The notes beneath the pieces are model-generated. The model saw only the letters and a program-made list of their open reading frames with translations, had not been told where the DNA came from and did no database searches. Both the position numbers and the translations under genes were made by a program. From Spirochaetia bacterium (GTDB lineage Bacteria > Spirochaetota > Spirochaetia > SZUA-6 > Bin103), in assembly GCA_965203905.1 (NCBI GenBank), contig CBDBDQ010000005.1, positions 2,592,001-2,656,000 of the forward strand: DNA of 64,000 nt, read 5' to 3'. Shown piece by piece: positions 1 through 64,000 of this stretch (positions within the stretch are counted from its first letter, which is position 1; each line of letters opens with the position of its first letter).

Positions 1-237
1 ATCCCGACCAAGGTCGTGGGCTTCACCTGGGACAACGGTGCCGGCGAGTGGAGCGCGGTCGACGGCGTCAACGTCACCCTCGGCATTCCGGTGATCCGGG
101 TATCGGTAGACCATGGCACCGCCTTCGACGTGGCCGGCACCGGCCGCGCCTCGGAGGCCAGCATGGTGCAGGCGATCCGGTGCGCGGCGCAGATGGCCGC
201 TCACCGCGCCCGACCGGGAGGTGACGGCACAGGTTAG
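1..237 (+). CDS. pdxA: 4-hydroxythreonine-4-phosphate dehydrogenase PdxA family, 3' end (partial)
   Basis: [25 protein letters not shown] is the PdxA C-terminal motif; the frame is open from base 1. Confidence 0.9.
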
Positions 238-419
238 AGCCGGTTGGCCCGCGACTCGATTTCCGCGCACCGCGTCATGATTGCCTCGAACGGCGCCTCA
301 TCATCCAGCAGCATGCCGTCGGCGAGCATCTTGTTGTAGTCCTCGGCCAGCACTGCACGAGCCGGACCTTCAGGATCCAGTTGCAGTTCACCCGACACGG
401 CGGCCTCGCCGGCCGCCAA
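234..419 (-). pseudogene. C-terminal fragment of an AbiEii/AbiGii-like nucleotidyltransferase toxin
   Basis: LAEDYNKMLADGMLLDDEAPFEAIMTRCAEIESRAN resembles AbiEii C-termini; only about 60 aa and no N-terminal domain. Confidence 0.5.
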
Positions 420-435
420 GGAGCCGGCGCCGGTC

Positions 436-1887
436 TCAGTCTGCTTCGACCATGCGGACTTCGTTGATTTCGATGTTGAAGTAGCTGCCGAAGTCTTCGT
501 CGTAGGAGACGACTTCGAGATAGAGCCACTCGCCGGTGAAGCTCTCGATAAGAGCCGACTTGTACTGGTTGCCGTTGATGTAGCCGGCCGACGCCAGCTT
601 TCTGCCGTGGATGCCGTCGTCGTATACGTAGAAGTGAAACCGCCAGGTGCCGAGGACTTCCTCCTGGGTCGCCTTGATCAGGTACATCTTGCCGGGGAGC
701 ACCGGAACCTTGTAGTAGCTGGTACCCTCGGCCTGTACCTGGCCCCGATAGCTGGCGCCGGCGAGCGGCAACGGATCGTCTTCCTCGCCTTCGTTGTCGA
801 ACGTCTCCTCGATCACGTGCAGATCGTAGTTGGCTCCCGAGCCCTGGGTATGGCTGCCATCCACGGAGAAGAAGAAGCGGTCTCCACCTGCCGTAACCGA
901 GAGCACTTCGTCTTCGCCCCGCAGGTTGTCGGAGATGTCCTGCACGACGGCGAAGTCGGAGGCTTCATCGCCGTGCGCATACAGGTCGACGTCCATGGTC
1001 GGCGCCAACAGCTTGATGGTGTAGTGACCGCCCGGCGTTGACGCGAAGAAGTAGAAACTGCGGTCGCCACCCACTTCCGCTGCCACTTCCTCACCCACCG
1101 GGATCTCCAGGGGCTCCGGCTCGGAACCCTGGTCGCGCAGCCGATCGTGCTCGGCCACGGTCAGCGTGAACGGCGTCCCCGATGAACGGTGGCGCCCGTG
1201 CACCTCCACATACAGCACGTCGGCCGGCGCCGTCACGGTCACGAACTCGTCCTCCGTGTAGCGCTTGCTCGACCGCGCCAGTTCCTCCCGGTACCGCGGG
1301 TCGGAGAAGACGAACAGATCGGCGTCCACCTGCATCCCCGCGATCGCTATTCGATAGGTGGATCCGACCGCCAGGCCGCCGACCTGGTAGAGGCTGGAGC
1401 GGGTTCCCACCTGTCCGGCATAGGAAACCTCCCCATCGAGGCGAATCGGAGCGAGCGAGCGCACTTCGTCCAGGTACGGCTTGCTCCGGGTCAGAAGAAT
1501 CCTGAAGGCCGATTCCTTGAAGTCGTAGTTGTGCAGCACGAAGTAGGCCGCGTCAGCCTTGGGCGTGAACTGGATCCGCTCGTCGTTGTCTTCGGCGTTC
1601 GTCGACCGGGCCAGGGAATCGCGCAGAAAGGTGGCGTCGGAGCCCTTGTAAAAGAGGTCCAGGTCGGCGGAGAGGCCGGTCAGGTCGAGGCGATACTCCA
1701 CGCCCGGCTCCACGTGCGCCATGAAGTACTTGCGCTCGCGGTCGGCCGCAGTGGAGCCGGCATACTCCTGGTCCACGGCCAGCACGATGGGATCGGTCTT
1801 GTCGTAGCCGGGATTCGCTTCCTGCGCCGGCATAGCGAACGGCACGAGCGCAACGGACACGAAAGCGAGAAGAGTACGGTGATGCAT
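436..1887 (-). CDS. Secreted protein with about four PPC-like (pre-peptidase C-terminal) beta domains
   Basis: Signal peptide; repeated units DLDLFY / DADLFV / DVDLYA each followed by an S..E-D-E segment and YFxV; no catalytic domain seen. Confidence 0.7.
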   Translation of the reverse strand: MHHRTLLAFVSVALVPFAMPAQEANPGYDKTDPIVLAVDQEYAGSTAADRERKYFMAHVEPGVEYRLDLTGLSADLDLFYKGSDATFLRDSLARSTNAEDNDERIQFTPKADAAYFVLHNYDFKESAFRILLTRSKPYLDEVRSLAPIRLDGEVSYAGQVGTRSSLYQVGGLAVGSTYRIAIAGMQVDADLFVFSDPRYREELARSSKRYTEDEFVTVTAPADVLYVEVHGRHRSSGTPFTLTVAEHDRLRDQGSEPEPLEIPVGEEVAAEVGGDRSFYFFASTPGGHYTIKLLAPTMDVDLYAHGDEASDFAVVQDISDNLRGEDEVLSVTAGGDRFFFSVDGSHTQGSGANYDLHVIEETFDNEGEEDDPLPLAGASYRGQVQAEGTSYYKVPVLPGKMYLIKATQEEVLGTWRFHFYVYDDGIHGRKLASAGYINGNQYKSALIESFTGEWLYLEVVSYDEDFGSYFNIEINEVRMVEAD

Positions 1888-1983
1888 GAAGCCTCCAGTG
1901 TTTATTTGAACAGGATATACCGGAACGACCGCTGGAAGTGAACGTGACTCGCACCAGCCGAAGCCGATGTCGTCCAGCGCTCG

Positions 1984-3036
1984 CTACAGCACCGCGTTCA
2001 GGTCGAGCGCGGCGTAGAACACGTCGACCCGGTCCTCGTAGAGGAGGTGCAGGGTGTGGCCGTCCGGATCGAGTTCGGCATCGGGATACATGCCCACCCC
2101 GGGATCGAGAATCACGATCCTCGAGAAGTCCTCTCCACCGCTGTAGGAAACATGCAGGGCGAGCGGGCTGCGCTGAGCCCGGCCCGGCAGCGACTCCATC
2201 ACGGCATTGGGATTGTTGAGGGCGATCACCACGCCGTCCGGCAGCGCGCGGACGTGGCAGCGGGAGGAGGGATTGGGCATGTTGGTGGGCTGCCACTCGC
2301 TCCAGCTCACGCCGCCGTCGGACGACTTCGCGCTGTGGATCAGGCCCCAGCTATTGCGGACGAAGAAGCGCAGCGTGCCGTCTTCGTTGGCGATCACGGC
2401 GGGTTCCCAGAGCGTGACGTCCGGCGGCCCGTAGCCGCTGCGGGTCATGTGCGGCGTGCGCCCGACGAGCTGCCAGCTCGCACCCCGATCGCGGGTGAGT
2501 AGCGCACCCGCCTGGGTGAACCCCTCGTGATAGGGGTTGAGCCGCCGCGGCCCGGTGCGGATGGCGATGGGGGCGAGATAAGAGCCGTCGGGCAGCGCGA
2601 TCGTCTTGTTGTTGAGCATGAAGTCGGGGCCGTCCGGCAGCACCCGCTCCGGTGCCGACCACTGCAGCCGGTCGGCGGCGAGGTCGGGGCAGGTCATGTG
2701 GAAGTAACTCCAGTCTCCGGTGGCCTGGAACTGGTCGTGGTGGCCGTAGGTGAGATGGGTGACGCCGCGGTCGTCGCGCCACGCCATCGGGTCTCCGGCG
2801 CGCAGGTCGCCGGGCGGATCGGAGACCACGGCGGGCGATTCCCAGGTGGCACCGCCGTCGAACGAGCGGCTGAGCACCACGTGGTTGTCCGGATGCGGCT
2901 CCTTGTACCCGCCGGTATACCAGGAGGCCAGGATGGTCGAACCGTCGGCGGTGATGGTGCCGCAGCCGTTCCAGGGCCGGTCGTGGTCGTGACGGAAGAT
3001 GGTGCGGCGATCCAGCAGGTGCGCTGCGCTACTCAT
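1984..3036 (-). CDS. BNR/Asp-box repeat sialidase-family protein
   Basis: Asp-boxes SFDGGATW, TRDRGASW, SSDGGVSW, SYSGGEDF; WEP and MYP motifs. Confidence 0.85.
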   Translation of the reverse strand: MSSAAHLLDRRTIFRHDHDRPWNGCGTITADGSTILASWYTGGYKEPHPDNHVVLSRSFDGGATWESPAVVSDPPGDLRAGDPMAWRDDRGVTHLTYGHHDQFQATGDWSYFHMTCPDLAADRLQWSAPERVLPDGPDFMLNNKTIALPDGSYLAPIAIRTGPRRLNPYHEGFTQAGALLTRDRGASWQLVGRTPHMTRSGYGPPDVTLWEPAVIANEDGTLRFFVRNSWGLIHSAKSSDGGVSWSEWQPTNMPNPSSRCHVRALPDGVVIALNNPNAVMESLPGRAQRSPLALHVSYSGGEDFSRIVILDPGVGMYPDAELDPDGHTLHLLYEDRVDVFYAALDLNAVL

Positions 3037-3077
3037 GATCGCAGCCTATCACACTGAAAATACTGAGCGTGCAGGGG

Positions 3078-3112
3078 TTGACATCATTTCGATGTTTCGC
3101 GAAATATATAAA
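3078..3112 (+). promoter_or_regulatory. arsR promoter/operator
   Basis: TTGACA at 3078-3083; inverted repeat ATTTCG-N8-CGAAAT near 3086-3105; AT-rich tract before the ATG. Confidence 0.6.
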
Positions 3113-3113
3113 C

Positions 3114-3458
3114 ATGACGATGCACCCAGGCAGTACGCTGGCCGTGGAGGACGCCGCCTCCACCTTTGCGGCGCTCGGGTCGGAGCAGCGGCTCGCGGTG
3201 CTGAAGACCTTGGTGCGCGCGGGGCCGGAGGGCCTCCCGATCGGCACGCTGGGGGAACGCACCGGGGTCACCGGATCGACTCTGACTCATCACGTGCGCG
3301 TCCTGACGCAGGCCGGTCTGCTGCACCGGGTCAAGCGCGGGCGCTCGGTCATCTGCGCCGCCGTCGCCTATCCGCGGGTGCAGGCACTGTCCGCCTATCT
3401 GCTGTCGGAGTGCTGCACCGACAGCGCCCACCCGCACGCCGGAGTTCCCCATGAGTAG
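3114..3458 (+). CDS. arsR: ArsR/SmtB family regulator with C-terminal CC motif
   Basis: FAALGSEQRLAVLKTL, STLTHHVRVL, C-terminal SECC. Confidence 0.85.
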   Translation: MTMHPGSTLAVEDAASTFAALGSEQRLAVLKTLVRAGPEGLPIGTLGERTGVTGSTLTHHVRVLTQAGLLHRVKRGRSVICAAVAYPRVQALSAYLLSECCTDSAHPHAGVPHE

Positions 3459-4539
3459 TACGCGAGGCCACTCCGCGGGTGCACTTGGTTCGTCTGCTGG
3501 ACATGGTTTCCCGAACCTGCGCCGGCTGTGGCGGCGGACCGACAAGGCGTGGCTGGTGATCGGGCTGATCCCGCTGCTGCTGGCACTGCTGGATCCCGCG
3601 CAGGTGCTGCCCACCCTGCGTTTTGCCGGCGGCGCGATCCTGCACACCGGCGCGTTCATCGCCGGCGCGGTGCTGGCGGTGGCCTGGTTGCGGGCGACCG
3701 GCGCCGAGGCGCTGCTGAGCCGGGTGTTCACGGGACGCGAGTCGCGCATGATCCTGCTGGGCGCGCTGGTGGGCGGGCTGGCGCCGTTCTGTTCCTGCGA
3801 GGTGATCCCGTTCATCTCCGCGCTGCTGGCGGTCGGGGCGCCGCTGTCGGCGGTGATGGCGTTCTGGCTCGCCTCGCCGCTGATGGATCCGGCGATGTTC
3901 CTGATCACCGCGGGCACGCTGGGCACCGGGTTCGCGGTGGCGAAGACGGTGGCGGCGGTAGGGCTCGGCCTGGGCGGCGGCATGCTGGTGAAGGCGTTTG
4001 CCGGCAGCAGCATGTTTGCCGATCCGCTCAAGGCGCAGCCGGCGGCCGGCACCGGTGCGTCGGGTTGCGGGACGGGATGCGGTCCCGAGCCGTCCGCCGG
4101 CCGTCCGCAGTGGGCGTTCTGGCGTTCGCGCGAGCGCCTGCTGATGTTTCGCGACACCGCGGCGTGGAACGCGCTGTTTCTGCTGAAGTGGCTGCTGCTG
4201 GCCTACCTGGTGGAGGCGCTGATGCTGGAGTACGTGCCGGCGGAGGTGATCGCCACGGTGCTCGGCGGCGAGGGGCTGTGGCCAATCCTCCTGGGTGCGA
4301 TCGTCGGGGCACCGGCTTACCTCAACGGCTACGCCACGGTGCCGCTGGTCGACGCGCTGCTGGCGCAGGGGATGGCGAACGGGGCGGCGATGTCGTTCGT
4401 CATCGCCGGCGCCGTGAGCTGCATCCCGGCCGCGATCGCCGTCTGGGCACTGGTCAAGCGGCGTGTGTTTGCCGCTTACCTGGGTATCGGGTTCGTCGGC
4501 TCTATCCTCGCGGGTCTCGCCTGGAGCGTGATCGCCTGA
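3451..4539 (+). CDS. arsP: ArsP (DUF318) family permease
   Basis: PFCSCEVIP motif; many TM helices; overlaps the arsR stop. Confidence 0.8.
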   Translation: MSSTRGHSAGALGSSAGHGFPNLRRLWRRTDKAWLVIGLIPLLLALLDPAQVLPTLRFAGGAILHTGAFIAGAVLAVAWLRATGAEALLSRVFTGRESRMILLGALVGGLAPFCSCEVIPFISALLAVGAPLSAVMAFWLASPLMDPAMFLITAGTLGTGFAVAKTVAAVGLGLGGGMLVKAFAGSSMFADPLKAQPAAGTGASGCGTGCGPEPSAGRPQWAFWRSRERLLMFRDTAAWNALFLLKWLLLAYLVEALMLEYVPAEVIATVLGGEGLWPILLGAIVGAPAYLNGYATVPLVDALLAQGMANGAAMSFVIAGAVSCIPAAIAVWALVKRRVFAAYLGIGFVGSILAGLAWSVIA

Positions 4540-4561
4540 CGCTACGCCGGCCGCCGCTGCC

Positions 4562-5602
4562 TCAGACCACCGCCGGCTCGATGATGGAGAGTTCGCGGCG
4601 CCCGGAGTCGATGCGCAGGCGCACGCCCAGCGGCAGCACCAGCATCGGGTCGGTGTGGCCGAAGTCCAGGTTGCTGACGATCGGCAGCTCGCGCAGTCCG
4701 TACTCCTCACGCGCCGTGCGGCACAGCGTGTCCGCGTAGGCGGGGAACAACGCCGGATCGATCTGTCCGCCGGGACGTCCGAGGAGGATTCCCGCCAGCG
4801 GCTCCAGACAGCCCATCGCTGCCAGCGAGCGAACGAACTGCCTCAGCATCTCCGGGGGATGTGCCTCTTCCGAGGTCTCCAGAAACAGAACTGCGCCGTC
4901 CAATGAGTCCGCGAGCGGGAACACCGGCGTTCCGCGGAGCCAGTCCAGCACCTCGACACAGCCCCCGAACAACCTGCCCTCGATCACGCCTTCCTGCTGA
5001 TGGAAGACCCAGCCGGTACACGCATTGCGCTTGCGTCGCACGGACTGGTTGGCGGGATCCGCCCAGTCCGCAAATTCGACCGTCCATCCGTCCTCATTCG
5101 GCAGTAGCGGACCACTTGGGCCGGCGTCGAACAGCGTCCTGCGCACCGAGTCCACCAGGTAGGGGAACATGCCCCCGTTCTCGGCGAACCCCGCCATGAA
5201 GGAGGGACCGTAGAAGGACACCAGGCCGGCCTTGCGGCACACGCAGTGCGTGACCGTGGTGTCCGAGTACCCCAGGAACACCTTGGGGTTGGCCCGTATC
5301 ACGTTCAGGTCGAGGTACGGCAGCAGGCGGATCGAGTCGCTGCCGCCGATGGTGGAGATGATGCCGTCGATGCCCGGGTCGGCGAAGGCCGCCATCAGGT
5401 CGTCCGCCCGCGCCCGCGGGTTGCGCGCCAGCCACTCCGGCTCGCGCAGGGCGTGCGCGGTCTCGGTCACCACCACGCCGAACTCCTCCTCGAGCTGCCG
5501 CTTGCCGGCGGCGTAGCGATGCGGAAACGCGCCCGGCCCGCCCCAGGACAGCGAGACCGCCGCCATGTGGCTGCCGCGCCGCAGTCGTCTCGGTTTCATC
5601 AT
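4562..5602 (-). CDS. S66 LD-carboxypeptidase / MccF-like peptidase
   Basis: GYSD nucleophile, FLETSE, FGHTDP motifs. Confidence 0.9.
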   Translation of the reverse strand: MMKPRRLRRGSHMAAVSLSWGGPGAFPHRYAAGKRQLEEEFGVVVTETAHALREPEWLARNPRARADDLMAAFADPGIDGIISTIGGSDSIRLLPYLDLNVIRANPKVFLGYSDTTVTHCVCRKAGLVSFYGPSFMAGFAENGGMFPYLVDSVRRTLFDAGPSGPLLPNEDGWTVEFADWADPANQSVRRKRNACTGWVFHQQEGVIEGRLFGGCVEVLDWLRGTPVFPLADSLDGAVLFLETSEEAHPPEMLRQFVRSLAAMGCLEPLAGILLGRPGGQIDPALFPAYADTLCRTAREEYGLRELPIVSNLDFGHTDPMLVLPLGVRLRIDSGRRELSIIEPAVV

Positions 5603-5792
5603 CCGGCGCCTCGCCGGGGCCTCTCCTTCACGATGGCGGCACCTCCACCGTCAAGCTACGGCAACAGATTGGATGCGAGCAACTGTTCCCCATGTTTCCT
5701 CAGCACCGTTGCGCCCGGCTCCTGGTCCGCAGGGCAGTCTTGCCCGGCGGTCGGGCTGGTTCCCCGGAGTCAATTGCGCCTATGCTGGCGGC

Positions 5793-6788
5793 ATGAGTCC
5801 GGCTGACGATCCGGTCGAGAGTTACCTGCGGACGTTCGAGCGGCTGCGGGCGCGCAAGCGGTGGTCGGCGAACTCGGTAACGTTCCGGTTCGTCGCGCTG
5901 AGTCTGGGCGCGGCCGCGTCCAGCATCGGCTACGATCGCCTGGAGGAGGTGGCAACCGAGTTGCGCAAGCGGGCACGCTGGGCGAGCCCGTTGAAGTCCG
6001 AGGTCCGCTACGTGGCAGCGGCGATGATTCTGCGCCGGGACCAGGATCCGGCTGCGATCCACGCCCGCGTGTTCGAGACCCGCGACGCCTTCCGGGCGCA
6101 CCGAGTGCCGAGCCGCGGCACCGGCCCCACCCTGGCGGCGCTGCTGCTCGCGTTGCACCACGAGGCGCGTCCGGTTCCGCAATCGCAGTTCGAACGGTTG
6201 GCGAAGATCTATCGCCGCTGGCGTCGTGAGCATCGCTGGCTGACCAGCTCCAGCGACCTGCCGGCTGCGGCGCTGCATGCCGCCCGCGAAGTGCCGGTGG
6301 ACGCGGTCGCCGCGGAGGTGGAGCGCGCCTACACGTGGTTGCAGGACGCGGGCTTCCGGCGTGGCAACCAGCTGCAGCTCGTTTCGCACCTGCTGGCGGT
6401 CGATCCACGCGGCACCGATGCCGCCGTACGGCGGTTCCACGCCGTCGCCGAACGGCTTCGGCATGCCGACGAACGGGTCGGAGCGAGCCGCTACGACGAG
6501 ATCGCCCTGCTGGCGCTCACGCAGGGTGCGCCGGCCGAGGTGGTCGACCGCGTACTGGACCACCGCGACCGCCTGCGCGCCGTCAAGCCGCGTCCCGACA
6601 GGACGGTGGCGTTCACGCTGGCGGCGGGCATCGAGATGGCGGCCGATGCGGAGATCGCGGGAGAGCGCAACGCCGGCGACCTGGCTGCGCTGCAGTCGAT
6701 CCAGGCGATTCTCGATGCCCAGCAGGCGGCGATGATAGCCGCCGTCTCGGCGGGCGCCGCCGCCGGTGCAGCAGCGGCATCAAGCTGA
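5793..6788 (+). CDS. DUF4003-like helical protein
   Basis: LTSSSD, GFRRGNQLQLVSHLL and an Ala/Ser-rich C-terminal tail; ATG at 5793. Confidence 0.6.
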   Translation: MSPADDPVESYLRTFERLRARKRWSANSVTFRFVALSLGAAASSIGYDRLEEVATELRKRARWASPLKSEVRYVAAAMILRRDQDPAAIHARVFETRDAFRAHRVPSRGTGPTLAALLLALHHEARPVPQSQFERLAKIYRRWRREHRWLTSSSDLPAAALHAAREVPVDAVAAEVERAYTWLQDAGFRRGNQLQLVSHLLAVDPRGTDAAVRRFHAVAERLRHADERVGASRYDEIALLALTQGAPAEVVDRVLDHRDRLRAVKPRPDRTVAFTLAAGIEMAADAEIAGERNAGDLAALQSIQAILDAQQAAMIAAVSAGAAAGAAAASS

Positions 6789-6862
6789 CCGTCCAGCAGC
6801 CGTGGCATCGTGCTTTGTCGGCGCGCTTCGTGAGCCATGACGTAGCGCGATAAGTCATCGCC

Positions 6863-8101
6863 TCATCGGCTGGCGGAGGCGCGCTCCAGCACGGCCTGCA
6901 GCAGCACGTTGGCGCCGGCGGCGCAGTCCTCGCGGGTGGCGTTCTCCTGCTCGCTGTGGCTGATGCCGTCCGCGCACGGAATGAAGATCATGGCGGTCGG
7001 TACCCGCGCCGCGAGGTGGCAGGCGTCGTGGCCGGCGCCGGACACCATCTCCCGCCACGCCAGCCCCTGGGCCGTCGCGGCGCCGCGCACCGCGGCGATG
7101 CAACCGGGATCGAAGCGCAGCGGCGGCTGGTGCGCGATCTCCGTCAGGTCCAGCTCCAGGTTGGCGGCGGCGCAGATCGCCGCCGCCTCCGCTTCCAGGG
7201 CGTCCTTCATTGCCGCCAGCCGCTCCGCGTCCCGGTGGCGCAGATCCACGCTGAACGCGACCCTCCCCGGAATCGTGTTGCGCGAGTTGGGATGCACGGC
7301 AAGCGAGCCGACCGTCGCACTCGCCCCGGGCAGGTGTGCATGGCCGATGCGGTTCACCGCCGTCACGATGTGCGCCGTGCCGAGCAGCGCATCGCGCCGC
7401 TCAGGCATCGGCGTCGGGCCGGTGTGGGCCTCGCGTCCCGTCACGACCAGGTCGAACCAACGCAGCCCATGGGCGCCGGTCACGACGCCGATCGCCGTTC
7501 GTTCCCGTTCCAGGACCGGTCCCTGCTCGATGTGCAACTCGAACCAGGCGGCGAGCTCCGATACCGCCACCCGGTCGCGGCCGCGGTAGCCGATCCGCTC
7601 CAGCTCCGCCCCGAAGGTGCGCCCCGCGGAGTCGGCGGTGGCCGCCATGCGCGCCGCGTCGAGGCGGCCGGTAAACACGCCCGATCCCATCATCGAGGGA
7701 GCGAAGCGGCAGCCCTCCTCGTTGGTCCACGAGACCACCTCCAGGGGCAGCTCGGTGACCACGCCGTGGTCGCCCAGCGTCCGCACCACCTCGAGCGCGG
7801 CCAGCACGCCCAGCGCGCCGTCGAACCTTCCGGCCGCAGGCTGCGTGTCCAGGTGGCTGCCAAGTGCCACCGCCGGCACCGCGCCGCGCCGCCCTGCCCG
7901 TCGCGCGAAGATGTTGCCGACCGAATCGACTCTGACGCTGCAGCCGGCCGCGCGGCACCAGGCAATGAACAGGTCACGCGCCGCGCGATCGCCGTCGGTC
8001 AGCGTCTGCCGGTTCACGCCGCCAGCCGGTGTGGCGCCGATCTCCCCCATCCGCGACAGGCTGTCCCACAGCCGGTCTCCGTCGATCCTCAGCTCCCGCA
8101 C
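6863..8101 (-). CDS. M20 Zn-dependent amidohydrolase (beta-ureidopropionase/allantoate amidohydrolase family)
   Basis: GSHLDTQP, NEEG, ELHIEQG, GAGHDA, GISH. Confidence 0.9.
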   Translation of the reverse strand: MRELRIDGDRLWDSLSRMGEIGATPAGGVNRQTLTDGDRAARDLFIAWCRAAGCSVRVDSVGNIFARRAGRRGAVPAVALGSHLDTQPAAGRFDGALGVLAALEVVRTLGDHGVVTELPLEVVSWTNEEGCRFAPSMMGSGVFTGRLDAARMAATADSAGRTFGAELERIGYRGRDRVAVSELAAWFELHIEQGPVLERERTAIGVVTGAHGLRWFDLVVTGREAHTGPTPMPERRDALLGTAHIVTAVNRIGHAHLPGASATVGSLAVHPNSRNTIPGRVAFSVDLRHRDAERLAAMKDALEAEAAAICAAANLELDLTEIAHQPPLRFDPGCIAAVRGAATAQGLAWREMVSGAGHDACHLAARVPTAMIFIPCADGISHSEQENATREDCAAGANVLLQAVLERASASR

Positions 8102-8171
8102 GGTCGCCAGTGTGCCACGTCGGCGCGCCGCCAGCTACCGGGCGTTGGGACCGCTGGGGAGTCGTGCCCGC

Positions 8172-9566
8172 CTATCCGCAAAAACCCACGCCGTCGCGGG
8201 TCAGGTCTGCGACCGTGGCGCGTATCGATGCATCGAGAATGGTGACGATCCGTTCGATCTGATCCCGGGTCAGGATCAGCGCCGGGGACAGGACCGAGAG
8301 GTTGCCGATCGGGCGCACGATCAATCCCCGCTCCTGCGCCGCACGCGCGATCCGGCGGCCGATGTCAACCTGCGCCGGAAACGGCGCCTTGCCGTGGCGG
8401 TCCTGCACCAGCTCCAGGCACAGCATGAAGTGGCTGCCGCGAACGTCGCCGACGATCGGGTGCTCCCGCAGTGTCTCCAGCCGTTCGAGAAACAGCGGAC
8501 CGAGGTCACGCACCCGTTCGCAGATCCGCTCCCGCTCCAGCAGCGCTATGTTGGCCAGCCCTACCGCGCAGGCGGCGGCGTGGCCGGAGTAGGTGAAACC
8601 ATGGGCGAGCAGGGCGCCGTCGGACCGCGTCCTCGCCAGCCCGTCGTACAGCCGGTCGGAGATGATCGTCGCCCCGAGCGGCAGATACCCCGAGGTGATT
8701 CCCTTGGCCGCGACGATCATGTCGGGCACCACGCCAAAGCACGCCGCGCTCGCGAACATCTGTCCGAGCCGGCCGAATCCGGTCACCACTTCGTCGGACA
8801 CGTAGAGAATGTCGTGAGTTTCGCACACCTCCTTCATGCGCCGGTGGTAGCCGCGCGGCGCGACCAGCACGCCGCCGGCGCCCATGATCGGCTCGGCGAA
8901 GAAGCAGGCCACCGTGTCCGCTCCCAACCGGGCGACGGTGCGCTCGAACTCGTCCACCAGGTAGTCGCAGTAGGCGGCCTCGTCGGCGACCCCCTCCGGC
9001 ATGCGGTAGCAGTTGGCCTCCGAGAGGTAGTGCACCAACCCGTCGGCAAACCGGAAACCGCGCTTGTCGGCCATCTTGCCGGACAAGGTCGCCGCCAGAA
9101 AGGTGCTGCCGTGGTAGGCGTTGCGGCGCGAGATGAGGTAGCGCTTGGACGGCTTGCCGATGCGGTCGAAATAGAAGTGGGCGATGCGGGCGGCGGTGTC
9201 GTTGGCGGTCGAGCCGCCGGTGCTGTAGAACACGTGGTTGAGGTCTCCCGGCGCCAGATCCGCCAGCTTCGACGCCAGCTCGGTTGCCGGCGGATTGGCC
9301 AGATTGGTGAAATACGAGTACTGCGGGAGGCGCGCGAGCTGCTCGGCGGCGGCGTCCACCAGTTCCCGGCGGCCGAAGCCGACGTTGGCGAACCACAGCC
9401 CTCCGATCCCGTCCAGGAAGCGCCGGCCGGCCGCATCCCACACGTAGGCGCCCTCACCGCGCACCATGGTGGTGGAGCCGGTACGGGTCCATTCGGCAAA
9501 GTCGGTCCAGGGGTGGATGCAGTGATCGAGGTCCGCCTGGTGCAGCCGCACGGCGTCAGTTTGCAT
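8172..9566 (-). CDS. Class III PLP aminotransferase (omega-amine/polyamine)
   Basis: AYHG, AEPIMG, DEVVTGFGR, AKGITSGY, HGFTYSGH. Confidence 0.92.
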   Translation of the reverse strand: MQTDAVRLHQADLDHCIHPWTDFAEWTRTGSTTMVRGEGAYVWDAAGRRFLDGIGGLWFANVGFGRRELVDAAAEQLARLPQYSYFTNLANPPATELASKLADLAPGDLNHVFYSTGGSTANDTAARIAHFYFDRIGKPSKRYLISRRNAYHGSTFLAATLSGKMADKRGFRFADGLVHYLSEANCYRMPEGVADEAAYCDYLVDEFERTVARLGADTVACFFAEPIMGAGGVLVAPRGYHRRMKEVCETHDILYVSDEVVTGFGRLGQMFASAACFGVVPDMIVAAKGITSGYLPLGATIISDRLYDGLARTRSDGALLAHGFTYSGHAAACAVGLANIALLERERICERVRDLGPLFLERLETLREHPIVGDVRGSHFMLCLELVQDRHGKAPFPAQVDIGRRIARAAQERGLIVRPIGNLSVLSPALILTRDQIERIVTILDASIRATVADLTRDGVGFCG

Positions 9567-9624
9567 GATGTTGCGTCATGAGCACCCTCGGCGTTCAGCG
9601 TGCCGTAGCGCGGTGGTGCCGTAT

Positions 9625-9701
9625 ATGTCCCCTTGGGGATAATTTCTTGCCGCTCACCCCTCTCGCAAAACGGGCAGACAAAAATGTCCCCAAAGGGACA
9701 T
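9625..9701. promoter_or_regulatory. Two palindromic operator boxes in the divergent aminotransferase/potF promoter region
   Basis: ATGTCCCCTTGGGGATAA (9625-9642) and ATGTCCCCAAAGGGACAT (9684-9701). Confidence 0.7.
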
Positions 9702-9800
9702 TAACGGGCGCTTTCCGCGTCTGGTAGGTTGCCTTGACTGCTGTTGATTGTCGAACCGCATCACCAATCCGTGATGTCGTGTTCGGGGGAGGACACTACC

Positions 9801-10919
9801 ATGCTCGGAAAGAGTTGGCTGGGAGTTGCGGTAGCGCTGGTATTCGTGGCGGCGCACGCCATGGGGTCGCCGGCGGGAGAGGCGGAAGCGGCGGAAGAAC
9901 GCGTCCTCAACGTCTACAACTGGTCCGATTATATCGCGGAAGACACGATCGCCAATTTTGAGCAACGCACCGGCATCAAGGTCAACTACGACGTGTTCGA
10001 CTCCAATGAGGTGCTGGAGGCGAAGCTGATGGCCGGCAGCAGCGGCTACGACGTGGTGGTTCCGGCGGCAAGCTTCCTGGAACGCCAGATCGAGGCCGGC
10101 ATCTTCGCCAAGCTCGACAAGGACCGGTTCGAGAACTACGGCAACCTCGATGCCACGATTCTCGAACGCGTCGCGGCTCACGATCCCGGCAACGAGCATG
10201 CCGTCCCCTACATGTGGGGCACCACCGGCTTCGGCTACAATGTCGCCAGGGTCCGGGAGATCATGCCGGACGCCCCGACCGACAGTTGGCGCATGCTGTT
10301 CGATCCGGAGGTGGTCGCGAAGCTGGCGCCCTGCGGCGTCACCGTGCTCGACGCCCCGACCGAGGTGTTCGCCAACGTGATGGGTTATCTGGGACGCGAT
10401 CCCAACAGCGAGAACCCCGCCGACCTCGAGGTGTTTACCGAGCACCTGTTGCGGGTCCGGCCGCACGTCAGGTACTTCCACTCCTCCCAGAACATCAATG
10501 ACCTTGCCACCGGGGAGATCTGCGTGGCCATGGGGTGGAGCGGCGACATGCTGATCGCGCGCGACCGGGCGGCGGAAGCGGGACAGGGCGTCGAGGTAGC
10601 CTACACCATCCCCCGCGAGGGTGCGGTGATCTGGTTCGACAATCTCGCAATCCCGAGCGACGCCCCGCACCCGGACAACGCTCACCTGTTTCTGGACTAC
10701 ATGATGGAGCCGGAGGTGGCCGCGGCGATCTCGAACTACGTGTTCTACGCGAACGCCAACCGCGCTTCGCTGCCCTACGTGGACGACGAAGTGAAGACCG
10801 ATCCGGCGATCTATCCCGCGGCCGAAGTCAAGGAGAACCTGTTCGCAGACCTGGCGGACTCGGCCAGCTTCACGCGGCTCCTCACCCGGGCCTGGACTAC
10901 CGTGAAGACCGGGCGCTGA
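9801..10919 (+). CDS. potF: Putrescine/polyamine ABC transporter substrate-binding protein
   Basis: LNVYNWSDYI, DVFDSNE, PYMWGTTG, WFDNLAIP, WTTVKTG; RBS GGAGG. Confidence 0.9.
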   Translation: MLGKSWLGVAVALVFVAAHAMGSPAGEAEAAEERVLNVYNWSDYIAEDTIANFEQRTGIKVNYDVFDSNEVLEAKLMAGSSGYDVVVPAASFLERQIEAGIFAKLDKDRFENYGNLDATILERVAAHDPGNEHAVPYMWGTTGFGYNVARVREIMPDAPTDSWRMLFDPEVVAKLAPCGVTVLDAPTEVFANVMGYLGRDPNSENPADLEVFTEHLLRVRPHVRYFHSSQNINDLATGEICVAMGWSGDMLIARDRAAEAGQGVEVAYTIPREGAVIWFDNLAIPSDAPHPDNAHLFLDYMMEPEVAAAISNYVFYANANRASLPYVDDEVKTDPAIYPAAEVKENLFADLADSASFTRLLTRAWTTVKTGR

Positions 10920-11004
10920 CCGGCGCGCGCCGCGACCCGCCGTCCGATTCACGGGGATGGCGGCGCATGCGAGGGCAGGTATGGTGGTGGCGGAGAACGC
11001 CACG

Positions 11005-12144
11005 ATGAACGATCCGCGCCCCGAACCCGAAGCACGGACCGCGCCTGACGGAGCGGCACAGCCCTACGTGCGAATAGAGGGCGTGACCAGGAAGTTCGGC
11101 GAGTTCGCCGCGGTCGACGACGTATCGCTGGACATCTTCCGCGGCGAAGTGTTCTGCCTGCTCGGCGGCTCCGGCTGCGGCAAGACCACGCTGCTGCGGG
11201 TCCTGGCGGGTCTGGAGCCGGCGACCACCGGCAGCGTGCTGATCGACGGGGTGGACGTGACCGGCATCCCGCCCTACCGGCGCCCGGTCAACATGATGTT
11301 CCAGTCCTATGCGCTGTTCCCCCACATGACGGTACGCAACAACGTCGCCTTCGGACTGCGCCAGGAGGGCATCCGGTCCCCGCAGATCAAGCGGCGCGTC
11401 GACGCGATCCTCGACCTGGTCAAGCTGGGACCCTACGCGCGCCGCAAGCCGCAGCAGCTCTCCGGCGGCCAGCGCCAACGCGTGGCGCTGGCGCGAGCGC
11501 TGGTCAAGGAGCCAAAGCTGCTGCTGCTCGACGAGCCGCTCGGTGCGCTGGACCGGCAGCTTCGCGAGGAGATGCAGTTCGAGCTGATCAACATCCAGCA
11601 GGCGCTCGGCATCACCTTCGTCGTGGTTACCCACGATCAGGAGGAGGCGATGACGCTCTCCAGCCGGATCGGCGTGATGCACGCTGGCCGGATCGTCCAG
11701 ACCGGGACGCCGACGGAGATCTACGAGTGCCCTGGTTCGCGGTTCGTGGCCCGCTTCATCGGCTCGGTGAACCTGTTCGAGGGCCACGTCGTGGAGCGCA
11801 CCTCGGACCGCGTGCTGGTCGCCTCCGAGGAGGCCGGCTGTCCGCTTGCGGTCGAGCACGGCGCGCAGGTCGTGGCGGGCGCCCGGGTGGCGGTCGCGGT
11901 ACGCCCGGAGAAGCTGGTGATGGCGCGCGAGCCGCCCGCCCACGAGTACAACCGTATCGCCGCGGTGATCGACGAGATCGCTTACCGCGGAGGGCTCTCG
12001 ATCTTCAAGCTGCGCACCGTGACGGGGCGCACGCTGCGCCTCACCCAACCCAACCGCGACCGCGCCACGGCGCAGCGGCCGACGCTGCGCGAGCCGGTAT
12101 ACGTATCGTGGCACCCGGCGAGCGGGGTCGTGCTCCAGGCATGA
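11005..12144 (+). CDS. potG: Polyamine ABC transporter ATP-binding protein
   Basis: GGSGCGKT, LSGGQRQR, LLLDEP, TOBE-like C-terminus; the start may be 10957. Confidence 0.88.
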   Translation: MNDPRPEPEARTAPDGAAQPYVRIEGVTRKFGEFAAVDDVSLDIFRGEVFCLLGGSGCGKTTLLRVLAGLEPATTGSVLIDGVDVTGIPPYRRPVNMMFQSYALFPHMTVRNNVAFGLRQEGIRSPQIKRRVDAILDLVKLGPYARRKPQQLSGGQRQRVALARALVKEPKLLLLDEPLGALDRQLREEMQFELINIQQALGITFVVVTHDQEEAMTLSSRIGVMHAGRIVQTGTPTEIYECPGSRFVARFIGSVNLFEGHVVERTSDRVLVASEEAGCPLAVEHGAQVVAGARVAVAVRPEKLVMAREPPAHEYNRIAAVIDEIAYRGGLSIFKLRTVTGRTLRLTQPNRDRATAQRPTLREPVYVSWHPASGVVLQA

Positions 12145-13064
12145 GCCGCGGCCGCGCGGGTCTGTGGCGCCTCGGCCGCCGCACGGGGATAAGCGGGCGC
12201 ACGCTGGTGATCGCGTTTCCCTACCTGTGGCTGCTCCTGTTCTTCCTCGTGCCGCTTGCGATCGTGTTGAAGATCGCGCTCTCCGAGGCCCTGATCGCGC
12301 GTCCGCCCTACGCACCGCTGTTCACGTGGCGCGCGGACGGTGCCCTGACGATACAACTGCACTTCCAGAACTTCCTGTTTCTCGTGCGCGACGACCTCTA
12401 CTGGCGGGCGTACCTCAACTCCGGAAAGATCGCGCTGATCGCGACCGTACTCTGTCTCGCGCTCGGCTACCCGGTGGCCTACGGCATCGCACGCGCGGCG
12501 CCGGGGGTACGCGACGTGCTGTTGATGCTGGTCATACTGCCGTTCTGGACCTCGTTCCTGCTGCGCGTCTACGCCTGGATCGGAATCCTCAAGAACAACG
12601 GACTGATCAACAACCTGCTGCTGGCGCTCGGCGTCATCGACCGGCCGCTGGTGATGATGCAGACCGATTTCGCCGTCTACCTCGGCATCGTGTACTCCTA
12701 TCTGCCGTTCATGATCCTTCCGCTGTACGCGAAACTGCAGCGCCTGGACCACAGCCTGTGGGAAGCGGCCGCCGACCTCGGCTGCCGTCCCCGGAAGGCG
12801 TTCCTCACGATTACCCTGCCGCTATCGCTGCCCGGCGTGGTGGCCGGCTCGATGCTGGTGTTCATCCCGGCGGTGGGCGAATTCGTGATCCCGGCGCTGC
12901 TCGGCGGGCCGGACACCTTGATGATCGGCCGGGTGCTGTGGGATGAGTTCTTCGCCAACCGCGACTGGCCGGTGGCCTCGGCGGTGGCGATCGCGGTGCT
13001 GCTCCTGCTGGTGGTTCCAATCACCCTGCTGCAGTTCATCCACGCGCGCGAGGCGCGGCGATGA
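12141..13064 (+). CDS. potH: Polyamine ABC transporter permease
   Basis: LPFWTSFLLRVYAW and EAA loop; ATGA overlap with potG. Confidence 0.88.
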   Translation: MSRGRAGLWRLGRRTGISGRTLVIAFPYLWLLLFFLVPLAIVLKIALSEALIARPPYAPLFTWRADGALTIQLHFQNFLFLVRDDLYWRAYLNSGKIALIATVLCLALGYPVAYGIARAAPGVRDVLLMLVILPFWTSFLLRVYAWIGILKNNGLINNLLLALGVIDRPLVMMQTDFAVYLGIVYSYLPFMILPLYAKLQRLDHSLWEAAADLGCRPRKAFLTITLPLSLPGVVAGSMLVFIPAVGEFVIPALLGGPDTLMIGRVLWDEFFANRDWPVASAVAIAVLLLLVVPITLLQFIHAREARR

Positions 13065-13906
13065 GCACCGGCCGCTCCGGGTTCGTGATCATCGCGATGG
13101 CGCTCGGCTTCGCCTTCCTCTATCTGCCGATCGTCTCGCTCATCGTCTACTCGTTCAACGCCTCCAAGCTGGTTACGGTGTGGGGCGGATGGTCGACCCG
13201 GTGGTACGGCGAGTTGCTGCGCGACGACCAGATTCTGCGCGCGGCGTGGCTGAGCCTGCGCATTGCGGTGGCGACCGCGACCGTCGCCGTAGTGTTGGGC
13301 ACGCTGGCCGGCCTGGTGCTGGCGCGCATGGGGCGCTTTCGCGGGCGGCTCCTGTTCAGCGGCATGACCTCCGCGCCGCTGGTGATGCCGGAAGTGATCA
13401 CCGGCCTCTCCCTGCTGCTGCTGTTCGTGGCGCTGGAGGACGTGATCGGCTGGCCGCGGGGCCGCGGCGTCACTACCATCACCATCGCCCACGTCACCTT
13501 CTCGATGGCCTACGTGGCGGTGGTGATCCAGTCGCAGCTCGCGAACCTCGACCAGGCGCTGGAAGAGGCGGCGCTGGACCTGGGAGCGCGACCGGCCAAG
13601 GTGTTCTGCGTCATCACGCTGCCGCTCATCGCGCCGGCGCTGGTCTCCGGCTGGCTGCTCTCCTTCACCCTGTCGCTGGACGATCTGATCATCGCCAGCT
13701 TCGTCGCCGGTCCAGGTTCCAGCACTCTGCCGATGGTGGTCTTCTCCAAGGTGCGCCTCGGCGTGAGCCCCGAGATCAACGCCCTCGCGACCCTGTTCGT
13801 GCTGGTGGTAGCCGTCGGCGTCGCCGCCGCGGGGATCGTTACGAGCCGCGCGCAGCAACGGCGCGCCCTCCGTGCTCAGGGCGCGCTCGAGCGACCGCCG
13901 GGGTGA
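13061..13906 (+). CDS. potI: Polyamine ABC transporter permease
   Basis: YSFN, MPEVITG, LEEAALDLGA, FTLSLDD, PEINALAT. Confidence 0.88.
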   Translation: MSTGRSGFVIIAMALGFAFLYLPIVSLIVYSFNASKLVTVWGGWSTRWYGELLRDDQILRAAWLSLRIAVATATVAVVLGTLAGLVLARMGRFRGRLLFSGMTSAPLVMPEVITGLSLLLLFVALEDVIGWPRGRGVTTITIAHVTFSMAYVAVVIQSQLANLDQALEEAALDLGARPAKVFCVITLPLIAPALVSGWLLSFTLSLDDLIIASFVAGPGSSTLPMVVFSKVRLGVSPEINALATLFVLVVAVGVAAAGIVTSRAQQRRALRAQGALERPPG

Positions 13907-15159
13907 CGTGCCTCGCCGCACGGCTGCTCCTGGGTGCAGCAGTGAATGCCGCCACCCGCGAAGTTGATCGCGCTCGGGTCGATCTGCACCACGGTGCGCC
14001 CCGGGTAGGCCGCCTCCAGGGTGGCAGCCGCGGCGTCGTCCTTCTCGGCGTTGCCATACCTGGGGGCGATGACAAGCCCGTTGGTCACCAGGTAGTTGGC
14101 GTAGCTGGAAGCCTTCACCACGTGGATTGGCCTGCCATGCGGGAAGGGAGGCACGTCGGCCGGGTAGTCGAGCTCGGCCAGCCACTGGTACATGGGCTCG
14201 GTGGGCTGCAGCGCCAGGTATTCGACTTCCGGCACTGGAAGCTGCACCACCGAGAGTGGGCTGCCGCACTGATCGGTGGCCTGCGCCAGGGTGCGGGCGA
14301 TCGCGGTGCAGCACGCGTAATGCAGTGCCGCCAACGGATCGCGCGCTGCCTCATCCGGGGTCACCTGCGCCAGGACGATCTCACGCGGACCCGCGAATCT
14401 AACCAGTTCGTCCAGGTGACCGCCGGTGGTCTGTGGGCCGTACAGCAGGATCGTGTCGCCGGCGTGGTCCCGATAGGGGAGCGGGCCCCAACTCGAATGC
14501 GCGTCCACGCCCAGGCCACTGTCGAGCCGAATGACGTTGGTGACGCCGAGCGCGGTCCGGTAGCCGTGGTCCAGGGCGGATCGCGCGACGCCGGGATTGC
14601 GCGCGCCCTCTACGGTCCCGGATACCAGCATGGTGCCGTGTCCGTTGACGATTCTGTCTCCCCCTTCACTGACGAAGTCGACTGCCTCCACCCCTTCGAT
14701 GCCCAGATGACCCGCAACCAGGTCCGGTACGCGGGTCATCGCCGCCGACACCGGATCCGACGTGGTGGCGTATCCCCACTGACTCTGTCGGAACCGCGCC
14801 ATCCCCAACCGGTTCGCGGCATTGCGCGTAAAGGTCGGCCCGTAGTCCCGTACCCAGATGTCCACCTGGTCGATGTGCACGAACTTGACGTGGGAGTCGG
14901 CGGCGAATCCATTCGTGGCCAGCCAGCATCGCGCGTCACGCTCTCCCGATCGGTCGGTGCACATGAGTTGCACGTCGATGCCGTGAGCGGCGAGCGCGGC
15001 CATGATCCCGGCAAGCGGCGCTCGGGTGTCGAGCGCGGAATCCGCATACCACTGATCCTTGGGCCATCCCATCCAGATGGCCGCGTGCCGTTCGGTATCC
15101 GCCGGCATGACGAAGTTGTCGCTGCCAGCGGGGTGCGGTTGCGACCGTTTGCCGACCAT
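13876..15159 (-). CDS. aguA: Agmatine deiminase / PAD family
   Basis: DIWVRDYGP, EGG, GHLD, SYANY, GGGIHCCTQEQP. Confidence 0.85.
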   Translation of the reverse strand: MVGKRSQPHPAGSDNFVMPADTERHAAIWMGWPKDQWYADSALDTRAPLAGIMAALAAHGIDVQLMCTDRSGERDARCWLATNGFAADSHVKFVHIDQVDIWVRDYGPTFTRNAANRLGMARFRQSQWGYATTSDPVSAAMTRVPDLVAGHLGIEGVEAVDFVSEGGDRIVNGHGTMLVSGTVEGARNPGVARSALDHGYRTALGVTNVIRLDSGLGVDAHSSWGPLPYRDHAGDTILLYGPQTTGGHLDELVRFAGPREIVLAQVTPDEAARDPLAALHYACCTAIARTLAQATDQCGSPLSVVQLPVPEVEYLALQPTEPMYQWLAELDYPADVPPFPHGRPIHVVKASSYANYLVTNGLVIAPRYGNAEKDDAAAATLEAAYPGRTVVQIDPSAINFAGGGIHCCTQEQPCGEARHPGGRSSAP

Positions 15160-15193
15160 GCTCGCAGGGTACCTCGGCGACGCGCTGCCGGAA

Positions 15194-15211
15194 ATGTCTC
15201 CTTGGGGATAC
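15194..15211. promoter_or_regulatory. Third operator box, upstream of the agmatine deiminase
   Basis: ATGTCTCCTTGGGGATAC matches the 9625 and 9684 boxes. Confidence 0.65.
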
Positions 15212-16017
15212 TACCGGCCCGCTGACCGACCGGGGTCGGCAGCCGGCTCATGCCCGATGCCGCGCAGGAAGCGGGCGAACAGCGCCGCCTGCGAGGTAAT
15301 CGCCAGCTTGCGGTAGATGTTCTTGCGGTGGTTCTTGACCGTGCCCACCGCAATGCTGAGCTGTCCGGCGATCGACTTCGACGAGTGCCCCTTCAGGATC
15401 AGGGCGACGACGTCGCGCTCGCGCGCCGACAGTGCCGCGAACCCGCGCTGCCGCAGCGTGTCATCGAGGGTGACCGGGCCGGCGCCGGCAGCGGCGAACT
15501 GCTCGGCATCCCACTGGCGCACCAGCAACGCCTCGATCACCGGCAGCAGCGACTGCAGGCGCTGCACACCGCGGCTGGCGAACGGCGCGGTGCCGGCCGC
15601 GCGCCCAAGCGACGCGAAGATGTGCGACCCCGCCCGGCGCGCCACGAAGATGCCGACCTCGTCCACCAGCCGGGTGTCCGTATAGTAGGTGGAAAAGTAC
15701 TCCGACTTGCGGAAGTGATCGGGCTGGATCTCCTGCAACCTGACGACCGGGCGGTCGAGCCCTCTTACCACGAGGTCGTAGAACGGGTCGAGCAGGTAGG
15801 CTCCGCGCAGATACGCCCCGATCACCGCCTCGCGCCGCTCCGGCCTGATGTCGTCGTACAGAACCACGGGCCGCCGACCCGCCGCCAGCAGCGTGACCAG
15901 GCAGGAGGTGAACGGCAGCAATGCGTCCACGAAGGCGAGAATCGCTGCAGGTCCGGCCGCGGTCCCCGCGGTGCGCGTCGCCCGGGCGAGCAGTTCCACG
16001 GTCGAACGGTCCACCAC
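15211..16017 (-). CDS. LuxR C-terminal HTH regulator (amine-sensing type)
   Basis: YLLDPFY N-domain; LSARERDV..GHSSKSIA..TVKNHRKNIYRKL. Confidence 0.9.
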   Translation of the reverse strand: MVDRSTVELLARATRTAGTAAGPAAILAFVDALLPFTSCLVTLLAAGRRPVVLYDDIRPERREAVIGAYLRGAYLLDPFYDLVVRGLDRPVVRLQEIQPDHFRKSEYFSTYYTDTRLVDEVGIFVARRAGSHIFASLGRAAGTAPFASRGVQRLQSLLPVIEALLVRQWDAEQFAAAGAGPVTLDDTLRQRGFAALSARERDVVALILKGHSSKSIAGQLSIAVGTVKNHRKNIYRKLAITSQAALFARFLRGIGHEPAADPGRSAGR

Positions 16018-16106
16018 GTGTCACGTTACGCCGGGAGCCGGGCGGCCTGCTACGGGGTGTCCCGTTGCGTGTCCGGTGGACAGCGAGAGCCCCAGCTCGC
16101 TGCAGG

Positions 16107-17090
16107 TCACCGCTCGCCGCTCCTGCTGGCGTCCCGCCGATACACCCAGCGGCTCACCGTGGCCGGGTGCGATTCCGAGGAGGCCAGCCGGGTGGTGCGG
16201 CCCCCTGTTACGACGTGGCATGCCACGGTCGCGTGTCCGCGAATCGCTTCTACTACCCGCGTAGCGGTCGCCGCGTCACTGCACACCAGGTAGCAGGCAC
16301 CGCCGCAACCCGCGCCGCTGAGCTTGCCACCGCGGGCACCGGCGTCGCTGCCGGCCTGCAGCAGACGGTCCTGCTGCGGGTCGGCAAGGCCGAGTCGGCT
16401 GAGCATCCGGTGAGCGGCGTCAGCCAGCGTGCCGAGCGCCGCGGTCGGTATCCGCGGCTGCAGCAGGAGCGCGCGCGCCTCGCGGCTGCAGCGGCCGAGG
16501 CGTTGCAGCGCGTCGCGCGTGGCGCTGTCGCCCGCGCGGAGGCGCTGCGCCACCGCGGCCACCTGGGCTTTGGTGTCGCCGCGTCGCGGCACCGCGGCCA
16601 CGACCAGGTGCAGCTCGGAGGTGGGCAGTGACTCGTAGCGTGGCAGGCCGCCGTCCCCGCCGGGCCAGCTCAGGAAGCCCACGCCCGGATGCGCGGCGAG
16701 GCCGGTGTCGGCGCCGGAGGGTGCCCCGTGGAACACCTTCTCACGCTCGTGCGCACCGCGCCAGATGGCGCCGCCGTCCGCTTGCCCGGCGCTGGCGAGG
16801 GCGCGTTCGGCGGCGACGCAGAGCGCGGCGCTGGACCCGAACCCGAGGCCGATGGGGATGTGCGAGCGGATCTCGATCTGCGCCGCATACCGCGGCTGCG
16901 CGAGCATCGCGGCGAGTGCCGCCGGGAGTGGCGGCAGGTCACGGGAGGCATACTGCCCGGCGTTCAGCGGAGTGATCCGCAACTCGGCCGTCCACGGCAG
17001 ACTGATGCCGAGGGCAGGTTCGCCGTAGACGGCGGCATGCTCTCCGAACAGGAGCAGCTTGCCGCGGGCGCGCCCGATCAGGTCAGCCAT
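16107..17090 (-). CDS. mvk: Mevalonate kinase
   Basis: GKLLLFGEHAAVYG, GLGFGSSAA, HGAPSGAD, KLSGAGCGG; ATG at 17090. Confidence 0.88.
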   Translation of the reverse strand: MADLIGRARGKLLLFGEHAAVYGEPALGISLPWTAELRITPLNAGQYASRDLPPLPAALAAMLAQPRYAAQIEIRSHIPIGLGFGSSAALCVAAERALASAGQADGGAIWRGAHEREKVFHGAPSGADTGLAAHPGVGFLSWPGGDGGLPRYESLPTSELHLVVAAVPRRGDTKAQVAAVAQRLRAGDSATRDALQRLGRCSREARALLLQPRIPTAALGTLADAAHRMLSRLGLADPQQDRLLQAGSDAGARGGKLSGAGCGGACYLVCSDAATATRVVEAIRGHATVACHVVTGGRTTRLASSESHPATVSRWVYRRDASRSGER

Positions 17091-18028
17091 CGCAGCCCAT
17101 CCGGAGCCAACTCCAGCGGCGCGACGTGTGGCGCGGTAGGAGGCTCCAGCCCGGCCGGCGCCGCGGCGATGCCCAGCTCGCCGCCGGCCCCGACCGGCTT
17201 GGCGGCCCATCCGCAGGCGCGCAGCCGCTCCAGGCGGGCGCGTAGCTCGGGCGGTTCCACCGACACCCCGATGCGATCTCCGAGCCAGCGGAGCAACTCG
17301 CCGCCGGTGCGGATGGCGGCGCAACACTGGGCTCCATCGGTGGCGGCGGCGAACTGCTCGACGGCATCGCGGGAGCGCCTGCGGAAGTCGTCGGCGAGCG
17401 CCGGCTCCCGCCGCCGCCACTCGACGTACCGGGCGATGGCGCAGGGTGTTGCCAGGGGTCGGGTTCCCACGACCAGACAGAGTGCCGGCAGCGCCGACGA
17501 GAGGTGCTGGCGTATAGCGGGCCGGTGCCCGCCGATGAAGTGCACGACTCCGCCTCGGACCGAAGCCGCCACGTCGTAGCCGCTGCCACGGCCGCCCTGG
17601 GCGCTGCGGTGTGCAGCCAGCGCCGCCCTGAAGACCTGGCGCCGGCCGGCCTCCAGATTCCCACCGTGCGGAGGATCACGGTGCAGCAACAGCGCCGCCA
17701 CCGCCGCGGCCACGGCCGCACTAGAACCGAGTCCCAGCTTGCCGTGCGGTGCACTGAAGGCGGTGGAGTCGACCTCGATGGCGCCCGCCGGCGTCCCGCA
17801 TTCCCGGACCAGCGCGGCGAGCAGCGGAGAATCGCATCCCGCCGGCGTCCAGGTGAAGCTCCGTGCACCCATGCGCCCCACGATCCGAGGCGGGCGGCCC
17901 TCCGCGAAGGTGGCACGCACCTCCGGCAGCACGGCGAGTGCGATGCCGGGTGCCTCCGGCTCGGTGACGGCGTACTCGCCGAGCAACAGGACATTGGCCG
18001 GCGCAGCCACGGTCACGCGGTCAGTCAA
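17078..18028 (-). CDS. Phosphomevalonate kinase (GHMP kinase)
   Basis: LLLGEYAV, KLGLGSSAA, GSGYDVAAS, KPVGAGGE. Confidence 0.8.
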   Translation of the reverse strand: MTDRVTVAAPANVLLLGEYAVTEPEAPGIALAVLPEVRATFAEGRPPRIVGRMGARSFTWTPAGCDSPLLAALVRECGTPAGAIEVDSTAFSAPHGKLGLGSSAAVAAAVAALLLHRDPPHGGNLEAGRRQVFRAALAAHRSAQGGRGSGYDVAASVRGGVVHFIGGHRPAIRQHLSSALPALCLVVGTRPLATPCAIARYVEWRRREPALADDFRRRSRDAVEQFAAATDGAQCCAAIRTGGELLRWLGDRIGVSVEPPELRARLERLRACGWAAKPVGAGGELGIAAAPAGLEPPTAPHVAPLELAPDGLRWLT

Positions 18029-18883
18029 TGATGCTGGGTCCGGGACCGGGCGCGGTTTCGATCAGGTCGTGGGTAGACGGGTCTGCCCCGGTCAGCAGAG
18101 CGGCACGGACTCGCTCCACGTCGTTCGCCAAGCACGCGTTCTTGACCTGCGGGCCGGCGTCCATGGTCTCCCAGGCACAGACCCCCGCCGCGCGCAGATC
18201 CTCCAGCACCCGCAGCGACTTCGGAAGCAGATGGTTGATGGGAGGATCGGCGGCGAACATGGAGCCGAACATGCGCAGGTAGCTCACGCGCATGTTCGGG
18301 CCGAGCCGCTGCAGGTCGCGCGTCCGTACCACCTCCAGCGCCGCCTGGAAGGTGGCTTCCGCGGTGGCTACCCACGTCGGGTAGTAGGGGGAGGTGGCGG
18401 CCACGTGCAGCATCGCGTCACGTGACGGTATCGGCTTGGGGCGGCGCGAAGTGACCGCCACCAGCAACCGCAGTTCGGGCCAATGATCTTCCGGGAACGC
18501 ATCACCGGCGCACTCGGCCCCCGCCTCGAGCGTGCTGAAGCCACCCCAAAGGGCACGTGCGGCCGATGCCGATCCGAGCCAGAGCCGTTCGCGAGAGATC
18601 TGCTTGCCGTCCAGCACGGCGCAGCCCAGCGCCAACGCCGCGAACAGCGACGCCGAGCTCGCCAGACCCGCGGCACCGGGAAGCTGTTGCTCGCGTCGGC
18701 GCGGTAGCGGGTGGCGACGCCGAGCGTGGCGCGCGCGGCGTCGAAGAACCGTGTGTACCGGGGTTCCGGCACCACCGTGCCGTCGACGCTCAGGTAGTCG
18801 CGGTCGGCATTCCCCTGCAACCGCACATCGGTGTGCAGACCGTTGACGGTCACGGCCAGAGCTAGCGACGGCGCCGCCCGCAC
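18021..18883 (-). pseudogene. mvaD: Degenerate duplicate of diphosphomevalonate decarboxylase
   Basis: Paralog of 20604-21569; lacks the conserved KYWGK...NLPATSS block; frameshift near 18680 splits it into two ORFs. Confidence 0.85.
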
Positions 18884-18955
18884 CCGTTATCCAACCCTAT
18901 CCTCGCCCGTATACTCGCGTTAGATGGTCGCGCAGGGTGCGGCGTCCCGGCCCTA

Positions 18956-19171
18956 TCACGCTTCCGAGCGTCGTAGATGAACTTTATTGCGATTTCCCTT
19001 GGAGTCTATAATGAGTGCTCTCCGACGTTCATCGGGAGTTGCAAGGCCGTACGCAGATCTCTTCAATCCGCCTTTTCTGAGACGTCGCGAGAGTTCCTGG
19101 CCTTTCTGCAGTTCATCAGTGTCGACTTGCGGATTGTTCTTTACTACTTCTTGAATATCAACTTCCTGCAT
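18956..19171 (-). CDS. Small hypothetical protein (low GC)
   Basis: 71 aa ORF with AGGAGG RBS, directly downstream of the SDH-like gene. Confidence 0.55.
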   Translation of the reverse strand: MQEVDIQEVVKNNPQVDTDELQKGQELSRRLRKGGLKRSAYGLATPDERRRALIIDSKGNRNKVHLRRSEA

Positions 19172-19194
19172 GAGTGCCCAGCCTCCTAAATCAG

Positions 19195-19689
19195 TTACCC
19201 AAACGGTCGATAGTTCCCAGCAGTATGAACTACACCTCTATGCCCCATCTTACTCCGATAGTCTTCCAAAAGCGTGTGATAGTCCCTAATTGGATCTATG
19301 GGACCGAGGCGGGAGTAGTAGTCCATGTGGATAGCATCTCCGGACATAACTAATACGGTTCCCGCCGAAAATGCACTATCTGGCACGACAAACTCGACAA
19401 CGTCGTAATGATTCCTCAAGGTATCGACAATGCGCTGTACGACCTCAATGTAACCTCCATTGGTAGTCAAGACAACGACCAGCCGATCAACGCCGTCTTG
19501 TTGCATACGTCTTTGCTCTACCGAGGCGCGCACAATGTCATCGACACCGCCGACAAGCGGGCCACGGAACGATAGTGCGTGACCGGAGAAGTGCTCCTCC
19601 AAAGCGCAAAGCCGCTCATCGAGTTGCTGCTCGATGAAGTCGTTCGCGCTCAAGGGCACCGAGGGATCTGTAATACTAGCCGTCGCCAA
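19195..19689 (-). pseudogene. SDH-family Clp-fold serine protease, apparently internally deleted
   Basis: TNGG, AFSAGT, SGDAIHM, LGPIDP motifs followed by an abrupt jump to a C-terminal helix; only 164 aa; low GC. Confidence 0.65.
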
Positions 19690-19849
19690 GTCGTATGCCT
19701 ACAGCCATCGAGTACGGCATTCTCGCACGTTCGACAGTCACCCGCAACTCGCCGTGCCAACCTCCTGTAGCGAGGCGGACCTCAGATACGGCAGGACTGC
19801 CCGCCAATCAGGGACCACCGCATGACCATGAAGCTGCTCGCTCCGCCAG

Positions 19850-20611
19850 TCACTGAGGATTGGCCCGCTTGCCACGTCGGAGCAGGCGGCGCGCGCAGGC
19901 CACGTCCATCTGGCCCGCTTCGGAGAGCGTGGTGGCGATCGCGGGCACCTCCGCGTCGCGGGCGCCCGCCTCGAACGCCAGACGCTCGGCGTGCAGTCGC
20001 ATGTGGCCATGCTGGATGCCCTCGGTCACCAGTGCCCGCAGCGCCAGTCGGCTCACCGGATGCAGGCCGCGACGCCGCCCACCGTAGCGAGTGGCAGCGG
20101 ACACTCCAGCCGGCAAAGCAGGACGCTGTCGGCGAACCGGTAGCTGGTGAGCGGGGCATAGGCGGCGCCGGAGGCGGCCCAGTCGTGGGGAGGCGGCCTC
20201 GATCGCGCGGGTGTCGTTGCCGGTGGCCTGGGTGAGCGCGGCGATGCCGTTCAGCACGCCCTTCTTGTGGGTGACGGCACGGTCATGGTCCGCGGCCGCG
20301 GCGCTGGAGCCCAGTGCCAGCTTGCCGTGCGGTCCACTGAAGGCGCTGGAGTCGACCTCGATGGTGCCCGACGGTGCCCGGCACTCTCGTAGCAGCGCGG
20401 AGAGCAAGGTGGAGTCGGATCCCGCGGGCGACCAAGTAAAGCTCTGCGCGCCCATACGCCCCACGATTCGCGGCGGACGGTCCGCATCGCAGGTGGCAAG
20501 CACCTCCGGCAGTACCCCGAGCGCAATGCCCGGTGCGTCCGGCTCGGTTACGGCGTATTCCCCGAGCAACAGCACGTTGTCCGGCGCCGCCACGAACCGG
20601 CCGTCAGTCAA
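19850..20611 (-). pseudogene. Chimera 1: PMK N-terminus fused to 3' fragments of HMG-CoA reductase
   Basis: LLLGEYAV...LGSSAAA is joined to DHDRAVTHKKGVLNG...EGIQHGHMRLHA, with frameshifts. Confidence 0.85.
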
Positions 20612-21569
20612 CGATGCAGGGTCCGGGACCGGGGGCGGTCTCGATCAGGTCGTGGGTAGCCAGGTCTGCCCCGGTCAGCAGAGCGGCACGGATTCGATCC
20701 ACGTCGTTCGCCAGGCAGGCGATCTTGACCTGCGGTCCGGCATCCATGGTCTCCCAGGCGCCGACCCCCGCCGCACGCAGCTCATCGAGCACTTCCAGCA
20801 CCCGCAGCGACTGTGGCAGCAGGTAGTTGATGGGAGGATCGGCGGCCAACATGGTGCCGAACATGCGCAGGTAGCTGGCTCGCATGTGCGGGCCGAGCCG
20901 CTCCAGGTCGCGGGCCCTTACCGCCTCCAGCGCCGCCTGGAAGGTGGTGGGGGAGGTCGCCACCCACGCCGGGTAGTAGGGGGAGGTGGCGGCGACGTGC
21001 AGCATCGCGTCGCGCGACGGCATCGGCTTGCGGCGGCGCGAAGTGACCGCCACCAGCAACCGCAGCGCCGGCCAATGATCCTCCGGGAATGCGCCACCGG
21101 CGCACTCGGACCCGGCTTCGAGCGTGCTGAAGCCGCCCCACAGGGCGCGCGCGGCCGACGCCGAGCCGACCCGGGCCAGAGCCGAAAGGCGTTCGCGAGA
21201 GAGTTCCCCGCCGGCCAGCGCGGCGCAGCCCAGCGCCAGCGCCGCGAACAGCGACGCCGAGCCGGCCAGGCCCGCGGCACCGGGAAAGTTGTTGCTTGCG
21301 TCGGCCCGGTAGCGGGTGGCGACGCCCAGCGTGGCCCGCGCAGCGTCGAAGAACGGCGCGTGCCGTGCTGCCGGCACCACCGTACCGTCGACACTCAGGC
21401 GGTCGCTGCCGGAACCCTCCTGCAGGCACACCTCGGTGTACAGGCCGGTGACGGTCACCGCCAGGCTGGAAGTAGCCGGCAGGTTGCGCTCGGCGTCGCT
21501 CTTTCCCCAGTACTTCACCAACGCCAGCGACGGCGCCGCCCGCACCAGGACGTTCCGCACGCCACCCAC
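20604..21569 (-). CDS. mvaD: Diphosphomevalonate decarboxylase
   Basis: LALVKYWGK, NNFPGAAGLAGSAS, GSASAAR, TMDAGPQVK. Confidence 0.92.
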   Translation of the reverse strand: MGGVRNVLVRAAPSLALVKYWGKSDAERNLPATSSLAVTVTGLYTEVCLQEGSGSDRLSVDGTVVPAARHAPFFDAARATLGVATRYRADASNNFPGAAGLAGSASLFAALALGCAALAGGELSRERLSALARVGSASAARALWGGFSTLEAGSECAGGAFPEDHWPALRLLVAVTSRRRKPMPSRDAMLHVAATSPYYPAWVATSPTTFQAALEAVRARDLERLGPHMRASYLRMFGTMLAADPPINYLLPQSLRVLEVLDELRAAGVGAWETMDAGPQVKIACLANDVDRIRAALLTGADLATHDLIETAPGPGPCIVD

Positions 21570-21792
21570 CGCTAAGCGCAGCCGCCAAGCGCGGATCTCT
21601 TGCTGGAATCCAACATGCGCGGCGTCATTCTGCCACTACTGAATTGCGCAATTCAAACGCAAGTTCAGGCGTCATCGCTTGCAGAGCGTCGTTGGTTCGG
21701 CAGGTTGCAGTATCATTACACTTCGAGAGTGCGGCCAAGCGATTCGGGATACCCGTGCTCTCGCCCCAGCAGGCCCTGAGGAGGATATCCGA

Positions 21793-22044
21793 TTGAAGAA
21801 GCAGATCAGTACCTTCCCGCTACGGCTGCCCGCATCGCTCAAGGCGACCGTCGCCGCAATCAGTCGCGAGGAAGGAACGAGCATCAACCAGTTCGTGGCG
21901 ATGGCGGTCGCCGAAAAGGTTTCGGCCATGAAGACGGCGGATTTCTTTGCCCAGCGTCGCGGCGACGCCGATATCGAAGCGGCGCGACGCCTGCTTCGAC
22001 GTACCGGAGGATCACCTCCGAGCCCCGAAGACCGTAAGCCGTAG
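21793..22044 (+). CDS. HicB-like ribbon-helix-helix antitoxin (no adjacent toxin seen)
   Basis: FPLRLPASLK..EEGTSINQFVAMAVAEK; TTG start after GGAGG. Confidence 0.7.
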   Translation: MKKQISTFPLRLPASLKATVAAISREEGTSINQFVAMAVAEKVSAMKTADFFAQRRGDADIEAARRLLRRTGGSPPSPEDRKP

Positions 22045-22720
22045 CGCCTCAGGCCGGCTGCGTGGCGCGCCGGCGTCGAATGCCAGACGCTCGGCGTGCA
22101 GGCGCATGTGGCCGTGCTGGACGCCCTGGTCACCAGTGCCCGCAGCGCCGCCAGGTTCTGCGCCAGCCTGACTGCGGCGCGCAATGGCTGCCAGCCTGCG
22201 GCTGTCCGGGTTGCCGAGCATGCGCAGTGCCAACCGGCTCACCGGGTGCAGGCCGACGGCGGCCCAGCCGTGGGCGGCCGCCTCCACAGCGCGGGTGTCG
22301 TTGCCGGTAGCCTGGGTGAGCGCGGCGATGCCGTTCAGCACGCCCTTGTTGTGGGTGACGGCGCGGTCATGGTCGGCGGCCGCGATCGCGGCAGCACGCA
22401 CGATGCGCTGGGCCACTTCGGCGCCGGAGTGGCCACCGCGCGCCAGGCGGCCGCAGCCAGCGGAGCAACTCGCCGCGGCGCGGATTGCGACGCAGCACCC
22501 GGTTGCATCGCTCGCGGCAACGAACTGCTCCACCGTGTCTCGCGAGCGCCTCCGGAAGTCGGCGGCCAGCACCGTTGCGCGCCGGCACCACTGTTCGTAC
22601 CGGGCGACGGCGCCCGGCGTCGCCAGGGGCCTGGTGATGGTGCCCGACGGTGCCCCGCACTCTCGTACCAGCGCGGAGAGCAAGGCGGAGGCGGATCCCT
22701 GCGGGCGACCAAGTAAAGCT
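22040..22720 (-). pseudogene. Chimera 2: PMK internal fragments fused to HMG-CoA reductase 3' fragments
   Basis: ECGAPSGTI / RPLATPGAVARY (PMK) followed by AEVAQRIV..THNKGVLNG..HGHMRLHAE (MvaA). Confidence 0.8.
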
Positions 22721-23545
22721 CATCGCTTGCGCGACAGCGAGTCGGACCTGCTGTTTGCCGTGCAGCGGAAGGCGGGAGGCGAGCCGGCGTGGCTGTACGT
22801 GCTGCTGGAGCACCAGTCGACGCCGGACCGGTGGCTGCGGCTGCGCCTGTTGAAGTACAGCATCCGGATCTGGGAACGGGATCGGAGGCAGCATCGGAAC
22901 GAGAAGCGACTGCGGCCGATCGTGCCGGTGGTGCTGTATCAGGGCGGGCGGCGCTGGCGATATGCGCGGGAATTCTCGGCGCTGTTTGGGGTGGAGGTGC
23001 GGGAGTGGTCGGGAGTGCCGCACTACGCGCACCTGCTGATCGACCAGACGAAGGCCGGGCAGGAAGAGTTGCGGGGCGAGTTGCACGGTCGCATCGCGCA
23101 ACTGGCGATGATGGCGGCGTACCGGGCGAGCTGGGCGCCGCTGCAGCGGCTGGTGCCGTTGCTGGAGGAGTTGGGGCAGGCGGGCAGGAACGACGACTTG
23201 GAGCAGATCGTGGTGTACATTGCGACGACGGTGCGGGAACCGGAGCGCTGGCGCAGATTCAGCGACGCCGTGAGTCGAGTGGTGCCGGGAGGAGCAGAAC
23301 TGATGAACAAGACCAAGGAGATGCTTGAGATCTACGGTGAGGTCGTGAAGGAGGAGGCTCTTCAGGCGGGGCGTCAGGAAGGTGTGCTGATCACGCAGGT
23401 TCGAACCATCGAGGGCCTGATGGGGCGAGACGTTCCCTGGTCCACCATCGAAGCGGCCACCGGAATCGATGAGACCGCGTTCCGCCGGCTCAAGCATCAG
23501 CTCGAGACCGGAGGCGACCGCACCAGCCACCCCGCTGCGACGTAG
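22720..23545 (+). pseudogene. Rpn family (PD-(D/E)xK, Transposase_31) nuclease/putative transposase, 5'-truncated
   Basis: LRDSESDLLF, YVLLEHQS, RLLKY, IVPVVLYQG, C-terminal GRQEG; no native start, abuts chimera 2. Confidence 0.8.
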
Positions 23546-23591
23546 CGGAGGATCACCTCCGCACCGCGAAGACCGTGTGCCGTAGCGCCTC
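23546..23591 (+). repeat. Diverged duplicate of the antitoxin 3' end / mvaA junction (other copy about 22005-22051)
   Basis: CGGAGGATCACCTCCG..GAAGACCGT..GCCGTAGCGCCTCA occurs at both sites. Confidence 0.8.
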
Positions 23592-24870
23592 ACGCCGGCT
23601 GCGTGGCGCGCCGGCTGCGCAGGAGTTGGCGGGCGGTGGCGACGTCCATGTGCTTTGCCTGCGCCAGCGCGGCGGCGATCTCGGCGATCTCGGCGCCGCG
23701 GGCGCCGGCATCGAATGCCAGACGCTCGGCGTGCAGGCGCATGTGGCCGTGCTGGATGCCCTCGGTCACCAGTGCCCGTAGCGCCGCCAGGTTCTGCGCC
23801 AGCCCGACTGCGGCCGCAATGGCTGCCAGCCGGCGGCTGTCCGGGTTGCCGAGCATGCGCAGTGCCAACCGGCTCACCGGGTGCAGGCCGACGGCGCCGC
23901 CCACGGTGCCGAGCGGCAGCGGGCACTCCAGGCGGCAGTGCAGGGCGTCGGCGGCGACGTGGTAACGGGTAAGGGGTGCGTAGCCGGCGCCGGCGGCCCA
24001 GCCGTGGGCGGCCGCCTCCACAGCGCGGGTGTCGTTGCCGGTGGCCTGGGCGAGCGCGGCGATGCCGTTCAGCACCCCCTTGTTGTGGGTGACGGCACGG
24101 TCGTGGTCGGCGGCGGCGATGGCGGCGGCGCGCACGATGCGTTGCGCCACTTCGGCGCCGGAGTAGCCGTCACGCGCCAGGCGGGCGCACGCCACCTGAC
24201 CGGTGGCGCGCACCAGAGCGCGACGGCTGGCATTGGTGACGATCGCCATCAGCAGGCGGCCGCCGGTGAGCCGTTCCAGCAGTGCCCGTGCCGCCTCGCC
24301 CGCGGTGTTGACCTTGTTCGCTCCCATGGCGTCGCGCACGTCGACGTCGATCTCCACCTTGAGCGTACCCCCGATCCGCTGCACCGCCAGCGCGCGAAAG
24401 CCGCCCCCGCGCCGCACCAGGGTGGCCACGGCGGCGTCCACCAGGGCCGCTATCTCGGCCTGGGCGCCGCGCACCGCGGTCTCCGCATCGTCCCGCGGCC
24501 GCTCGAGGAAGAGCTGGACGGTGGCGATCGGAGGGTCGGCCTCGGTGCGAATGCCGGCGCCGTCGTGGCCGTCAGCCAGCAGCCGCGCAGCGTAGCTGGC
24601 CGCCGCTACCACCGATGCCTCCTCGGTGGCGAGCGGGACTACCAGTTCCTGGCCGTCGACGCGGAAACCGGTGGCGAGCCCCAGCGGAATCGGGAATGCG
24701 CCCACCGCGTTCTCTACCAGGAGATCCGCCAGGGAGCTGGTTTCGGCATCGCCGGTGAGCCCCGGCGGGAGCTCGCTGCCCAGGGCGGCGGCAAGCGCGG
24801 CGCGTCGTTCCGCCAGCGGCAGGCGACGGAAACCGCGCGGCAGGACGATCGGAGACGTCGCCTCGTTCAC
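23590..24870 (-). CDS. mvaA: Class II HMG-CoA reductase
   Basis: ENAVG, ATEEASVVAA, DAMGAN, THNKG, GNDTRA, EGIQHGHM. Confidence 0.93.
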   Translation of the reverse strand: MNEATSPIVLPRGFRRLPLAERRAALAAALGSELPPGLTGDAETSSLADLLVENAVGAFPIPLGLATGFRVDGQELVVPLATEEASVVAAASYAARLLADGHDGAGIRTEADPPIATVQLFLERPRDDAETAVRGAQAEIAALVDAAVATLVRRGGGFRALAVQRIGGTLKVEIDVDVRDAMGANKVNTAGEAARALLERLTGGRLLMAIVTNASRRALVRATGQVACARLARDGYSGAEVAQRIVRAAAIAAADHDRAVTHNKGVLNGIAALAQATGNDTRAVEAAAHGWAAGAGYAPLTRYHVAADALHCRLECPLPLGTVGGAVGLHPVSRLALRMLGNPDSRRLAAIAAAVGLAQNLAALRALVTEGIQHGHMRLHAERLAFDAGARGAEIAEIAAALAQAKHMDVATARQLLRSRRATQPA

Positions 24871-24986
24871 CGGATCAATTGGTCACACGAAGCCGAACGC
24901 GCCGTGGTGATCGCGGCGGGCGACGCGGCCCGGCTGGCAGTCGCCGTCGACGAAGTTGCCGTGGCCACGGAGCTGCAGCGGCAGAG

Positions 24987-26342
24987 TCAGGACGCGGCCA
25001 GCGCCGCCGCAACCGGCAAATCCCCTTCCAACGAAAGGGGTCGCGCGCGCGTTACTTCCACGGCAACGTGCGTGCCGACCAGGTCGGTCGGGCCGGCGAA
25101 GCGTACCGGAACCCGGCCCTCGGTGCGGCCGATGAGCAGCCCCGGCTTGCGGTCCTCAGCTTCCACCAGCACCTCCACCGTGCGTCCCTCCCAGCCCCGG
25201 TTGTGGCGCAGGGCGGTCTCCTGCAGCACCTCGGACAGTACCTGCAGCCGGCGCTTCTTCTCGGCCAGTGGGACGTCGTCCGGCCAGCGTGCCGCCGCCG
25301 CCCCCGGCCGCGGCGAATACATGGCGATGTAGGCCATGTCGAAGCCGAATTCCTCCATCGCCAGCCGGGTGCGCTCGAACTGTTCCTCGGTCTCACCGCA
25401 GAAGCCGACGATGATGTCCGTGAACAGGGTCGCCGCAGGCAGAATCGTGCGGATGTTTTCCACTACTGCCCGGTACTGGTCGAGACGGTGGTTGCGGTTC
25501 ATGCGGATCAGCACCTTGTCGTCGGCCGACTGCATCGGCAGGTGGATCTGCTTGGCCAGCGAGTCGTGCTCGGCAATGCGTTCCAGCACGGCCGGCGACA
25601 TGTCCGCCGGATGCGGCGAGGTGAAATACACCCACACCTTCTGCGCGGCGGCGTCGCACAGTCTCCCCACCTCCCCGAGCAGAGCGGCGAAGGTGGGTTC
25701 GGCCCCCGGCCGATCCCGTCCGTAGGAGTTCACGTTCTGGCCCAGCAGGGTGATGCTGCGGTAGCCGCGCGCGAGCAACGCCTCCACCTCGCGCAGCACG
25801 TCGGCGGCCGGCCGCGACACCTCGCGCCCGCGGGTATAGGGCACGGCGCAGAAGGTGCAGAACTTGTCGCAGCCGTTCTGGATCGGGACGTAGGCGGCGT
25901 GGTCCGACCGGTAACGCGGGGTAATCCCCCAGAACCGGTCGCCGTGGTTGAGCGTCACCGAGCGCCCCGGCTGCAGCGCGGAGTCGATCGCCGCGGGAGT
26001 GACCACTCCGGAGGTGCGGATCATCTCCGGGAGCTGCGGCAGGTCGTCGATGCGGAACACCAGGTCGAACAGGCGCAGGAACTTGGCCTCGTCTTCGGGC
26101 AGGATGCAACCGGACACGAAGGTGAGCAGCGGCCGTTGCGCCTTCCACCGGTTCCACTGGTGGATGCGGCCGTAGACGCGGTCAATTGCCTTCTGGCGCA
26201 CCGAGCATGCCACTACCCCGAGCAGGTCGGCCTGCGCCTCGGAAGGTGCCTCGGCGAAGCCGACACCCTCCAGCACCGACGCGATCCGCTCCGCGTCGGA
26301 GGTATTCATCTGGCAGCCCAGGGACAGCAGCCGGTAGGTCAT
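24987..26342 (-). CDS. miaB: tRNA i6A37 methylthiotransferase MiaB
   Basis: GCQMN, CSVR, CDKFCTFC radical SAM motif, TRAM domain; ATG at 26342. Confidence 0.92.
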   Translation of the reverse strand: MTYRLLSLGCQMNTSDAERIASVLEGVGFAEAPSEAQADLLGVVACSVRQKAIDRVYGRIHQWNRWKAQRPLLTFVSGCILPEDEAKFLRLFDLVFRIDDLPQLPEMIRTSGVVTPAAIDSALQPGRSVTLNHGDRFWGITPRYRSDHAAYVPIQNGCDKFCTFCAVPYTRGREVSRPAADVLREVEALLARGYRSITLLGQNVNSYGRDRPGAEPTFAALLGEVGRLCDAAAQKVWVYFTSPHPADMSPAVLERIAEHDSLAKQIHLPMQSADDKVLIRMNRNHRLDQYRAVVENIRTILPAATLFTDIIVGFCGETEEQFERTRLAMEEFGFDMAYIAMYSPRPGAAAARWPDDVPLAEKKRRLQVLSEVLQETALRHNRGWEGRTVEVLVEAEDRKPGLLIGRTEGRVPVRFAGPTDLVGTHVAVEVTRARPLSLEGDLPVAAALAAS

Positions 26343-26460
26343 CGCGACCGGTAATGTACTGCGCCGCCGCGGTTTTGGTAAGCCCGCACGGGTCGTGGCG
26401 AGCCTGGAACGAGGCCACGAATTCGGTATATTGCTGACTCGGGGCGAGGGACGAGGGACG

Positions 26461-27801
26461 ATGGCGAGCAACATCCTGGATTCGATAGACCGGCTCAAGC
26501 AGGAGCTCGACGAGTTGCGGCCGCTGCCGCCGGAGGTTACCGGCCGGGTGGAGCAGAAGCTGAGGATCGAGTCCAACTACCACTCCAATGCACTCGAGGG
26601 AAATACCCTTACGCTCGGCGAGACCCGCAGCCTGGTACTGCACGGCCTCACGGCGCGCGGCAAGCCGATGCGCGAGCACCTCGACATCGAAGGCTACGAC
26701 CGCGCGGTCAAGGAACTCTCACGGAGGGCGAGCGAAGACCAGCGGCTGAACGAGACGTTCATCCTCAATCTGCATCGGGTGCTGTTGAAGGAACCGTACG
26801 AAGTGGAAACATCCGCTCCAGACGGCAGAAACACGAGACGGCCCATCGCCATCGGCGCGTACAAGACCACGCCCAACAACATCGTGACCTCCACCGGGGA
26901 GACCTACTACTTCACGCCGCCCGAACAGGTGCCGCGGTCAATGAGCGCCCTGCTCGACTGGTACCATGCGCGAGAAGACGAGGGCGAGCATCCGATCATC
27001 ATCGCGGCAATCTTTCACTACCGCTTCGTCCGAATCCATCCGTTCGACGACGGCAACGGCCGCATGGCGCGCCTGCTGATGAACCGGATCCTGCTCGACC
27101 ACGGCTACCCCTTGGCGATCGTGCGGAGGGACGCCCGCGACCGCTACCTGCAGGAGCTGGAGCGGGCCGACCAGACCGAGGATCCCGGCCAGTTCATCGA
27201 CTACATCGCATCCTGCTGCGAATACCCGCTGAATCTCTACCTGCGCGCCGCCCGCGGCGAGTCGATCGAGGACAGCGATGAGATCGATCGCGACATAGCC
27301 CGGTTCCGGCAGGCGCTGGTGGCAGGGACGGGAGCGCACGATCAAGTGGACCTCCGGCACTACATGGCGGCGGTGGTGCTGCCGTTCCATGCCTACTGTC
27401 GTACGAAGTTTCGCGCCCTCACTGCGGACCTGTTCAGCCCGGGCGGGGATACGCCGCCACGGGTCACCGGCCGCAACGCCGACGGGCGCAACTTTCGCCT
27501 CGCTCGCGTCAGCGAAGCCGACAAGGTGCCGCAACGAGCTTCAGACGTAGCCATCGAATTCGGTTTCTCATCCGTGGATTTTCAAAATACCGATTGGACG
27601 ATCAGCACGGTCATCAAGAACACCGTGAGGAGAGGCGAGTACAACTGGGAGCTGATGATCTTCTATGTTGCGCCGGCCGCGGACGACTTCGCGATTCGGT
27701 TGGACAGCGATGATCCGGACGAGTTGAAGACGGCGTTCAACCGGCTGCTGCGAGACATGATGGGGACCATGAAGCTGTGGGATTCCCAGTCCAAGAACTG
27801 A
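26461..27801 (+). CDS. Fic family AMPylase with N-terminal autoinhibitory motif and C-terminal extension
   Basis: HPFDDGNGRMAR; SNALEGN inhibitory motif. Confidence 0.9.
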   Translation: MASNILDSIDRLKQELDELRPLPPEVTGRVEQKLRIESNYHSNALEGNTLTLGETRSLVLHGLTARGKPMREHLDIEGYDRAVKELSRRASEDQRLNETFILNLHRVLLKEPYEVETSAPDGRNTRRPIAIGAYKTTPNNIVTSTGETYYFTPPEQVPRSMSALLDWYHAREDEGEHPIIIAAIFHYRFVRIHPFDDGNGRMARLLMNRILLDHGYPLAIVRRDARDRYLQELERADQTEDPGQFIDYIASCCEYPLNLYLRAARGESIEDSDEIDRDIARFRQALVAGTGAHDQVDLRHYMAAVVLPFHAYCRTKFRALTADLFSPGGDTPPRVTGRNADGRNFRLARVSEADKVPQRASDVAIEFGFSSVDFQNTDWTISTVIKNTVRRGEYNWELMIFYVAPAADDFAIRLDSDDPDELKTAFNRLLRDMMGTMKLWDSQSKN

Positions 27802-27842
27802 CCGCGCACCGTAATCGCAAGCCTCAGCCCGGCGGCCGAGCC

Positions 27843-29000
27843 TTACTGCGCCAGCGCCCCTTGACCGAGGCGCCGTACGAAGTCGGCGGCGGGGATTATG
27901 TCGATACCGTCCTCGGTGCGGCGGGCGCTTGGCTCCAGACAGACGACGATGCGCAGGCGTACACCGGGATGCTCCTCAAGCAGCGTGCGCAGCCCGCGCA
28001 GATGATCACGGGTGATGCGGGCACTAGCCTTTGCCTCCATAGCAACCTCCATGTCGCCGAGCACGAAGTCCACCTCGATGCCGCTCGGCAGTCGCCAGTA
28101 GGTGAGTTCGAGGTCCCACTCCTGGTACTCGATGCAGGCGGACAGCTCGTGAAAGACCCAGTTCTCGAACGCCTTCCCGTAGAGCTGCGCTCCCGGGGCC
28201 AACTCGCCGCGACGGCTCAGACGGTTCACCACCCCGACGTCGGCGAAGTAGAACTTCGGAGCACCGATCAGGCGGCGCTTGCGGCGCCGGCGGTACGCGC
28301 TCAGCCAGCGACCGAGCAAGCTGTCGACCAGGATTTCGAAGTAGGCCTTGGCGGTGGGGCTGGACACGCCGCACTCGCGTGCGATGTTGGAGAAGTTGAC
28401 CATCTCTCCATCGCTGAGCGCGGCAGCATCCAGGAACCCGGAGAACGCCGGCAGATTGCGCACCAGCCCCTCCGCCGCGACCTCTTCGCGCAGGTAATCG
28501 GCGACGTAGGCGTCGAGCAGGCGGCGCGGACGGGCGGCCTGGTAGATGCGCGGCAGGTAGCCGTGGTTCAGCATCCGATTCAGGTCGAAGGCCGTGCCCA
28601 ACTCGCCGGCGGTGAAGCCGCGCAGCTCGTAGCGCACGGCCCTTCCCCCGAGCAGATTGGCCGCGCCACGGCGCACCTTGCGGGCGCTTGAACCGCACAA
28701 TGCGAACTGAAATCCGCGATTCTCGATCAGCCAGTGCACCTCGTCGAGCAGCGCGGGCACCTTCTGAACCTCGTCGATGACGACCTGTCGTCCGGCAGGC
28801 GCGGTCGCCGATGCCAATTCCTGGCGCAGGTACTCGGGATGCTCGAGATAGCGCCGGAACACGTCGCTTTGCAGCAGATCGACCCAGTGCGCATCGGGGT
28901 AGCTCTGCCGGAGCAGCGTGCTCTTGCCAGCCTGCCGCGGCCCCCACAGAAAGAAGCTCTCGCTTCCAGCCGTCGGCAGCAGCAGGGATCTGTTGAACAT
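27843..29000 (-). CDS. AAA_14 ATPase with DUF4143 domain
   Basis: GPRQAGKST, IDEVQK, CGSS, KFYFAD, EVDF..EAK. Confidence 0.9.
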   Translation of the reverse strand: MFNRSLLLPTAGSESFFLWGPRQAGKSTLLRQSYPDAHWVDLLQSDVFRRYLEHPEYLRQELASATAPAGRQVVIDEVQKVPALLDEVHWLIENRGFQFALCGSSARKVRRGAANLLGGRAVRYELRGFTAGELGTAFDLNRMLNHGYLPRIYQAARPRRLLDAYVADYLREEVAAEGLVRNLPAFSGFLDAAALSDGEMVNFSNIARECGVSSPTAKAYFEILVDSLLGRWLSAYRRRRKRRLIGAPKFYFADVGVVNRLSRRGELAPGAQLYGKAFENWVFHELSACIEYQEWDLELTYWRLPSGIEVDFVLGDMEVAMEAKASARITRDHLRGLRTLLEEHPGVRLRIVVCLEPSARRTEDGIDIIPAADFVRRLGQGALAQ

Positions 29001-29053
29001 GAGATTTAATATATCATGATGATTTGAATGATTACATTAAACTCGACAGGACG

Positions 29054-29401
29054 CTACCTGATGTAGTAGCCGGACACCCGCCAGGCGTCGCGGTCCCACA
29101 TGGCGGTGACGGTCTCAACCGCCGCCTGCTTGTGGGCGTAGGCTGCGGCAAAAGCGAGCACCCAGTAGCGGCCGTCGGGAGCGCCGGGAAGGGTGTCGTG
29201 ATGCTCGGCGGCAGTCAGGGAGCGAGAGTCCAGTTCACCCATCGGACCGAGCGCGGCTCGGAGGGCCTGCGCAAGTTGATCTTCCGTCACGGCGCCGCGC
29301 ATCAGCTCGGCCGCGCTCGACCAACAAGCCGGGTAGTCGCCGGCATCGAGCAGCGCGAGCCACTCGCGTGCGGCTCCCAGCGCCTCGTCTCGCTCAGTCA
29401 T
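29054..29401 (-). CDS. DUF4019 domain protein
   Basis: WLALLDAGDY, LPGAPDGRY, ETVT, WRVSGYYIR. Confidence 0.8.
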   Translation of the reverse strand: MTERDEALGAAREWLALLDAGDYPACWSSAAELMRGAVTEDQLAQALRAALGPMGELDSRSLTAAEHHDTLPGAPDGRYWVLAFAAAYAHKQAAVETVTAMWDRDAWRVSGYYIR

Positions 29402-29637
29402 TCGAGCCCCGGGGTCGGGCGCGCGCAGGTCATCCTCATCCCACAGCAGTGTACTCGATAACCCCGCTGTATCACGCAAGCAATGCCACGCGAGGACCCA
29501 GCGCAGATGCCGACGAAAATCTCGACTCTGGCGGTGGCCGCGGCGACCCGCGACGCATATATTGATCGTTCGTTCCAGACTGAGGGCTCCGCACGGGGCA
29601 ATCACGGACGGCCAACGCAACAGCAAGGAGCAGCCCG

Positions 29638-30174
29638 ATGCCGACTGAACAGAACAGGCTTTACCTCTACGAGGCACTCGAACTGCGTGCAGAGTACGAT
29701 GCGCGCATCAAGACCTTGCGCGACTGCCTGCCGGAGACGCGCAGGAACCGGGACCGGCTCGGCATGTACCGCAACGAGGAGCTGCAACTTCGCGCGGCCG
29801 ACGACTTCGACGTGGCCGCGGTTCAGGAGTCGTTGCGGGCGCTGGAGCACAAGCGGCGCAAGCTCAACAACGCCATCCAGCGCGCCAACTACGCGCATAC
29901 CGTGAACGCCACCGGTGAGTTGCTCGACCTGAGCGAAGCTCTGGAGGTGCGCAAGGGTATGTCCGACCGCATCGGTGAGCTGCACACCCAGAGCGTGCAA
30001 TCCGCCTACGTGCGCGTGATCTACAAGGAAGGCCGCGACATCGTGGAGCCCAACGACGCCACCTTCGCCGCCAGCATGGCGCAACTCGAGTCGGTACGGC
30101 GGGCGTTCCGTGACCTCAACCGCGCGTTGCGCGCGGCCAGCTTCACGGTCGTGGTCGACTTCACGGACGAGTAG
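29638..30174 (+). CDS. DIP1984/DUF6847-like coiled-coil protein
   Basis: Two-fold repeat LYEALELR..IQRAN / LSEALEVR..LRAASF, typical of this family; RBS AAGGAG. Confidence 0.75.
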   Translation: MPTEQNRLYLYEALELRAEYDARIKTLRDCLPETRRNRDRLGMYRNEELQLRAADDFDVAAVQESLRALEHKRRKLNNAIQRANYAHTVNATGELLDLSEALEVRKGMSDRIGELHTQSVQSAYVRVIYKEGRDIVEPNDATFAASMAQLESVRRAFRDLNRALRAASFTVVVDFTDE

Positions 30175-30177
30175 GAC

Positions 30178-30479
30178 GCAGGGCCACTTGGTGGCGCCGG
30201 AGACCATGAAGACCGATGCAGCGGGTTCGCCTGCTGGACATGGTTTTCGGAGTAGCGGGAAGCCAGAAAAATCGAGCAGGAGACGGGGGAGTAGGTGCGA
30301 GTCTCCCGGCGACGGGAGCGTAGCCCAGTAGATTGGCGACTGCGACAGCGATGAACATAGGTTTGAAACGCCCTAGTTTCCGGTAAAGCCCGGCAGCCGG
30401 GCAGCACCTCAGCGTCACAGCGAGCACAGCCCGAAAGCGAAACAGCATCATGACTCCGAGTCTCCTGCTCTTTCTTCCT
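30178..30479 (+). ncRNA. Candidate structured ncRNA downstream of the DIP1984-like gene
   Basis: Several helices with G-U pairs, UUCG and GCGA tetraloops, an 11-bp long-range stem 30274-30284/30460-30470, and a periodic CAGC array; no credible ORF. Confidence 0.7.
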
Positions 30480-30495
30480 CGCGCCGCGAACGGTC

Positions 30496-30978
30496 TCAAC
30501 ACGGAAGGCCGCGCGGGCTCCAGCCTTCGATCAGGGCGGTCACTTCTTCGATCGTGCGATAGCAGGCGGCACGGAACTCCGGAGTGAGGCCGAGTGCGGT
30601 CACCGTGTGCTCGAATTCGTCCTCGTCGAGGACGATCGGTCGTTCGCCGGTCCGACGGGCCACGTCCAGTTCGTAGTCGGTATAGTGCAACTCGCCGTCG
30701 ACAACTTGCGCCGGGCTGGCGATGTGGACGTAGATCTCCGAGAGGGCGCCGGCGTCGTCGTAGAGCTCCAGCAGGTTGTAGGGCCGATCGAACCAGTAGC
30801 AGGCCCGGATGTCGGCCTGTGAGGCCCAGCCGCCCTTGGGCCCGCCAACGGGGTTGCCACGCCGGGAGAACGTATGCACGCCGCGGCTGTCCACCGTTTC
30901 GACCGCGCTCGTCCACCATCGCCGACGGGTGCCATCCAGGTTGAACACGACCACGTTGACTGCATCGCCCGCTCGCAT
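30496..30978 (-). CDS. DUF402 domain protein
   Basis: IYVHIASP, TDYELDV, VLDEDEF. Confidence 0.8.
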   Translation of the reverse strand: MRAGDAVNVVVFNLDGTRRRWWTSAVETVDSRGVHTFSRRGNPVGGPKGGWASQADIRACYWFDRPYNLLELYDDAGALSEIYVHIASPAQVVDGELHYTDYELDVARRTGERPIVLDEDEFEHTVTALGLTPEFRAACYRTIEEVTALIEGWSPRGLPC

Positions 30979-31008
30979 CGCTTTGAGCCACGCTACCGCG
31001 TTGTGGTG

Positions 31009-32052
31009 TCAGGGGATCAGCCGCAGCAACCGGTCGCGCTCGGCCGGGCTGCAGAACGATGCACGGACCGCCGCGCAGGTGAACCCGCGCAACTCCGCCG
31101 GGGAGAACCCCAGCAGCGCCGCGATCGCGTACTCGCGCCCGATCGTGGTGCAGGCACGGACCGGATCGTCGGAACAGATGGCTACCGGAATGCCGTGCTC
31201 CACGAAGCGGCGAACGGGATGGCTCTCGTAACTCTCCACCGCGCCAAGCACGACGTTGCTGGAGAGCGCGCACTCGATGGTAACGCCACGGGCGGCGATC
31301 CGGTCGAGCAGACACGGGTCGGAAGCGCCGGCAAGGGCATGACCGATGCGGGTCAGTCCGGGAACTTCGAGCGCCTCCGCCAGGTGCAGCGCGTTGAACT
31401 CGCCGGCGTGCGCAGAGATGCCCAGCCCCGCGTCGCGCACACGTTCCGCCCAACGGTAGACCACGGACCAATCCGCCGGTTGATCATAGGACGCGGGCAG
31501 GATGTTCAGCCCCGCCAGGCCACGCCGGGCCGCCGCGAGGCAGCGCGGCAGCATGGTGGCGGCCCACTCCGCGGTGGTAGGAGCGACGAGCAGCGGCACC
31601 GCGTGAAACTGCGGGAAACGGCGGCGCACGGTGGCCAGGGATGCGGCGAACCGGTCCAGGAAGTCGTCGCGCAGGATGGTCCGAGCGCCGAACATCACCT
31701 CGACCAGCAACGCGCCGTCGGCCGCGGCTTCGACCAGCACCCGGCCGATCTGGGCCTCCAGGTACCCCGGGTTTTCATCTGCCATCTCGTCCACCCAGGA
31801 GCGGGGAAACGGAAAATCGGGGCCCCACGTCTCCAGGCGTGGCATGCCCGGCGGCAGGTCGCGCATCAGTTCGTGGGCCCTGCGTCGCCAGTCGGTGCTC
31901 CGCCGCCCGGTTCGTTCCTCCAACACCTGCTCAAGCCGCGCGCTCGATTCGGCGTGTACATGGATGTCCGCCTTGGGCAGCGCAGCGATCGCTGGCGCGA
32001 TCTCTACCTCGGCCAGCGGCGCAATGAGTCCGTCCGATCCCGGTCGAGTCAC
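31009..32052 (-). CDS. Adenosine deaminase-like metallohydrolase (divergent)
   Basis: PKADIHVH, HAGE, RIGHA, SSN, SDDP; start uncertain. Confidence 0.8.
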   Translation of the reverse strand: MTRPGSDGLIAPLAEVEIAPAIAALPKADIHVHAESSARLEQVLEERTGRRSTDWRRRAHELMRDLPPGMPRLETWGPDFPFPRSWVDEMADENPGYLEAQIGRVLVEAAADGALLVEVMFGARTILRDDFLDRFAASLATVRRRFPQFHAVPLLVAPTTAEWAATMLPRCLAAARRGLAGLNILPASYDQPADWSVVYRWAERVRDAGLGISAHAGEFNALHLAEALEVPGLTRIGHALAGASDPCLLDRIAARGVTIECALSSNVVLGAVESYESHPVRRFVEHGIPVAICSDDPVRACTTIGREYAIAALLGFSPAELRGFTCAAVRASFCSPAERDRLLRLIP

Positions 32053-32110
32053 AGCGCAGGGACCCGCAGGGCCGGGAGGGGCGTCTGCCGGCGGCGGTCT
32101 TGGGACGCCA

Positions 32111-34060
32111 TCATCGATCAGATGCGAGTCCGGGGATCTGTTCCGCACCGGCCACCACCTCGATCGAAGAGGCGGCGAAGTCATCGTCCACCGGCTGGTA
32201 TCGACCGCCGAGGCAGCGTGCCAGGAACGACTCCGCCACGGCCATGAAGGAGAGGTTGTTTTCCGGCCGGGCGAAGCCGTGGCCCTCGTCGGGGTACAGC
32301 AGGTAGGTGACCGGAATCCCGCGCTCCGTCATCGCCGCCACGATCTGGTCGGACTCCGCTTGCTTGACGCGCGGATCGTTGGCGCCCTGGCCGATCAGCA
32401 GCGGGCGCACGATGCGGTCGACGCGCGACAACGGCGACCGCTCGGCCAGGAACCGCCGTCCCTCCGCGGTGGAGTTGTCGCCTACACGGGCGCGCAGCAG
32501 CGCCAGCATCGGCTTCCAGTAGGGCGGTACGGTGTCGAGCAGGGTGTTCAGGTTGGACGGTCCGACGATATCCACGCCGCAGGCGAACACCTCGGGCGTG
32601 AAGGTCAGTCCCACCAGGGTCGCATAGCCGCCGTAGCTGCCGCCCATGATCGCCACCCGGTCCCGGTCGGCGATCTCCTGGTCCACCGCCCACTCGACGA
32701 CGTCGATCAGGTCGTCGTGCATCCTGCCGGCCCACTCCCGGTCGCCGGCGTTCACGAACTCTTTGCCGAAGCCGTGGGAACCGCGGTAATTCACCGAGAC
32801 CACCGCGTAACCGCGGTTCGCCAGAAGCTGGTGGACGGGATGGTAGCCCCAGGAGTCCCGCGACCAGGGACCGCCGTGGACCAGCAGGATCGCCGGCAGC
32901 GGTTCACGCGGGCGCTTGGCGTCATCCGCGGCGGAGCCAACCGGCAGGCTGTAGTAGACCACGATGTCGAGTTGGTCGCGCGACCGGACGACCGCGGAGT
33001 GCATCCGGGCGAGTGCGTGGCGCTCCAGATCGGGCCGGCTGGAGAACAGGTAGGTGAGGCGGCCGGACTCGCGGTCGTACCGGTAGTACGTGTCGGGCCC
33101 GTCGTCGCGGTCGCAGGTGACGATCCAGCGCCGCTGGTCCAGCGAGCGGGAGATCGACTGCACCTGGCCCTTGCTCTGGCTGCCGATTCGCTCGAAATCG
33201 GCGGCAAGGGCCTCGTCGAGTACCGTCCAGGTGCGGAACTGGTAGTCGAACGCCACCGCCTGCGGCCGGCGGGTCACGGGGTGGTGCACCTGGAAGGCGG
33301 CGTCGGCGCGCGGATTGCGGGCCAGTTCCCGATCGACCGCGGTCCGCAGGTCCATCGCCACGAGGGCCGACGTGTCGCGTCCGCGGCTGTCCAGCAGGTA
33401 CAGGGTGTGCCCGTCGGCGTCGAAACACAGCGGCTGGGTGGTCAGATCATCCTCTGCCGCGATGGTCAGGAAGGGCTCCCAGCGGCCGGACGCCGACCGC
33501 GCGAGCACTCGGCTGCCACCTTCCGGCGGGACCACGACGGCGAGGCGCGGGTTGAGGTCGCGGTCGGTCACGAAGCCGTTGGCGCCAATGTCGTTGCGCG
33601 CGATGAGCCGGGTCGCGCCGGTCAGAATGTTGACGCGGTACAGGTCGTGGAGCGAAGGATCGCGGCGGTTGAGCCCGATCAGCACCTCTTCAGGGAACCG
33701 GTCGGAGGTCTCCTGCAGGTTCGCCTGAACCCCGTCGTAAGGGGTCAGGTCGCGCACGGTCCCGGTCTCGACGTCGGCGGCGTAGAGGTGCCAGTTCTCG
33801 TCGCCGGCGCGGTCCTGCAGGTACAGGATGAACCTTGGATGGTAGGCCCAGGAGTAGATCCTGATGCCTCGGCCCTGGTCACGGGTTACCGGCGCGGCAT
33901 CCGCTATCGCGTCGAGCGGCGCCACCCATACGTTGAGCACGCCGTCGAGCGGCGCCAGGTAGGCGATCCGCGTCCCGTCGTGACTGATCGTGACAGCAGT
34001 GCGCTCGGGATTGCCGAATAGCGTCTTCCGGGGAATCAACTCTCTCTCGTGGTCTTCCAT
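32111..34060 (-). CDS. S9 family dipeptidyl/acylaminoacyl peptidase
   Basis: HGGPW, GGSYGG, QGANDPRV, DEGHG; beta-propeller N-domain. Confidence 0.93.
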   Translation of the reverse strand: MEDHERELIPRKTLFGNPERTAVTISHDGTRIAYLAPLDGVLNVWVAPLDAIADAAPVTRDQGRGIRIYSWAYHPRFILYLQDRAGDENWHLYAADVETGTVRDLTPYDGVQANLQETSDRFPEEVLIGLNRRDPSLHDLYRVNILTGATRLIARNDIGANGFVTDRDLNPRLAVVVPPEGGSRVLARSASGRWEPFLTIAAEDDLTTQPLCFDADGHTLYLLDSRGRDTSALVAMDLRTAVDRELARNPRADAAFQVHHPVTRRPQAVAFDYQFRTWTVLDEALAADFERIGSQSKGQVQSISRSLDQRRWIVTCDRDDGPDTYYRYDRESGRLTYLFSSRPDLERHALARMHSAVVRSRDQLDIVVYYSLPVGSAADDAKRPREPLPAILLVHGGPWSRDSWGYHPVHQLLANRGYAVVSVNYRGSHGFGKEFVNAGDREWAGRMHDDLIDVVEWAVDQEIADRDRVAIMGGSYGGYATLVGLTFTPEVFACGVDIVGPSNLNTLLDTVPPYWKPMLALLRARVGDNSTAEGRRFLAERSPLSRVDRIVRPLLIGQGANDPRVKQAESDQIVAAMTERGIPVTYLLYPDEGHGFARPENNLSFMAVAESFLARCLGGRYQPVDDDFAASSIEVVAGAEQIPGLASDR

Positions 34061-34653
34061 GCTTTTTCCTTCCGGAGCACGCGGGCGCCGAGGGAGGTCA
34101 GGGTGTAACCGGTGTCGTGGCTGATGGTGAGGCCGAGCGCCTTCAGCTTGCGCACGTTGCTCTTGAAGGGCGCGGTCTCCAGCTCCAGGCGCGGTGCCAG
34201 CCGGGACGCCGCCACCCGCGGATTGGCGTCGATCAGGGCCAGGGTGGCGCCGGTCCACGGCCCCGCACGGCTGCGCGCGTCCATGTTGCGCAGCCGGCCC
34301 AGCAACTCGCGCAGTACCTCCTCGGTAACGTCGGCGGATACGTCGGCCACCGGGGTGCGCGGGTCGGGCAGGTAGTGGAAGCGGATTTCGAACACGGTCG
34401 TGGGATGGTCACCGGCACCCCGCGGAAACAGTTGCCGCAACAGGTCGTGCCGCGAGGCGAAGCCGGACGCGCGCGCCGCGGCATCGGTGATCTCCGACAC
34501 GGGCGTCTCGCGCACTTCATCCACCGCCACCACGCCGTCGGCGTTGAGCCGATACCTATTGCCCGCCTTGACCCGGGCGCGCTTCCAGGCGCGGTAGGTG
34601 ACGGTGATCTCGCCGCTCGCTATCGCCTCGTGAAACGAATACTTGAACAGCAT
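34036..34653 (-). CDS. ASCH-like domain protein with C-terminal HTH
   Basis: IASGEITVTYRAW, ARASGF, FKSNVRKLKALGLTIS..GY. Confidence 0.7.
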   Translation of the reverse strand: MLFKYSFHEAIASGEITVTYRAWKRARVKAGNRYRLNADGVVAVDEVRETPVSEITDAAARASGFASRHDLLRQLFPRGAGDHPTTVFEIRFHYLPDPRTPVADVSADVTEEVLRELLGRLRNMDARSRAGPWTGATLALIDANPRVAASRLAPRLELETAPFKSNVRKLKALGLTISHDTGYTLTSLGARVLRKEKAWKTTRES

Positions 34654-34658
34654 GAGAG

Positions 34659-35672
34659 CTATCGCCAGTCCGGGTCGTCCTGCAGATCCGCGGCGAGGTG
34701 CCGGCGGCGTTCCGCGGGAAGCCAGGAGGCGCGCACGGCATTCAGTATCAGGGTGCGGATCTCGTCGCGGCTGAAGCCGTGGACTTCGACCAGCGCCTGG
34801 AACTCCTGCGCCAGCGAGTTGCCGAACATCTCGGGATCATCGGTATTGATGGTGACCAGCAAACCGCGTTCAAAGTAACGCCGCACCGGGTGCGCGTCGA
34901 TAGACGGGACCACGTTGGTGCGCAGGTTCGAAATCGGGCACAGCTCCAGGGGAATCCGGTGCTCGGCCAGAAAGTCGACCAGGGTGGGATCTTCCTCGGC
35001 GCGGGTGGCATGCCCCAGCCGTTCGGCTCTGAGGCTGCGGATCGCACCCCATACGCTCTCCGCACCGGCAGCCTCGCCCGCGTGTGCACTGGTATGGAAG
35101 CCGAGCCGGCGCGCGTCCGCGAAGAGATCGGCAAACGGCTCCGGCGGGAAGGTCTGCTCGGAGCCGCCGAGGCCGATGCCGGCCACGCCGAGATCCTGCA
35201 CCTCCCGCACCTGCGCCAGTGTGCGCGCCGCGGCGGGCGGCACCGAGTCACGCACGAGGTCCGCCACCAGTGCCATCTCGACCTCCGGTACGCGGTCGAG
35301 CCCGCGGCGAATCGCCGCGGTCAACGGTTGCGGCTCCAGGCCCCGGTGGCGGAAGTCCGACGGCGAATAGTGGGCCTCCACATAGCGCACGTTCTGTCGC
35401 GCCAGTTCGCGCGCCACGGCTTCGGCGATCAGTGTGAAGTCCTCGTACTCGCGCAGGAACCCGTTCTTCCAGATCCAGGTCTCGATGAAGTGGGGGAAGT
35501 CCCGGTAGGCGAACCTGCGGGCCAGCGCCTGGCGGTCGGGAACAGTGGGATCGCCGCCGTACTTCTGCATCAGCTCCCACAGCGCAGCGTGTGGAATCGC
35601 CCCCTCCAGGTGGAGGTGCAGCTCGACTTTCGGAACCCGGCGCAGCCAGTCCGAGGTCGAGCCGGCGGTCAA
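34659..35672 (-). CDS. add: Adenosine/adenine deaminase
   Basis: PKVELHLHLEG, HAGE, RLGH, CPISN, NTDDP; TTG start overlaps the upstream stop. Confidence 0.9.
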   Translation of the reverse strand: MTAGSTSDWLRRVPKVELHLHLEGAIPHAALWELMQKYGGDPTVPDRQALARRFAYRDFPHFIETWIWKNGFLREYEDFTLIAEAVARELARQNVRYVEAHYSPSDFRHRGLEPQPLTAAIRRGLDRVPEVEMALVADLVRDSVPPAAARTLAQVREVQDLGVAGIGLGGSEQTFPPEPFADLFADARRLGFHTSAHAGEAAGAESVWGAIRSLRAERLGHATRAEEDPTLVDFLAEHRIPLELCPISNLRTNVVPSIDAHPVRRYFERGLLVTINTDDPEMFGNSLAQEFQALVEVHGFSRDEIRTLILNAVRASWLPAERRRHLAADLQDDPDWR

Positions 35673-36325
35673 AAATAGACCTCGGCGAACAGGTCGGTGC
35701 TGGGGATGCCGCCGGTCTTGAGGATGTCGAACGCCTCGAAGATCATCTCGCTGTTGCCGCACAGGTAACACAGCGTGCCGGGTTGCGCGGGGTGAGCGCG
35801 CAGGTAGGCGGTGACGCGGCCGGCGAAGCCGGCGTCGGCGGTTACCGCCTCGCGGCTGAGGCAGGGCAGGTAGCGGGCGGGAGGGTAGCAGTGGCGATCG
35901 TACGTCTCGGTCGTGCTGCGGACGCCGTGGAGGAGGCGGTAGTCGAGGCCGGGATAACTGCGAGCGAAACAGCGGAACGGGGCGATACCGGTCCCGGAGG
36001 CCACAAACAGGAGCGGGCCTCCGCGGGCCGCCTCGGGGATCAGGAAGTAGCCGAACGGACCGTCCACCTCCAGCGCAGCACCGGGGGCCAACCGCGCGAG
36101 CTGGTGGGAGACGGTGCCGCCTTCTACTTGCTTGATCAGCACTTCCAGAAACGGGTCAGCGCTCCCGGAGTAGATCGAGTACTCGCGCCGCGCGGTGCTG
36201 CCGGGCAAACCGAGCGTGACGTACTGCCCCGGCTCGAACTTCAACTCGCCGCGCTCCAGTTGGAGCACGTACGCGGAGGGACTGAGCCGGCGGATCGACT
36301 GGACGCGGTGCTCAGCCACGCACAC
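35669..36325 (-). CDS. Ferredoxin-NADP reductase family FAD/NAD oxidoreductase
   Basis: REYSI, GPFG, SGTGIAPF, YLCG, C-terminal EVYF. Confidence 0.88.
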   Translation of the reverse strand: MCVAEHRVQSIRRLSPSAYVLQLERGELKFEPGQYVTLGLPGSTARREYSIYSGSADPFLEVLIKQVEGGTVSHQLARLAPGAALEVDGPFGYFLIPEAARGGPLLFVASGTGIAPFRCFARSYPGLDYRLLHGVRSTTETYDRHCYPPARYLPCLSREAVTADAGFAGRVTAYLRAHPAQPGTLCYLCGNSEMIFEAFDILKTGGIPSTDLFAEVYF

Positions 36326-36565
36326 GTCCGCGGTCGGCGGCCCGCAACGGCACCAGAAGGATGCTCAAGTGTGGCGGATGCACGGCGCGTATCAGCCTTC
36401 CCTGTCCATACGTGACGCCGATACATCACCTCGGATACCTCCACCATGTCAATCGAGATTCCCACTCGCCCCCCAGTAGCGGAGCGCATGATTGTTCCTG
36501 CGTGGGGCGGCAGTGTCGACCCCACGTGAGTGCGAAGATCGACCGCGGTCTATACTCGCTGCCCC

Positions 36566-37747
36566 ATGTCACCTCTGCGACGGGTTCAGATTGTCTGGTG
36601 CGTCCATCACCTGTTGGGGCAACTCGTTCTGATCTACCCGGTCTACGCTATCATGATGGAACAACGTGGCATCGTTCCCTTCCAGTTGTCCGTATTGCTT
36701 GCGCTGTGGTCGGCCTTTGTCATCATGGCAGAGGTCCCCATGGGGGCACTGGCGGACCGAGTTTCACGAACGCTGCTGCTGATGATATCGCGGCTCCTGA
36801 AGGGTTGCTGCTTTCTCATGTGGATCATCATGCCTGGATTCTGGGGCTATCTCGTGGGCTTTCTCTGTTGGGGTCTTGCTTCGACTTTGCGCTCTGGCAC
36901 GGAGGAGTCGATGCTGCACGATTCTTTGCTGGAGATCGACCGGCTCGACCAGTTCGAGATGGTCTACGGCCGGGCCGTAGCGGCACGACACGCAGGCGTT
37001 GTCGCCTCGTTCGCGGTCGGTGGGCTCCTCGCCGAAGCCAAGGGGTTCGGCCTTCCACTTGCGTTGTCCGTTGCGGGGCCGTGGCTTGGAGCTGTAGTGG
37101 TGGCAAAGGCAATGTCCGATCCGCCACGGAGTTCGTTCGGTCCTGTTGTGCCCCGTCGCTACCGCGATACGGTGCGGGCCGGTTTGGCCGAGGTTCGCTC
37201 AAGCTCGGTGCTGCTTCATGTTGTTGGCATCGGTGCGACGGTCGCCTGTGTTTGGGGGGCCGCCGAGGAGTTGGTCCCGGTGTACCTGGCGGAGAAGGAG
37301 CGGTTCACTCTTGCTTCGATCGGTCTTGTCCTGGCGTGTACGTCGGCCGTGAGTGTCGTCGCAACGGCCTTCGCTCATCGGCTTCCGGTGCGTTCCGTGG
37401 ACACAATCCCCGTAGTTTTCGCTCTGGCCAGCGGTCTGTTGCTTGCCTCTGTTGCAGCCGATGGTGTATTGGCCTCTTGCTTGCTGGTCGCCGCGGCCGG
37501 CACCAACGGTTCCGGTACAGTTCTGCTGGCCGGGCACCTCCAGCGATCAATTCTCGGACCTGCACGCGCGACCGTCACTTCGGTCCAGAACATGGGTCAG
37601 GAGGTAGGCGGGATAGTTCTGTATTTGTCTCTCGGATCGATAGCCTCGGTCACGAGTTGGCATGCCGGTATCGGCGTGGTTTGCGCGGTGGCCGTTGCCC
37701 TCTGTGCCGCGTTCCTGATCGTCCCGGCCAAACGCGGAACCAGATAG
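36566..37747 (+). CDS. MFS transporter (lower GC)
   Basis: EVPMGALADR, SGTEES; about 12 TM helices. Confidence 0.85.
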   Translation: MSPLRRVQIVWCVHHLLGQLVLIYPVYAIMMEQRGIVPFQLSVLLALWSAFVIMAEVPMGALADRVSRTLLLMISRLLKGCCFLMWIIMPGFWGYLVGFLCWGLASTLRSGTEESMLHDSLLEIDRLDQFEMVYGRAVAARHAGVVASFAVGGLLAEAKGFGLPLALSVAGPWLGAVVVAKAMSDPPRSSFGPVVPRRYRDTVRAGLAEVRSSSVLLHVVGIGATVACVWGAAEELVPVYLAEKERFTLASIGLVLACTSAVSVVATAFAHRLPVRSVDTIPVVFALASGLLLASVAADGVLASCLLVAAAGTNGSGTVLLAGHLQRSILGPARATVTSVQNMGQEVGGIVLYLSLGSIASVTSWHAGIGVVCAVAVALCAAFLIVPAKRGTR

Positions 37748-37802
37748 TGGTGAAGGGATAGGCGCCAGCCGGGTGCCGCGCAGCTCGGCGCCGGCGGCTC
37801 GG

Positions 37803-39441
37803 TCAGGGACCGCCACCCGCCACGGCGCCCGGCGCTTCCTGCGTCGGCGGCTGCCACAACACGTCGAGCGCCGCCGCCAGGTCCAGCGATTCCCCGTACC
37901 AGTCGGGGGTGGCGGTATGGGGACCGATGCTGGCACCGGCTTCCGCCAGACGCGCGTCGGTCGGCCCCAGCGGCGCCCCCTCCCAGCACACCGCCGGTGG
38001 CTCCGCCGGCAACGGCACGCCGTCCGGACGCAGGAACCGGAACTGCCCATCGGCGTCGGCGACCACCTGAAACCCCTCTTCGTGCACCGCGCGGTGGTGG
38101 AATTCGACACAGAGAAGCCAGGTTGGCGAGCTTGGTCGCCCCGCCGTCGGCCCAGTGCACGATGTGGTGGGCGTCGCAGTGGTGGGATTCGCAGCCGGGG
38201 AACTGACACTGACTGCGATCGCGGTCCAGCAGGGCACGGCGCAGGGCGGTCGGGATCGTGCGCGTCCTGCGACCGACGTCGAGCACCTCGCCATCGGCGC
38301 CGTGGCACAGCGCGACGAGGGCGGCATCGCAGGCGACCCGGCGCGCCGCCTCCCTGCCCAGGTGCAGACCGCCTGCCTGGTCAATGACCGCCTGACCGGC
38401 GTCGAGGTCCGTTGGCGTTGGCCCACACTCGCAGGCGCCGTCGGTCGCCTCCGGCGTTTCCGCTGCAACGTGCGGCGTGGCGGTGGCCGGCTCCCTGCCC
38501 GCGGGCGCCGCGGCAGTGACCGGTTGCGAGGGCGCCTCACTGGCCGCACGCGTTTCCACGGAAAGGTGCGGCGTGGCGCTGGCCGGCTCGCGCGCAGCAA
38601 GAGTGCCCGCCGGCACGTGCACCGTCACCTGGAAGCGGTCGCCGGGGTTGCCCGGATCGAGCCCGCCGGCCAGCGCACTCTCGGCCACCAGCCCCAGCGC
38701 ATCGGCGCGCCGATGCGCAATCGTGGGCTGCTCGCCGTTCGCGCCCGCCGCCGGCGCCGGTACCTGCTCCAGCGCCGCCTCCACGGCGCGCAGCAGCACC
38801 GCGCCCACCTCAGGGGTCAGCCGCGCGCGCAGCACCAGCATGCCGTCCTCGTCCACCTGCGTGCTCAGCATGCGGCTTGCCAGGCGCACCTGCTCGCCAT
38901 CCGCCTGGGCGGCCTGGTCCGCCTGCCGCCAGCCCCGCACCAGCCGCTCCACCTGCGCCGCGGTGGAGCTGCAGGCCACCGCCAGCAGCCGTGCCTCGGT
39001 CGCAGGCGAAGCCACCCGCGTGAGGGCTCTGACTTTCGAATAGGAGAGCCGGCCGCAGGCCATGGCTGCGGAGATGTGGGGCAGCTCGGCCAGGGCGGCG
39101 GCCACGCGCAGCTTCTCGCGGGCAGCGCCGAGGTCGAGGCTGGTGCGCCAGTTGAGCCAGTGGGCGCAGGAGCGGAAGCCCTCCCAGCCGTGCTGCTGAT
39201 TGAACTGATGCAGGTAGCACAGCAGCTCGTAGGTGGCGGCGTCGATGCGCGCCGACAGCTCGGCGATGCGGTTACCGAGGCGGTCCAGGTCGCGTGGCTC
39301 GGCACGGTCCGGCAGCGTCGCTGCCGGAGGGTGAGCGGCCTGAGCGGTGGCGCCCGCGCCCGCGGGCAGCTCGGTCAGCGCCGGCTCGCGGCACACGAGC
39401 GCCGCTGCCTGGCGCGTAAGGATGGTCGTGTCGGGTTCCAT
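37803..39441 (-). pseudogene. DUF222 / HNH endonuclease element gene with a frameshift inside the HNH motif
   Basis: SCAHWL, LSYSKVRA, RRVACDA, GRRTR, CQFPGC, DAHHIVHW, NL..LC, then a frame change to HHRAVHEEG near 38102. Confidence 0.8.
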
Positions 39442-39823
39442 GATGGGCTATCGTACACCCGGATTTCGGCCACCCCCTGACGGCCCGTAGGGGCGTCGGA
39501 TGCCGATTTGCGGCTTTCAAGGTCATTCCTGCGTGGCGACGCACAGAGCGCGCGCCAGACACACTCCAGGACAGAATCCCGCAGGGTCGGACACGTCGCA
39601 AAATTGGACCGCCAAAGGCGTGTCAACCCCTGAACCTGAGGAATCTGAGAATTAGCGGGTTTTTTTCCATTTCCGGGACCACGGTGCGGGGCAGGAGCGA
39701 GCCGCATGCTGCGGCGCCAGGTCGGGCACAGCGCTGCATCCCGGGCCGGCGGTGTGGCAGCGGCGGCTGGCAGGTAACAGCCACGCGCGCGTGGGCGGCC
39801 GGCGGCCCGCAACGGCACGGTAC

Positions 39824-40045
39824 TTACTTCGTGGAACGCAGAGATGCGTGAGCGTGTTGCGGCACGTCCACGGCTACAAAGTAGGATTCAGGATACAGAT
39901 AATCTTCGCCCGATTCGTCTATCACGCGCATATATCCTTCCCGCTCGGCTTCTTCATCGTGAACAATTTGATAGACCTTCCGGGTCTCGAGATCGCTGCA
40001 CTCTCTATTCTCGATGCACACTACGAATCGTACTCTCATTCTCAC
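39824..40045 (-). CDS. Small hypothetical protein (VIDESGEDYLYP type)
   Basis: 73 aa, lower GC, overlaps the mnmG stop. Confidence 0.65.
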   Translation of the reverse strand: MRMRVRFVVCIENRECSDLETRKVYQIVHDEEAEREGYMRVIDESGEDYLYPESYFVAVDVPQHAHASLRSTK

Positions 40046-41991
40046 GTACCCGCGCGTGGGCGGCCGGCGGCGCGGAGCTGTACCAGCAGGATGCTGAGGT
40101 CGGCCGGACTTACGCCACTGATGCGGCTGGCCTGGCCGAGCGTGCGCGGGCGCACCTGCTGGAGCTTCTCGCGACCCTCCTGCGAGAGCGCCTTGAACGC
40201 GGCGTAGTCGAGGGAGGGGGGGATGCGCAGTGCCTCGAACCGCTGCAGCCGCTCGATGTTGTCACGCTCGCGGGCGATGTAGCCTTCGTACTTCAGTTCC
40301 ACTTCGGCCGCGGCCAGCAGCTCGGGATCGGCGAGCAGAGCGGCCAGTGGCGGGCTGTCACCGGTTGCACCCGCGCTTGGCACGGTCGCCGGGTCCGCCG
40401 CCGGCACGGTCTCGCTTAGCAGGGCGGCCAGTCGGACCTCGGGGCGCCGGCACAGGGCGGCGGCGGTCTCGGGGCGCTGCAGCTCGCTGGCGCCGCGTGA
40501 CCGCAGCCAGCCGTTGATCCTGGCCGGCGCCAGGGTGGTGCCGCGCAACTCGGCGACGGCGGTGGCCAGCAGCTCGGAACGGCGGCGGAGCTGCGCCATC
40601 GCCTGGTCGGCGATCAGGCCCAGCTCATGCCCGTACGCGCTCAGGCGGCGGTCGGCGTTGTCCTGGCGCAACACCAGGCGATGCTCGGCGCGCGAGGTGA
40701 ACATGCGATACGGCTCGTGTGAGGGCTTGGTGACCAGGTCGTCGATCAGCACCCCGATGTAGGCTTCGTCGCGGCGCAGCACCAGTTCGTCACGGGCGCC
40801 GTTCGCGCCACCACGCACGGACAGCGCCGCGTTGATCCCGGCCATCAGCCCCTGCGCGGCGGCTTCCTCGTAGCCGGAAGTGCCGTTCACCTGGCCGGCG
40901 AAGTAGAGCCCGCGCAGGTGCTTGCTCTCCAGCGTGGCGTCCACCTGGTAGGCGGGAAAGAAGTCGTACTCCACGGCGTAGCCGTAGCGCGCCACCGCCA
41001 CCTGCTCCAGGCCGCGCACCGTGTGCAGCGCCGCCACCTGCACCTCCGCCGGCAGCGAGCTGGAGAAGCCGTTGAGGTAGACCAGGTCGCTGTCCAGTCC
41101 CTCCGGCTCCAGGAACAGTTGATGACGGTCGCGGTCGGCGAAGCGCACCACCTTGTCCTCGATGGAGGGGCAGTAGCGCGGCCCGGCACCCCGAATGCGG
41201 CCGGTGAACATCGGGGAGCGGTCGAAGCCGGTGGCCAGCATCTCGTGGGTGCCCCGATTGGTGAAGGTGATGTGGCAGCTCACCTGCGGCAGGCGCGGGA
41301 ACCGGGCCGGATCGGTGCGGCGCGAGAACGGCACCGGGCGCTCGTCGCCCGGCTGCTCCTCCAGCACGTCGAAGTCGATGCTGGCACGCTGCAGGCGTGG
41401 TGGGGTGCCGGTCTTGAGGCGTCCGGTCTCGATGCCCAGGCGCCGGAACGCCTGCGACAGGCCGGTGGCCGGCCGCTCGCCGTAGCGTCCGCCGGCGCGC
41501 CCTTCGAGGCCGGTAAACAGCACGCCGTCGAGAAAGGTGCCGGAGGCCACCACCAGCGCACGACAGCCGATCTCCTCGCCGGCGCCGGTCACCACCGCCG
41601 CTACCCGGCCGCCACGGGCAATCACGTCCACCACCGTTTCCTCGATGACGGTGATGGCACTCTCGGCCGCCACCAGCCCCTGCGCCGCGACGGCGTACGC
41701 CTCGCGGTCGGACTGGCACCGCGACGACCAGATCGCCGGGCCCTTGGAACGGTTCAGCAGCCGGAACTGAATGCCGGTGGCATCGGCCAACTCGCCCATC
41801 ACCCCACCGAGGGCGTCGATCTCGTGCACCAGGTGGCCCTTGGCGGTTCCACCGATGGCGGGGTTGCAGGACATGCGGCCGATGGCCGCCGCCTCGCTGG
41901 TGACCAGCCCTACGCTGCATCCCATGCGAGCGGCCGCCACCGCCGCTTCGATGCCGGCGTGCCCGCCGCCGATCACAATCAAGTCGAACAT
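40042..41991 (-). CDS. mnmG: tRNA U34 modification enzyme MnmG/GidA
   Basis: GGGHAG, MSCNPAIGG, RLKTGT, GPRYCPSIEDK, GQVNGTSGYEEAA. Confidence 0.96.
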   Translation of the reverse strand: MFDLIVIGGGHAGIEAAVAAARMGCSVGLVTSEAAAIGRMSCNPAIGGTAKGHLVHEIDALGGVMGELADATGIQFRLLNRSKGPAIWSSRCQSDREAYAVAAQGLVAAESAITVIEETVVDVIARGGRVAAVVTGAGEEIGCRALVVASGTFLDGVLFTGLEGRAGGRYGERPATGLSQAFRRLGIETGRLKTGTPPRLQRASIDFDVLEEQPGDERPVPFSRRTDPARFPRLPQVSCHITFTNRGTHEMLATGFDRSPMFTGRIRGAGPRYCPSIEDKVVRFADRDRHQLFLEPEGLDSDLVYLNGFSSSLPAEVQVAALHTVRGLEQVAVARYGYAVEYDFFPAYQVDATLESKHLRGLYFAGQVNGTSGYEEAAAQGLMAGINAALSVRGGANGARDELVLRRDEAYIGVLIDDLVTKPSHEPYRMFTSRAEHRLVLRQDNADRRLSAYGHELGLIADQAMAQLRRRSELLATAVAELRGTTLAPARINGWLRSRGASELQRPETAAALCRRPEVRLAALLSETVPAADPATVPSAGATGDSPPLAALLADPELLAAAEVELKYEGYIARERDNIERLQRFEALRIPPSLDYAAFKALSQEGREKLQQVRPRTLGQASRISGVSPADLSILLVQLRAAGRPRAGT

Positions 41992-42065
41992 CCTGCTCCG
42001 CCGCCTGAACCGGAAGGTAACAAACGAAGCGGTGGGTGGCGACATCGGTACCGTGACGGTTGCCT

Positions 42066-42099
42066 TACATAGAAGTATTACGTATCATACTTCTATGTA
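42066..42099. promoter_or_regulatory. Perfect 13-bp inverted repeat, probable PadR operator
   Basis: TACATAGAAGTAT-N8-ATACTTCTATGTA between the divergent mnmG and padR genes. Confidence 0.75.
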
Positions 42100-42117
42100 T
42101 CGAGCGAGACGGCGGCG

Positions 42118-42462
42118 ATGCAGGTAGGCAAGGACTTGGTGGCCGCCTCCGCCACGCCCCTGGTGCTGGCCATCCTGCAGGAGGGCGAGAGCTACGGCTA
42201 CGCGATCATGAAGCGGGTCGCGGAGCTGTCCGGGGGCGAGCTCACGTGGACCGACGGGATGCTCTATCCGCTGCTGCACCGCCTGGAACGGCTGGGCTAC
42301 ATCGGCGCGCGATGGGGCGTGTCGGAGACCGGGCGGAAGCGCAGGTACTACCGCATCACGCCGGACGGACGGGCGCAGCTGGTGGTGCAGCGCCGCCAGT
42401 GGCAGGTGGTGGAAGCGACCCTGCGCCGGGTCCGGTGGGAGCCGGCTCCTGCGGCGGGTTGA
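42118..42462 (+). CDS. PadR family regulator
   Basis: SYGYAI, GMLYPLLHRLE, RKRRYYRIT. Confidence 0.92.
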   Translation: MQVGKDLVAASATPLVLAILQEGESYGYAIMKRVAELSGGELTWTDGMLYPLLHRLERLGYIGARWGVSETGRKRRYYRITPDGRAQLVVQRRQWQVVEATLRRVRWEPAPAAG

Positions 42463-42464
42463 GT

Positions 42465-43841
42465 ATGGCGTCGGACAGGAACCTGGACCACCTGGAGGAG
42501 CAGATCGCCCAGTGGCGCGCGCACCTGGTGCGCCGTGGGGCAGTCGATCCCGCAGATGCCGAGGAGCTGGAGAGCCACCTGCGCGAGCAGGTGGCCGTGC
42601 TGCAGGATGGCGGCCTGGCAGTCGACGAAGCCTTCCTGGTCGCGGTCAAGCGGATGGGCAGCATCGACGCGGTGTCGCGCGAATTCGCGCGCGTCCACTC
42701 CGAGCGGTTGTGGAAGCAACTGGTGGCGGAGCCAGCGGGCAGCAGCGACCGGTCCCGCAGCGGGCGCACGGAGACCGCGGTCGCCGTAGGCCTCGCGTTT
42801 GTCGCCGCGACGGCGATCAAGGTGCCCGAGCTGTTCGGCCACCACTTCGGCAGCGCCGGCAGCGTGGGATTCTACGCCCGCAACGCCTCGCTGTTCGTCC
42901 TGCCGCTGCTGGCCGGCTACTTCCTCTGGAAGCGTGGCTGGGACCGGCGCCGCTGTTTGTGGCTGGCGCTGCCGTTCGTCGCCGCCGGCGTGCTCGCCAA
43001 CGCTTTTCCGTTCGCACCGGATGGAGCCACCGTGGTGCTGACCGCTATCCATCTGCCGATAGCCCTGTGGCTGGCGGTGGGCATCGCCTATGCCGGAGGG
43101 CGCTGGAACACCGTTGCCGGACGCATGGACTTCGTGCGCTTCTCGGGGGAGCTGTTCATCTACTATGTGCTGTTTGCCCTCGGCGGCGGCGTGCTCGCGC
43201 TCTTCACCGGGACCATGTTCGACGCCATCGGCCTGGATGTGGGCTGGCTGTTGGAGACCTGGCTGCTGCCGTGCGGTGCGCTCGGCGCGATGCTCGTCGG
43301 TGCCTGGCTGGTGGAGCAGAAGCAGAGCGTGATCGAGAACATGGCGCCGGTGCTCACGCGCGTGTTCACGCCGCTGTTCGCGGCGGTGCTGCTGGCATTT
43401 CTGGTGACCATGGTGTGGACCGGCAGCGGCATCGACGTCGAGCGCGAGGTGCTGATCGGCTTCGACCTGCTGCTGGTGCTGGTGGTGGGCCTGCTGCTGT
43501 TCGCGGTTTCGGCGCGCGACCCGCAGGCGCCGCGCGACGCCTTCGATGCGCTGCAGCAGCTCCTGGTGGTGGCGGCATTGATAGTCGACGTGGTGGCGCT
43601 GGCGGCGATCGCGGGGCGCATCTCCGAGTTCGGCTTGAGCGCCAACAAGCTTGCCGCGCTGGGCGAGAACCTCATCCTGCTGGTCAACCTGGCGGGCTCG
43701 GCTCTGCTCTACGCCCGTTTCCTGCGCGGCGCCGGCACCTTCACCGCCCTGGAGCGCTGGCAGACCGCCTACCTGCCCGTCTACGCCGTATGGGCGGCCA
43801 TCGTGGTGATCGTGTTCCCGCCGCTGTTCGGCTACCGGTAG
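42465..43841 (+). CDS. Membrane protein with N-terminal permease-prefix domain
   Basis: EELESHL..EAFLVAVKRMG followed by many TM helices. Confidence 0.8.
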   Translation: MASDRNLDHLEEQIAQWRAHLVRRGAVDPADAEELESHLREQVAVLQDGGLAVDEAFLVAVKRMGSIDAVSREFARVHSERLWKQLVAEPAGSSDRSRSGRTETAVAVGLAFVAATAIKVPELFGHHFGSAGSVGFYARNASLFVLPLLAGYFLWKRGWDRRRCLWLALPFVAAGVLANAFPFAPDGATVVLTAIHLPIALWLAVGIAYAGGRWNTVAGRMDFVRFSGELFIYYVLFALGGGVLALFTGTMFDAIGLDVGWLLETWLLPCGALGAMLVGAWLVEQKQSVIENMAPVLTRVFTPLFAAVLLAFLVTMVWTGSGIDVEREVLIGFDLLLVLVVGLLLFAVSARDPQAPRDAFDALQQLLVVAALIVDVVALAAIAGRISEFGLSANKLAALGENLILLVNLAGSALLYARFLRGAGTFTALERWQTAYLPVYAVWAAIVVIVFPPLFGYR

Positions 43842-43868
43842 TACGGTAGTAGCAAGGATACACGCGTG

Positions 43869-45307
43869 CTACTTGCCGATGCAGAAGTGGGCGAAGATCC
43901 GGTTGAGCACGTCGTCGCTGGCGACGATGCCGATGATCTCCTCCAGGTGGGTGACGGCGGCACGCAGATCGGCCGCCACCAGCTCACCTCCGGCGCCGGC
44001 CGTGGCCGCGTCGCGGGCGCGGGCCAGCGCGGCGTCGGCACGCTGCAGGTTGTCGCGGTGGCGGGCGCTGGCCACCAGGGAGCTGCGTTCGGTGTAGCCT
44101 GAGCCGTCCTGCCCCACGGTGCGCGCCACCAGCAGCCGGCTCAACGCATCGATTCCCTGCCCGGTCCTGGCCGACACCGTGAGCGCCGGCCGCGGCGCCG
44201 ACGTACCGTTCGTGGCCGCGGTCAGATCGCACTTGTTGGCGATCACCACCACCTCCGGGGTGACGGACGCCGTCGTGGGGGTCGGCGTCGCAGCGTCGGT
44301 GACCGCACCCCGAACCTGCGCCAGGGCGGCATGGGGAAACGGCTCGTCCGCGGCGGTCACGAACAACACCAGGTCGGCGTCGGCGACGGTGGCGATACTG
44401 CGTTCCACGCCGAGCCGCTCGACGGTCTCGTCGGTGACCCGCAGGCCGGCGGTGTCGTGCAACCGCACCGGCACGCCGTGGAGGTCGAGGTCTTCGCGGA
44501 TCACGTCGCGGGTGGTGCCCGGTACGTCAGTGACCAGCGCCCGCGACTCCTGCGCCAGCCGGTTCAGCAGCGACGACTTGCCGACGTTGGGCGGTCCGGC
44601 AAGCACCACGTGCACGCCGTCGCGGAGCATGCGTCCGGTGCGAAAGGTCGCCAGCATCGCGGCGATGGCGCTCCGCACCTCGGCCACGCGCGCGGCAATC
44701 TCTTCCGCCGGCGCCAGCTCCACGTCCTCCTCCGCGAAGTCCAGCTCCAGTTCCACGCGCGCCGCGCACTCCAGCAACTGGTGCCGCAAGCCCGCCACCT
44801 GCGCGCCGAGCGCGCCGTCGAGCCGGTTGCGGGCGCCGCGCAGGGCGGCCGCGGTAGCGGACTGGATCACCTCGGCCACCGCCTCGGCCTGGGTCAGGTC
44901 CAGCTTGCCGTTGAGGAAGGCACGCCGGGTGAACTCGCCCGGCTCCGCCGCCCGCGCACCGCAGCGCAGGAGGGCGCCGACCACGGTCGCGGCCACCAGG
45001 TTGGATCCGTGGCAGCTGATCTCGACGGTGTCCTCGCCGGTGTAGCTGGCCGGCGCCCGGAACACCGTGGCGATGACGTCGTCCACCACCTGGTCGCCGT
45101 CCGGCCCGCCCGGAGCGGCCCGCTGCTGGATGAGGCCGTAGTGCGCGGTGTGGGTCGCGACTGCGCGCAACGGCCGGCGCCCGCGGAAGGCGCCGTCGGC
45201 CACCGCCAGTGCGGCGGGACCGCTGAGGCGCACGATTGCCAGCGCTCCCGTGCCGGGCGGCGTGGCGATGGCGACGATGGTGTCGCCGCTGGGATCGGCA
45301 GACGCCG

Positions 45308-45311
<4 letters not shown>
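43869..45311 (-). CDS. mnmE: tRNA modification GTPase MnmE/TrmE
   Basis: DTIVAIAT, GPPNVGKSS, GTTRD, DTAG, NKCD, C-terminal FCIGK. Confidence 0.96.
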
Positions 45312-46441
<1,130 letters not shown>

Positions 46442-46444
46442 CGG

Positions 46445-46783
46445 TTACGAGGGAGCGTACTCCGGCCGCATCGGGGAGAACACCTCGACGAACTCGCTGT
46501 CCTCGAGGACCTCCGCGGCGTGGTACTCGTGGGGGCCGAAGAAGTAGCTCGTGCCCGCCTCGGCGATGAAGCGCTCGTCCCCCTCGCCGCGCTGGAACCG
46601 CACCTTGCCCTTGATGCAGAAGCCGCTCTGCACCGCGGGATGGTTGTGCAACGGAATCTTCGCGCCCTTCTTGGCGTTGAAGTGACACAGCATCGCCTCG
46701 GCGCCGTAGCTCAGCGTGGTGCGGAACACGCCATCCGGGCCCTCTTCCGTCTTGGCATTGTTCAGGTCAGTCAGATTGATCAT
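46445..46783 (-). CDS. Cupin domain protein
   Basis: PLHNHP, EYHA, VFSPMRPEY. Confidence 0.85.
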   Translation of the reverse strand: MINLTDLNNAKTEEGPDGVFRTTLSYGAEAMLCHFNAKKGAKIPLHNHPAVQSGFCIKGKVRFQRGEGDERFIAEAGTSYFFGPHEYHAAEVLEDSEFVEVFSPMRPEYAPS

Positions 46784-46910
46784 GTGCAAGCCTCCGCGGC
46801 TGATTGTACTAGAGCGGTGCCCGCTACGGCGACCGGGGGCCGGCGCAGCCGGTCGCACGCCCTTTGACAGCAAGCCCCCGCGGCAGTAGCTTGGGGCGAG
46901 GAGATCCGCC

Positions 46911-47255
46911 GTGCAGGAAACGATCACCCGCCAGCCGCTGATCAACGTCAGCGAGCGCGCCATTGCCGAGGTCGCCCGGCTCGCCGGCGACAGCGACCAG
47001 TTCCTCCGCATCTGGGTTACCGAGGGCGGCTGCGCCGGCATGACCTACGAGGCCTCGGTCGACACCACCGAGACCCCGTTCGACCGCCGGCTGTTCACCT
47101 CCGGCCAGGTACGGATCGTGGCCGACCGCAACAGCGCCGAGCACGTCGACGGCCTGGAGATCGACTACTCGGACGACCTGATCAACCTCGGCTTCCGCTT
47201 TCGCAACCCCAACGCCAGCAAGGCGTGCGGCTGCGGCTCCAGCTTCGCGGTCTGA
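46911..47255 (+). CDS. A-type Fe-S carrier (IscA/ErpA/HesB)
   Basis: GGCAG, NPNASKACGCGSSF. Confidence 0.92.
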   Translation: MQETITRQPLINVSERAIAEVARLAGDSDQFLRIWVTEGGCAGMTYEASVDTTETPFDRRLFTSGQVRIVADRNSAEHVDGLEIDYSDDLINLGFRFRNPNASKACGCGSSFAV

Positions 47256-47259
47256 CCCG

Positions 47260-47475
47260 GTGGCAGTTCAGGCGGTCGACATCACCGGCGGCGAGTCGGT
47301 CTACTGCATCAACCAGGCCCAGCTCGCGGCCGCCTTCCGCCTCGCGCAGCAGGATCCCGAAGCCGGCCCCCGGATCAACGCGGCCCTCGGCACCATCCAG
47401 CGCGACCTGAGCCGCAACGAGCAGGCGGCCCTGGCCTTCGTCCTGATCGACAAGCTGCTCAAGACTTCCACCTAG
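47260..47475 (+). CDS. Small hypothetical protein
   Basis: GC3-rich ORF immediately after the iscA-like gene. Confidence 0.65.
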   Translation: MAVQAVDITGGESVYCINQAQLAAAFRLAQQDPEAGPRINAALGTIQRDLSRNEQAALAFVLIDKLLKTST

Positions 47476-48121
47476 CCGCTTCTACATCGGAGGCACCGCG
47501 TCCAGGCCCCTGCGTCCAGACTTCGACCACGCAGTAGGGGCCGGGCTCGCAGTTGCCGGTGGCGAAGTCGCGCGCCATCGCCCGCGCCGTGTCCAGATCG
47601 TCCACCAGGCAGTAACGGTTCACCGCGTACTCTTCCGCCATGTAGTTACAGGACATCGGCGAGCAGCCGAAACTCAGCGTGGAGTCCTCTTCCGGCGCGT
47701 GTCCAACCTGACGTAAGTGCTCTGTCAGGTGTACGACGGCGTCGAAGCCGATGCGGATGAAGCTGGCCGGGATCGGCACCGCCTCGATCTCGGGCAGCGT
47801 CAGCTCGGTCTCCTTGCCCGAATCGTGGAACAGGGTTGGCAGCAGCCGGTAGGCATACAGCCGGTAGCGCTCGCGGTCTGCCTCCGGCACTACCCACCAG
47901 GCCGCCCCCGGGTTGTCGAACAGCCAGGTGTCGGTGTTGTGCAGCCAGCAGTCGACCCAGTCGGGCGGTGCCTTGGAGAGACACTCGCTGACGCTGCAGA
48001 TCTCCTCGACGCCTGGGTATCGCGGCGCGTCCACGATCCGCTTGGGCAGATAGCCGATGAGTATCGTGTCACCGTGCATCCCGATCCCTGCCCTTACCGT
48101 ATGGTAACCCAGCCTCGCCAA
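47459..48121 (-). CDS. Hypothetical Cys-containing protein
   Basis: ICSVSEC, CSPMSCN, CEPGPY; start uncertain (possibly 48078). Confidence 0.65.
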   Translation of the reverse strand: MARLGYHTVRAGIGMHGDTILIGYLPKRIVDAPRYPGVEEICSVSECLSKAPPDWVDCWLHNTDTWLFDNPGAAWWVVPEADRERYRLYAYRLLPTLFHDSGKETELTLPEIEAVPIPASFIRIGFDAVVHLTEHLRQVGHAPEEDSTLSFGCSPMSCNYMAEEYAVNRYCLVDDLDTARAMARDFATGNCEPGPYCVVEVWTQGPGRGASDVEAARWKS

Positions 48122-48275
48122 GGAGCCTCATGGGCAGCGGTCCGATCGCTATATCGACACCATACGCGCCCGCATCGGTGAGGATACTGTCCCCTCTTTC
48201 GTTGATACTTTCCAAGTGCAAGCTCCAAGTCCTGAGACACTACAAACTCTCCGCGTAACCGGCGCGGCAGCCGAG

Positions 48276-49310
48276 CTAGCACCCAGGCAACCGTCCGCCC
48301 GTATCGCACCCCACCGCGCCCCCGCCACCGTCCGGCAGCGTCGCTCCGGTCAGGCTGGCACGGCTCAGGTTGGCATTTAGTAGGGCGGCACGGCTCAGGT
48401 CCGCAAGATGCAACTCAGCGGCCACCAAGTTGGCAAACCGTAGACTGGTGCCAGTCAGGACGGCTTCGATCAGGGAGGCTTCGAACAGGTTTGCGCCACG
48501 CAGGTTTGCACCACGCAGGTCAGCGCCGTTCAGGTGCGCGTAGGACAGGTTGGCTTGGGCCAAGTCGGCACCACGCAGGTCAGCGTCCCCCAGGTCGGCG
48601 TCGGCCAAGTTGGCAAGGCGCAGGTCAGCATCGGTCAGCGTCGCACCGCTCAGGTCAGCGCCGAACAGGATTGCACCGAACAGGTTTGCACCACGCAGGT
48701 CAGCACCGCTCAGATCGGCGCCAGCCAAGTTGACAAACCGCAGGCCGGCGTCGGCCAAGTCAGCACCACCCAAGTCGGCACCGGAACAGTTTGGGAGACA
48801 GCGCTCGGGCCGGGTCGTGCCCTCGGGCTCGGCCGCCAACTTGTAGACACCTCCTACCGCCGCCCCTACCCTTTCGCGGGCGGTATCCGGCCGTGCCCCG
48901 CCGAACCGCGCCGATACGTACAGCGTGAATACCTCTCGGCACTTCACCGGCAGGGCTGCCCCGCGCGCCACTGGCGCTACTTCGATGACCAGCCGGTGCA
49001 ATGTTTCGACCAGCTCCGGCAGCGGCTCATGCAACCCCGCATCGTCGATCAACCCATTGGTCACAAACACCAAGTCCGCCGCGTCACTGGCACGCGATAG
49101 GTCGGCGCAGGCATCAGCCATACGCGGCAGTACGTAGCGGTAGCGCTTCGCGGTCTGCACTTGGTTACGGGCACGTACCCCCGATTGCGCCGCCAGCTTT
49201 TCGGCGTAGTCCTGCGCCGCCGTCATACTCACGGGCCAGCACAGCAGCACGGCCACTATCAACGGCCACCAATTGCGCCTACGGCCTATCTCACAGATGC
49301 TCCGTCGCAT
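48276..49310 (-). CDS. Secreted pentapeptide-repeat protein
   Basis: Signal-like N-terminus; about 30 A(D/N)LxG pentapeptides. Confidence 0.85.
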   Translation of the reverse strand: MRRSICEIGRRRNWWPLIVAVLLCWPVSMTAAQDYAEKLAAQSGVRARNQVQTAKRYRYVLPRMADACADLSRASDAADLVFVTNGLIDDAGLHEPLPELVETLHRLVIEVAPVARGAALPVKCREVFTLYVSARFGGARPDTARERVGAAVGGVYKLAAEPEGTTRPERCLPNCSGADLGGADLADAGLRFVNLAGADLSGADLRGANLFGAILFGADLSGATLTDADLRLANLADADLGDADLRGADLAQANLSYAHLNGADLRGANLRGANLFEASLIEAVLTGTSLRFANLVAAELHLADLSRAALLNANLSRASLTGATLPDGGGGAVGCDTGGRLPGC

Positions 49311-49696
49311 GCTTGCCGATCATCGCACGCGCCGCAGCGGGCCGCCAGCGTGCGGGAACCGATCAACGCTGGTAACAACACGGCGGCAGGCGCAGTTGGC
49401 GGGGGCTTGTAGCGCCGTTCTCGGTAGGGGTCACCAAGTCGGCCTGGTGCGGCGCAGGGCTGGGAGTGGCGAAAGTTCTTCGAGATTCCTGCGCTCGTGC
49501 GCCATCCGATGGCTTCGTGGCGTTTCCCCACACCACCTGCGCGGCGATCACTGTCAGTGAGACGCATTCCAGAACGGTCTCACGGGTGGACGGTTTCTTC
49601 TTCGCTTTCGAATCGCCACCGGGCTGCGCCTCGGGGTCACTCGTCGGCGTGAGGATATTTGATCACTTCCTCGCCGCCTTCCTTCGGGAGCGTGGA

Positions 49697-50407
49697 TCAG
49701 AAACTCACCCCCTTTTCATATGGTTCTATCTCCAAAGTCACAAGCCTTTTTCCTAAATCAACTTCAAGCCGAACGAACACATCGTCTCTCAAGTCATTCT
49801 TCGCATACACCTTCGTTCCAGACTCCGAAGCTCTGCTAATAGTGTAAGCAAGATTATCGGTGACCCAATTAGAACCCCAGGAAACGGTAGCTCCAAGTGC
49901 AATTTGCATGCTCATTGCTATTAATGCGTTTTGTTCTCGAGTTGATGATGCTTCCCCTGTTACAAATATCTCTCGGATATAGTTACTTCCAGACATCCTA
50001 ACGCGCACCGGTCCCCAGGTTGCAGTTGTTTGTCGACGGCCGCGATTGATAGAAAATCCCCCGTCACGAAACAATCCTGCCAAGACATCCACTGTGAGAT
50101 TCCCGCCGGCTGCAGCGGGCAAGATTTTAACCTCAGGAATTAGTTCTGTAGCTGGCTTCGCGGGAGTGCTTGCCGGCTCCGGTTCAGTTGGGGTGTTCGA
50201 GAGAGTGCGTCTTGCCGCCGGTTGTTCTGCCGGTGGTGGCATCGTCGGCAGCGGTGCCCGGTTCTCGCTGAAAAGGACAAGTGCGGCCACCAGCAACACC
50301 AATACCGTTGGCCACCAGACGCGCAAACCGCTACCCATTTTCCCGCGCGGGGGCCGGGGTACCGGCAGCGGCCACGACGGCAACGCTGGCCTCCCCGGTC
50401 CATGCAA
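49697..50407 (-). CDS. Membrane-anchored hypothetical protein, low-GC C-terminal domain
   Basis: TM helix, Pro-rich linker, AT-rich globular domain. Confidence 0.55.
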   Translation of the reverse strand: MHGPGRPALPSWPLPVPRPPRGKMGSGLRVWWPTVLVLLVAALVLFSENRAPLPTMPPPAEQPAARRTLSNTPTEPEPASTPAKPATELIPEVKILPAAAGGNLTVDVLAGLFRDGGFSINRGRRQTTATWGPVRVRMSGSNYIREIFVTGEASSTREQNALIAMSMQIALGATVSWGSNWVTDNLAYTISRASESGTKVYAKNDLRDDVFVRLEVDLGKRLVTLEIEPYEKGVSF

Positions 50408-50571
50408 TCCGTCTCATGCCTACCGATCATGGCACGCGCCACAGCGAGGCCGCAAGCGCGCATTGGTATAGTAGCGTCGACTTCGAGTTGGCACATCGGC
50501 ATCGGATTGGTGAGCGGTGTGGCTGTGGTACTCTGTCTTGCTTTCGCAATGGTTCGGGCACTCGGCTGAGC

Positions 50572-50964
50572 TTACGCCAGGTGTGATCGGATCCAGTTAG
50601 CGAGTTCGGGCTCGCCGATGCGGCCAGCGGCGACGGCCTCCATGGTGCGGATGGCGTCGACCGGGTCGAATTCGCGACGCCTGCCGTTGTCGGACAGGAA
50701 CAGGCGCGCGGTGACCCAGGCGGTGCGCTTGTTGCCGTCGAGGAAGCCGTGGTTCTTGGCGATTCCGTAGGCGTAGGCGGCTGCCAGGTCCGCGGCGTCG
50801 GGACTCCCGTAGCGCGCGAGGTCGGCCGGCCGCGCCAGGGCGGATTCCACCATGCCTCGATCGCGAATACCATCCATGCCGCCATGCTCGGCGAGTTGGC
50901 GGTCGTGGATCGTGAAGAGGACGCTGCTCGCAACCCAACGCCATGCCTTGGCGTCGGCGCTCAC
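50572..50964 (-). CDS. doc: Doc (death-on-curing) family toxin
   Basis: HGG..GIRD, HGFLDGNKRTA. Confidence 0.9.
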   Translation of the reverse strand: MSADAKAWRWVASSVLFTIHDRQLAEHGGMDGIRDRGMVESALARPADLARYGSPDAADLAAAYAYGIAKNHGFLDGNKRTAWVTARLFLSDNGRRREFDPVDAIRTMEAVAAGRIGEPELANWIRSHLA

Positions 50965-51194
50965 TTGGCAAGCGCTCGCAGCACCTCACGGTCGTCATGC
51001 ATGATTTCTTCGGCCAGTTCCATCTGCCGGGCGAAGTCGGGATCGTAGGGGGTAAGCCGATAGGCGCCATCGGGCGCCTCGGTGAGGTAGAGCGTGTCGC
51101 CCTTCTTGACCCCGAGCCGTGCCAGCGCCGCTTTGGTAAGGATCACACCGGACGACGCGCCTACGGTGGTTACCTTGAACGAGAGCATGTCCAT
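50961..51194 (-). CDS. AbrB/MazE-type antitoxin partner of Doc
   Basis: KVTTVGASSGVIL, YDPDF, VLRALAK; overlaps the doc start. Confidence 0.85.
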   Translation of the reverse strand: MDMLSFKVTTVGASSGVILTKAALARLGVKKGDTLYLTEAPDGAYRLTPYDPDFARQMELAEEIMHDDREVLRALAK

Positions 51195-51203
51195 CTCGGT
51201 ATC

Positions 51204-51221
51204 ATATAATGTGGATTATAT
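51204..51221. promoter_or_regulatory. Palindromic TA operator
   Basis: ATATAAT-GTGG-ATTATAT just upstream of the antitoxin start. Confidence 0.55.
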
Positions 51222-51326
51222 ACCCGATGGGTCAACGGCTTGATGCCTGAGCCTTCCGCGGGTGATCCGAAGGTATGGAACCGGCACCGGCGTGTTTGAG
51301 TTATACTGCGTGCAAGAGGTCATACC

Positions 51327-51605
51327 ATGGCAAATGTAGTAGGACATAAGGGCCAAGTCGTCATCGCCAAGGAGATCCGGGACTCGCTGGGAATCTCTCC
51401 CGGGTGGGTGGCGCTGCAACGGATCGTCGGCGATCATGTGGAGATCCGTTTCCTCCCACCTGAACATCGAGAGTCGCTGAAGGGAAGCCTCGCTCCCTAT
51501 ATCAGACACCACATCCCTTCGAGTGCTGAATTCGCGGACGCCAAGGAACGGGCGTGGCACAGTGCCGCTCAAGAGCGATCGGGTCGGCAGGCGCGATCCG
51601 AGTGA
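51327..51605 (+). CDS. AbrB/VapB-type antitoxin
   Basis: KGQVVIAKEIRDSLGI. Confidence 0.85.
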   Translation: MANVVGHKGQVVIAKEIRDSLGISPGWVALQRIVGDHVEIRFLPPEHRESLKGSLAPYIRHHIPSSAEFADAKERAWHSAAQERSGRQARSE

Positions 51606-52015
51606 GCGATCTGATTGACACCTCGCTGATCGTCAGATACCTGACCGGCGATCCACCTCACCTGGCCGATCTCAGCGCACAGTTGATCGACGGCGAGGCC
51701 AATCTGACTATCACCGACGTCGTACTCCTGGAGTCGGCCCATGTGCTCCGCTCGGTGTATGGCGTTCCGCGCGAGAGGGTTGTCGACCAACTCGTGGCGC
51801 TGCTGCGCAGGGCGAACATTGGCACCTTCCCGATGCGGAAGGAGCAGATGATCGAGGCGCTCCAGTTGTGCCGCCCGTCGGGACGGGTGTCGTTCGGCGA
51901 CGCCATGATCTGGGCCGTGGCCCGGTTCACCGGTCGGGCCATATTCACCCTCGACGAACGGTTTCCAGGCGACGGAATCACCAGACATCGACTCACGGAG
52001 GGTACGGGCCAATAG
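51602..52015 (+). CDS. vapC: PIN domain (VapC) toxin
   Basis: IDTS, LLES, FGDA, TLD; GTGA overlap. Confidence 0.85.
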   Translation: MSDLIDTSLIVRYLTGDPPHLADLSAQLIDGEANLTITDVVLLESAHVLRSVYGVPRERVVDQLVALLRRANIGTFPMRKEQMIEALQLCRPSGRVSFGDAMIWAVARFTGRAIFTLDERFPGDGITRHRLTEGTGQ

Positions 52016-52077
52016 AGAACCGCGTGTCGGACGCCGTCGGCCGCTCAAGCTTGCGCGTCTCGCGGCAGCAGGCCACC

Positions 52078-52941
52078 TCAGATGCGGGCGCCGATGCGGT
52101 TGCCGGACTCGTAGCGGCGCAGGCCCAGGGCGAACACGGCCCAGGCGGCCGCGATGAGCGCAGCGTCGCCGCCGACGATGGCCGCCAGCAACCCCCAGTC
52201 CAACCCCATGCCGCCGGCCAGCGCGCGAAACAGCTCCGCCGGCAGGTGCGCGACCAGCGCTGCCGGGATCAGGGTGTGCAGGATCACGGCCACTACCGGT
52301 CCGTCGAAGATGGTGCCCGGATAGATGGAGAAGTTGATGATCTGTTCCGAGCCTACCCCGGCCAGGTCCTCGGCGTTGCCGAGCAGGAAGGTCAGGCTGT
52401 GGTACAGGACGCGGACCGCGACCAGCACGCCGGCCGCCAGCAGCACGAACAGCAGGTAGAGGCCGATGCCGGCCGGGGTGAGCGGCTGGCTGACGGCGAA
52501 CAGCCCCAGCCCGTACAACAGATCCCCCCAGCTCGACACCGACATGCGCGAGGCCAGCAGGTTGGGCAGCACCGGCTTGGGCTGGGTCAGGTACACGTCG
52601 AGGTCGCCCTGGTAGACGATGCGCGACAGGTAGGCGGCGTTGCCGCAGACGATGGAGCCGAGACCGAAGCCGGCGGCCGCGACAGCCCACAGAAACATCA
52701 CGTCGGTGAAGGTGTAGCCGCGGATCGGCGCCTCGATTGCCTGGAACAGGATCGCCCAGAAGGCGATGAACATGGCGTTGTTGGCCGCCATGGCGATCAC
52801 CTGGATCGCGAACGGGACCGGGTATGCGGTGTTGGCGGCCAGGTTGACGCGGAAATAGCGGACCAGCAGGCGCAACGTGCGGCCGCAACGCGTGACGAAT
52901 CTGCGGTGCCGCGCGCGAGGGCGGGCTCGGTCAACCGCCAT
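52078..52941 (-). CDS. ABC-2 family (DUF990-type) permease
   Basis: GDLDVYLTQP, YPGTIF, GLRRYESG. Confidence 0.85.
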   Translation of the reverse strand: MAVDRARPRARHRRFVTRCGRTLRLLVRYFRVNLAANTAYPVPFAIQVIAMAANNAMFIAFWAILFQAIEAPIRGYTFTDVMFLWAVAAAGFGLGSIVCGNAAYLSRIVYQGDLDVYLTQPKPVLPNLLASRMSVSSWGDLLYGLGLFAVSQPLTPAGIGLYLLFVLLAAGVLVAVRVLYHSLTFLLGNAEDLAGVGSEQIINFSIYPGTIFDGPVVAVILHTLIPAALVAHLPAELFRALAGGMGLDWGLLAAIVGGDAALIAAAWAVFALGLRRYESGNRIGARI

Positions 52942-53746
52942 GGGCGTGTACCCTGCGCATGCCGAGGCGAAACAGCCCCAGCGCCGCGGCGCCCAGCACC
53001 ACGGCGTACAGCGCCGTGCCGAGCAGCGCCTCGCGGAACAGCTCCGGAGCGGGATCCACCAGCATCCGCGCCGGCCAGTAGGCCTGGAACGCGAACGGCA
53101 GGCGCGCGGCCACACCGCCGAGCCACGGCGGCAGCAGGTCCAGGGGAAAGAACATGCCGCCGACGATGAACACCAGCTTCTGATGGATCCAGTGGAACGG
53201 CAGCACCGACTCGAACCAGAAGGCGCTGATGCCGATGATCAGCAGCCACAGGCAGTTGAGCAGCAGCGCGCCGGCGAGCAGGGTCAGGCCGCCGGGCAGC
53301 GCCGCCGCCAGACCTGGCAGCGGCCCCACCAGCGCCAGTGCCACAACTGCGCCCGCCAGGCCGATCGGCAACGTCTTGGTGAGCGCCTGCCCCAGGGCGC
53401 GGGCGAGCGCGAACAGGGGATAAGAGTAGGGCCGCACCAGGCCGTAGGCGATGCTGCCGTCCTGCACCTGCTCCTGGATCTCGGTCATCACCGTCGGCCG
53501 GGCCAGCTCCACCATCTCGGTGAATACCAGGTACCAGGTGAGTTGCACCACGGTGAGGCCGCGGAGCTGGCCGTCGCCGCCGGTGATCGCGCGCCACAGG
53601 GTGTTGAAGACGAACACGAAGATCACCAGCAGCACGCCGCGCGTCAGGAGCGCGGCGGGGTAGGCGAGCTGGTCGCGGCCGGCGTAGGTGAGGGCACGTC
53701 CATAGCGGCGCAGCCAGGGCCCGCAGCGGGCGACTGCGGCGATCAC
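52931..53746 (-). CDS. ABC-2 family (DUF990-type) permease
   Basis: DGSIAYGLVRP, GMFFPLDLLP, C-terminal HGG. Confidence 0.85.
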   Translation of the reverse strand: MIAAVARCGPWLRRYGRALTYAGRDQLAYPAALLTRGVLLVIFVFVFNTLWRAITGGDGQLRGLTVVQLTWYLVFTEMVELARPTVMTEIQEQVQDGSIAYGLVRPYSYPLFALARALGQALTKTLPIGLAGAVVALALVGPLPGLAAALPGGLTLLAGALLLNCLWLLIIGISAFWFESVLPFHWIHQKLVFIVGGMFFPLDLLPPWLGGVAARLPFAFQAYWPARMLVDPAPELFREALLGTALYAVVLGAAALGLFRLGMRRVHAHGG

Positions 53747-54750
53747 GGGTGGCCCCCGACTGGGCGCGGGCGCCCTCGGTCGTGCTGGTGGTACAGCGCG
53801 GCGATCACCTCTTCGAGGGGCGGATCGGAGATGGTGATGTCGAGCACCGTGTTGCGTTCCAGAATGGCGCGCACCACCGCCTCCACCCGAGTACGGGCGG
53901 TATCCACCTCCAGCCGGGCGCTGTAGCGCGTGGCATCGCGGACGGTGACGTCCCTCCGGTCCAGCACCAGCGGCCCGGCCAGCTTGAGGTCCATGATCCT
54001 GGTGGTCAGCAGAGAGCGCTTCAACTCGTCGATGGCGCCGTCCCACACGATGCGTCCGTGGTTGATCACGACGGCGCGGCGGCACACCTGCTCGACGTCG
54101 CCGGTGTCGTGGGAGGTAAGGAACACCGTAACCCCCCGTTCGCGGTTGACGCGGGCGATCAGGTCGCGGATGCGCTGCCGGATCACCACGTCCAGTCCGA
54201 TGGTAGGCTCGTCCAGGAACAGCAGCTCCGGGGCGTGGATCAGCGAGGCCGCGATCTCGCAGCGGATGCGCTCGCCGAGCGACAGCTTGCGCACCGGCGT
54301 GGTCAGATGGCGTCCGATGTCGAACACCTCGGTCAGCGCGGCGATGCGCTCCCGCGCCCGGCGCGGCTCCAGGTCGTAGACGTCGGCCAGCAGCTTGAAG
54401 GTGTCGAGCGGCGGCAGGTGGAACCAGAGCTGTGACTTCTGCCCGAACACCGTGCCCAGGCGGTAGGCCAGCCGCCGGCGCTGCCGCTGCGGGTCGTGGC
54501 CCAGCACCGAGACTACACCGGCGTCGCGCTGCAGGATGCCGGTCAGGAGCTTGATGGTGGTCGACTTGCCGGCACCGTTGGGGCCGATGAAGGCGATCGC
54601 CTCGCCCGGCTCGACCTCCAGGTCGATGTCGTCCACCGCAGCTACCGTGCGCCAGCGGGGCATCACCATGCCGCGCAGCGCGCCCGCCACGCCGGTCGTG
54701 CGTTCCCGCACCCGGAACCGTTTCTGCAAATTGCGTGCCTGGATGATCAT
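53743..54750 (-). CDS. ABC exporter ATP-binding protein
   Basis: GPNGAGKST, VFGQKSQL, LSLGER, FLDEPTIGLD. Confidence 0.92.
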   Translation of the reverse strand: MIIQARNLQKRFRVRERTTGVAGALRGMVMPRWRTVAAVDDIDLEVEPGEAIAFIGPNGAGKSTTIKLLTGILQRDAGVVSVLGHDPQRQRRRLAYRLGTVFGQKSQLWFHLPPLDTFKLLADVYDLEPRRARERIAALTEVFDIGRHLTTPVRKLSLGERIRCEIAASLIHAPELLFLDEPTIGLDVVIRQRIRDLIARVNRERGVTVFLTSHDTGDVEQVCRRAVVINHGRIVWDGAIDELKRSLLTTRIMDLKLAGPLVLDRRDVTVRDATRYSARLEVDTARTRVEAVVRAILERNTVLDITISDPPLEEVIAALYHQHDRGRPRPVGGHP

Positions 54751-54807
54751 CGGTGCTGCCTCCTGGGCCTGTGGCCACGGGCTTCACGCCACCGCCGCGC
54801 ACCAATG

Positions 54808-54837
54808 AAAAAGGCCCTGCCGCAATGGCAGGGCCTT
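54808..54837 (-). terminator. Intrinsic terminator in the 5' leader of the ABC operon
   Basis: AAGGCCCUGCC-AUUGC-GGCAGGGCCUUUUU, about 58 nt before the ATG. Confidence 0.8.
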
Positions 54838-54861
54838 CTCACTTGCCGCGACCGGCGCCGC

Positions 54862-54896
54862 TTACCCTGCCAGATGGACCTCCTCTACAATGAGGA
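54862..54896 (-). promoter_or_regulatory. SD plus 3-codon uORF (CUG GCA GGG UAA) overlapping an antiterminator sequence
   Basis: GAGGAGG-5 nt-CUG; UGGCAGGG is complementary to the terminator 5' arm CCCUGCCA. Confidence 0.6.
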
Positions 54897-55158
54897 CGTA
54901 CCGCGCATGCGTCATCGATAGCGTCAACAGGACTGTGCAGACCGGCGCGTCGCTCATTGGAGTAGCGTGGTTCCTACACCGGCCGATCTGCGTGTGTCAA
55001 CCACCCGCCGCGAGCGAAGCGAGCGAACGACAGCGAGCGACCACGCTACCGCCGCCGTCCAGACTGACGCTACGGCGGAACTACCAATCTGTTACTAATC
55101 CACTGAGAATTAGTAATACGGGTCATGGGATGCGTGGTTGGCCGGGCGGACTGGATGT

Positions 55159-55551
55159 CTACGAGGGGGTGAGCCAGCGCGCCGCGAGGATGCCGAGCGC
55201 GGTGGCCAGCAGGCAGCCGCCGACGTTCAGGCCGATGTTGGCGCACAGCGCGAGCCAGCGGCCGCCCTGCCAGAGCAGCACCGTCTCGTGGCTGAACGCC
55301 GAGAACGTGGTGAACGCGCCCAGGAAGCCCACCATCGCCAGCAGCCGGAGCGAGCTGTCGGTCAGTACGCGATCGGCGAGCGCGGTCACCAGGAAGCCGA
55401 GCGCCAGCGAACCGATCACGTTCACGGCCAGGGTGCCGTAGGGGAAGTGCTCGGTACGGGCCTGGAACCATCCGCCTACGAGGTACCGTCCCAGCGCTCC
55501 GAGGAACCCGCCCGCACCGACCAGCGCCCCGTCCCGCAGCCAATCGCTCAT
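55159..55551 (-). CDS. crcB: Fluoride channel FluC/CrcB
   Basis: GGFLGALGRY, FPYGTLAVN, GFLGAFTTFS. Confidence 0.93.
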   Translation of the reverse strand: MSDWLRDGALVGAGGFLGALGRYLVGGWFQARTEHFPYGTLAVNVIGSLALGFLVTALADRVLTDSSLRLLAMVGFLGAFTTFSAFSHETVLLWQGGRWLALCANIGLNVGGCLLATALGILAARWLTPS

Positions 55552-55570
55552 CCGCGCGCTCCGCACCCGG

Positions 55571-56014
55571 TCACGCGGGCTCGCCCTCGGCATCCGGCGG
55601 CCGGGCCGGATAGATGCTTACCAGTACCGAGGCGCCGAGCTTCGCGATCCGATCTACCGTTTCCGGCTTCAGCTCGGAACGAAAGCAGCTCACCGCTGAC
55701 GGCGTGCGGCTCGGCGCGTTGCTCTCCGCGGTATCGATCGCGTAGCCGAGGTTGAAGGTCTTTCGGTAGGCGCCGTCCCAGGTCGCCCTGGGGTGTTCCT
55801 CCAGATTCTCGACTACGCTGCAGAACACGTCGATCTGAGCGTCCGGGTCGGTGGCGGCTCCGGCGCCGGTATACTCGAACGCAACCGAGAAGCCACGCTT
55901 CGATTCTCGATAGTCGAACGAGACAACGTCCCATCCCGAGAACGCATCGAACAGGTACCCGAGTGGGCGCGGGCTTTCGATCTCGAGTTGGGCGCTGACG
56001 AATCGTGCGGCCAT
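55571..56014 (-). CDS. Hypothetical protein, tandem paralog A
   Basis: MAARFVSAQLEIES..FNLGY..SELKPETV..SIY. Confidence 0.7.
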   Translation of the reverse strand: MAARFVSAQLEIESPRPLGYLFDAFSGWDVVSFDYRESKRGFSVAFEYTGAGAATDPDAQIDVFCSVVENLEEHPRATWDGAYRKTFNLGYAIDTAESNAPSRTPSAVSCFRSELKPETVDRIAKLGASVLVSIYPARPPDAEGEPA

Positions 56015-56437
56015 CAGTTGTCTCCCTCGTGCGTCGGGCAGTCGGCATCCAGGTCGGCAACTGGCCTGGTGTAGATGCTCACGGCGATCGAAGCCCTCAG
56101 TGCAGCCGCTCTCCTTACGGTGTCCGCCTTGAGCTCGGAGCGGAAGAATCCGAGGGAGGAATCGCATTCGTACCCCAGGTCGAACTTGCGGGAGAAGGCG
56201 GCCATCCAGGTTGCGCGTGCCTCGTCCCGAAGTTGCTCGATGACGTCACAAAACCCCGCAATGATGCTGTTGGGCTCATAGGACTGGTAAGTGGAGAGCT
56301 CGAAGCCGGCGAAATAGCCACGTTCAGTCTTGAAATAAGCTGAGATTAAAGATGGTTCCAAGAAAGTCGGCGAGAACATATTCAAGCGAGCGCGGGCTCT
56401 CGATTTCGAGGTCGCAGTTGATGAACCTGACCGCCAT
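56014..56437 (-). pseudogene. Tandem paralog B with a single frameshift
   Basis: MAVRFINCDLEIESPRSL from 56437 continues in another frame as ..YFKTERGYFAGFE..FDLGY..SELK; shift near 56345-56365. Confidence 0.65.
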
Positions 56438-56450
56438 CCGGGAACGGCTG

Positions 56451-57251
56451 CTACGCGAGGCCCGTGAGTGCCGCGCTCACGTCCCACAGCTCGGCGGCGA
56501 GGCGGCGGTCGCCGGCTGCTGACGAGGCGCGGGTCTGGCGCTGGTTGACGAAATACGCGCCGGTGACGTCGGCCAACTTCGGGGCGAGAGCGAGGTGCAC
56601 CGGGGTGCGGGCGCCGGCCGCCACCGGACTGCCGCCGCCGAAGTTGACGTGCAGCAGCTTGGTGTCGATCACGCCGGGGTGCAGGAAGTTGGCGCTGACC
56701 TCGCGCGCGTCCAGGCGGCGCGCCAACTCGCAGGTGAACAGCGCGTTGGCGAGCTTGGAGTTGCAATACGCCTGCCAGCCGTCGAAACCGCGTTCCATCT
56801 GCAGGTCGTCGAAGTCGATGTGACCGCTGCCGTGCACGCCGGAGCTGACGTTGACGATGCGCGCGGGGGCGCTGGCGCGCAGCCGCTCCAGCAGCAGGTT
56901 GGTCAGCAGGAACGGCGCGAGGTGGTTGACGGCAAAGGTGCTCTCGTAGCCGTCGGCGGTGGTGTCGCGGCGGCGCACGGCGATGCCGGCGTTGTTGATC
57001 AGCACGTCGAGCCGCGGGCAGGTGCGCAGGACCTGCGCTGCCATTGCACGCACTTCAGCCAACGCCGCAAAGTCGGCGGCCACCGGCGTCACCTGCCGGT
57101 TGCCGGTGGCGTCTGCGATCTCACGTGCCGCGGCGCCGGCGCGGTTCTCGTTGCGCCCGTGCACGATCACGGCGCAGCCCCGCTCGGCCAGCGCCAGGGC
57201 GGTGGCGCGCCCGATGCCGTCGGTGCTCCCGGTTACCAGAATCGTCTTCAC
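56451..57251 (-). CDS. Short-chain dehydrogenase/reductase (retinol dehydrogenase-like)
   Basis: TGSTDGIG, NNAG, VNHL, YCNSK, HPG. Confidence 0.92.
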   Translation of the reverse strand: MKTILVTGSTDGIGRATALALAERGCAVIVHGRNENRAGAAAREIADATGNRQVTPVAADFAALAEVRAMAAQVLRTCPRLDVLINNAGIAVRRRDTTADGYESTFAVNHLAPFLLTNLLLERLRASAPARIVNVSSGVHGSGHIDFDDLQMERGFDGWQAYCNSKLANALFTCELARRLDAREVSANFLHPGVIDTKLLHVNFGGGSPVAAGARTPVHLALAPKLADVTGAYFVNQRQTRASSAAGDRRLAAELWDVSAALTGLA

Positions 57252-57378
57252 GCGGGCGAGTATGGCATGTACGACAGGAGGCTGTCGGATTGGCGCGTCA
57301 GCGGCACATCCGACAGCGCTCCGAACGGTAGGCACGGCTGGGCCGAAAGCGACGCCGCGAGGCGACGGTTTCGGGGCG

Positions 57379-57831
57379 CTACACCCACTGCTGCGCCTGC
57401 ACCGCAAACGGCGCAGTGGTGTAGGACTGGAACAGGACCCGGCCGTCGAACGCCAGGAGCTGACGCAGCCGTTGCCGGTATCCGGGGTGCTCGATCATCT
57501 CCTCCGCGGCGGCCTTCGAGACCCAGGCCGTGGCGATGGTTTCGTCGCCCGCGACGGCCTCTCCCGACTGCCAGGAGCCGAGGAAGTCGAAGATGACGCG
57601 GCTGGCGCTCAGGTTCGAGTACACGCCCACCAGCCGTTCGACCGTCGCCACGACGCCGGCCTCCTCCAGCACTTCGCGCACCACGCCGTCGAGCACCGAC
57701 TCGCCCTCTTCGATCTGACCGCCGGGAAACTCCCAGCCGCGGCGCGGGGTGCGCACGAGCAGCACCTGGTCTCCCCGCTGCACGAGCATGCCGGCGGCTA
57801 CGGTATGCCTGGGATGAGCTGGCGGGTTCAC
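57379..57831 (-). CDS. NUDIX hydrolase
   Basis: GGQIEEGESVLDGVVREVLEEAG Nudix box. Confidence 0.9.
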   Translation of the reverse strand: MNPPAHPRHTVAAGMLVQRGDQVLLVRTPRRGWEFPGGQIEEGESVLDGVVREVLEEAGVVATVERLVGVYSNLSASRVIFDFLGSWQSGEAVAGDETIATAWVSKAAAEEMIEHPGYRQRLRQLLAFDGRVLFQSYTTAPFAVQAQQWV

Positions 57832-57883
57832 GGGCACAGCCGGACCATAGCAGGGATTCGCAGGACGTGGGTGTCGAGCAGGA

Positions 57884-58126
57884 TCACAGTTCGACCGGTC
57901 TTTGCTTCTGGTCGTGCTCCCGGATATACGGCTCGACATCTTCGCCCGGCTCGACCACCGCCATCAGATTGTATGGATACGGGGGAGTGCACTCGATCGG
58001 TTCATGTGCTGCCTGGTCGAGGATCGATCGGGCGAGCGCTTCGAGGCTGCAGCCGCTTCGCTCTGCGCGTTTGCGGAGCCGCTCCTTCGACTCGTCCGAC
58101 AGTCGGCGAACGGTGATGCTGGCCAT
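57884..58126 (-). CDS. FitA/StbC-like RHH antitoxin (no adjacent toxin)
   Basis: MASITVRRL..RLRKRA..SLEALARSIL. Confidence 0.8.
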   Translation of the reverse strand: MASITVRRLSDESKERLRKRAERSGCSLEALARSILDQAAHEPIECTPPYPYNLMAVVEPGEDVEPYIREHDQKQRPVEL

Positions 58127-58267
58127 GAAACCTCCTGCGATCGCCAGGACGACTGCACGCAATCACTTGCTCCGCAAGATTGAGGCGCGCTGGTAACGGC
58201 CGCGCGGGTGATCGCAGGGATGACGCGATGGAGCCGGGTGCGCCCGCCGCCGCGTCGGCGCCGGCCT

Positions 58268-58753
58268 TCACCCACTGCCGCGGTCGCGGCGTACCCAGGA
58301 CAGCGGTTGTCCCGACAGCGCGGCCGCCATGGCATCCAACTCGGTGCGCGGGACCTCGGGTACGTGCTGGATGCCGTACTCGATCTTTCCTGCGTTCAGG
58401 TAGGCGAACCGGCTCGAGGTGATATCCGTCGGACCCCGCTGCGGAACCACGATCAGGTGGGCATGGGCAACGCCGAACCCGTGCACCACCAGCCCGACGC
58501 GCAACGGCTTCAGCGCATGGCGGATGGCGCGCGAAAACCGCTGTGCCAGCATCATGATGTGGGCCGCAAGCGCATCCGGAACATCGCAGAAGTGGTCGAT
58601 GTGCTGTTTCGGGATCAGCATCAATTCGCCGGGATTGATCGGGCGGATGCCCATGAAGCCGAGGCACGACCGGTCCTCGTAGACCCGGCTGCAAGGCGCC
58701 CGCCCGGCAACGATCTCGCAGAACACACAGAAAGGTCGTTCGGAACCCATCAC
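58268..58753 (-). CDS. HIT family protein
   Basis: CVFCEI, PINPG, IPKQH, HAHLIV. Confidence 0.85.
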   Translation of the reverse strand: MMGSERPFCVFCEIVAGRAPCSRVYEDRSCLGFMGIRPINPGELMLIPKQHIDHFCDVPDALAAHIMMLAQRFSRAIRHALKPLRVGLVVHGFGVAHAHLIVVPQRGPTDITSSRFAYLNAGKIEYGIQHVPEVPRTELDAMAAALSGQPLSWVRRDRGSG

Positions 58754-59937
58754 CGGATAAAGTAGCGCCGCGCGCGGGTCTTGCCCTCGGCACGTATCAG
58801 TCCGGCATGTACGAGCTTGTGGAACAGGGCGCGAACGGTTGCCGGCGGGGCTCCGATCAGCTTGACGCCTTCGGGAGTCGAGAGGCTGCCCCGGCGCCGA
58901 ATTTCATCAAGCAGCATCTGAGCCTGTTTGGTCATGGGACCGCCGGCGACGGGTACGATGAGGTTCGCGAGGGCGTAGCGCGAGCCCCCGCGGATACCAA
59001 TGCGCGCCAACAAGCCTTTGGTCTGGGCACGTGCAAGCAGTTCGCGCGTGTCCGATTCCGGCATCGCTTCACGAACCTGGCGCGGAGCGATGGAGCCACC
59101 GGCGCGGCGGACCTCGATCAGCAGGCGACGTTCATCTGCCGTCAGATGCACATCTTCGAGCGCCTGAAGCCAAAGTTGCTCCTCCACGTCGATTACGCTG
59201 CGGTTGTAGAGCGTGACGGTCACCGAACTGTCGGTCGCGGCGAAGACCGGCGGTTCCAGCAGGCGCGACTCCATCTCCTGATACATGCGCTCGATTCCCT
59301 CACCGTACTCTTCGACCAGTCCCACGGTCTTCAAGACCCGCATGATCCGTGGATTACGGCTGTAGTGCTCGGAGCGCATGTTTTCGAGCGTAATGTGACC
59401 GGGAAGCGACCCGGGACTGTGGATCTCGATGCGGTCGTCCCAGATGCTGATGTCCACGGTGCTGCCTTTCAGGCCATAGTCACGATGGGCGAGAGCGTTG
59501 ACAATCGCTTCTCGCAACACCGCTCGGGGGTACTCGTGCAGCAACTCCCGTCTCGATCCGGTGACTGCTTCCACGCTTCGCGTGTGGTCGGCGATGAACC
59601 TCAGGCAGCAGTCGACGGTCGTCACCAACGGTGCGGAACACTCCTCACGGGCGGTGGCCGGGCCGGGTCCGGGGCCCACACCCACGCGGCGCACGAGTTG
59701 CACGGCGGCACCCCGGATCACCTCCCGGGGCTTCGACGCGAACAGAATGGCGGCGGCCTGCAACACGCTGCTTCCCAGTGGCGGGGGGGCTGCGGCGGCG
59801 ACATTCAGGTCGGTAAGGGCACGGGACAGCTGAGTTGGTCCGACCGGGCTACGCCCATCGGCGGTCAGCGCCTGGTTTACCGCATCGAGGCTGATCGTTT
59901 CCTGTCGGAGCAGCGCCAGGGGTTCATTCTTGGCCAC
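58750..59937 (-). CDS. RecG-C/HATPase_c_4-type ATP-binding protein with C-terminal HTHs; N-terminal AlbA domain apparently missing
   Basis: EYP..LREAIVNALAHRDY, DRIEIHSPG, RNP, GEGI; start uncertain, possibly truncated. Confidence 0.7.
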   Translation of the reverse strand: MAKNEPLALLRQETISLDAVNQALTADGRSPVGPTQLSRALTDLNVAAAAPPPLGSSVLQAAAILFASKPREVIRGAAVQLVRRVGVGPGPGPATAREECSAPLVTTVDCCLRFIADHTRSVEAVTGSRRELLHEYPRAVLREAIVNALAHRDYGLKGSTVDISIWDDRIEIHSPGSLPGHITLENMRSEHYSRNPRIMRVLKTVGLVEEYGEGIERMYQEMESRLLEPPVFAATDSSVTVTLYNRSVIDVEEQLWLQALEDVHLTADERRLLIEVRRAGGSIAPRQVREAMPESDTRELLARAQTKGLLARIGIRGGSRYALANLIVPVAGGPMTKQAQMLLDEIRRRGSLSTPEGVKLIGAPPATVRALFHKLVHAGLIRAEGKTRARRYFIR

Positions 59938-60119
59938 ATTCCTGCCCCCAGTCTGCTCCAGGACGGGACAAGCCCTAGGGTTCCGCCATGAAGCGGTTGT
60001 AGGACGCACGGGGCGGTGCTTGCCCTGCGCGGCCTGGGACGCAACAATGCGGCCCGCGAGCGGCGCCGCAGGCGCGTCCCACTGAAGTCCCTCAGCTCGC
60101 GGGAGAGGAATATCGACCA

Positions 60120-61718
60120 ATGCCCAGGATGACCGGCGGCCAGGCGCTGGCCCGGCAGTTGTATCGGGAAGGCGTGCGGGTGATTTTCGGCCTGCCCGGA
60201 GTGCAGCTCTACCACCTGCTGGACGGGCTCCACGAGCAGTCGGGGATCCGCTTCATCACCACCCGCCACGAGCAGGCCACCACCTACATGGCCGACGGGT
60301 TCTCGCGCGCCGGCGGCGGCATCGGCACCGCCCTCGTGGTGCCCGGACCGGGGCTGCAGAACGCCTCCGCCGGCATCGGCACCGCCTACTCCGCGTCGTC
60401 GCCAATCCTGGTCATCGCGGGACAGGTGGAGCAGGACCTGATCGGGGTCGACCGCGGCGTGCTGCACGAGATCAACGATCAGCTCGACACCGTCCGGCCG
60501 GTGATCAAGTGGGGCCGGCGCATACTGGCGGCGCGGGATGTGCCCGGTGCCGTCCGCGAGGCGTTCCATCAGTTGCAGTCGGGCCGGCCGCGTCCGGTCG
60601 AGATAGAGATTCCTCCCGATACCCTCGCCGAGCAAGCGGACGTGGAGCTGGTCGAGCCGGTGAACTACCGGCGTCCGGCGGCTGCCGAGGCGGAGATCCG
60701 GCGCGGCGCCGAGTTGCTGGCCGGCGCGACCAATCCGGCGATCTGGGCCGGCGGCGGCGTACACTTGGCGGACGCCCACGCCGAGCTGCTGCAGGTGGCC
60801 GAGCATCTGCAGGCGCCGGTGTTCGCCACCGGCGAGGGCCGCGGCGCGGTCTCCGACCGGCACTACCTGTCGCTCGGTCCGATCAGCTTCGGGCGCGACT
60901 CCTACCGCGAGCGCCGCGGCGAACATGACCTGATCTTCGCCGTCGGCACCCGCCTGGCGACGCCGGGGTTGCTCGACGGCCAGCAGGTGCTGCAGCTCGA
61001 TATCGACCCGCAGGAGATCGGCCGTAACCACCAGCCAACCGCCGGCATGGTGGGCGATGCGCGCGCCACGCTGGCCGCCCTGTACGAACAGCTCGCCGGT
61101 ATGATGCCGCCGCGCCCGAGCCGCGAGGCGGAACTGGAGGCGCTCTACGCGGAACGGTTCGACGGTGCCGCGGAACCCGAGCCGCTGAAGTCGTTCATGC
61201 GCGCGATCCGCGCCGGCGTGCCCGACGACGGCATCATCGTCCAGGACTTCACCCAGCTCGGCTACTACAGCCGCTCCCACTGCCCGATCTACGCGCCGCG
61301 CTCCTACATCACCCCCTCCTACTTCGGCACCTTGGGCTACGGCTATCCCACGGCGCTCGGCGCCAAGGTGGCGCAACCCGACAAGGCGGTGGTGGCGATC
61401 TGCGGCGACGGCGGCTTCCTGTATAACTCGCAGGAGCTGGCGACCGCCGTCAAGTACGGCATCGCCGCGGTGGCGGTCGTGTTCAACGACAACGCCTTCG
61501 GCAACGTGCTGCGCGATCAGCGCAATCGCTTCGGCGGCCGCGTGTACGGCTCCGAGCTGTACAACCCGGACTTCATGAAGCTGGCCGACGCCTACGGCGT
61601 GCGCGGGGAACGGGTGACGGACGCCGCGGGCCTGGAGGCGGCGCTGAAGCGGGCCGTCGCCGGCGCTGCTCCGAGCCTGATCGAAGTGCCGGTCGGGGAG
61701 CTGCCGACACCCTACTGA
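60120..61718 (+). CDS. Thiamine pyrophosphate-binding enzyme (acetolactate synthase-like)
   Basis: FGLPG, RHEQ, GPG, GDGG..FND TPP motif. Confidence 0.9.
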   Translation: MPRMTGGQALARQLYREGVRVIFGLPGVQLYHLLDGLHEQSGIRFITTRHEQATTYMADGFSRAGGGIGTALVVPGPGLQNASAGIGTAYSASSPILVIAGQVEQDLIGVDRGVLHEINDQLDTVRPVIKWGRRILAARDVPGAVREAFHQLQSGRPRPVEIEIPPDTLAEQADVELVEPVNYRRPAAAEAEIRRGAELLAGATNPAIWAGGGVHLADAHAELLQVAEHLQAPVFATGEGRGAVSDRHYLSLGPISFGRDSYRERRGEHDLIFAVGTRLATPGLLDGQQVLQLDIDPQEIGRNHQPTAGMVGDARATLAALYEQLAGMMPPRPSREAELEALYAERFDGAAEPEPLKSFMRAIRAGVPDDGIIVQDFTQLGYYSRSHCPIYAPRSYITPSYFGTLGYGYPTALGAKVAQPDKAVVAICGDGGFLYNSQELATAVKYGIAAVAVVFNDNAFGNVLRDQRNRFGGRVYGSELYNPDFMKLADAYGVRGERVTDAAGLEAALKRAVAGAAPSLIEVPVGELPTPY

Positions 61719-61798
61719 CTCTGGCCGCCGCGCCGCCGCACGCCGCCGTGGGCGGCTGTGGCCATTCCCGGCGTGGGCAGTTAGTATCGGTCGCTGCG

Positions 61799-63694
61799 AT
61801 GGCAACAGGCACCAGGCGCAGGAAGACCACCGGCCGTACGCGGCGCGGAGCGAATGACGGCCGTGGACGGCTGCGCATCGGCAACCAGTGGAACGCGATC
61901 ACCATCATTGCGCTGTCGCAGAACAGCCCGCTGAAGGCGATCGCGGAGTTCGTGGAGAACTCCATCGACGCGCGCGCACGCAACATCACCATCGTCCGCG
62001 GCCGGGAGCAGGGCGAGCCCTACCTGCGGGTTGTGGACGACGGCGAGGGCATCCGCCTGAACGACGCCGGCGTACCCGACTTCGACTACGTCGCCACCCA
62101 CGTCTGCGACTCGATCAAGCGCCGGCTCAAGGCGCGGGGCGCCACCGGCATCCAGGGCGAGTTCGGCATCGGCCTGCTCAGCTTCTGGACCGTCGGCGAG
62201 CGCCTGGTGCTCTCCTCGGCCGGCGCCGACGGCCGCGTACACGACATGGAGATGATCAAGGAGGAGCCACACTACAAAGTCACCAAACGGCGGCTGCTGA
62301 TCTCGCAGCCGGGCACCGAATTGTTGGTCAAGCCGCTGCTGCCCGGCATCCGCCAGCTCAACCCGGAGCGGATCCAGGCGTTCCTGGCCAGCGAGCTGCG
62401 CGAACGGATCCGTTCCTCCGGGGTGCGCATCCGCATCAAGGACCGGCGCGCGCGCAAGGACCTGGAGGTTGTGCCGCGCGAGTTCACCGGGCGGCTGCTG
62501 CGCGAGATCGGACCGGTCAACACGCCGGACGGCGCGGTAGAGGCCGAACTCTACGTCGGCGAGGCGCAGCCCGAGCACCGCGTAGCGCTGTTTCGCAATG
62601 GCACCCGCGTGGTGCCCGACATCAGCCGGCTGCCGGGGCTGGAGCGCGAGCCGTGGACCTCCGGCCTGCTGCGCGGGATGATCGACGCGCCGTTCCTGCA
62701 GCTCACCCCCGGCACTCGCGGCGGGGTGGTGTTCGACGCCCGCTACGCCACGCTGTGCCGGGCGCTGGAGGAGCTGGAGCCGCGCGTCATCGAGCAGGTG
62801 GAGCGCGAGCGTGCTGCGGCCGAGGAGGAGGCCAGCCGCAGCATTCTGCGCTCGGTGCGCAAGGCGCTCACCGAGGGACTGCTCGCGCTGCCCAACGCCG
62901 ACTACCAGTGGCTGGAGGTGGCCGAGCCGCGCCGCCGCACGGCAGCCGGTGCGCCGGGCAACGCCACCTCGGCGCGCGACGAGAGCGCCGGCGACACGCC
63001 CCTGATCGGCCTCGAAGACGCCGCGGGCTCGCTCGCTCCGGAGCCGGGGGTCACCCCTTCCGAGGCGGGCGACGACGCCGGGGGGCGCGCATTTCACGAG
63101 CACGCGGGGGCGCTGTACAAGGTGACGGTGTCGCCGGCTTCCGCCGTGGTGAAGGTCGGGGAGACGTGCACGATCCGCTGCTTGCCCAAGGATCGCCGCG
63201 GCCGGCCGATCGAAGCCGGGGTGGAGGTGAGCTGGCAGGTGGTCGACGGCGCCGGCAGCCTGCGCGACCGCGACCGCGAGGTGGTGACCTTCGCAGCCCC
63301 GGCCGAGCCGGGCCTCTCGGTGATCCGGGTTACCGCCCGCCAGCAGGAGAGCGAGTGCAGTGCGGATGCCAGCGTGACCATCACCGAGTCGCTCGGCGAC
63401 CGTTTCGACAGTCCGCAGCAGAACAACGGGCGCGGCATTCCCCGCTATACCTTCCGCCATGCACCGGGCGAGTTGTGGCGCTCGCGCTACGACGCGCAGA
63501 ACAACCTGATCGTGGTCAACAACGGCCACAATGACTACCGATACGCTTCCGAGAAGCGGGCGCGCGAGCTGCGCTACATGCTGCGCCTGTACGCCAAGGA
63601 GCTGGTGCTGGAGAACTTCCCCGGCCAGGACCGCGGCGAGCTGCTGGAGCGGATGATCGAGCTCTCCCTCTACGCCGAGGAGCACCTGCGTTAG
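61799..63694 (+). CDS. GHKL (MORC/MutL-like) ATPase with Ig-like insert
   Basis: EFVENSIDA, DDGEGI, GEFGIG, GT; C-terminal IVVNNGH. Confidence 0.8.
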   Translation: MATGTRRRKTTGRTRRGANDGRGRLRIGNQWNAITIIALSQNSPLKAIAEFVENSIDARARNITIVRGREQGEPYLRVVDDGEGIRLNDAGVPDFDYVATHVCDSIKRRLKARGATGIQGEFGIGLLSFWTVGERLVLSSAGADGRVHDMEMIKEEPHYKVTKRRLLISQPGTELLVKPLLPGIRQLNPERIQAFLASELRERIRSSGVRIRIKDRRARKDLEVVPREFTGRLLREIGPVNTPDGAVEAELYVGEAQPEHRVALFRNGTRVVPDISRLPGLEREPWTSGLLRGMIDAPFLQLTPGTRGGVVFDARYATLCRALEELEPRVIEQVERERAAAEEEASRSILRSVRKALTEGLLALPNADYQWLEVAEPRRRTAAGAPGNATSARDESAGDTPLIGLEDAAGSLAPEPGVTPSEAGDDAGGRAFHEHAGALYKVTVSPASAVVKVGETCTIRCLPKDRRGRPIEAGVEVSWQVVDGAGSLRDRDREVVTFAAPAEPGLSVIRVTARQQESECSADASVTITESLGDRFDSPQQNNGRGIPRYTFRHAPGELWRSRYDAQNNLIVVNNGHNDYRYASEKRARELRYMLRLYAKELVLENFPGQDRGELLERMIELSLYAEEHLR

Positions 63695-63713
63695 CGCCCT
63701 GGGCTCCGGGGCG

Positions 63714-63941
63714 TCAGTCCTCTATGGCCAGCGCTACTTTGAGACTCCCGTTCAGGCTCTCCATCCTGGTGTCCGACAGCGTGCCCAAGTAGTTGGTGAG
63801 GGCAGCCTTGGGCAGGCTCACCAACTCGTCGCAGTGCACCGCACTGTCGTGCTTCAGACCCTCGGGCACACCGACCGGAACCTGGGTAGCAATTCCGGCC
63901 CGGGTCGTGAATACGGGAGTGCACACCTCTCAACGCTTCAT
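63714..63941 (-). pseudogene. PemK/MazF toxin pseudogene
   Basis: ATG AAG CGT TGA (nonsense at codon 4); central region missing; C-terminal EGLKHDSAVHCDEL..LGTLS. Confidence 0.75.
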
Positions 63942-64000
63942 GCGTCGTCCTGATACTCCAGCACCTCACGCGCCTCGCGGTTGAATTCGTCGGCGTGGGC
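63938..64000 (-). CDS. 3' end of the cognate antitoxin (partial)
   Basis: ..HADEFNREAREVLEYQDDA* overlaps the PemK ATG (ATGA). Confidence 0.65.
   Translation of the reverse strand, partial: AHADEFNREAREVLEYQDDA

Follow-up and report, generated by a model that had tools for sequence, protein, structure and literature searches.

Which part of the DNA behind the gene at positions 29638-30174 belongs to that gene, and what might its protein and a downstream RNA do together? In the window, i.e., the whole 64-kb stretch of DNA analysed here, this gene (+ strand) encodes a 178-aa protein and is followed on its 3' side by a gap of 320 nt. According to the initial annotation, the gap folds into several helices of an RNA of about 300 nt, which would form a candidate ribonucleoprotein module with a DIP1984-like coiled-coil oligomer.

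Composition of the gap behind the gene

All of the sequence elements listed in the initial annotation were found at their positions. The comparative data reveal, however, that the gap is made of two unrelated parts. The first is a MITE-like dispersed repeat of ~85 nt (about 30172-30256) with ends of the TAGTAC...GGACTAG type. The stretch 30176-30264 matches 21 other sites in the genome with 76-91% identity (eight copies aligned). The repeat holds the hairpins GCCAC-UUG-GUGGC and CCGGAGACCAUG/CAUGGUUUUCGG, and it is absent at the locus in 8 relatives with the full gene, where the conserved element starts ~20 nt past the stop codon. Because the repeat is dispersed in the genome and absent at the locus in relatives, these two hairpins lie outside the conserved module and are removed from the gene-linked RNA. 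The second part, 30274-30470, is kept behind the gene everywhere. Consequently, the proposed gap-wide folded RNA stands for 30274-30470 and falls for the first ~85 nt, and the conserved element is ~195 nt in length rather than ~300 nt. The same division applies to the objection, raised in advance by the annotation itself, that the segment might be a dispersed repeat independent of the gene: this is true of the first ~85 nt and false for 30274-30470, which is unique in the genome.

When the single sequence 30175-30495 is folded, the + strand has a minimum free energy of -132.6 kcal/mol (z -2.48), a value reached by 1 of 100 shuffles, and the - strand one of -128.4 kcal/mol (z -2.24), reached by 3 of 100. 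The folding energy of a single sequence is weak evidence for structure, and these modest z-scores, which are alike on both strands, would suit a reading of the gap as chance structure, dispersed repeat or small protein-coding gene, as would the true repeat in its first ~85 nt. For 30274-30470, this reading is refuted by the single-copy state of the element and by the covariation, same-strand linkage, ORF and alignment-gap data given below, and we regard it as extremely improbable. A scan of 29300-30700 found no promoter-like site and one terminator-like site, on the - strand (29344-29328), which is no more than shuffles give.

Fold of the conserved RNA and its periodic track

Covariance model R1 matches the RNA with 138.9 bits (E 5.5e-36), and this is its sole match in the 64-kb window; counted from the outer pairs of helix P1, the whole RNA spans 30274-30470 on the + strand. 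The structure model comprises 41 pairs and two pseudoknots. In an alignment of 73 distinct homologous sequences, 90.3% of 2987 cells are paired, compared with 29-44% in slid controls; 28 of the 41 pairs have changed on both sides; and none of 500 shuffles matches the observed values on any of five measures. The expectation of a conserved, covarying structure downstream of the homologues is thus borne out.

The RNA is closed by P1, an 11-bp long-range helix between 30274-30284 (GAGCAGGAGAC) and 30460-30470. Its core GGAGAC/GUCUCC is near-invariant, with an A-U to G-C change in 4 sequences, and its outer pairs covary (CG 21, AU 19, UA 16). P1 is extended by P2, in which GGAGU (30288-30292) pairs with ACUCC (30453-30457); all cells of this helix are paired, and a C-G to U-A change is found in 11 sequences, the window among them. 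The 3' strands of P2 and P1, both made of covarying pairs, together occupy 30453-30470. P3 is the hairpin CUCCCG-GCGA-CGGGAG (30303-30318) with the GNRA loop GCGA at 30309-30312; the helix that includes it shows both-side changes in 7 of 10 pairs, and its loop is GYGA in nearly all sequences. P1, P2 and P3, all of them noticed in the initial annotation, are therefore upheld by covariation. Two other helices proposed there are not conserved, namely, the outer extension GGAAG/CUUCC and the hairpin GCCCGG-CAG-CCGGGC, which falls within a variable repeat track.

Downstream of P3, the junction UAGCCC (30321-30326) is near-invariant in the alignment and is kept in the divergent subtype too. It leads into pseudoknot 1 (30326-30352), in which CAGU (30326-29) pairs with ACUG (30339-42), interleaved with the helix 30333-38/30347-52. 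Both-side changes occur in 6 of 6 pairs of the latter helix, and the window shows a register shift of one base. A hairpin (30360-62/30370-72) and pseudoknot 2 follow at 30360-30383, the GAAA loop at 30365-68 pairing with UUUC at 30377-80; here, both-side changes are seen in 3 of 3 and 4 of 4 pairs, respectively, and the CGG on the 3' side of pseudoknot 2 is invariant. The two pseudoknots, like the 8-nt periodicity described below, had been missed in the initial annotation.

The strand of the RNA can be read from several features. GU cells outnumber AC cells (145 vs 60), the GNRA loop is readable as GNRA only on the + strand, and the RNA lies on the gene's strand in 80 of 80 matches. A conserved small ORF within the element is ruled out, since the median longest closed ORF is 22 codons (+) or 24 codons (-) and the alignment gap runs spread over 1, 0 and 2 modulo 3 in 444, 107 and 105 cases.

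Between pseudoknot 2 and the 3' strand of P2 lies an unpaired track of 66 nt (30384-30449, + strand), which is composed of ~8 units of 8 nt with AGC at each start. AGC occurs 394 times in the aligned tracks, against 91 +/- 9 in shuffles, and 8 nt is the commonest spacing of A[G/A]C (191 intervals). The track length is 64-66 nt in most sequences, and the number of AGC motifs per sequence ranges from 2 to 9, so AGC is not strictly required in every lineage. In a divergent clade, UUAC recurs every 7-8 nt in place of AGC, and this switch goes with the protein clade, a comparison of two clades only, in which kin share labels. In the window, AGC triplets also stand on both sides of the ribosome-binding site; the other loci listed (46) lack this arrangement, and a conserved upstream operator with the AGC motif was rejected.

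Linkage of the RNA to the gene and its protein

In 98 loci, drawn from two phyla and from many metagenomes, the RNA was found on the 3' side of the gene and on its strand; among the loci examined, every full-length gene with sufficient sequence behind it had the RNA. Among 41 genomes of relatives there are 9 loci, and a gene search and a DNA search pick the same genomes. In metagenomes, the RNA is present in 79 of 80 loci (76 complete, 3 cut by the contig end), the contig of the 80th stopping at the gene's stop codon; it is also present at locus L034 and in 3 further genomes of the second phylum. Even the divergent homologues, whose proteins are 25-34% identical to that of the window, carry it in 6 of 6 cases with downstream sequence. 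The coupling of a + strand structured RNA to the DIP1984-like gene, as originally proposed, is thus complete in the loci examined. Since the RNA stands directly behind every intact gene copy, this suggests that protein and RNA work together.

Our best reading is that of a protein-RNA pair in a cassette of patchy, often decaying occurrence. It is rare, occurring in 8 of 401 genomes of one phylum and in 4 of 401 of the other, and between the two genera of the family the homology is limited to the gene (29638-30176) and the RNA (30276-30478), while the flanks differ. Wherever an intact RNA was found among the 41 relatives, an intact gene accompanied it; in one genome (G005) gene and RNA are both truncated, and in three others (G021, G023 and G027) only RNA fragments are left and the gene is gone. 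No neighbour cluster is shared by over 16 of the 80 loci; the neighbours are often toxin-antitoxin genes and transposases. A role of the RNA as the leader of a downstream gene was rejected, because the gene neighbourhood lacks conservation and, in the window, the gene that follows is convergent. Searches of plasmids and phages by tblastn and of IMG/VR by pattern found no relative of the protein, which is not proof of absence.

The RNA starts 4-24 nt past the stop codon in 73 of 78 loci, and it is presumably co-transcribed with the gene. This close, always same-strand position would also be expected of a cis-acting 3'-UTR that acts only on the mRNA carrying it, by terminating transcription, by blocking exonucleases or stabilising the message, or through autoregulation, with no lasting particle. 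A U-rich tail after P1 and P2, which resembles an intrinsic terminator (UUUCUU at 30471-76 in the window), is consistent with such a function, but it is found in 31 of 73 sequences and missing in the other 42. Moreover, a fold of ~195 nt with two pseudoknots, invariant junctions and a length-kept track exceeds the needs of a terminator or stabiliser, the 46 upstream regions listed share no operator-like motif, and gene and RNA can be separated by insertions of 50 to 300 nt (in the window and at L086/L095/L109, L039 and L068). A 3'-UTR of this kind thus seems unlikely. In the genome analysed here, the insertion is the hairpin-rich MITE, and because it separates gene and RNA, co-transcription is not guaranteed there.

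Sequences from RNA libraries cover parts of the locus. Run X20 contains contigs over 30284-30333 and 30304-30460, with 0 and 2 differences, and run X19 a contig over 30057-30190. These are assembled contigs, from which neither ends nor strand nor level can be read and in which DNA may be present; the coverage of the RNA element alone in run X20, beside uncovered parts, is not readable as differential expression.

The protein belongs to a subfamily of its own, of ~177-181 aa, with the DIP1984/DUF6847 fold. Its similarity to the family profiles is low: Pfam DUF6847 (PF20935) is matched with 26.1 bits by hmmscan, against a gathering cut-off of 27, and with 27.1 bits, above the cut-off, in a six-frame genome search, and most homologues carry a precomputed PF20935 label. 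The NCBIfam model DIP1984_fam (NF038048) gives 30.2 bits, below its cut-off of 70, with residues 10-86 aligned to profile positions 75-146. At E<=1e-3, 764 homologues were found among 8000 scored candidates, and the subfamily comprises 226 representative clusters. By superposing the AF2 model (pLDDT 88.9) on the structures searched, the identity proposed in the initial annotation is corroborated: 3kdq_A is matched with Z 13.1, rmsd 2.8 Å and 152 of 152 residues, clear of the next entry at Z 7.9, and Foldseek against 3KDQ gives E 1.3e-4, TM 0.66-0.78 and probability 1.00. By this superposition, the protein has the DIP1984 (3KDQ) fold. The model shows a compact domain of a helix-hairpin and a beta-hairpin, internally duplicated (residues 8-27 vs 96-115), rather than a simple coiled coil. 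Positions with Arg, Lys, Glu and Asp are conserved; as a whole, the protein is not basic, with a pI of 6.0 and 28 K+R vs 30 D+E. In a protein atlas, DUF6847-labelled clusters appear together with two clusters rich in viral members, which we note as a lead only.

Fold searches with the protein model found no known RNA-binding fold. This leaves room for a trans-acting RNA with another partner, for instance a sponge for a motif-binding factor, a ribozyme or a ligand-binding RNA, in which case the linkage would reflect a shared pathway. Sponge RNAs such as CsrB/RsmZ typically repeat a short motif in an unpaired region, and a pocket could be made by the invariant nucleotides of the junctions. On the other hand, the gene is the sole companion of the RNA across phyla, the two decay jointly, and the motif changes with the protein clade, and we find another partner rather doubtful. 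It is about evenly balanced, in our judgement, whether the gene at 29638-30174 and the RNA at 30274-30470 constitute one two-part cassette in which the protein is the partner of the RNA.

Relation to known systems and a possible mechanism

The RNA appears to be previously undescribed. With Rfam 15 at the gathering threshold, no match was obtained in the 64-kb window or in 6 typical loci, in line with the earlier statement that it fits no known family; relaxing the limit to E 10 brought up just two chance-level rows, mir-221 (E 0.08, - strand, lying over the MITE) and WT1-AS_4 (E 4.5). No paper on it was found in full-text searches of the literature, although supplementary tables of RNA-discovery papers may list the motif. 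A tmRNA-like tag was rejected, as ARAGORN reports 0 genes in 29500-31000 and the sister genus lacks the in-frame stop that the track has in the window. No reverse transcriptase, which in a retron is adjacent to the RNA, occurs among 10 scanned neighbour clusters. PADLOC-DB 2.0 holds 0 families for the protein, and its matches among the neighbours are Fic (SoFic/PDC-S04) and AAA_14-DUF4143 (PDC-S01).

The closest protein relatives are those of DIP1984/DUF6847 (PF20935; 3KDQ from Corynebacterium diphtheriae), often annotated as 'septicolysin', which share the fold with weak profile similarity. The window protein is longer (177-181 vs about 150 aa), and only its subfamily has the RNA: R1 at E up to 10 gives 0 matches in 20 canonical loci, and reading 19 canonical DUF6847 loci revealed no shared downstream element.

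Three groups of known systems show a partial likeness. In type III toxin-antitoxin systems (ToxIN, CptIN and TenpIN), the gene of an endoribonuclease toxin is preceded by tandem repeats of ~36 nt. The cassette resembles them in having a protein gene with a cis-encoded repeat-motif RNA and a patchy, accessory distribution, but it falls outside this class, since its RNA lies downstream, its unit of 7-8 nt sits in a large pseudoknotted scaffold, and its protein is helical, with the DIP1984 fold and a toxin role that is putative. Several protein oligomers are known to bind repeat RNAs, namely, TRAP on (G/U)AG, CsrA on the GGA of CsrB/RsmZ, and HutP on UAG, and the RNAs of these systems likewise present a short trinucleotide at fixed spacing in an unpaired region. 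Here, however, the motif is AGC or UUAC with a period of 7-8 nt, the track is clamped in a scaffold, and the protein, whose binding is putative, has an unrelated fold. Finally, OLE RNA with OapA/B/C, Y RNA with Rsr, and tmRNA beside smpB are particle RNAs linked to a gene; in these cases too, a conserved complex RNA adjoins the gene of its presumed partner, and tmRNA also shares the paired ends and pseudoknots. They show no sequence or model similarity to the present RNA, their protein families differ, and the module described here is rare.

On the reading of the gene and the RNA as one cassette, the following mechanism may be proposed. The RNA would be transcribed with the gene from the gene's promoter. 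Closed by P1 and P2, it folds with the GNRA hairpin, the invariant junctions and the two pseudoknots into a compact core. This core presents the single-stranded, A-rich track of 64-66 nt, with its motif period of 7-8 nt, and may act as the specific loading or recognition site for the DIP1984-fold protein. Finally, the track could take several protomers, about eight, in a manner similar to that of TRAP or CsrA on repeated-motif RNA. The binding is inferred from the linkage of gene and RNA, and its stoichiometry is likewise an inference. As an accessory, often lost module, the pair would fit a toxin neutralised by its RNA or a role in defence, to which only the genomic context points. The boldest form of this proposal, which we hold only tentatively and think improbable as a whole, is a new class of bacterial ribonucleoprotein. 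A pseudoknotted scaffold RNA, encoded at the 3' end of the mRNA for its partner, would offer a single-stranded track of 8 units on which ~8 protomers assemble, each on its own AGC or UUAC motif, and the particle would work as an autonomous toxin-antitoxin or defence-type module that moves horizontally. If true, this would also supply a first clue to the function of the DIP1984/'septicolysin' fold.

Large bacterial RNAs that are backed by covariation and have no known function are rare, and several earlier ones proved to be riboswitches, ribozymes or RNA-protein machines. The present RNA comes with an obvious candidate partner, a member of a protein family that has a crystal structure (3KDQ, released in 2009) and has had no function since. 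The length-kept track with its clade-linked motif is unusual and points to multivalent recognition, and the partnership is directly testable by expressing the gene with and without the RNA.

Composition of the gap downstream of the DIP1984-like gene

The ORF at 29638-30174 (+ strand) encodes 178 aa. Next comes a DUF402 gene on the opposite strand (30496-30978, -), and the 321-nt gap separates these convergent genes. The initial annotation read this gap as a single folded RNA, and all the helices that it named are present in the sequence. Folding energy alone carries little information on this RNA: the MFE is -132.6 kcal/mol on the + strand (z -2.48; 1 of 100 shuffles as good) and -128.4 kcal/mol on the - strand (z -2.24; 3 of 100 shuffles as good). 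When the gap was searched against the whole 8-Mb genome, it matched its own locus and 21 other places, and the 21 matches cover only query bases 2-90, at 76-91% identity. Eight aligned copies give a unit of about 85 nt with ends of the TAGTAC...GGACTAG type. In the window this MITE-like repeat, with two internal hairpins, occupies 30172-30256, having inserted precisely at the gene's stop codon; the genome carries at least 22 copies, others lying, for example, around position 1500 of loci L002-L008. It is absent from the gene locus in the eight relatives with the full gene, where conserved sequence starts about 20 nt past the stop codon. Since the repeat is multicopy and is missing here in the relatives, the first two hairpins of the proposed gene-linked RNA belong to a MITE-like insertion in this lineage. 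What stands of the single folded RNA is its conserved structured part; the first ~85 nt are dispersed repeat.

As assembled contigs, which attest to presence only, not to ends, strand or abundance, and in which DNA carry-over is possible, small shares of the stretch are present in four RNA libraries whose run labels name sponge and coral metagenomes. Contigs of run X20 cover 30284-30333 (0 differences) and 30304-30460 (2 differences), and an X19 contig covers 30057-30190 exactly. The X18 contigs show 90-95% identity over the gene and 30412-30515, and X18 therefore contains a relative; they also carry copies of the MITE-like repeat.

An RNA strictly linked to one protein subfamily

The rest of the gap contains a widespread RNA, supported by covariation, whose linkage to a single subfamily of DIP1984-fold proteins is strict. 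The segment 30257-30495 is single-copy in the genome and, used as a query, matched 10 of 41 related genomes, the window's own counted. The protein was found in 11 of the 41, ten of them identical to the RNA-positive genomes and the eleventh (G032) with a 22-bit match. In comparisons between the family's two genera, alignable sequence is limited to 29638-30176 and 30276-30478. Among 8000 scored candidates, the protein profile recovered 764 proteins at E<=1e-3, nearly all of 177-181 aa and none of them named; an exhaustive search of 50%-identity representatives yielded 226 clusters at E<=1e-3, 51 of them at E<=1e-30. In the metagenome collection at least 590 stretches match the patterns, and 191 of the listed ones encode a relative; the best 80 of these were taken as loci L035-L114. 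The conserved structure downstream of homologues that the initial proposal called for was present, when the downstream DNA was read, in every metagenome locus having such sequence. Its core begins 4-24 nt past the stop codon in 73 of 78 loci, and at 53 nt (3 loci), 215 nt or 300 nt in the remaining five. A purely cis-acting 3'-UTR role, which this position would fit, is considered improbable.

A covariance model of the RNA (R1), built from 73 distinct sequences, has a single match in the window, at 30274-30475 (138.9 bits). It matches 80 of 81 loci, with one match per locus and every match on the strand of the gene. Three matches are cut by the contig end, and the single miss is L080, whose contig ends at the stop codon; because most of the sequences went into the model, the count bears out position and uniqueness and is not a discovery in itself. 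More distant loci test the linkage independently. In other families of the same phylum, five divergent homologues, with proteins 25-34% identical to that of the window, all have the RNA directly 3' (R1 35.7-53.4 bits, E 2e-8 to 4e-13), as does a sixth divergent locus, L142, and the RNA also occurs in three genomes of a second phylum and in the genome from which L034 comes. Canonical DUF6847 genes lack the RNA: they gave 0 R1 matches at E up to 10 in 20 loci (mostly of one AT-rich genus), and no shared element was seen in the downstream DNA of the 19 loci read, some of which have terminator-like hairpins.

The RNA and the gene constitute a cassette of two parts, which are gained and lost together. 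Among 401 genomes sampled from the phylum, 8 carry the gene, one of these with a weak match that stop codons interrupt; it also occurs in 4 of 122 genomes of one order and in 4 of 401 genomes of the second phylum. In the related genome G005 (L028), nothing remains but the 3' half of the RNA and the final 40 codons of the gene. G021 (L143) and G023 (L145) keep only the RNA 3' half and G027 (L144) only the 5' core (model positions 24-129), the gene being undetectable in all three (tblastn best E 1.0). None of the 41 related genomes showed an intact RNA unaccompanied by an intact gene.

Structure of the RNA and its periodic track

From the 73 sequences, RNAalifold predicts the helices P1 (30274-84/30460-70), P2 (30288-92/30453-57) and P3 (30303-08/30313-18, loop GCGA), with 17 of 29 pairs changing on both sides. 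Adding two pseudoknot helices read from the alignment gave a model of 41 pairs. Past P3 lie the invariant junction UAGCCC (30321-26), pseudoknot 1 (30326-29/30339-42, interleaved with 30333-38/30347-52) and a hairpin (30360-62/30370-72), whose loop (30365-68) pairs with 30377-80 as pseudoknot 2; the invariant bases CGG follow at 30381-83. Covariation was borne out in the homologues' downstream DNA: 28 of the 41 pairs change on both sides, versus 10-16 in slid controls, which correct for relatedness, and 17.3 +/- 1.6 in shuffles, which do not, and 0 of 500 shuffles equal the observed value on any of five measures. Each of the seven helices has at least two such pairs. Standard pairs fill 90.3% of 2987 cells, versus 29.2-43.5% with the 3' partners slid by 1-3 columns, a percentage somewhat favoured because the structure was derived partly from the same sequences. 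The assignment of the RNA to the + strand also held, since GU cells outnumber AC cells (145 versus 60), the GNRA loop exists only on that strand, and all matches lie on the gene's strand.

The element was also considered as coding sequence and rejected: the longest closed ORF has a median length of 22 codons (+ strand) or 24 codons (- strand), and gap runs of 1, 0 and 2 modulo 3 number 444, 107 and 105. Beside P2, a conserved (U/C)AUGG stands opposite GC-AAG (window 30450-30457 and the homologous alignment positions). This arrangement resembles half of the classic 11-nt GNRA-tetraloop receptor, and it could serve as a dock for the P3 loop.

Between CGG and the P2 3' strand runs an unpaired track (30384-30449), 64-66 nt long in most sequences and 75 in L034, for which conserved pairing was not found in the 73-sequence alignment. 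The 73 track segments contain 394 AGC triplets, where mononucleotide shuffles give 91 +/- 9. Individual sequences have between 2 and 9 of them, and A[G/A]C recurs most often at a spacing of 8 nt (191 intervals). The track in the window keeps this register almost perfectly: AGCCCGGC AGCCGGGC AGCACCUC AGCGUCAC AGCGAGCAC AGCCCGAA AGCGAAAC AGCAUC. The hairpin GCCCGG-CAG-CCGGGC of the initial annotation is in fact two track units and is not kept in relatives. The protein clade 25-34% identical to that of the window is paired with a second RNA subtype (L116-L120 and L142, e.g. L118:1273-1491, - strand). It keeps P1, P2, P3 and UAGCCC, its middle-domain helices differ, and its track has UUAC every 7-8 nt, whereas the window's type has AGC every 8 nt. 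RNAalifold on six sequences of this subtype predicts 35 pairs, with changes on both sides in 16.

The protein, its neighbours and a possible role

The 178-aa protein scores 26.1 bits with Pfam DUF6847 (cut-off 27; 27.1 in the six-frame genome search) and 30.2 bits with NCBIfam DIP1984_fam (cut-off 70). Its AlphaFold model (83 sequences; pLDDT 88.9) has four long helices and two beta-hairpins. The sequence is internally duplicated (EALELRAEYDARIKTL versus EALEVRKGMSDRIGEL), with residues 8-27 repeated at 96-115 and 75-89 at 159-173, and the protein looks like a duplication of an ~85-aa unit of two helices and a beta-hairpin, which would also account for the Pfam model aligning only to the first half. 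The only clear structural relative is the DIP1984 protein 3KDQ (Foldseek E 1.3e-4; VIA Z 13.1, rmsd 2.8 A, 152/152 residues; next entry Z 7.9). The protein is not basic (pI 6.0). Its invariant positions include many Arg, Lys, Glu and Asp residues, and an F-x-D-E is conserved at the C-terminus.

The RNA does lie outside known Rfam families, as initially noted: Rfam 15 gave 0 matches at gathering score for the window and six typical loci and only noise at E up to 10, and ARAGORN found no tmRNA at the locus. In the portion of the literature covered, DUF6847 and DIP1984 do not occur in the full-text matches listed, which hold only 'septicolysin' annotations; PF20935, NF038048 and '3KDQ' returned nothing relevant, 'DIP1984 family' only an Acinetobacter surveillance study, and the RNA's conserved strings only mammalian work. 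Among the RNA-discovery papers listed, none concerns this motif by title or abstract; supplements could list it. On this database and partial literature record, the RNA represents a new class, and the protein forms a new subfamily within a fold of no known function.

The cassette has no conserved neighbour gene, the largest cluster being present in 16 of 80 loci. This commonest neighbour is an IS200-like Y1 transposase fused to a DnaA-C helix-turn-helix domain (L076:1821-2894 and 15 others), lying upstream of the cassette in some loci and downstream in others; further clusters are PIN, UPF0175/DUF3368, AAA and AAA_14-DUF4143 proteins, the last adjoining the cassette in five metagenome loci too. 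A trans-acting RNA working with a partner other than the adjacent protein is judged unlikely. In the window, a small islet flanked by housekeeping genes contains the cassette together with Fic, AAA_14-DUF4143, DUF4019 and DUF402 genes. Just upstream are the Fic-domain gene (26395-27801, +), which matches the PADLOC models SoFic and PDC-S04, and the AAA_14-DUF4143 ATPase gene (27843-29000, -), which matches PDC-S01. The longest DUF4019 ORF (29054-29677, -) overlaps the start of the 178-aa gene by 40 nt; the Pfam match is limited to residues 102-204, so the DUF4019 gene probably starts further downstream, which would make the two genes divergent.

A pairing of the adjacent protein with the RNA is given an even chance. 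Gene and RNA would be co-transcribed, and the DIP1984-fold protein would bind the RNA, the structured core acting as the specific site and the 8-unit track possibly taking several protomers. A toxin-antitoxin-like or defence-like role for the cassette is possible, the sole pointers to it being the patchy distribution, the genes nearby and how often the cassette decays.

Follow-up and report, generated by a model that had tools for sequence, protein, structure and literature searches.

An array of eight regularly spaced AGC cores in a structured RNA next to a DIP1984/DUF6847-like protein gene: a candidate protein-binding platform

Background

The window examined here, by which we mean the whole 64,000-nucleotide stretch of DNA that was analysed, carries in one of its intergenic regions a short motif that recurs at an almost constant distance: CAGC starts at 30394, 30402, 30410, 30418, 30427 and 30443, and AAGC at 30435. 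These positions and their spacings had been listed in an initial annotation made from the letters of the sequence, and they were exact on re-reading. The same annotation proposed that the seven motifs lie mostly unpaired within a candidate RNA and serve as repeated binding sites for the subunits of a ring or filament, plausibly made of the protein encoded upstream. This raises the question of what the array belongs to, whether it is kept in related loci and what might read it.

The array has eight AGC cores in a conserved register

A further AAGC at 30386 falls on the same lattice, and the array (30386-30452, + strand) therefore consists of eight AGC cores, which start at 30387, 30395, 30403, 30411, 30419, 30428, 30436 and 30444. 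The steps between them are 8, 8, 8, 8, 9, 8 and 8 nt, and the spacers are variable in sequence and 5 nt long, with one of 6 nt. An off-lattice AGC at 30423 falls within the single 9-nt step. Thus, the array described in the initial annotation is real, but its conserved core is AGC (A-R-C across the family) and not CAGC, and the cores number eight and not seven.

Four AGC cores in a row at 8-nt spacing were found twice in the 64-kb window, both times in the array, against an expected 0.01 occurrences, and none of 100 shuffles reached two. Against the chain of eight cores, with steps of 8 or 9 nt, the longest chain in 5000 dinucleotide-preserving shuffles of the RNA had four cores (a length that 10 shuffles attained), and four was again the longest in 100 shuffles of the entire window, both strands included.

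In the last 85 nt of 62 homologous RNAs, the distances from one AGC to the next were 8 nt (95 times), 9 nt (16 times), 15-17 nt (92 times) and 24-25 nt (10 times), which indicates an 8-nt lattice in which some cores are degenerate (AAC, GAC, ACC). A profile anchored at the 3′ helix showed a conserved C at positions 0, -8, -16, -24, -33, -41, -48, -56 and -63, with an A two positions ahead of each. Arrays of this type (type A) often have just 4-6 perfect AGC cores (mean 5.19), the remaining lattice points being AAC, GAC or ACC, so that recognition of the cores would need to be loose (A-R-C). The periodicity that the initial annotation had suggested looking for in homologous loci is hence present, with its lattice conserved across the 62 RNAs, and the proposal cannot be faulted for its absence there.

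A coding or slippage origin of the array is ruled out by the non-triplet period and the unequal spacers, the two features on which the initial annotation had rested the same claim; the shuffle tests and the common register in distant homologues further uphold it. On comparative grounds, the array is best regarded as a conserved, non-coding feature that did not arise by slippage and that lies just inside the closing helix of the RNA described below.

The array lies within a structured RNA with two pseudoknots

The intergenic region at 30175-30495 holds two unrelated items, a hairpin repeat and a structured RNA. A covariance model (R1) placed the whole RNA, of about 200 nt, at 30274-30474 on the + strand with 148.9 bits, and this was its sole match in the 8-Mb genome. 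The RNA is single-copy; its identity was 88-92% in four congeneric species and 75-77% in four species belonging to a sister genus. No match to Rfam 15 was found in the window at gathering scores; at E-values up to 10, the region 30100-30600 gave two chance-level hits, neither of them on the RNA.

The structure was derived from an alignment of 39 RNAs, drawn from the 62 plus the window, none of which was more than 90% identical to another, and it consists of a consensus fold with manual additions. Overall, 85.8% of 1593 cells were paired, compared with 31-41% when the partners were slid by 1-3 columns; both-sided changes were found in 31 of the 41 pairs, and none of 500 shuffles reached the observed values. 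An all-against-all column search for more covarying pairs was swamped by phylogenetic signal and was not used.

All elements lie on the + strand. The closing helix P1 pairs its 5′ strand (30274-30284) with 30460-30470, and 9 of its 11 pairs change on both sides among the 39 homologues. Inside it, the 5′ strand of P1b (30288-30292) pairs with a 3′ strand at 30453-30457 that is likewise supported by covariation; all cells (100%) were paired and two of the five pairs were compensatory, including a GU/AC swap in the window's own lineage. P2 (30297-30324) is a hairpin with a GNRA-type loop, GCGA in the window, in which 7 of 10 pairs change on both sides. Two H-type pseudoknots follow. The first (30326-30352) is formed by stem 1, which pairs 30326-30328 with 30340-30342 (99% paired, two of three pairs compensatory), and stem 2, which pairs 30333-30337 with 30348-30352 (73% paired, four of five compensatory) and is weakened in the window by one mismatch. 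In the second (30360-30380), stem 1 pairs 30360-30362 with 30370-30372 and stem 2 pairs 30365-30368 with 30377-30380, with both-sided changes in three of three and four of four pairs, respectively. The 3′ strand of P1 is followed by a U-rich run at 30471-30476, and such a run was found in many homologues, though not in all.

A second mini-array, GCGA three times with period 6, had also been annotated at 30336, 30342 and 30348. The three copies are where they were placed, but they fall within pseudoknot 1, the homologues have a different sequence there and no such mini-array is repeated in them; it is a coincidence specific to this lineage.

As for the array itself, no conserved pair was found within it in the consensus fold of the 39 homologues, and neither this fold nor the column search revealed a partner sequence for the cores in the 5′ domain of the RNA. 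The array is G-poor (19.5% G versus 32% in the 5′ domain), and its computed pairing probability was 0.46 against 0.61 for the 5′ domain, being the lower of the two in 39 of 39 sequences. The minimum-energy fold of the window's own sequence pairs part of the array. The description of the array as mostly unpaired therefore agrees with the consensus fold, but is not fully borne out by the minimum-energy fold and by the modest difference between 0.46 and 0.61. Taken together, the RNA is predicted to have a folded 5′ domain, with one hairpin and two pseudoknots, followed by a G-poor strand of about 65 nt, the whole being closed by a long helix.

The other item in the intergenic region is a copy of a hairpin repeat of about 80 nt (30176-30262, + strand), which had 22 matches in the window's genome and is not part of the RNA family. 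It lies between the stop codon of the upstream gene and the RNA, a place from which it is absent in relatives, where the RNA starts 0-25 nt past the stop codon. The repeat was also found in some related genomes. The copy in the window ends in a U-run and could terminate transcription ahead of the RNA.

The RNA follows the gene of a 178-aa protein in many phyla

The gene upstream of the RNA (29638-30174, + strand) is an ORF for a 178-aa protein, a distant relative of the DIP1984/DUF6847 family. This gene is conserved at all loci of the genus and the sister genus, while the gene downstream of the RNA varies by locus, and in every full-length homologous locus it lies upstream of the RNA. Among the 24 genomes of the family, RNA and protein occur together in the same 10, and both are absent from the others. 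In one of these ten (G005), only the 3′ half of the RNA and the C-terminal end of the protein are left.

Two remnants were noted separately. At the locus in G005 (L016, about 1360-1610), what is left of the RNA is the array with the 3′ strand of its closing helix, directly after the C-terminal protein fragment; the same part of the RNA is left at L135 (genome G122, 1501-1625), where no protein was detected.

The protein gave 546 hits in a large protein collection, with about 60% identity in distant phyla, while a set of 1.84 billion proteins contained only 202 representatives at the 50% identity level. A genome scan, with one genome per species, returned 79 loci from Latescibacterota, Desulfobacterota, Chloroflexota, Acidobacteriota, Verrucomicrobiota, Spirochaetes, Gemmatimonadota, Nitrospinota, several candidate phyla and three archaeal lineages. 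Among the 66 loci in which the gene end and at least 100 nt downstream were present, 62 had the RNA after the protein gene, and the RNA started 0-25 nt past the stop codon in all but two of them, where the distance was 56 and 158 nt. Of the four loci with no RNA match, two have divergent copies that were recognised by eye and two are truncated. Within the bacterial class of the window, the covariance model found copies in 7 of 151 genomes.

No other neighbouring gene was conserved across the loci beyond clade-level synteny, and a cluster of ATPase-like proteins of about 380 aa was found near the gene in seven distant loci. In the window, two genes lie just upstream: one for a Fic/DOC protein (26395-27801, + strand), which matches the SoFic and PDC-S04 models, and one for an AAA_14-DUF4143 ATPase (27843-29000, - strand), which matches PDC-S01 and has a similar gene in the seven distant loci.

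The initial annotation had named the upstream protein as the plausible binder. Its co-occurrence with the RNA, the joint decay of the two and the link between protein clade and core type given below all favour it as a candidate, and on such sequence evidence it is the obvious partner of the RNA.

A second type has UUAC cores at a 7-nt pitch

Two of the seven genomes of the class with a model match, together with a locus from the first scan, share this RNA scaffold but have eight UUAC cores at a 7-nt pitch in the array. The proteins of these loci are about 33% identical to that of the window, and the second clade to which they belong is 30-45% identical to it overall. A metagenome scan with 13 proteins of this type yielded 80 loci, in 75 of which the covariance model found the RNA, always downstream of the gene and on its strand. 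The structure was 86.5% paired compared with 30-46% when slid, a paired fraction that leans towards the structure since the alignment was fitted to the model.

The distances between TAC motifs in 53 distinct arrays of this type were 7 nt (129 times), 8 nt (32 times) and 14-15 nt (29 times). The one longer step has the same place in both types, between cores three and four counted from the 3′ end. Of 110 distinct arrays, 108 showed agreement between protein clade and core type, and two were ambiguous by count; since the loci are related and fall into two clades, this is in effect a single, well-documented switch and not 108 independent events.

The two types also bear on the possibility that the partner of the cores is not the neighbouring protein but a host factor or, through intramolecular contacts, another part of the RNA. 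Both types are present within the same bacterial class, and core and pitch follow the clade of the neighbouring protein, which speaks against their being read by a host factor. We return to this possibility in the Discussion.

Some loci of the UUAC type depart from the common arrangement. At L134, an intact RNA (60.5 bits) lies beside a gene that is cut to an N-terminal frame of 84 aa (1501-1717 and 1670-1924). In the five metagenome loci L186, L187, L192, L196 and L199, the RNA (about 2235-2786) is not adjacent to the gene but lies about 850-950 nt downstream of it. A subgroup comprising L148, L152, L154, L156, L158, L166, L168, L170 and their relatives has degenerate cores 2-5; this stretch can form a short hairpin instead, so that some lineages have not retained the full set of eight sites.

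The 178-aa protein shares a fold with PDB 3kdq and may self-associate

In the AF2 model (pLDDT 87.5), the 178-aa protein folds into four long helices with small beta hairpins. Its best solved match, and the only clear one, was PDB 3kdq, of the DIP1984 family (Foldseek E 3.4e-4, TM 0.71), and VIA superposed the two with Z 13.0 and an rmsd of 2.9 Å over 152 of 178 residues. Judged by this model, the protein shares the overall fold of 3kdq, a DIP1984/DUF6847 member. The sequence scores lie around or below the curated cut-offs: Pfam PF20935 gave 26.1 bits for the ORF against a cut-off of 27, and 27.1 in a six-frame search of the genome, while NCBIfam NF038048 gave 30.2 against 70. The models of the DIP1984/DUF6847 families align with the N-terminal half of the protein only. 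A search of the PDB by sequence gave no hit with the single protein, and a profile reached 3kdq only at E 0.16.

PADLOC had no match for the protein, and no relative of it was found in IMG/VR contigs or GenBank phages. A fold search in BFVD returned only weak, high-rmsd matches to uncharacterised phage proteins. The language-model clusters nearest to the protein's own contain hypothetical proteins of 165-172 aa, about half of them from tailed phages and some with DUF6847. Papers on DUF6847, DIP1984 or PF20935 put no function or RNA partner on record.

Multimer modelling, one of the ways in which the initial annotation had thought the oligomeric state could be approached, gave a tetramer score of 0.56 versus 0.00 for the best control; in a calibration on two copies, 20 of 30 proteins whose solved structures are pairs attained this mark, as did 1 of 23 whose solved structures are single chains. 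The runs agreed in at least 89% of contacts, with a pLDDT of the partners of at least 77. In the model, one copy contacts two others via two different surfaces, as it would in a polymer or a ring. The modelling thus supports self-association of the protein, with the qualification that the tetramer was built from an alignment made for this analysis and may echo the four-chain crystal entry 3kdq. Each predicted interface uses the same residues on both partners, so that the orientation of the protomers would alternate, which is awkward with eight cores that all point in the same direction.

Parts of the region occur in RNA libraries

Four RNA libraries contain parts of the stretch. In one small metatranscriptome, contigs span 30284-30460 with 0 and 2 differences; another library covers 30057-30190 and is identical to the window; a third contains sequences related to the gene and to the 3′ portion of the RNA. 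Such contigs give no ends, strand or level, and as DNA can be present in the libraries they do not prove transcription. The contigs of one small run stop at 30284 and 30460, which form the innermost pair of P1, and an adapter lies next to 30284. This may hint at processing of the RNA at the base of P1, unproven and too thinly based, with two contigs of one run, to be taken further.

Discussion

The explanation that we favour, with moderate confidence, is that the array is the protein-binding platform of a two-part ribonucleoprotein module, in which the neighbouring protein, as an assembly of several copies, reads the eight cores. Copies of the protein would self-associate, each reading one core, and the fixed number of cores, their pitch and the one longer step would set the size and geometry of a closed RNP particle. 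The spacers would act mainly as linkers, and the folded 5′ domain would give the RNA its identity or provide a further contact. The comparison establishes the structure of the RNA, the conserved cores and their register, the linkage of gene and RNA and a core and pitch that differ between the protein clades, and the RNA occurs in RNA libraries; that the protein binds the RNA directly, with about eight protomers (or four dimers) in the particle, and that the particle has a role in the cell is what we infer.

The spacers may, on the other hand, do more than link. In the VIPR system, the subunits of a RAMP protein hold GGY cores in place and offer the NN bases to a target (10.64898/2026.04.26.720920, 10.64898/2026.04.26.720927, 10.64898/2026.10.21.760802), and the RNA described here could similarly be a noncontiguous guide, with its cores clamped by the protein and the variable spacer bases (five per unit, three in the UUAC type) pairing with a gapped DNA or RNA target. 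Fixed trinucleotides with variable bases, a pseudoknotted constant part and a self-associating partner are all parallels to what these reports give for the VIPR vrRNAs. The patchy distribution of a module common to several phyla points the same way, as does its place in the window, where it adjoins genes that match candidate defence families.

The behaviour of the spacers speaks against guiding. The divergence of the array was 0.04-0.21 per site versus 0.12-0.44 at four-fold degenerate sites of the protein gene in five groups of relatives; it stayed below the four-fold sites in all five groups, so that the spacers are not hypervariable, and it is roughly what conserved cores with nearly free spacers would give. 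In a gapped guide test against the window's own 8-Mb genome, which allowed 0-5 skipped bases, the spacers matched at 26-30 of 40 positions and controls with permuted order at 26-29, the value of 30 being probably the locus itself, and hence no match rose above the controls. There is moreover one RNA per locus and no array of guides, some arrays of the UUAC type repeat one spacer several times, the protein is not a RAMP, and no relative was found in the viral and phage collections searched (IMG/VR contigs, GenBank phages). A guide function is therefore disfavoured, and a guide of the VIPR kind seems unlikely to us. The same holds for a second system with a noncontiguous code, unrelated to VIPR, in which a helical protein that is not a RAMP would polymerise on the eight cores and 3-5 variable bases would form the gapped guide; we consider this improbable as well. 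If it were true, gapped RNA-guided recognition would be a convergent solution spread across bacteria and archaea.

The platform might also serve to restrain its own protein. The RNA could be an antidote or an autoregulator, the array soaking up the protein to curb a harmful or dose-sensitive activity, or feeding back on the mRNA of which it is a part. This would suit a self-contained module of two components with no other conserved neighbour, the patchy distribution, which suggests horizontal transfer, the position of RNA and protein gene on what would be one transcription unit, and the remnants in G005, where gene and RNA have decayed jointly. It fits poorly with a protein that does not have the fold of a known toxin and has no PADLOC match, and with an RNA that lies downstream of the gene, has no tandem array of long repeats and carries a double-pseudoknot domain that seems beyond the needs of a sponge. 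Addiction would also predict the opposite of what is seen at L134, where an intact RNA has outlived the gene. We give this possibility little weight.

Less probable still is the reading of the cores by a host factor or by contacts within the RNA. Single strands rich in A and C are commonly bound by general RNA-binding proteins, and the neighbouring protein is itself a candidate binder; but beyond the agreement between core type and protein clade, the RNA is essentially never found without the gene, and its 5′ domain offers the cores no partner sequence. Chance, replication slippage or hidden coding, in favour of which there is nothing beyond the high G+C of the region, can practically be dismissed in view of the shuffle tests, the non-triplet period, the unequal spacers and the same register in dozens of distant homologues.

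Returning to the protein-binding platform, the RNA itself is apparently undescribed, although it is widespread across many bacterial and some archaeal phyla. The literature searched (on DUF6847/DIP1984, on structured RNAs and on periodicities of 7-8 nt) held no description of the RNA or of the RNA-protein pair, while supplementary tables, including the clusters of a 2026 language-model preprint, may list it. If the explanation is true, the known structured RNAs are joined by a widespread class with two pseudoknots, present also in archaea and without an Rfam entry, and the DIP1984/DUF6847 fold, solved in 2009 without a function, gets its first functional handle in the form of an RNA partner. 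The two natural types, with AGC cores every 8 nt and UUAC cores every 7 nt on a common scaffold, would be a ready-made specificity swap for the question of how an oligomer measures the RNA.

Comparison with known systems

The logic proposed for the array, periodic cores read by a protein oligomer, is known, while the components are unrelated to those of the known examples. One of these is TRAP of Bacillus, a ring of beta-sandwich subunits that binds about 11 (G/U)AG units with spacers of 2-3 nt in the 5′ leader of the trp operon and acts by attenuation. Both RNAs have repeated trinucleotide cores with short variable spacers on a single strand, which in TRAP are read by identical subunits, the number of cores matching the size of the assembly. 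Here the core is AGC, the spacers are 5 nt long and the array lies 3′ of the gene, and the number of cores, the structure of the RNA and the fold of the protein (that of 3kdq) differ as well. The analogy drawn in the initial annotation thus holds for the logic, but not for the core, spacers, position or protein fold.

In type III toxin-antitoxin systems such as ToxIN, tandem repeats of about 34-45 nt lie upstream of the gene of an endoribonuclease toxin, which cuts them to units. A protein gene and a repetitive RNA side by side, a patchy, mobile distribution and a closed particle of fixed stoichiometry, found in ToxIN and proposed here, are the points of likeness. In our case, one structured RNA lies downstream of the gene, the only repeats are micro-repeats of 7-8 nt, and the protein has a non-nuclease fold and no PADLOC hit. 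With the DIP1984/DUF6847 family, represented by 3kdq, the predicted protein has the overall fold in common, with sequence scores at or below the curated cut-offs.

VIPR resembles the present module more closely than TRAP does, in the single-stranded tract of fixed trinucleotide cores and variable bases, in the pseudoknot of the constant part, and in the minimal locus with a small self-associating protein encoded beside the RNA, self-association being here a matter of modelling. The VIPR protein is described there as a RAMP (RRM), whereas ours has the helical fold of 3kdq, with no RAMP among the matches listed. The VIPR RNA has GGY cores at a 5-nt pitch in 9-16 units and a 3′ tail, compared with eight units of AGC at 8 nt or UUAC at 7 nt here, where the structured domain is on the 5′ side and a helix closes the tract. 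The variable bases of VIPR are hypervariable, with several guides per locus, in contrast to slowly drifting spacers and one RNA per locus and genome here. VIPR is mostly viral; among IMG/VR contigs and GenBank phages, no relative of the present protein was found. Since the protein fold, the core and pitch, and hypervariability all fail to correspond, the module is not a member of VIPR. Coming after VIPR, it asks whether arrays of fixed cores and variable gaps are a general design of ribonucleoproteins, and whether some of them guide.
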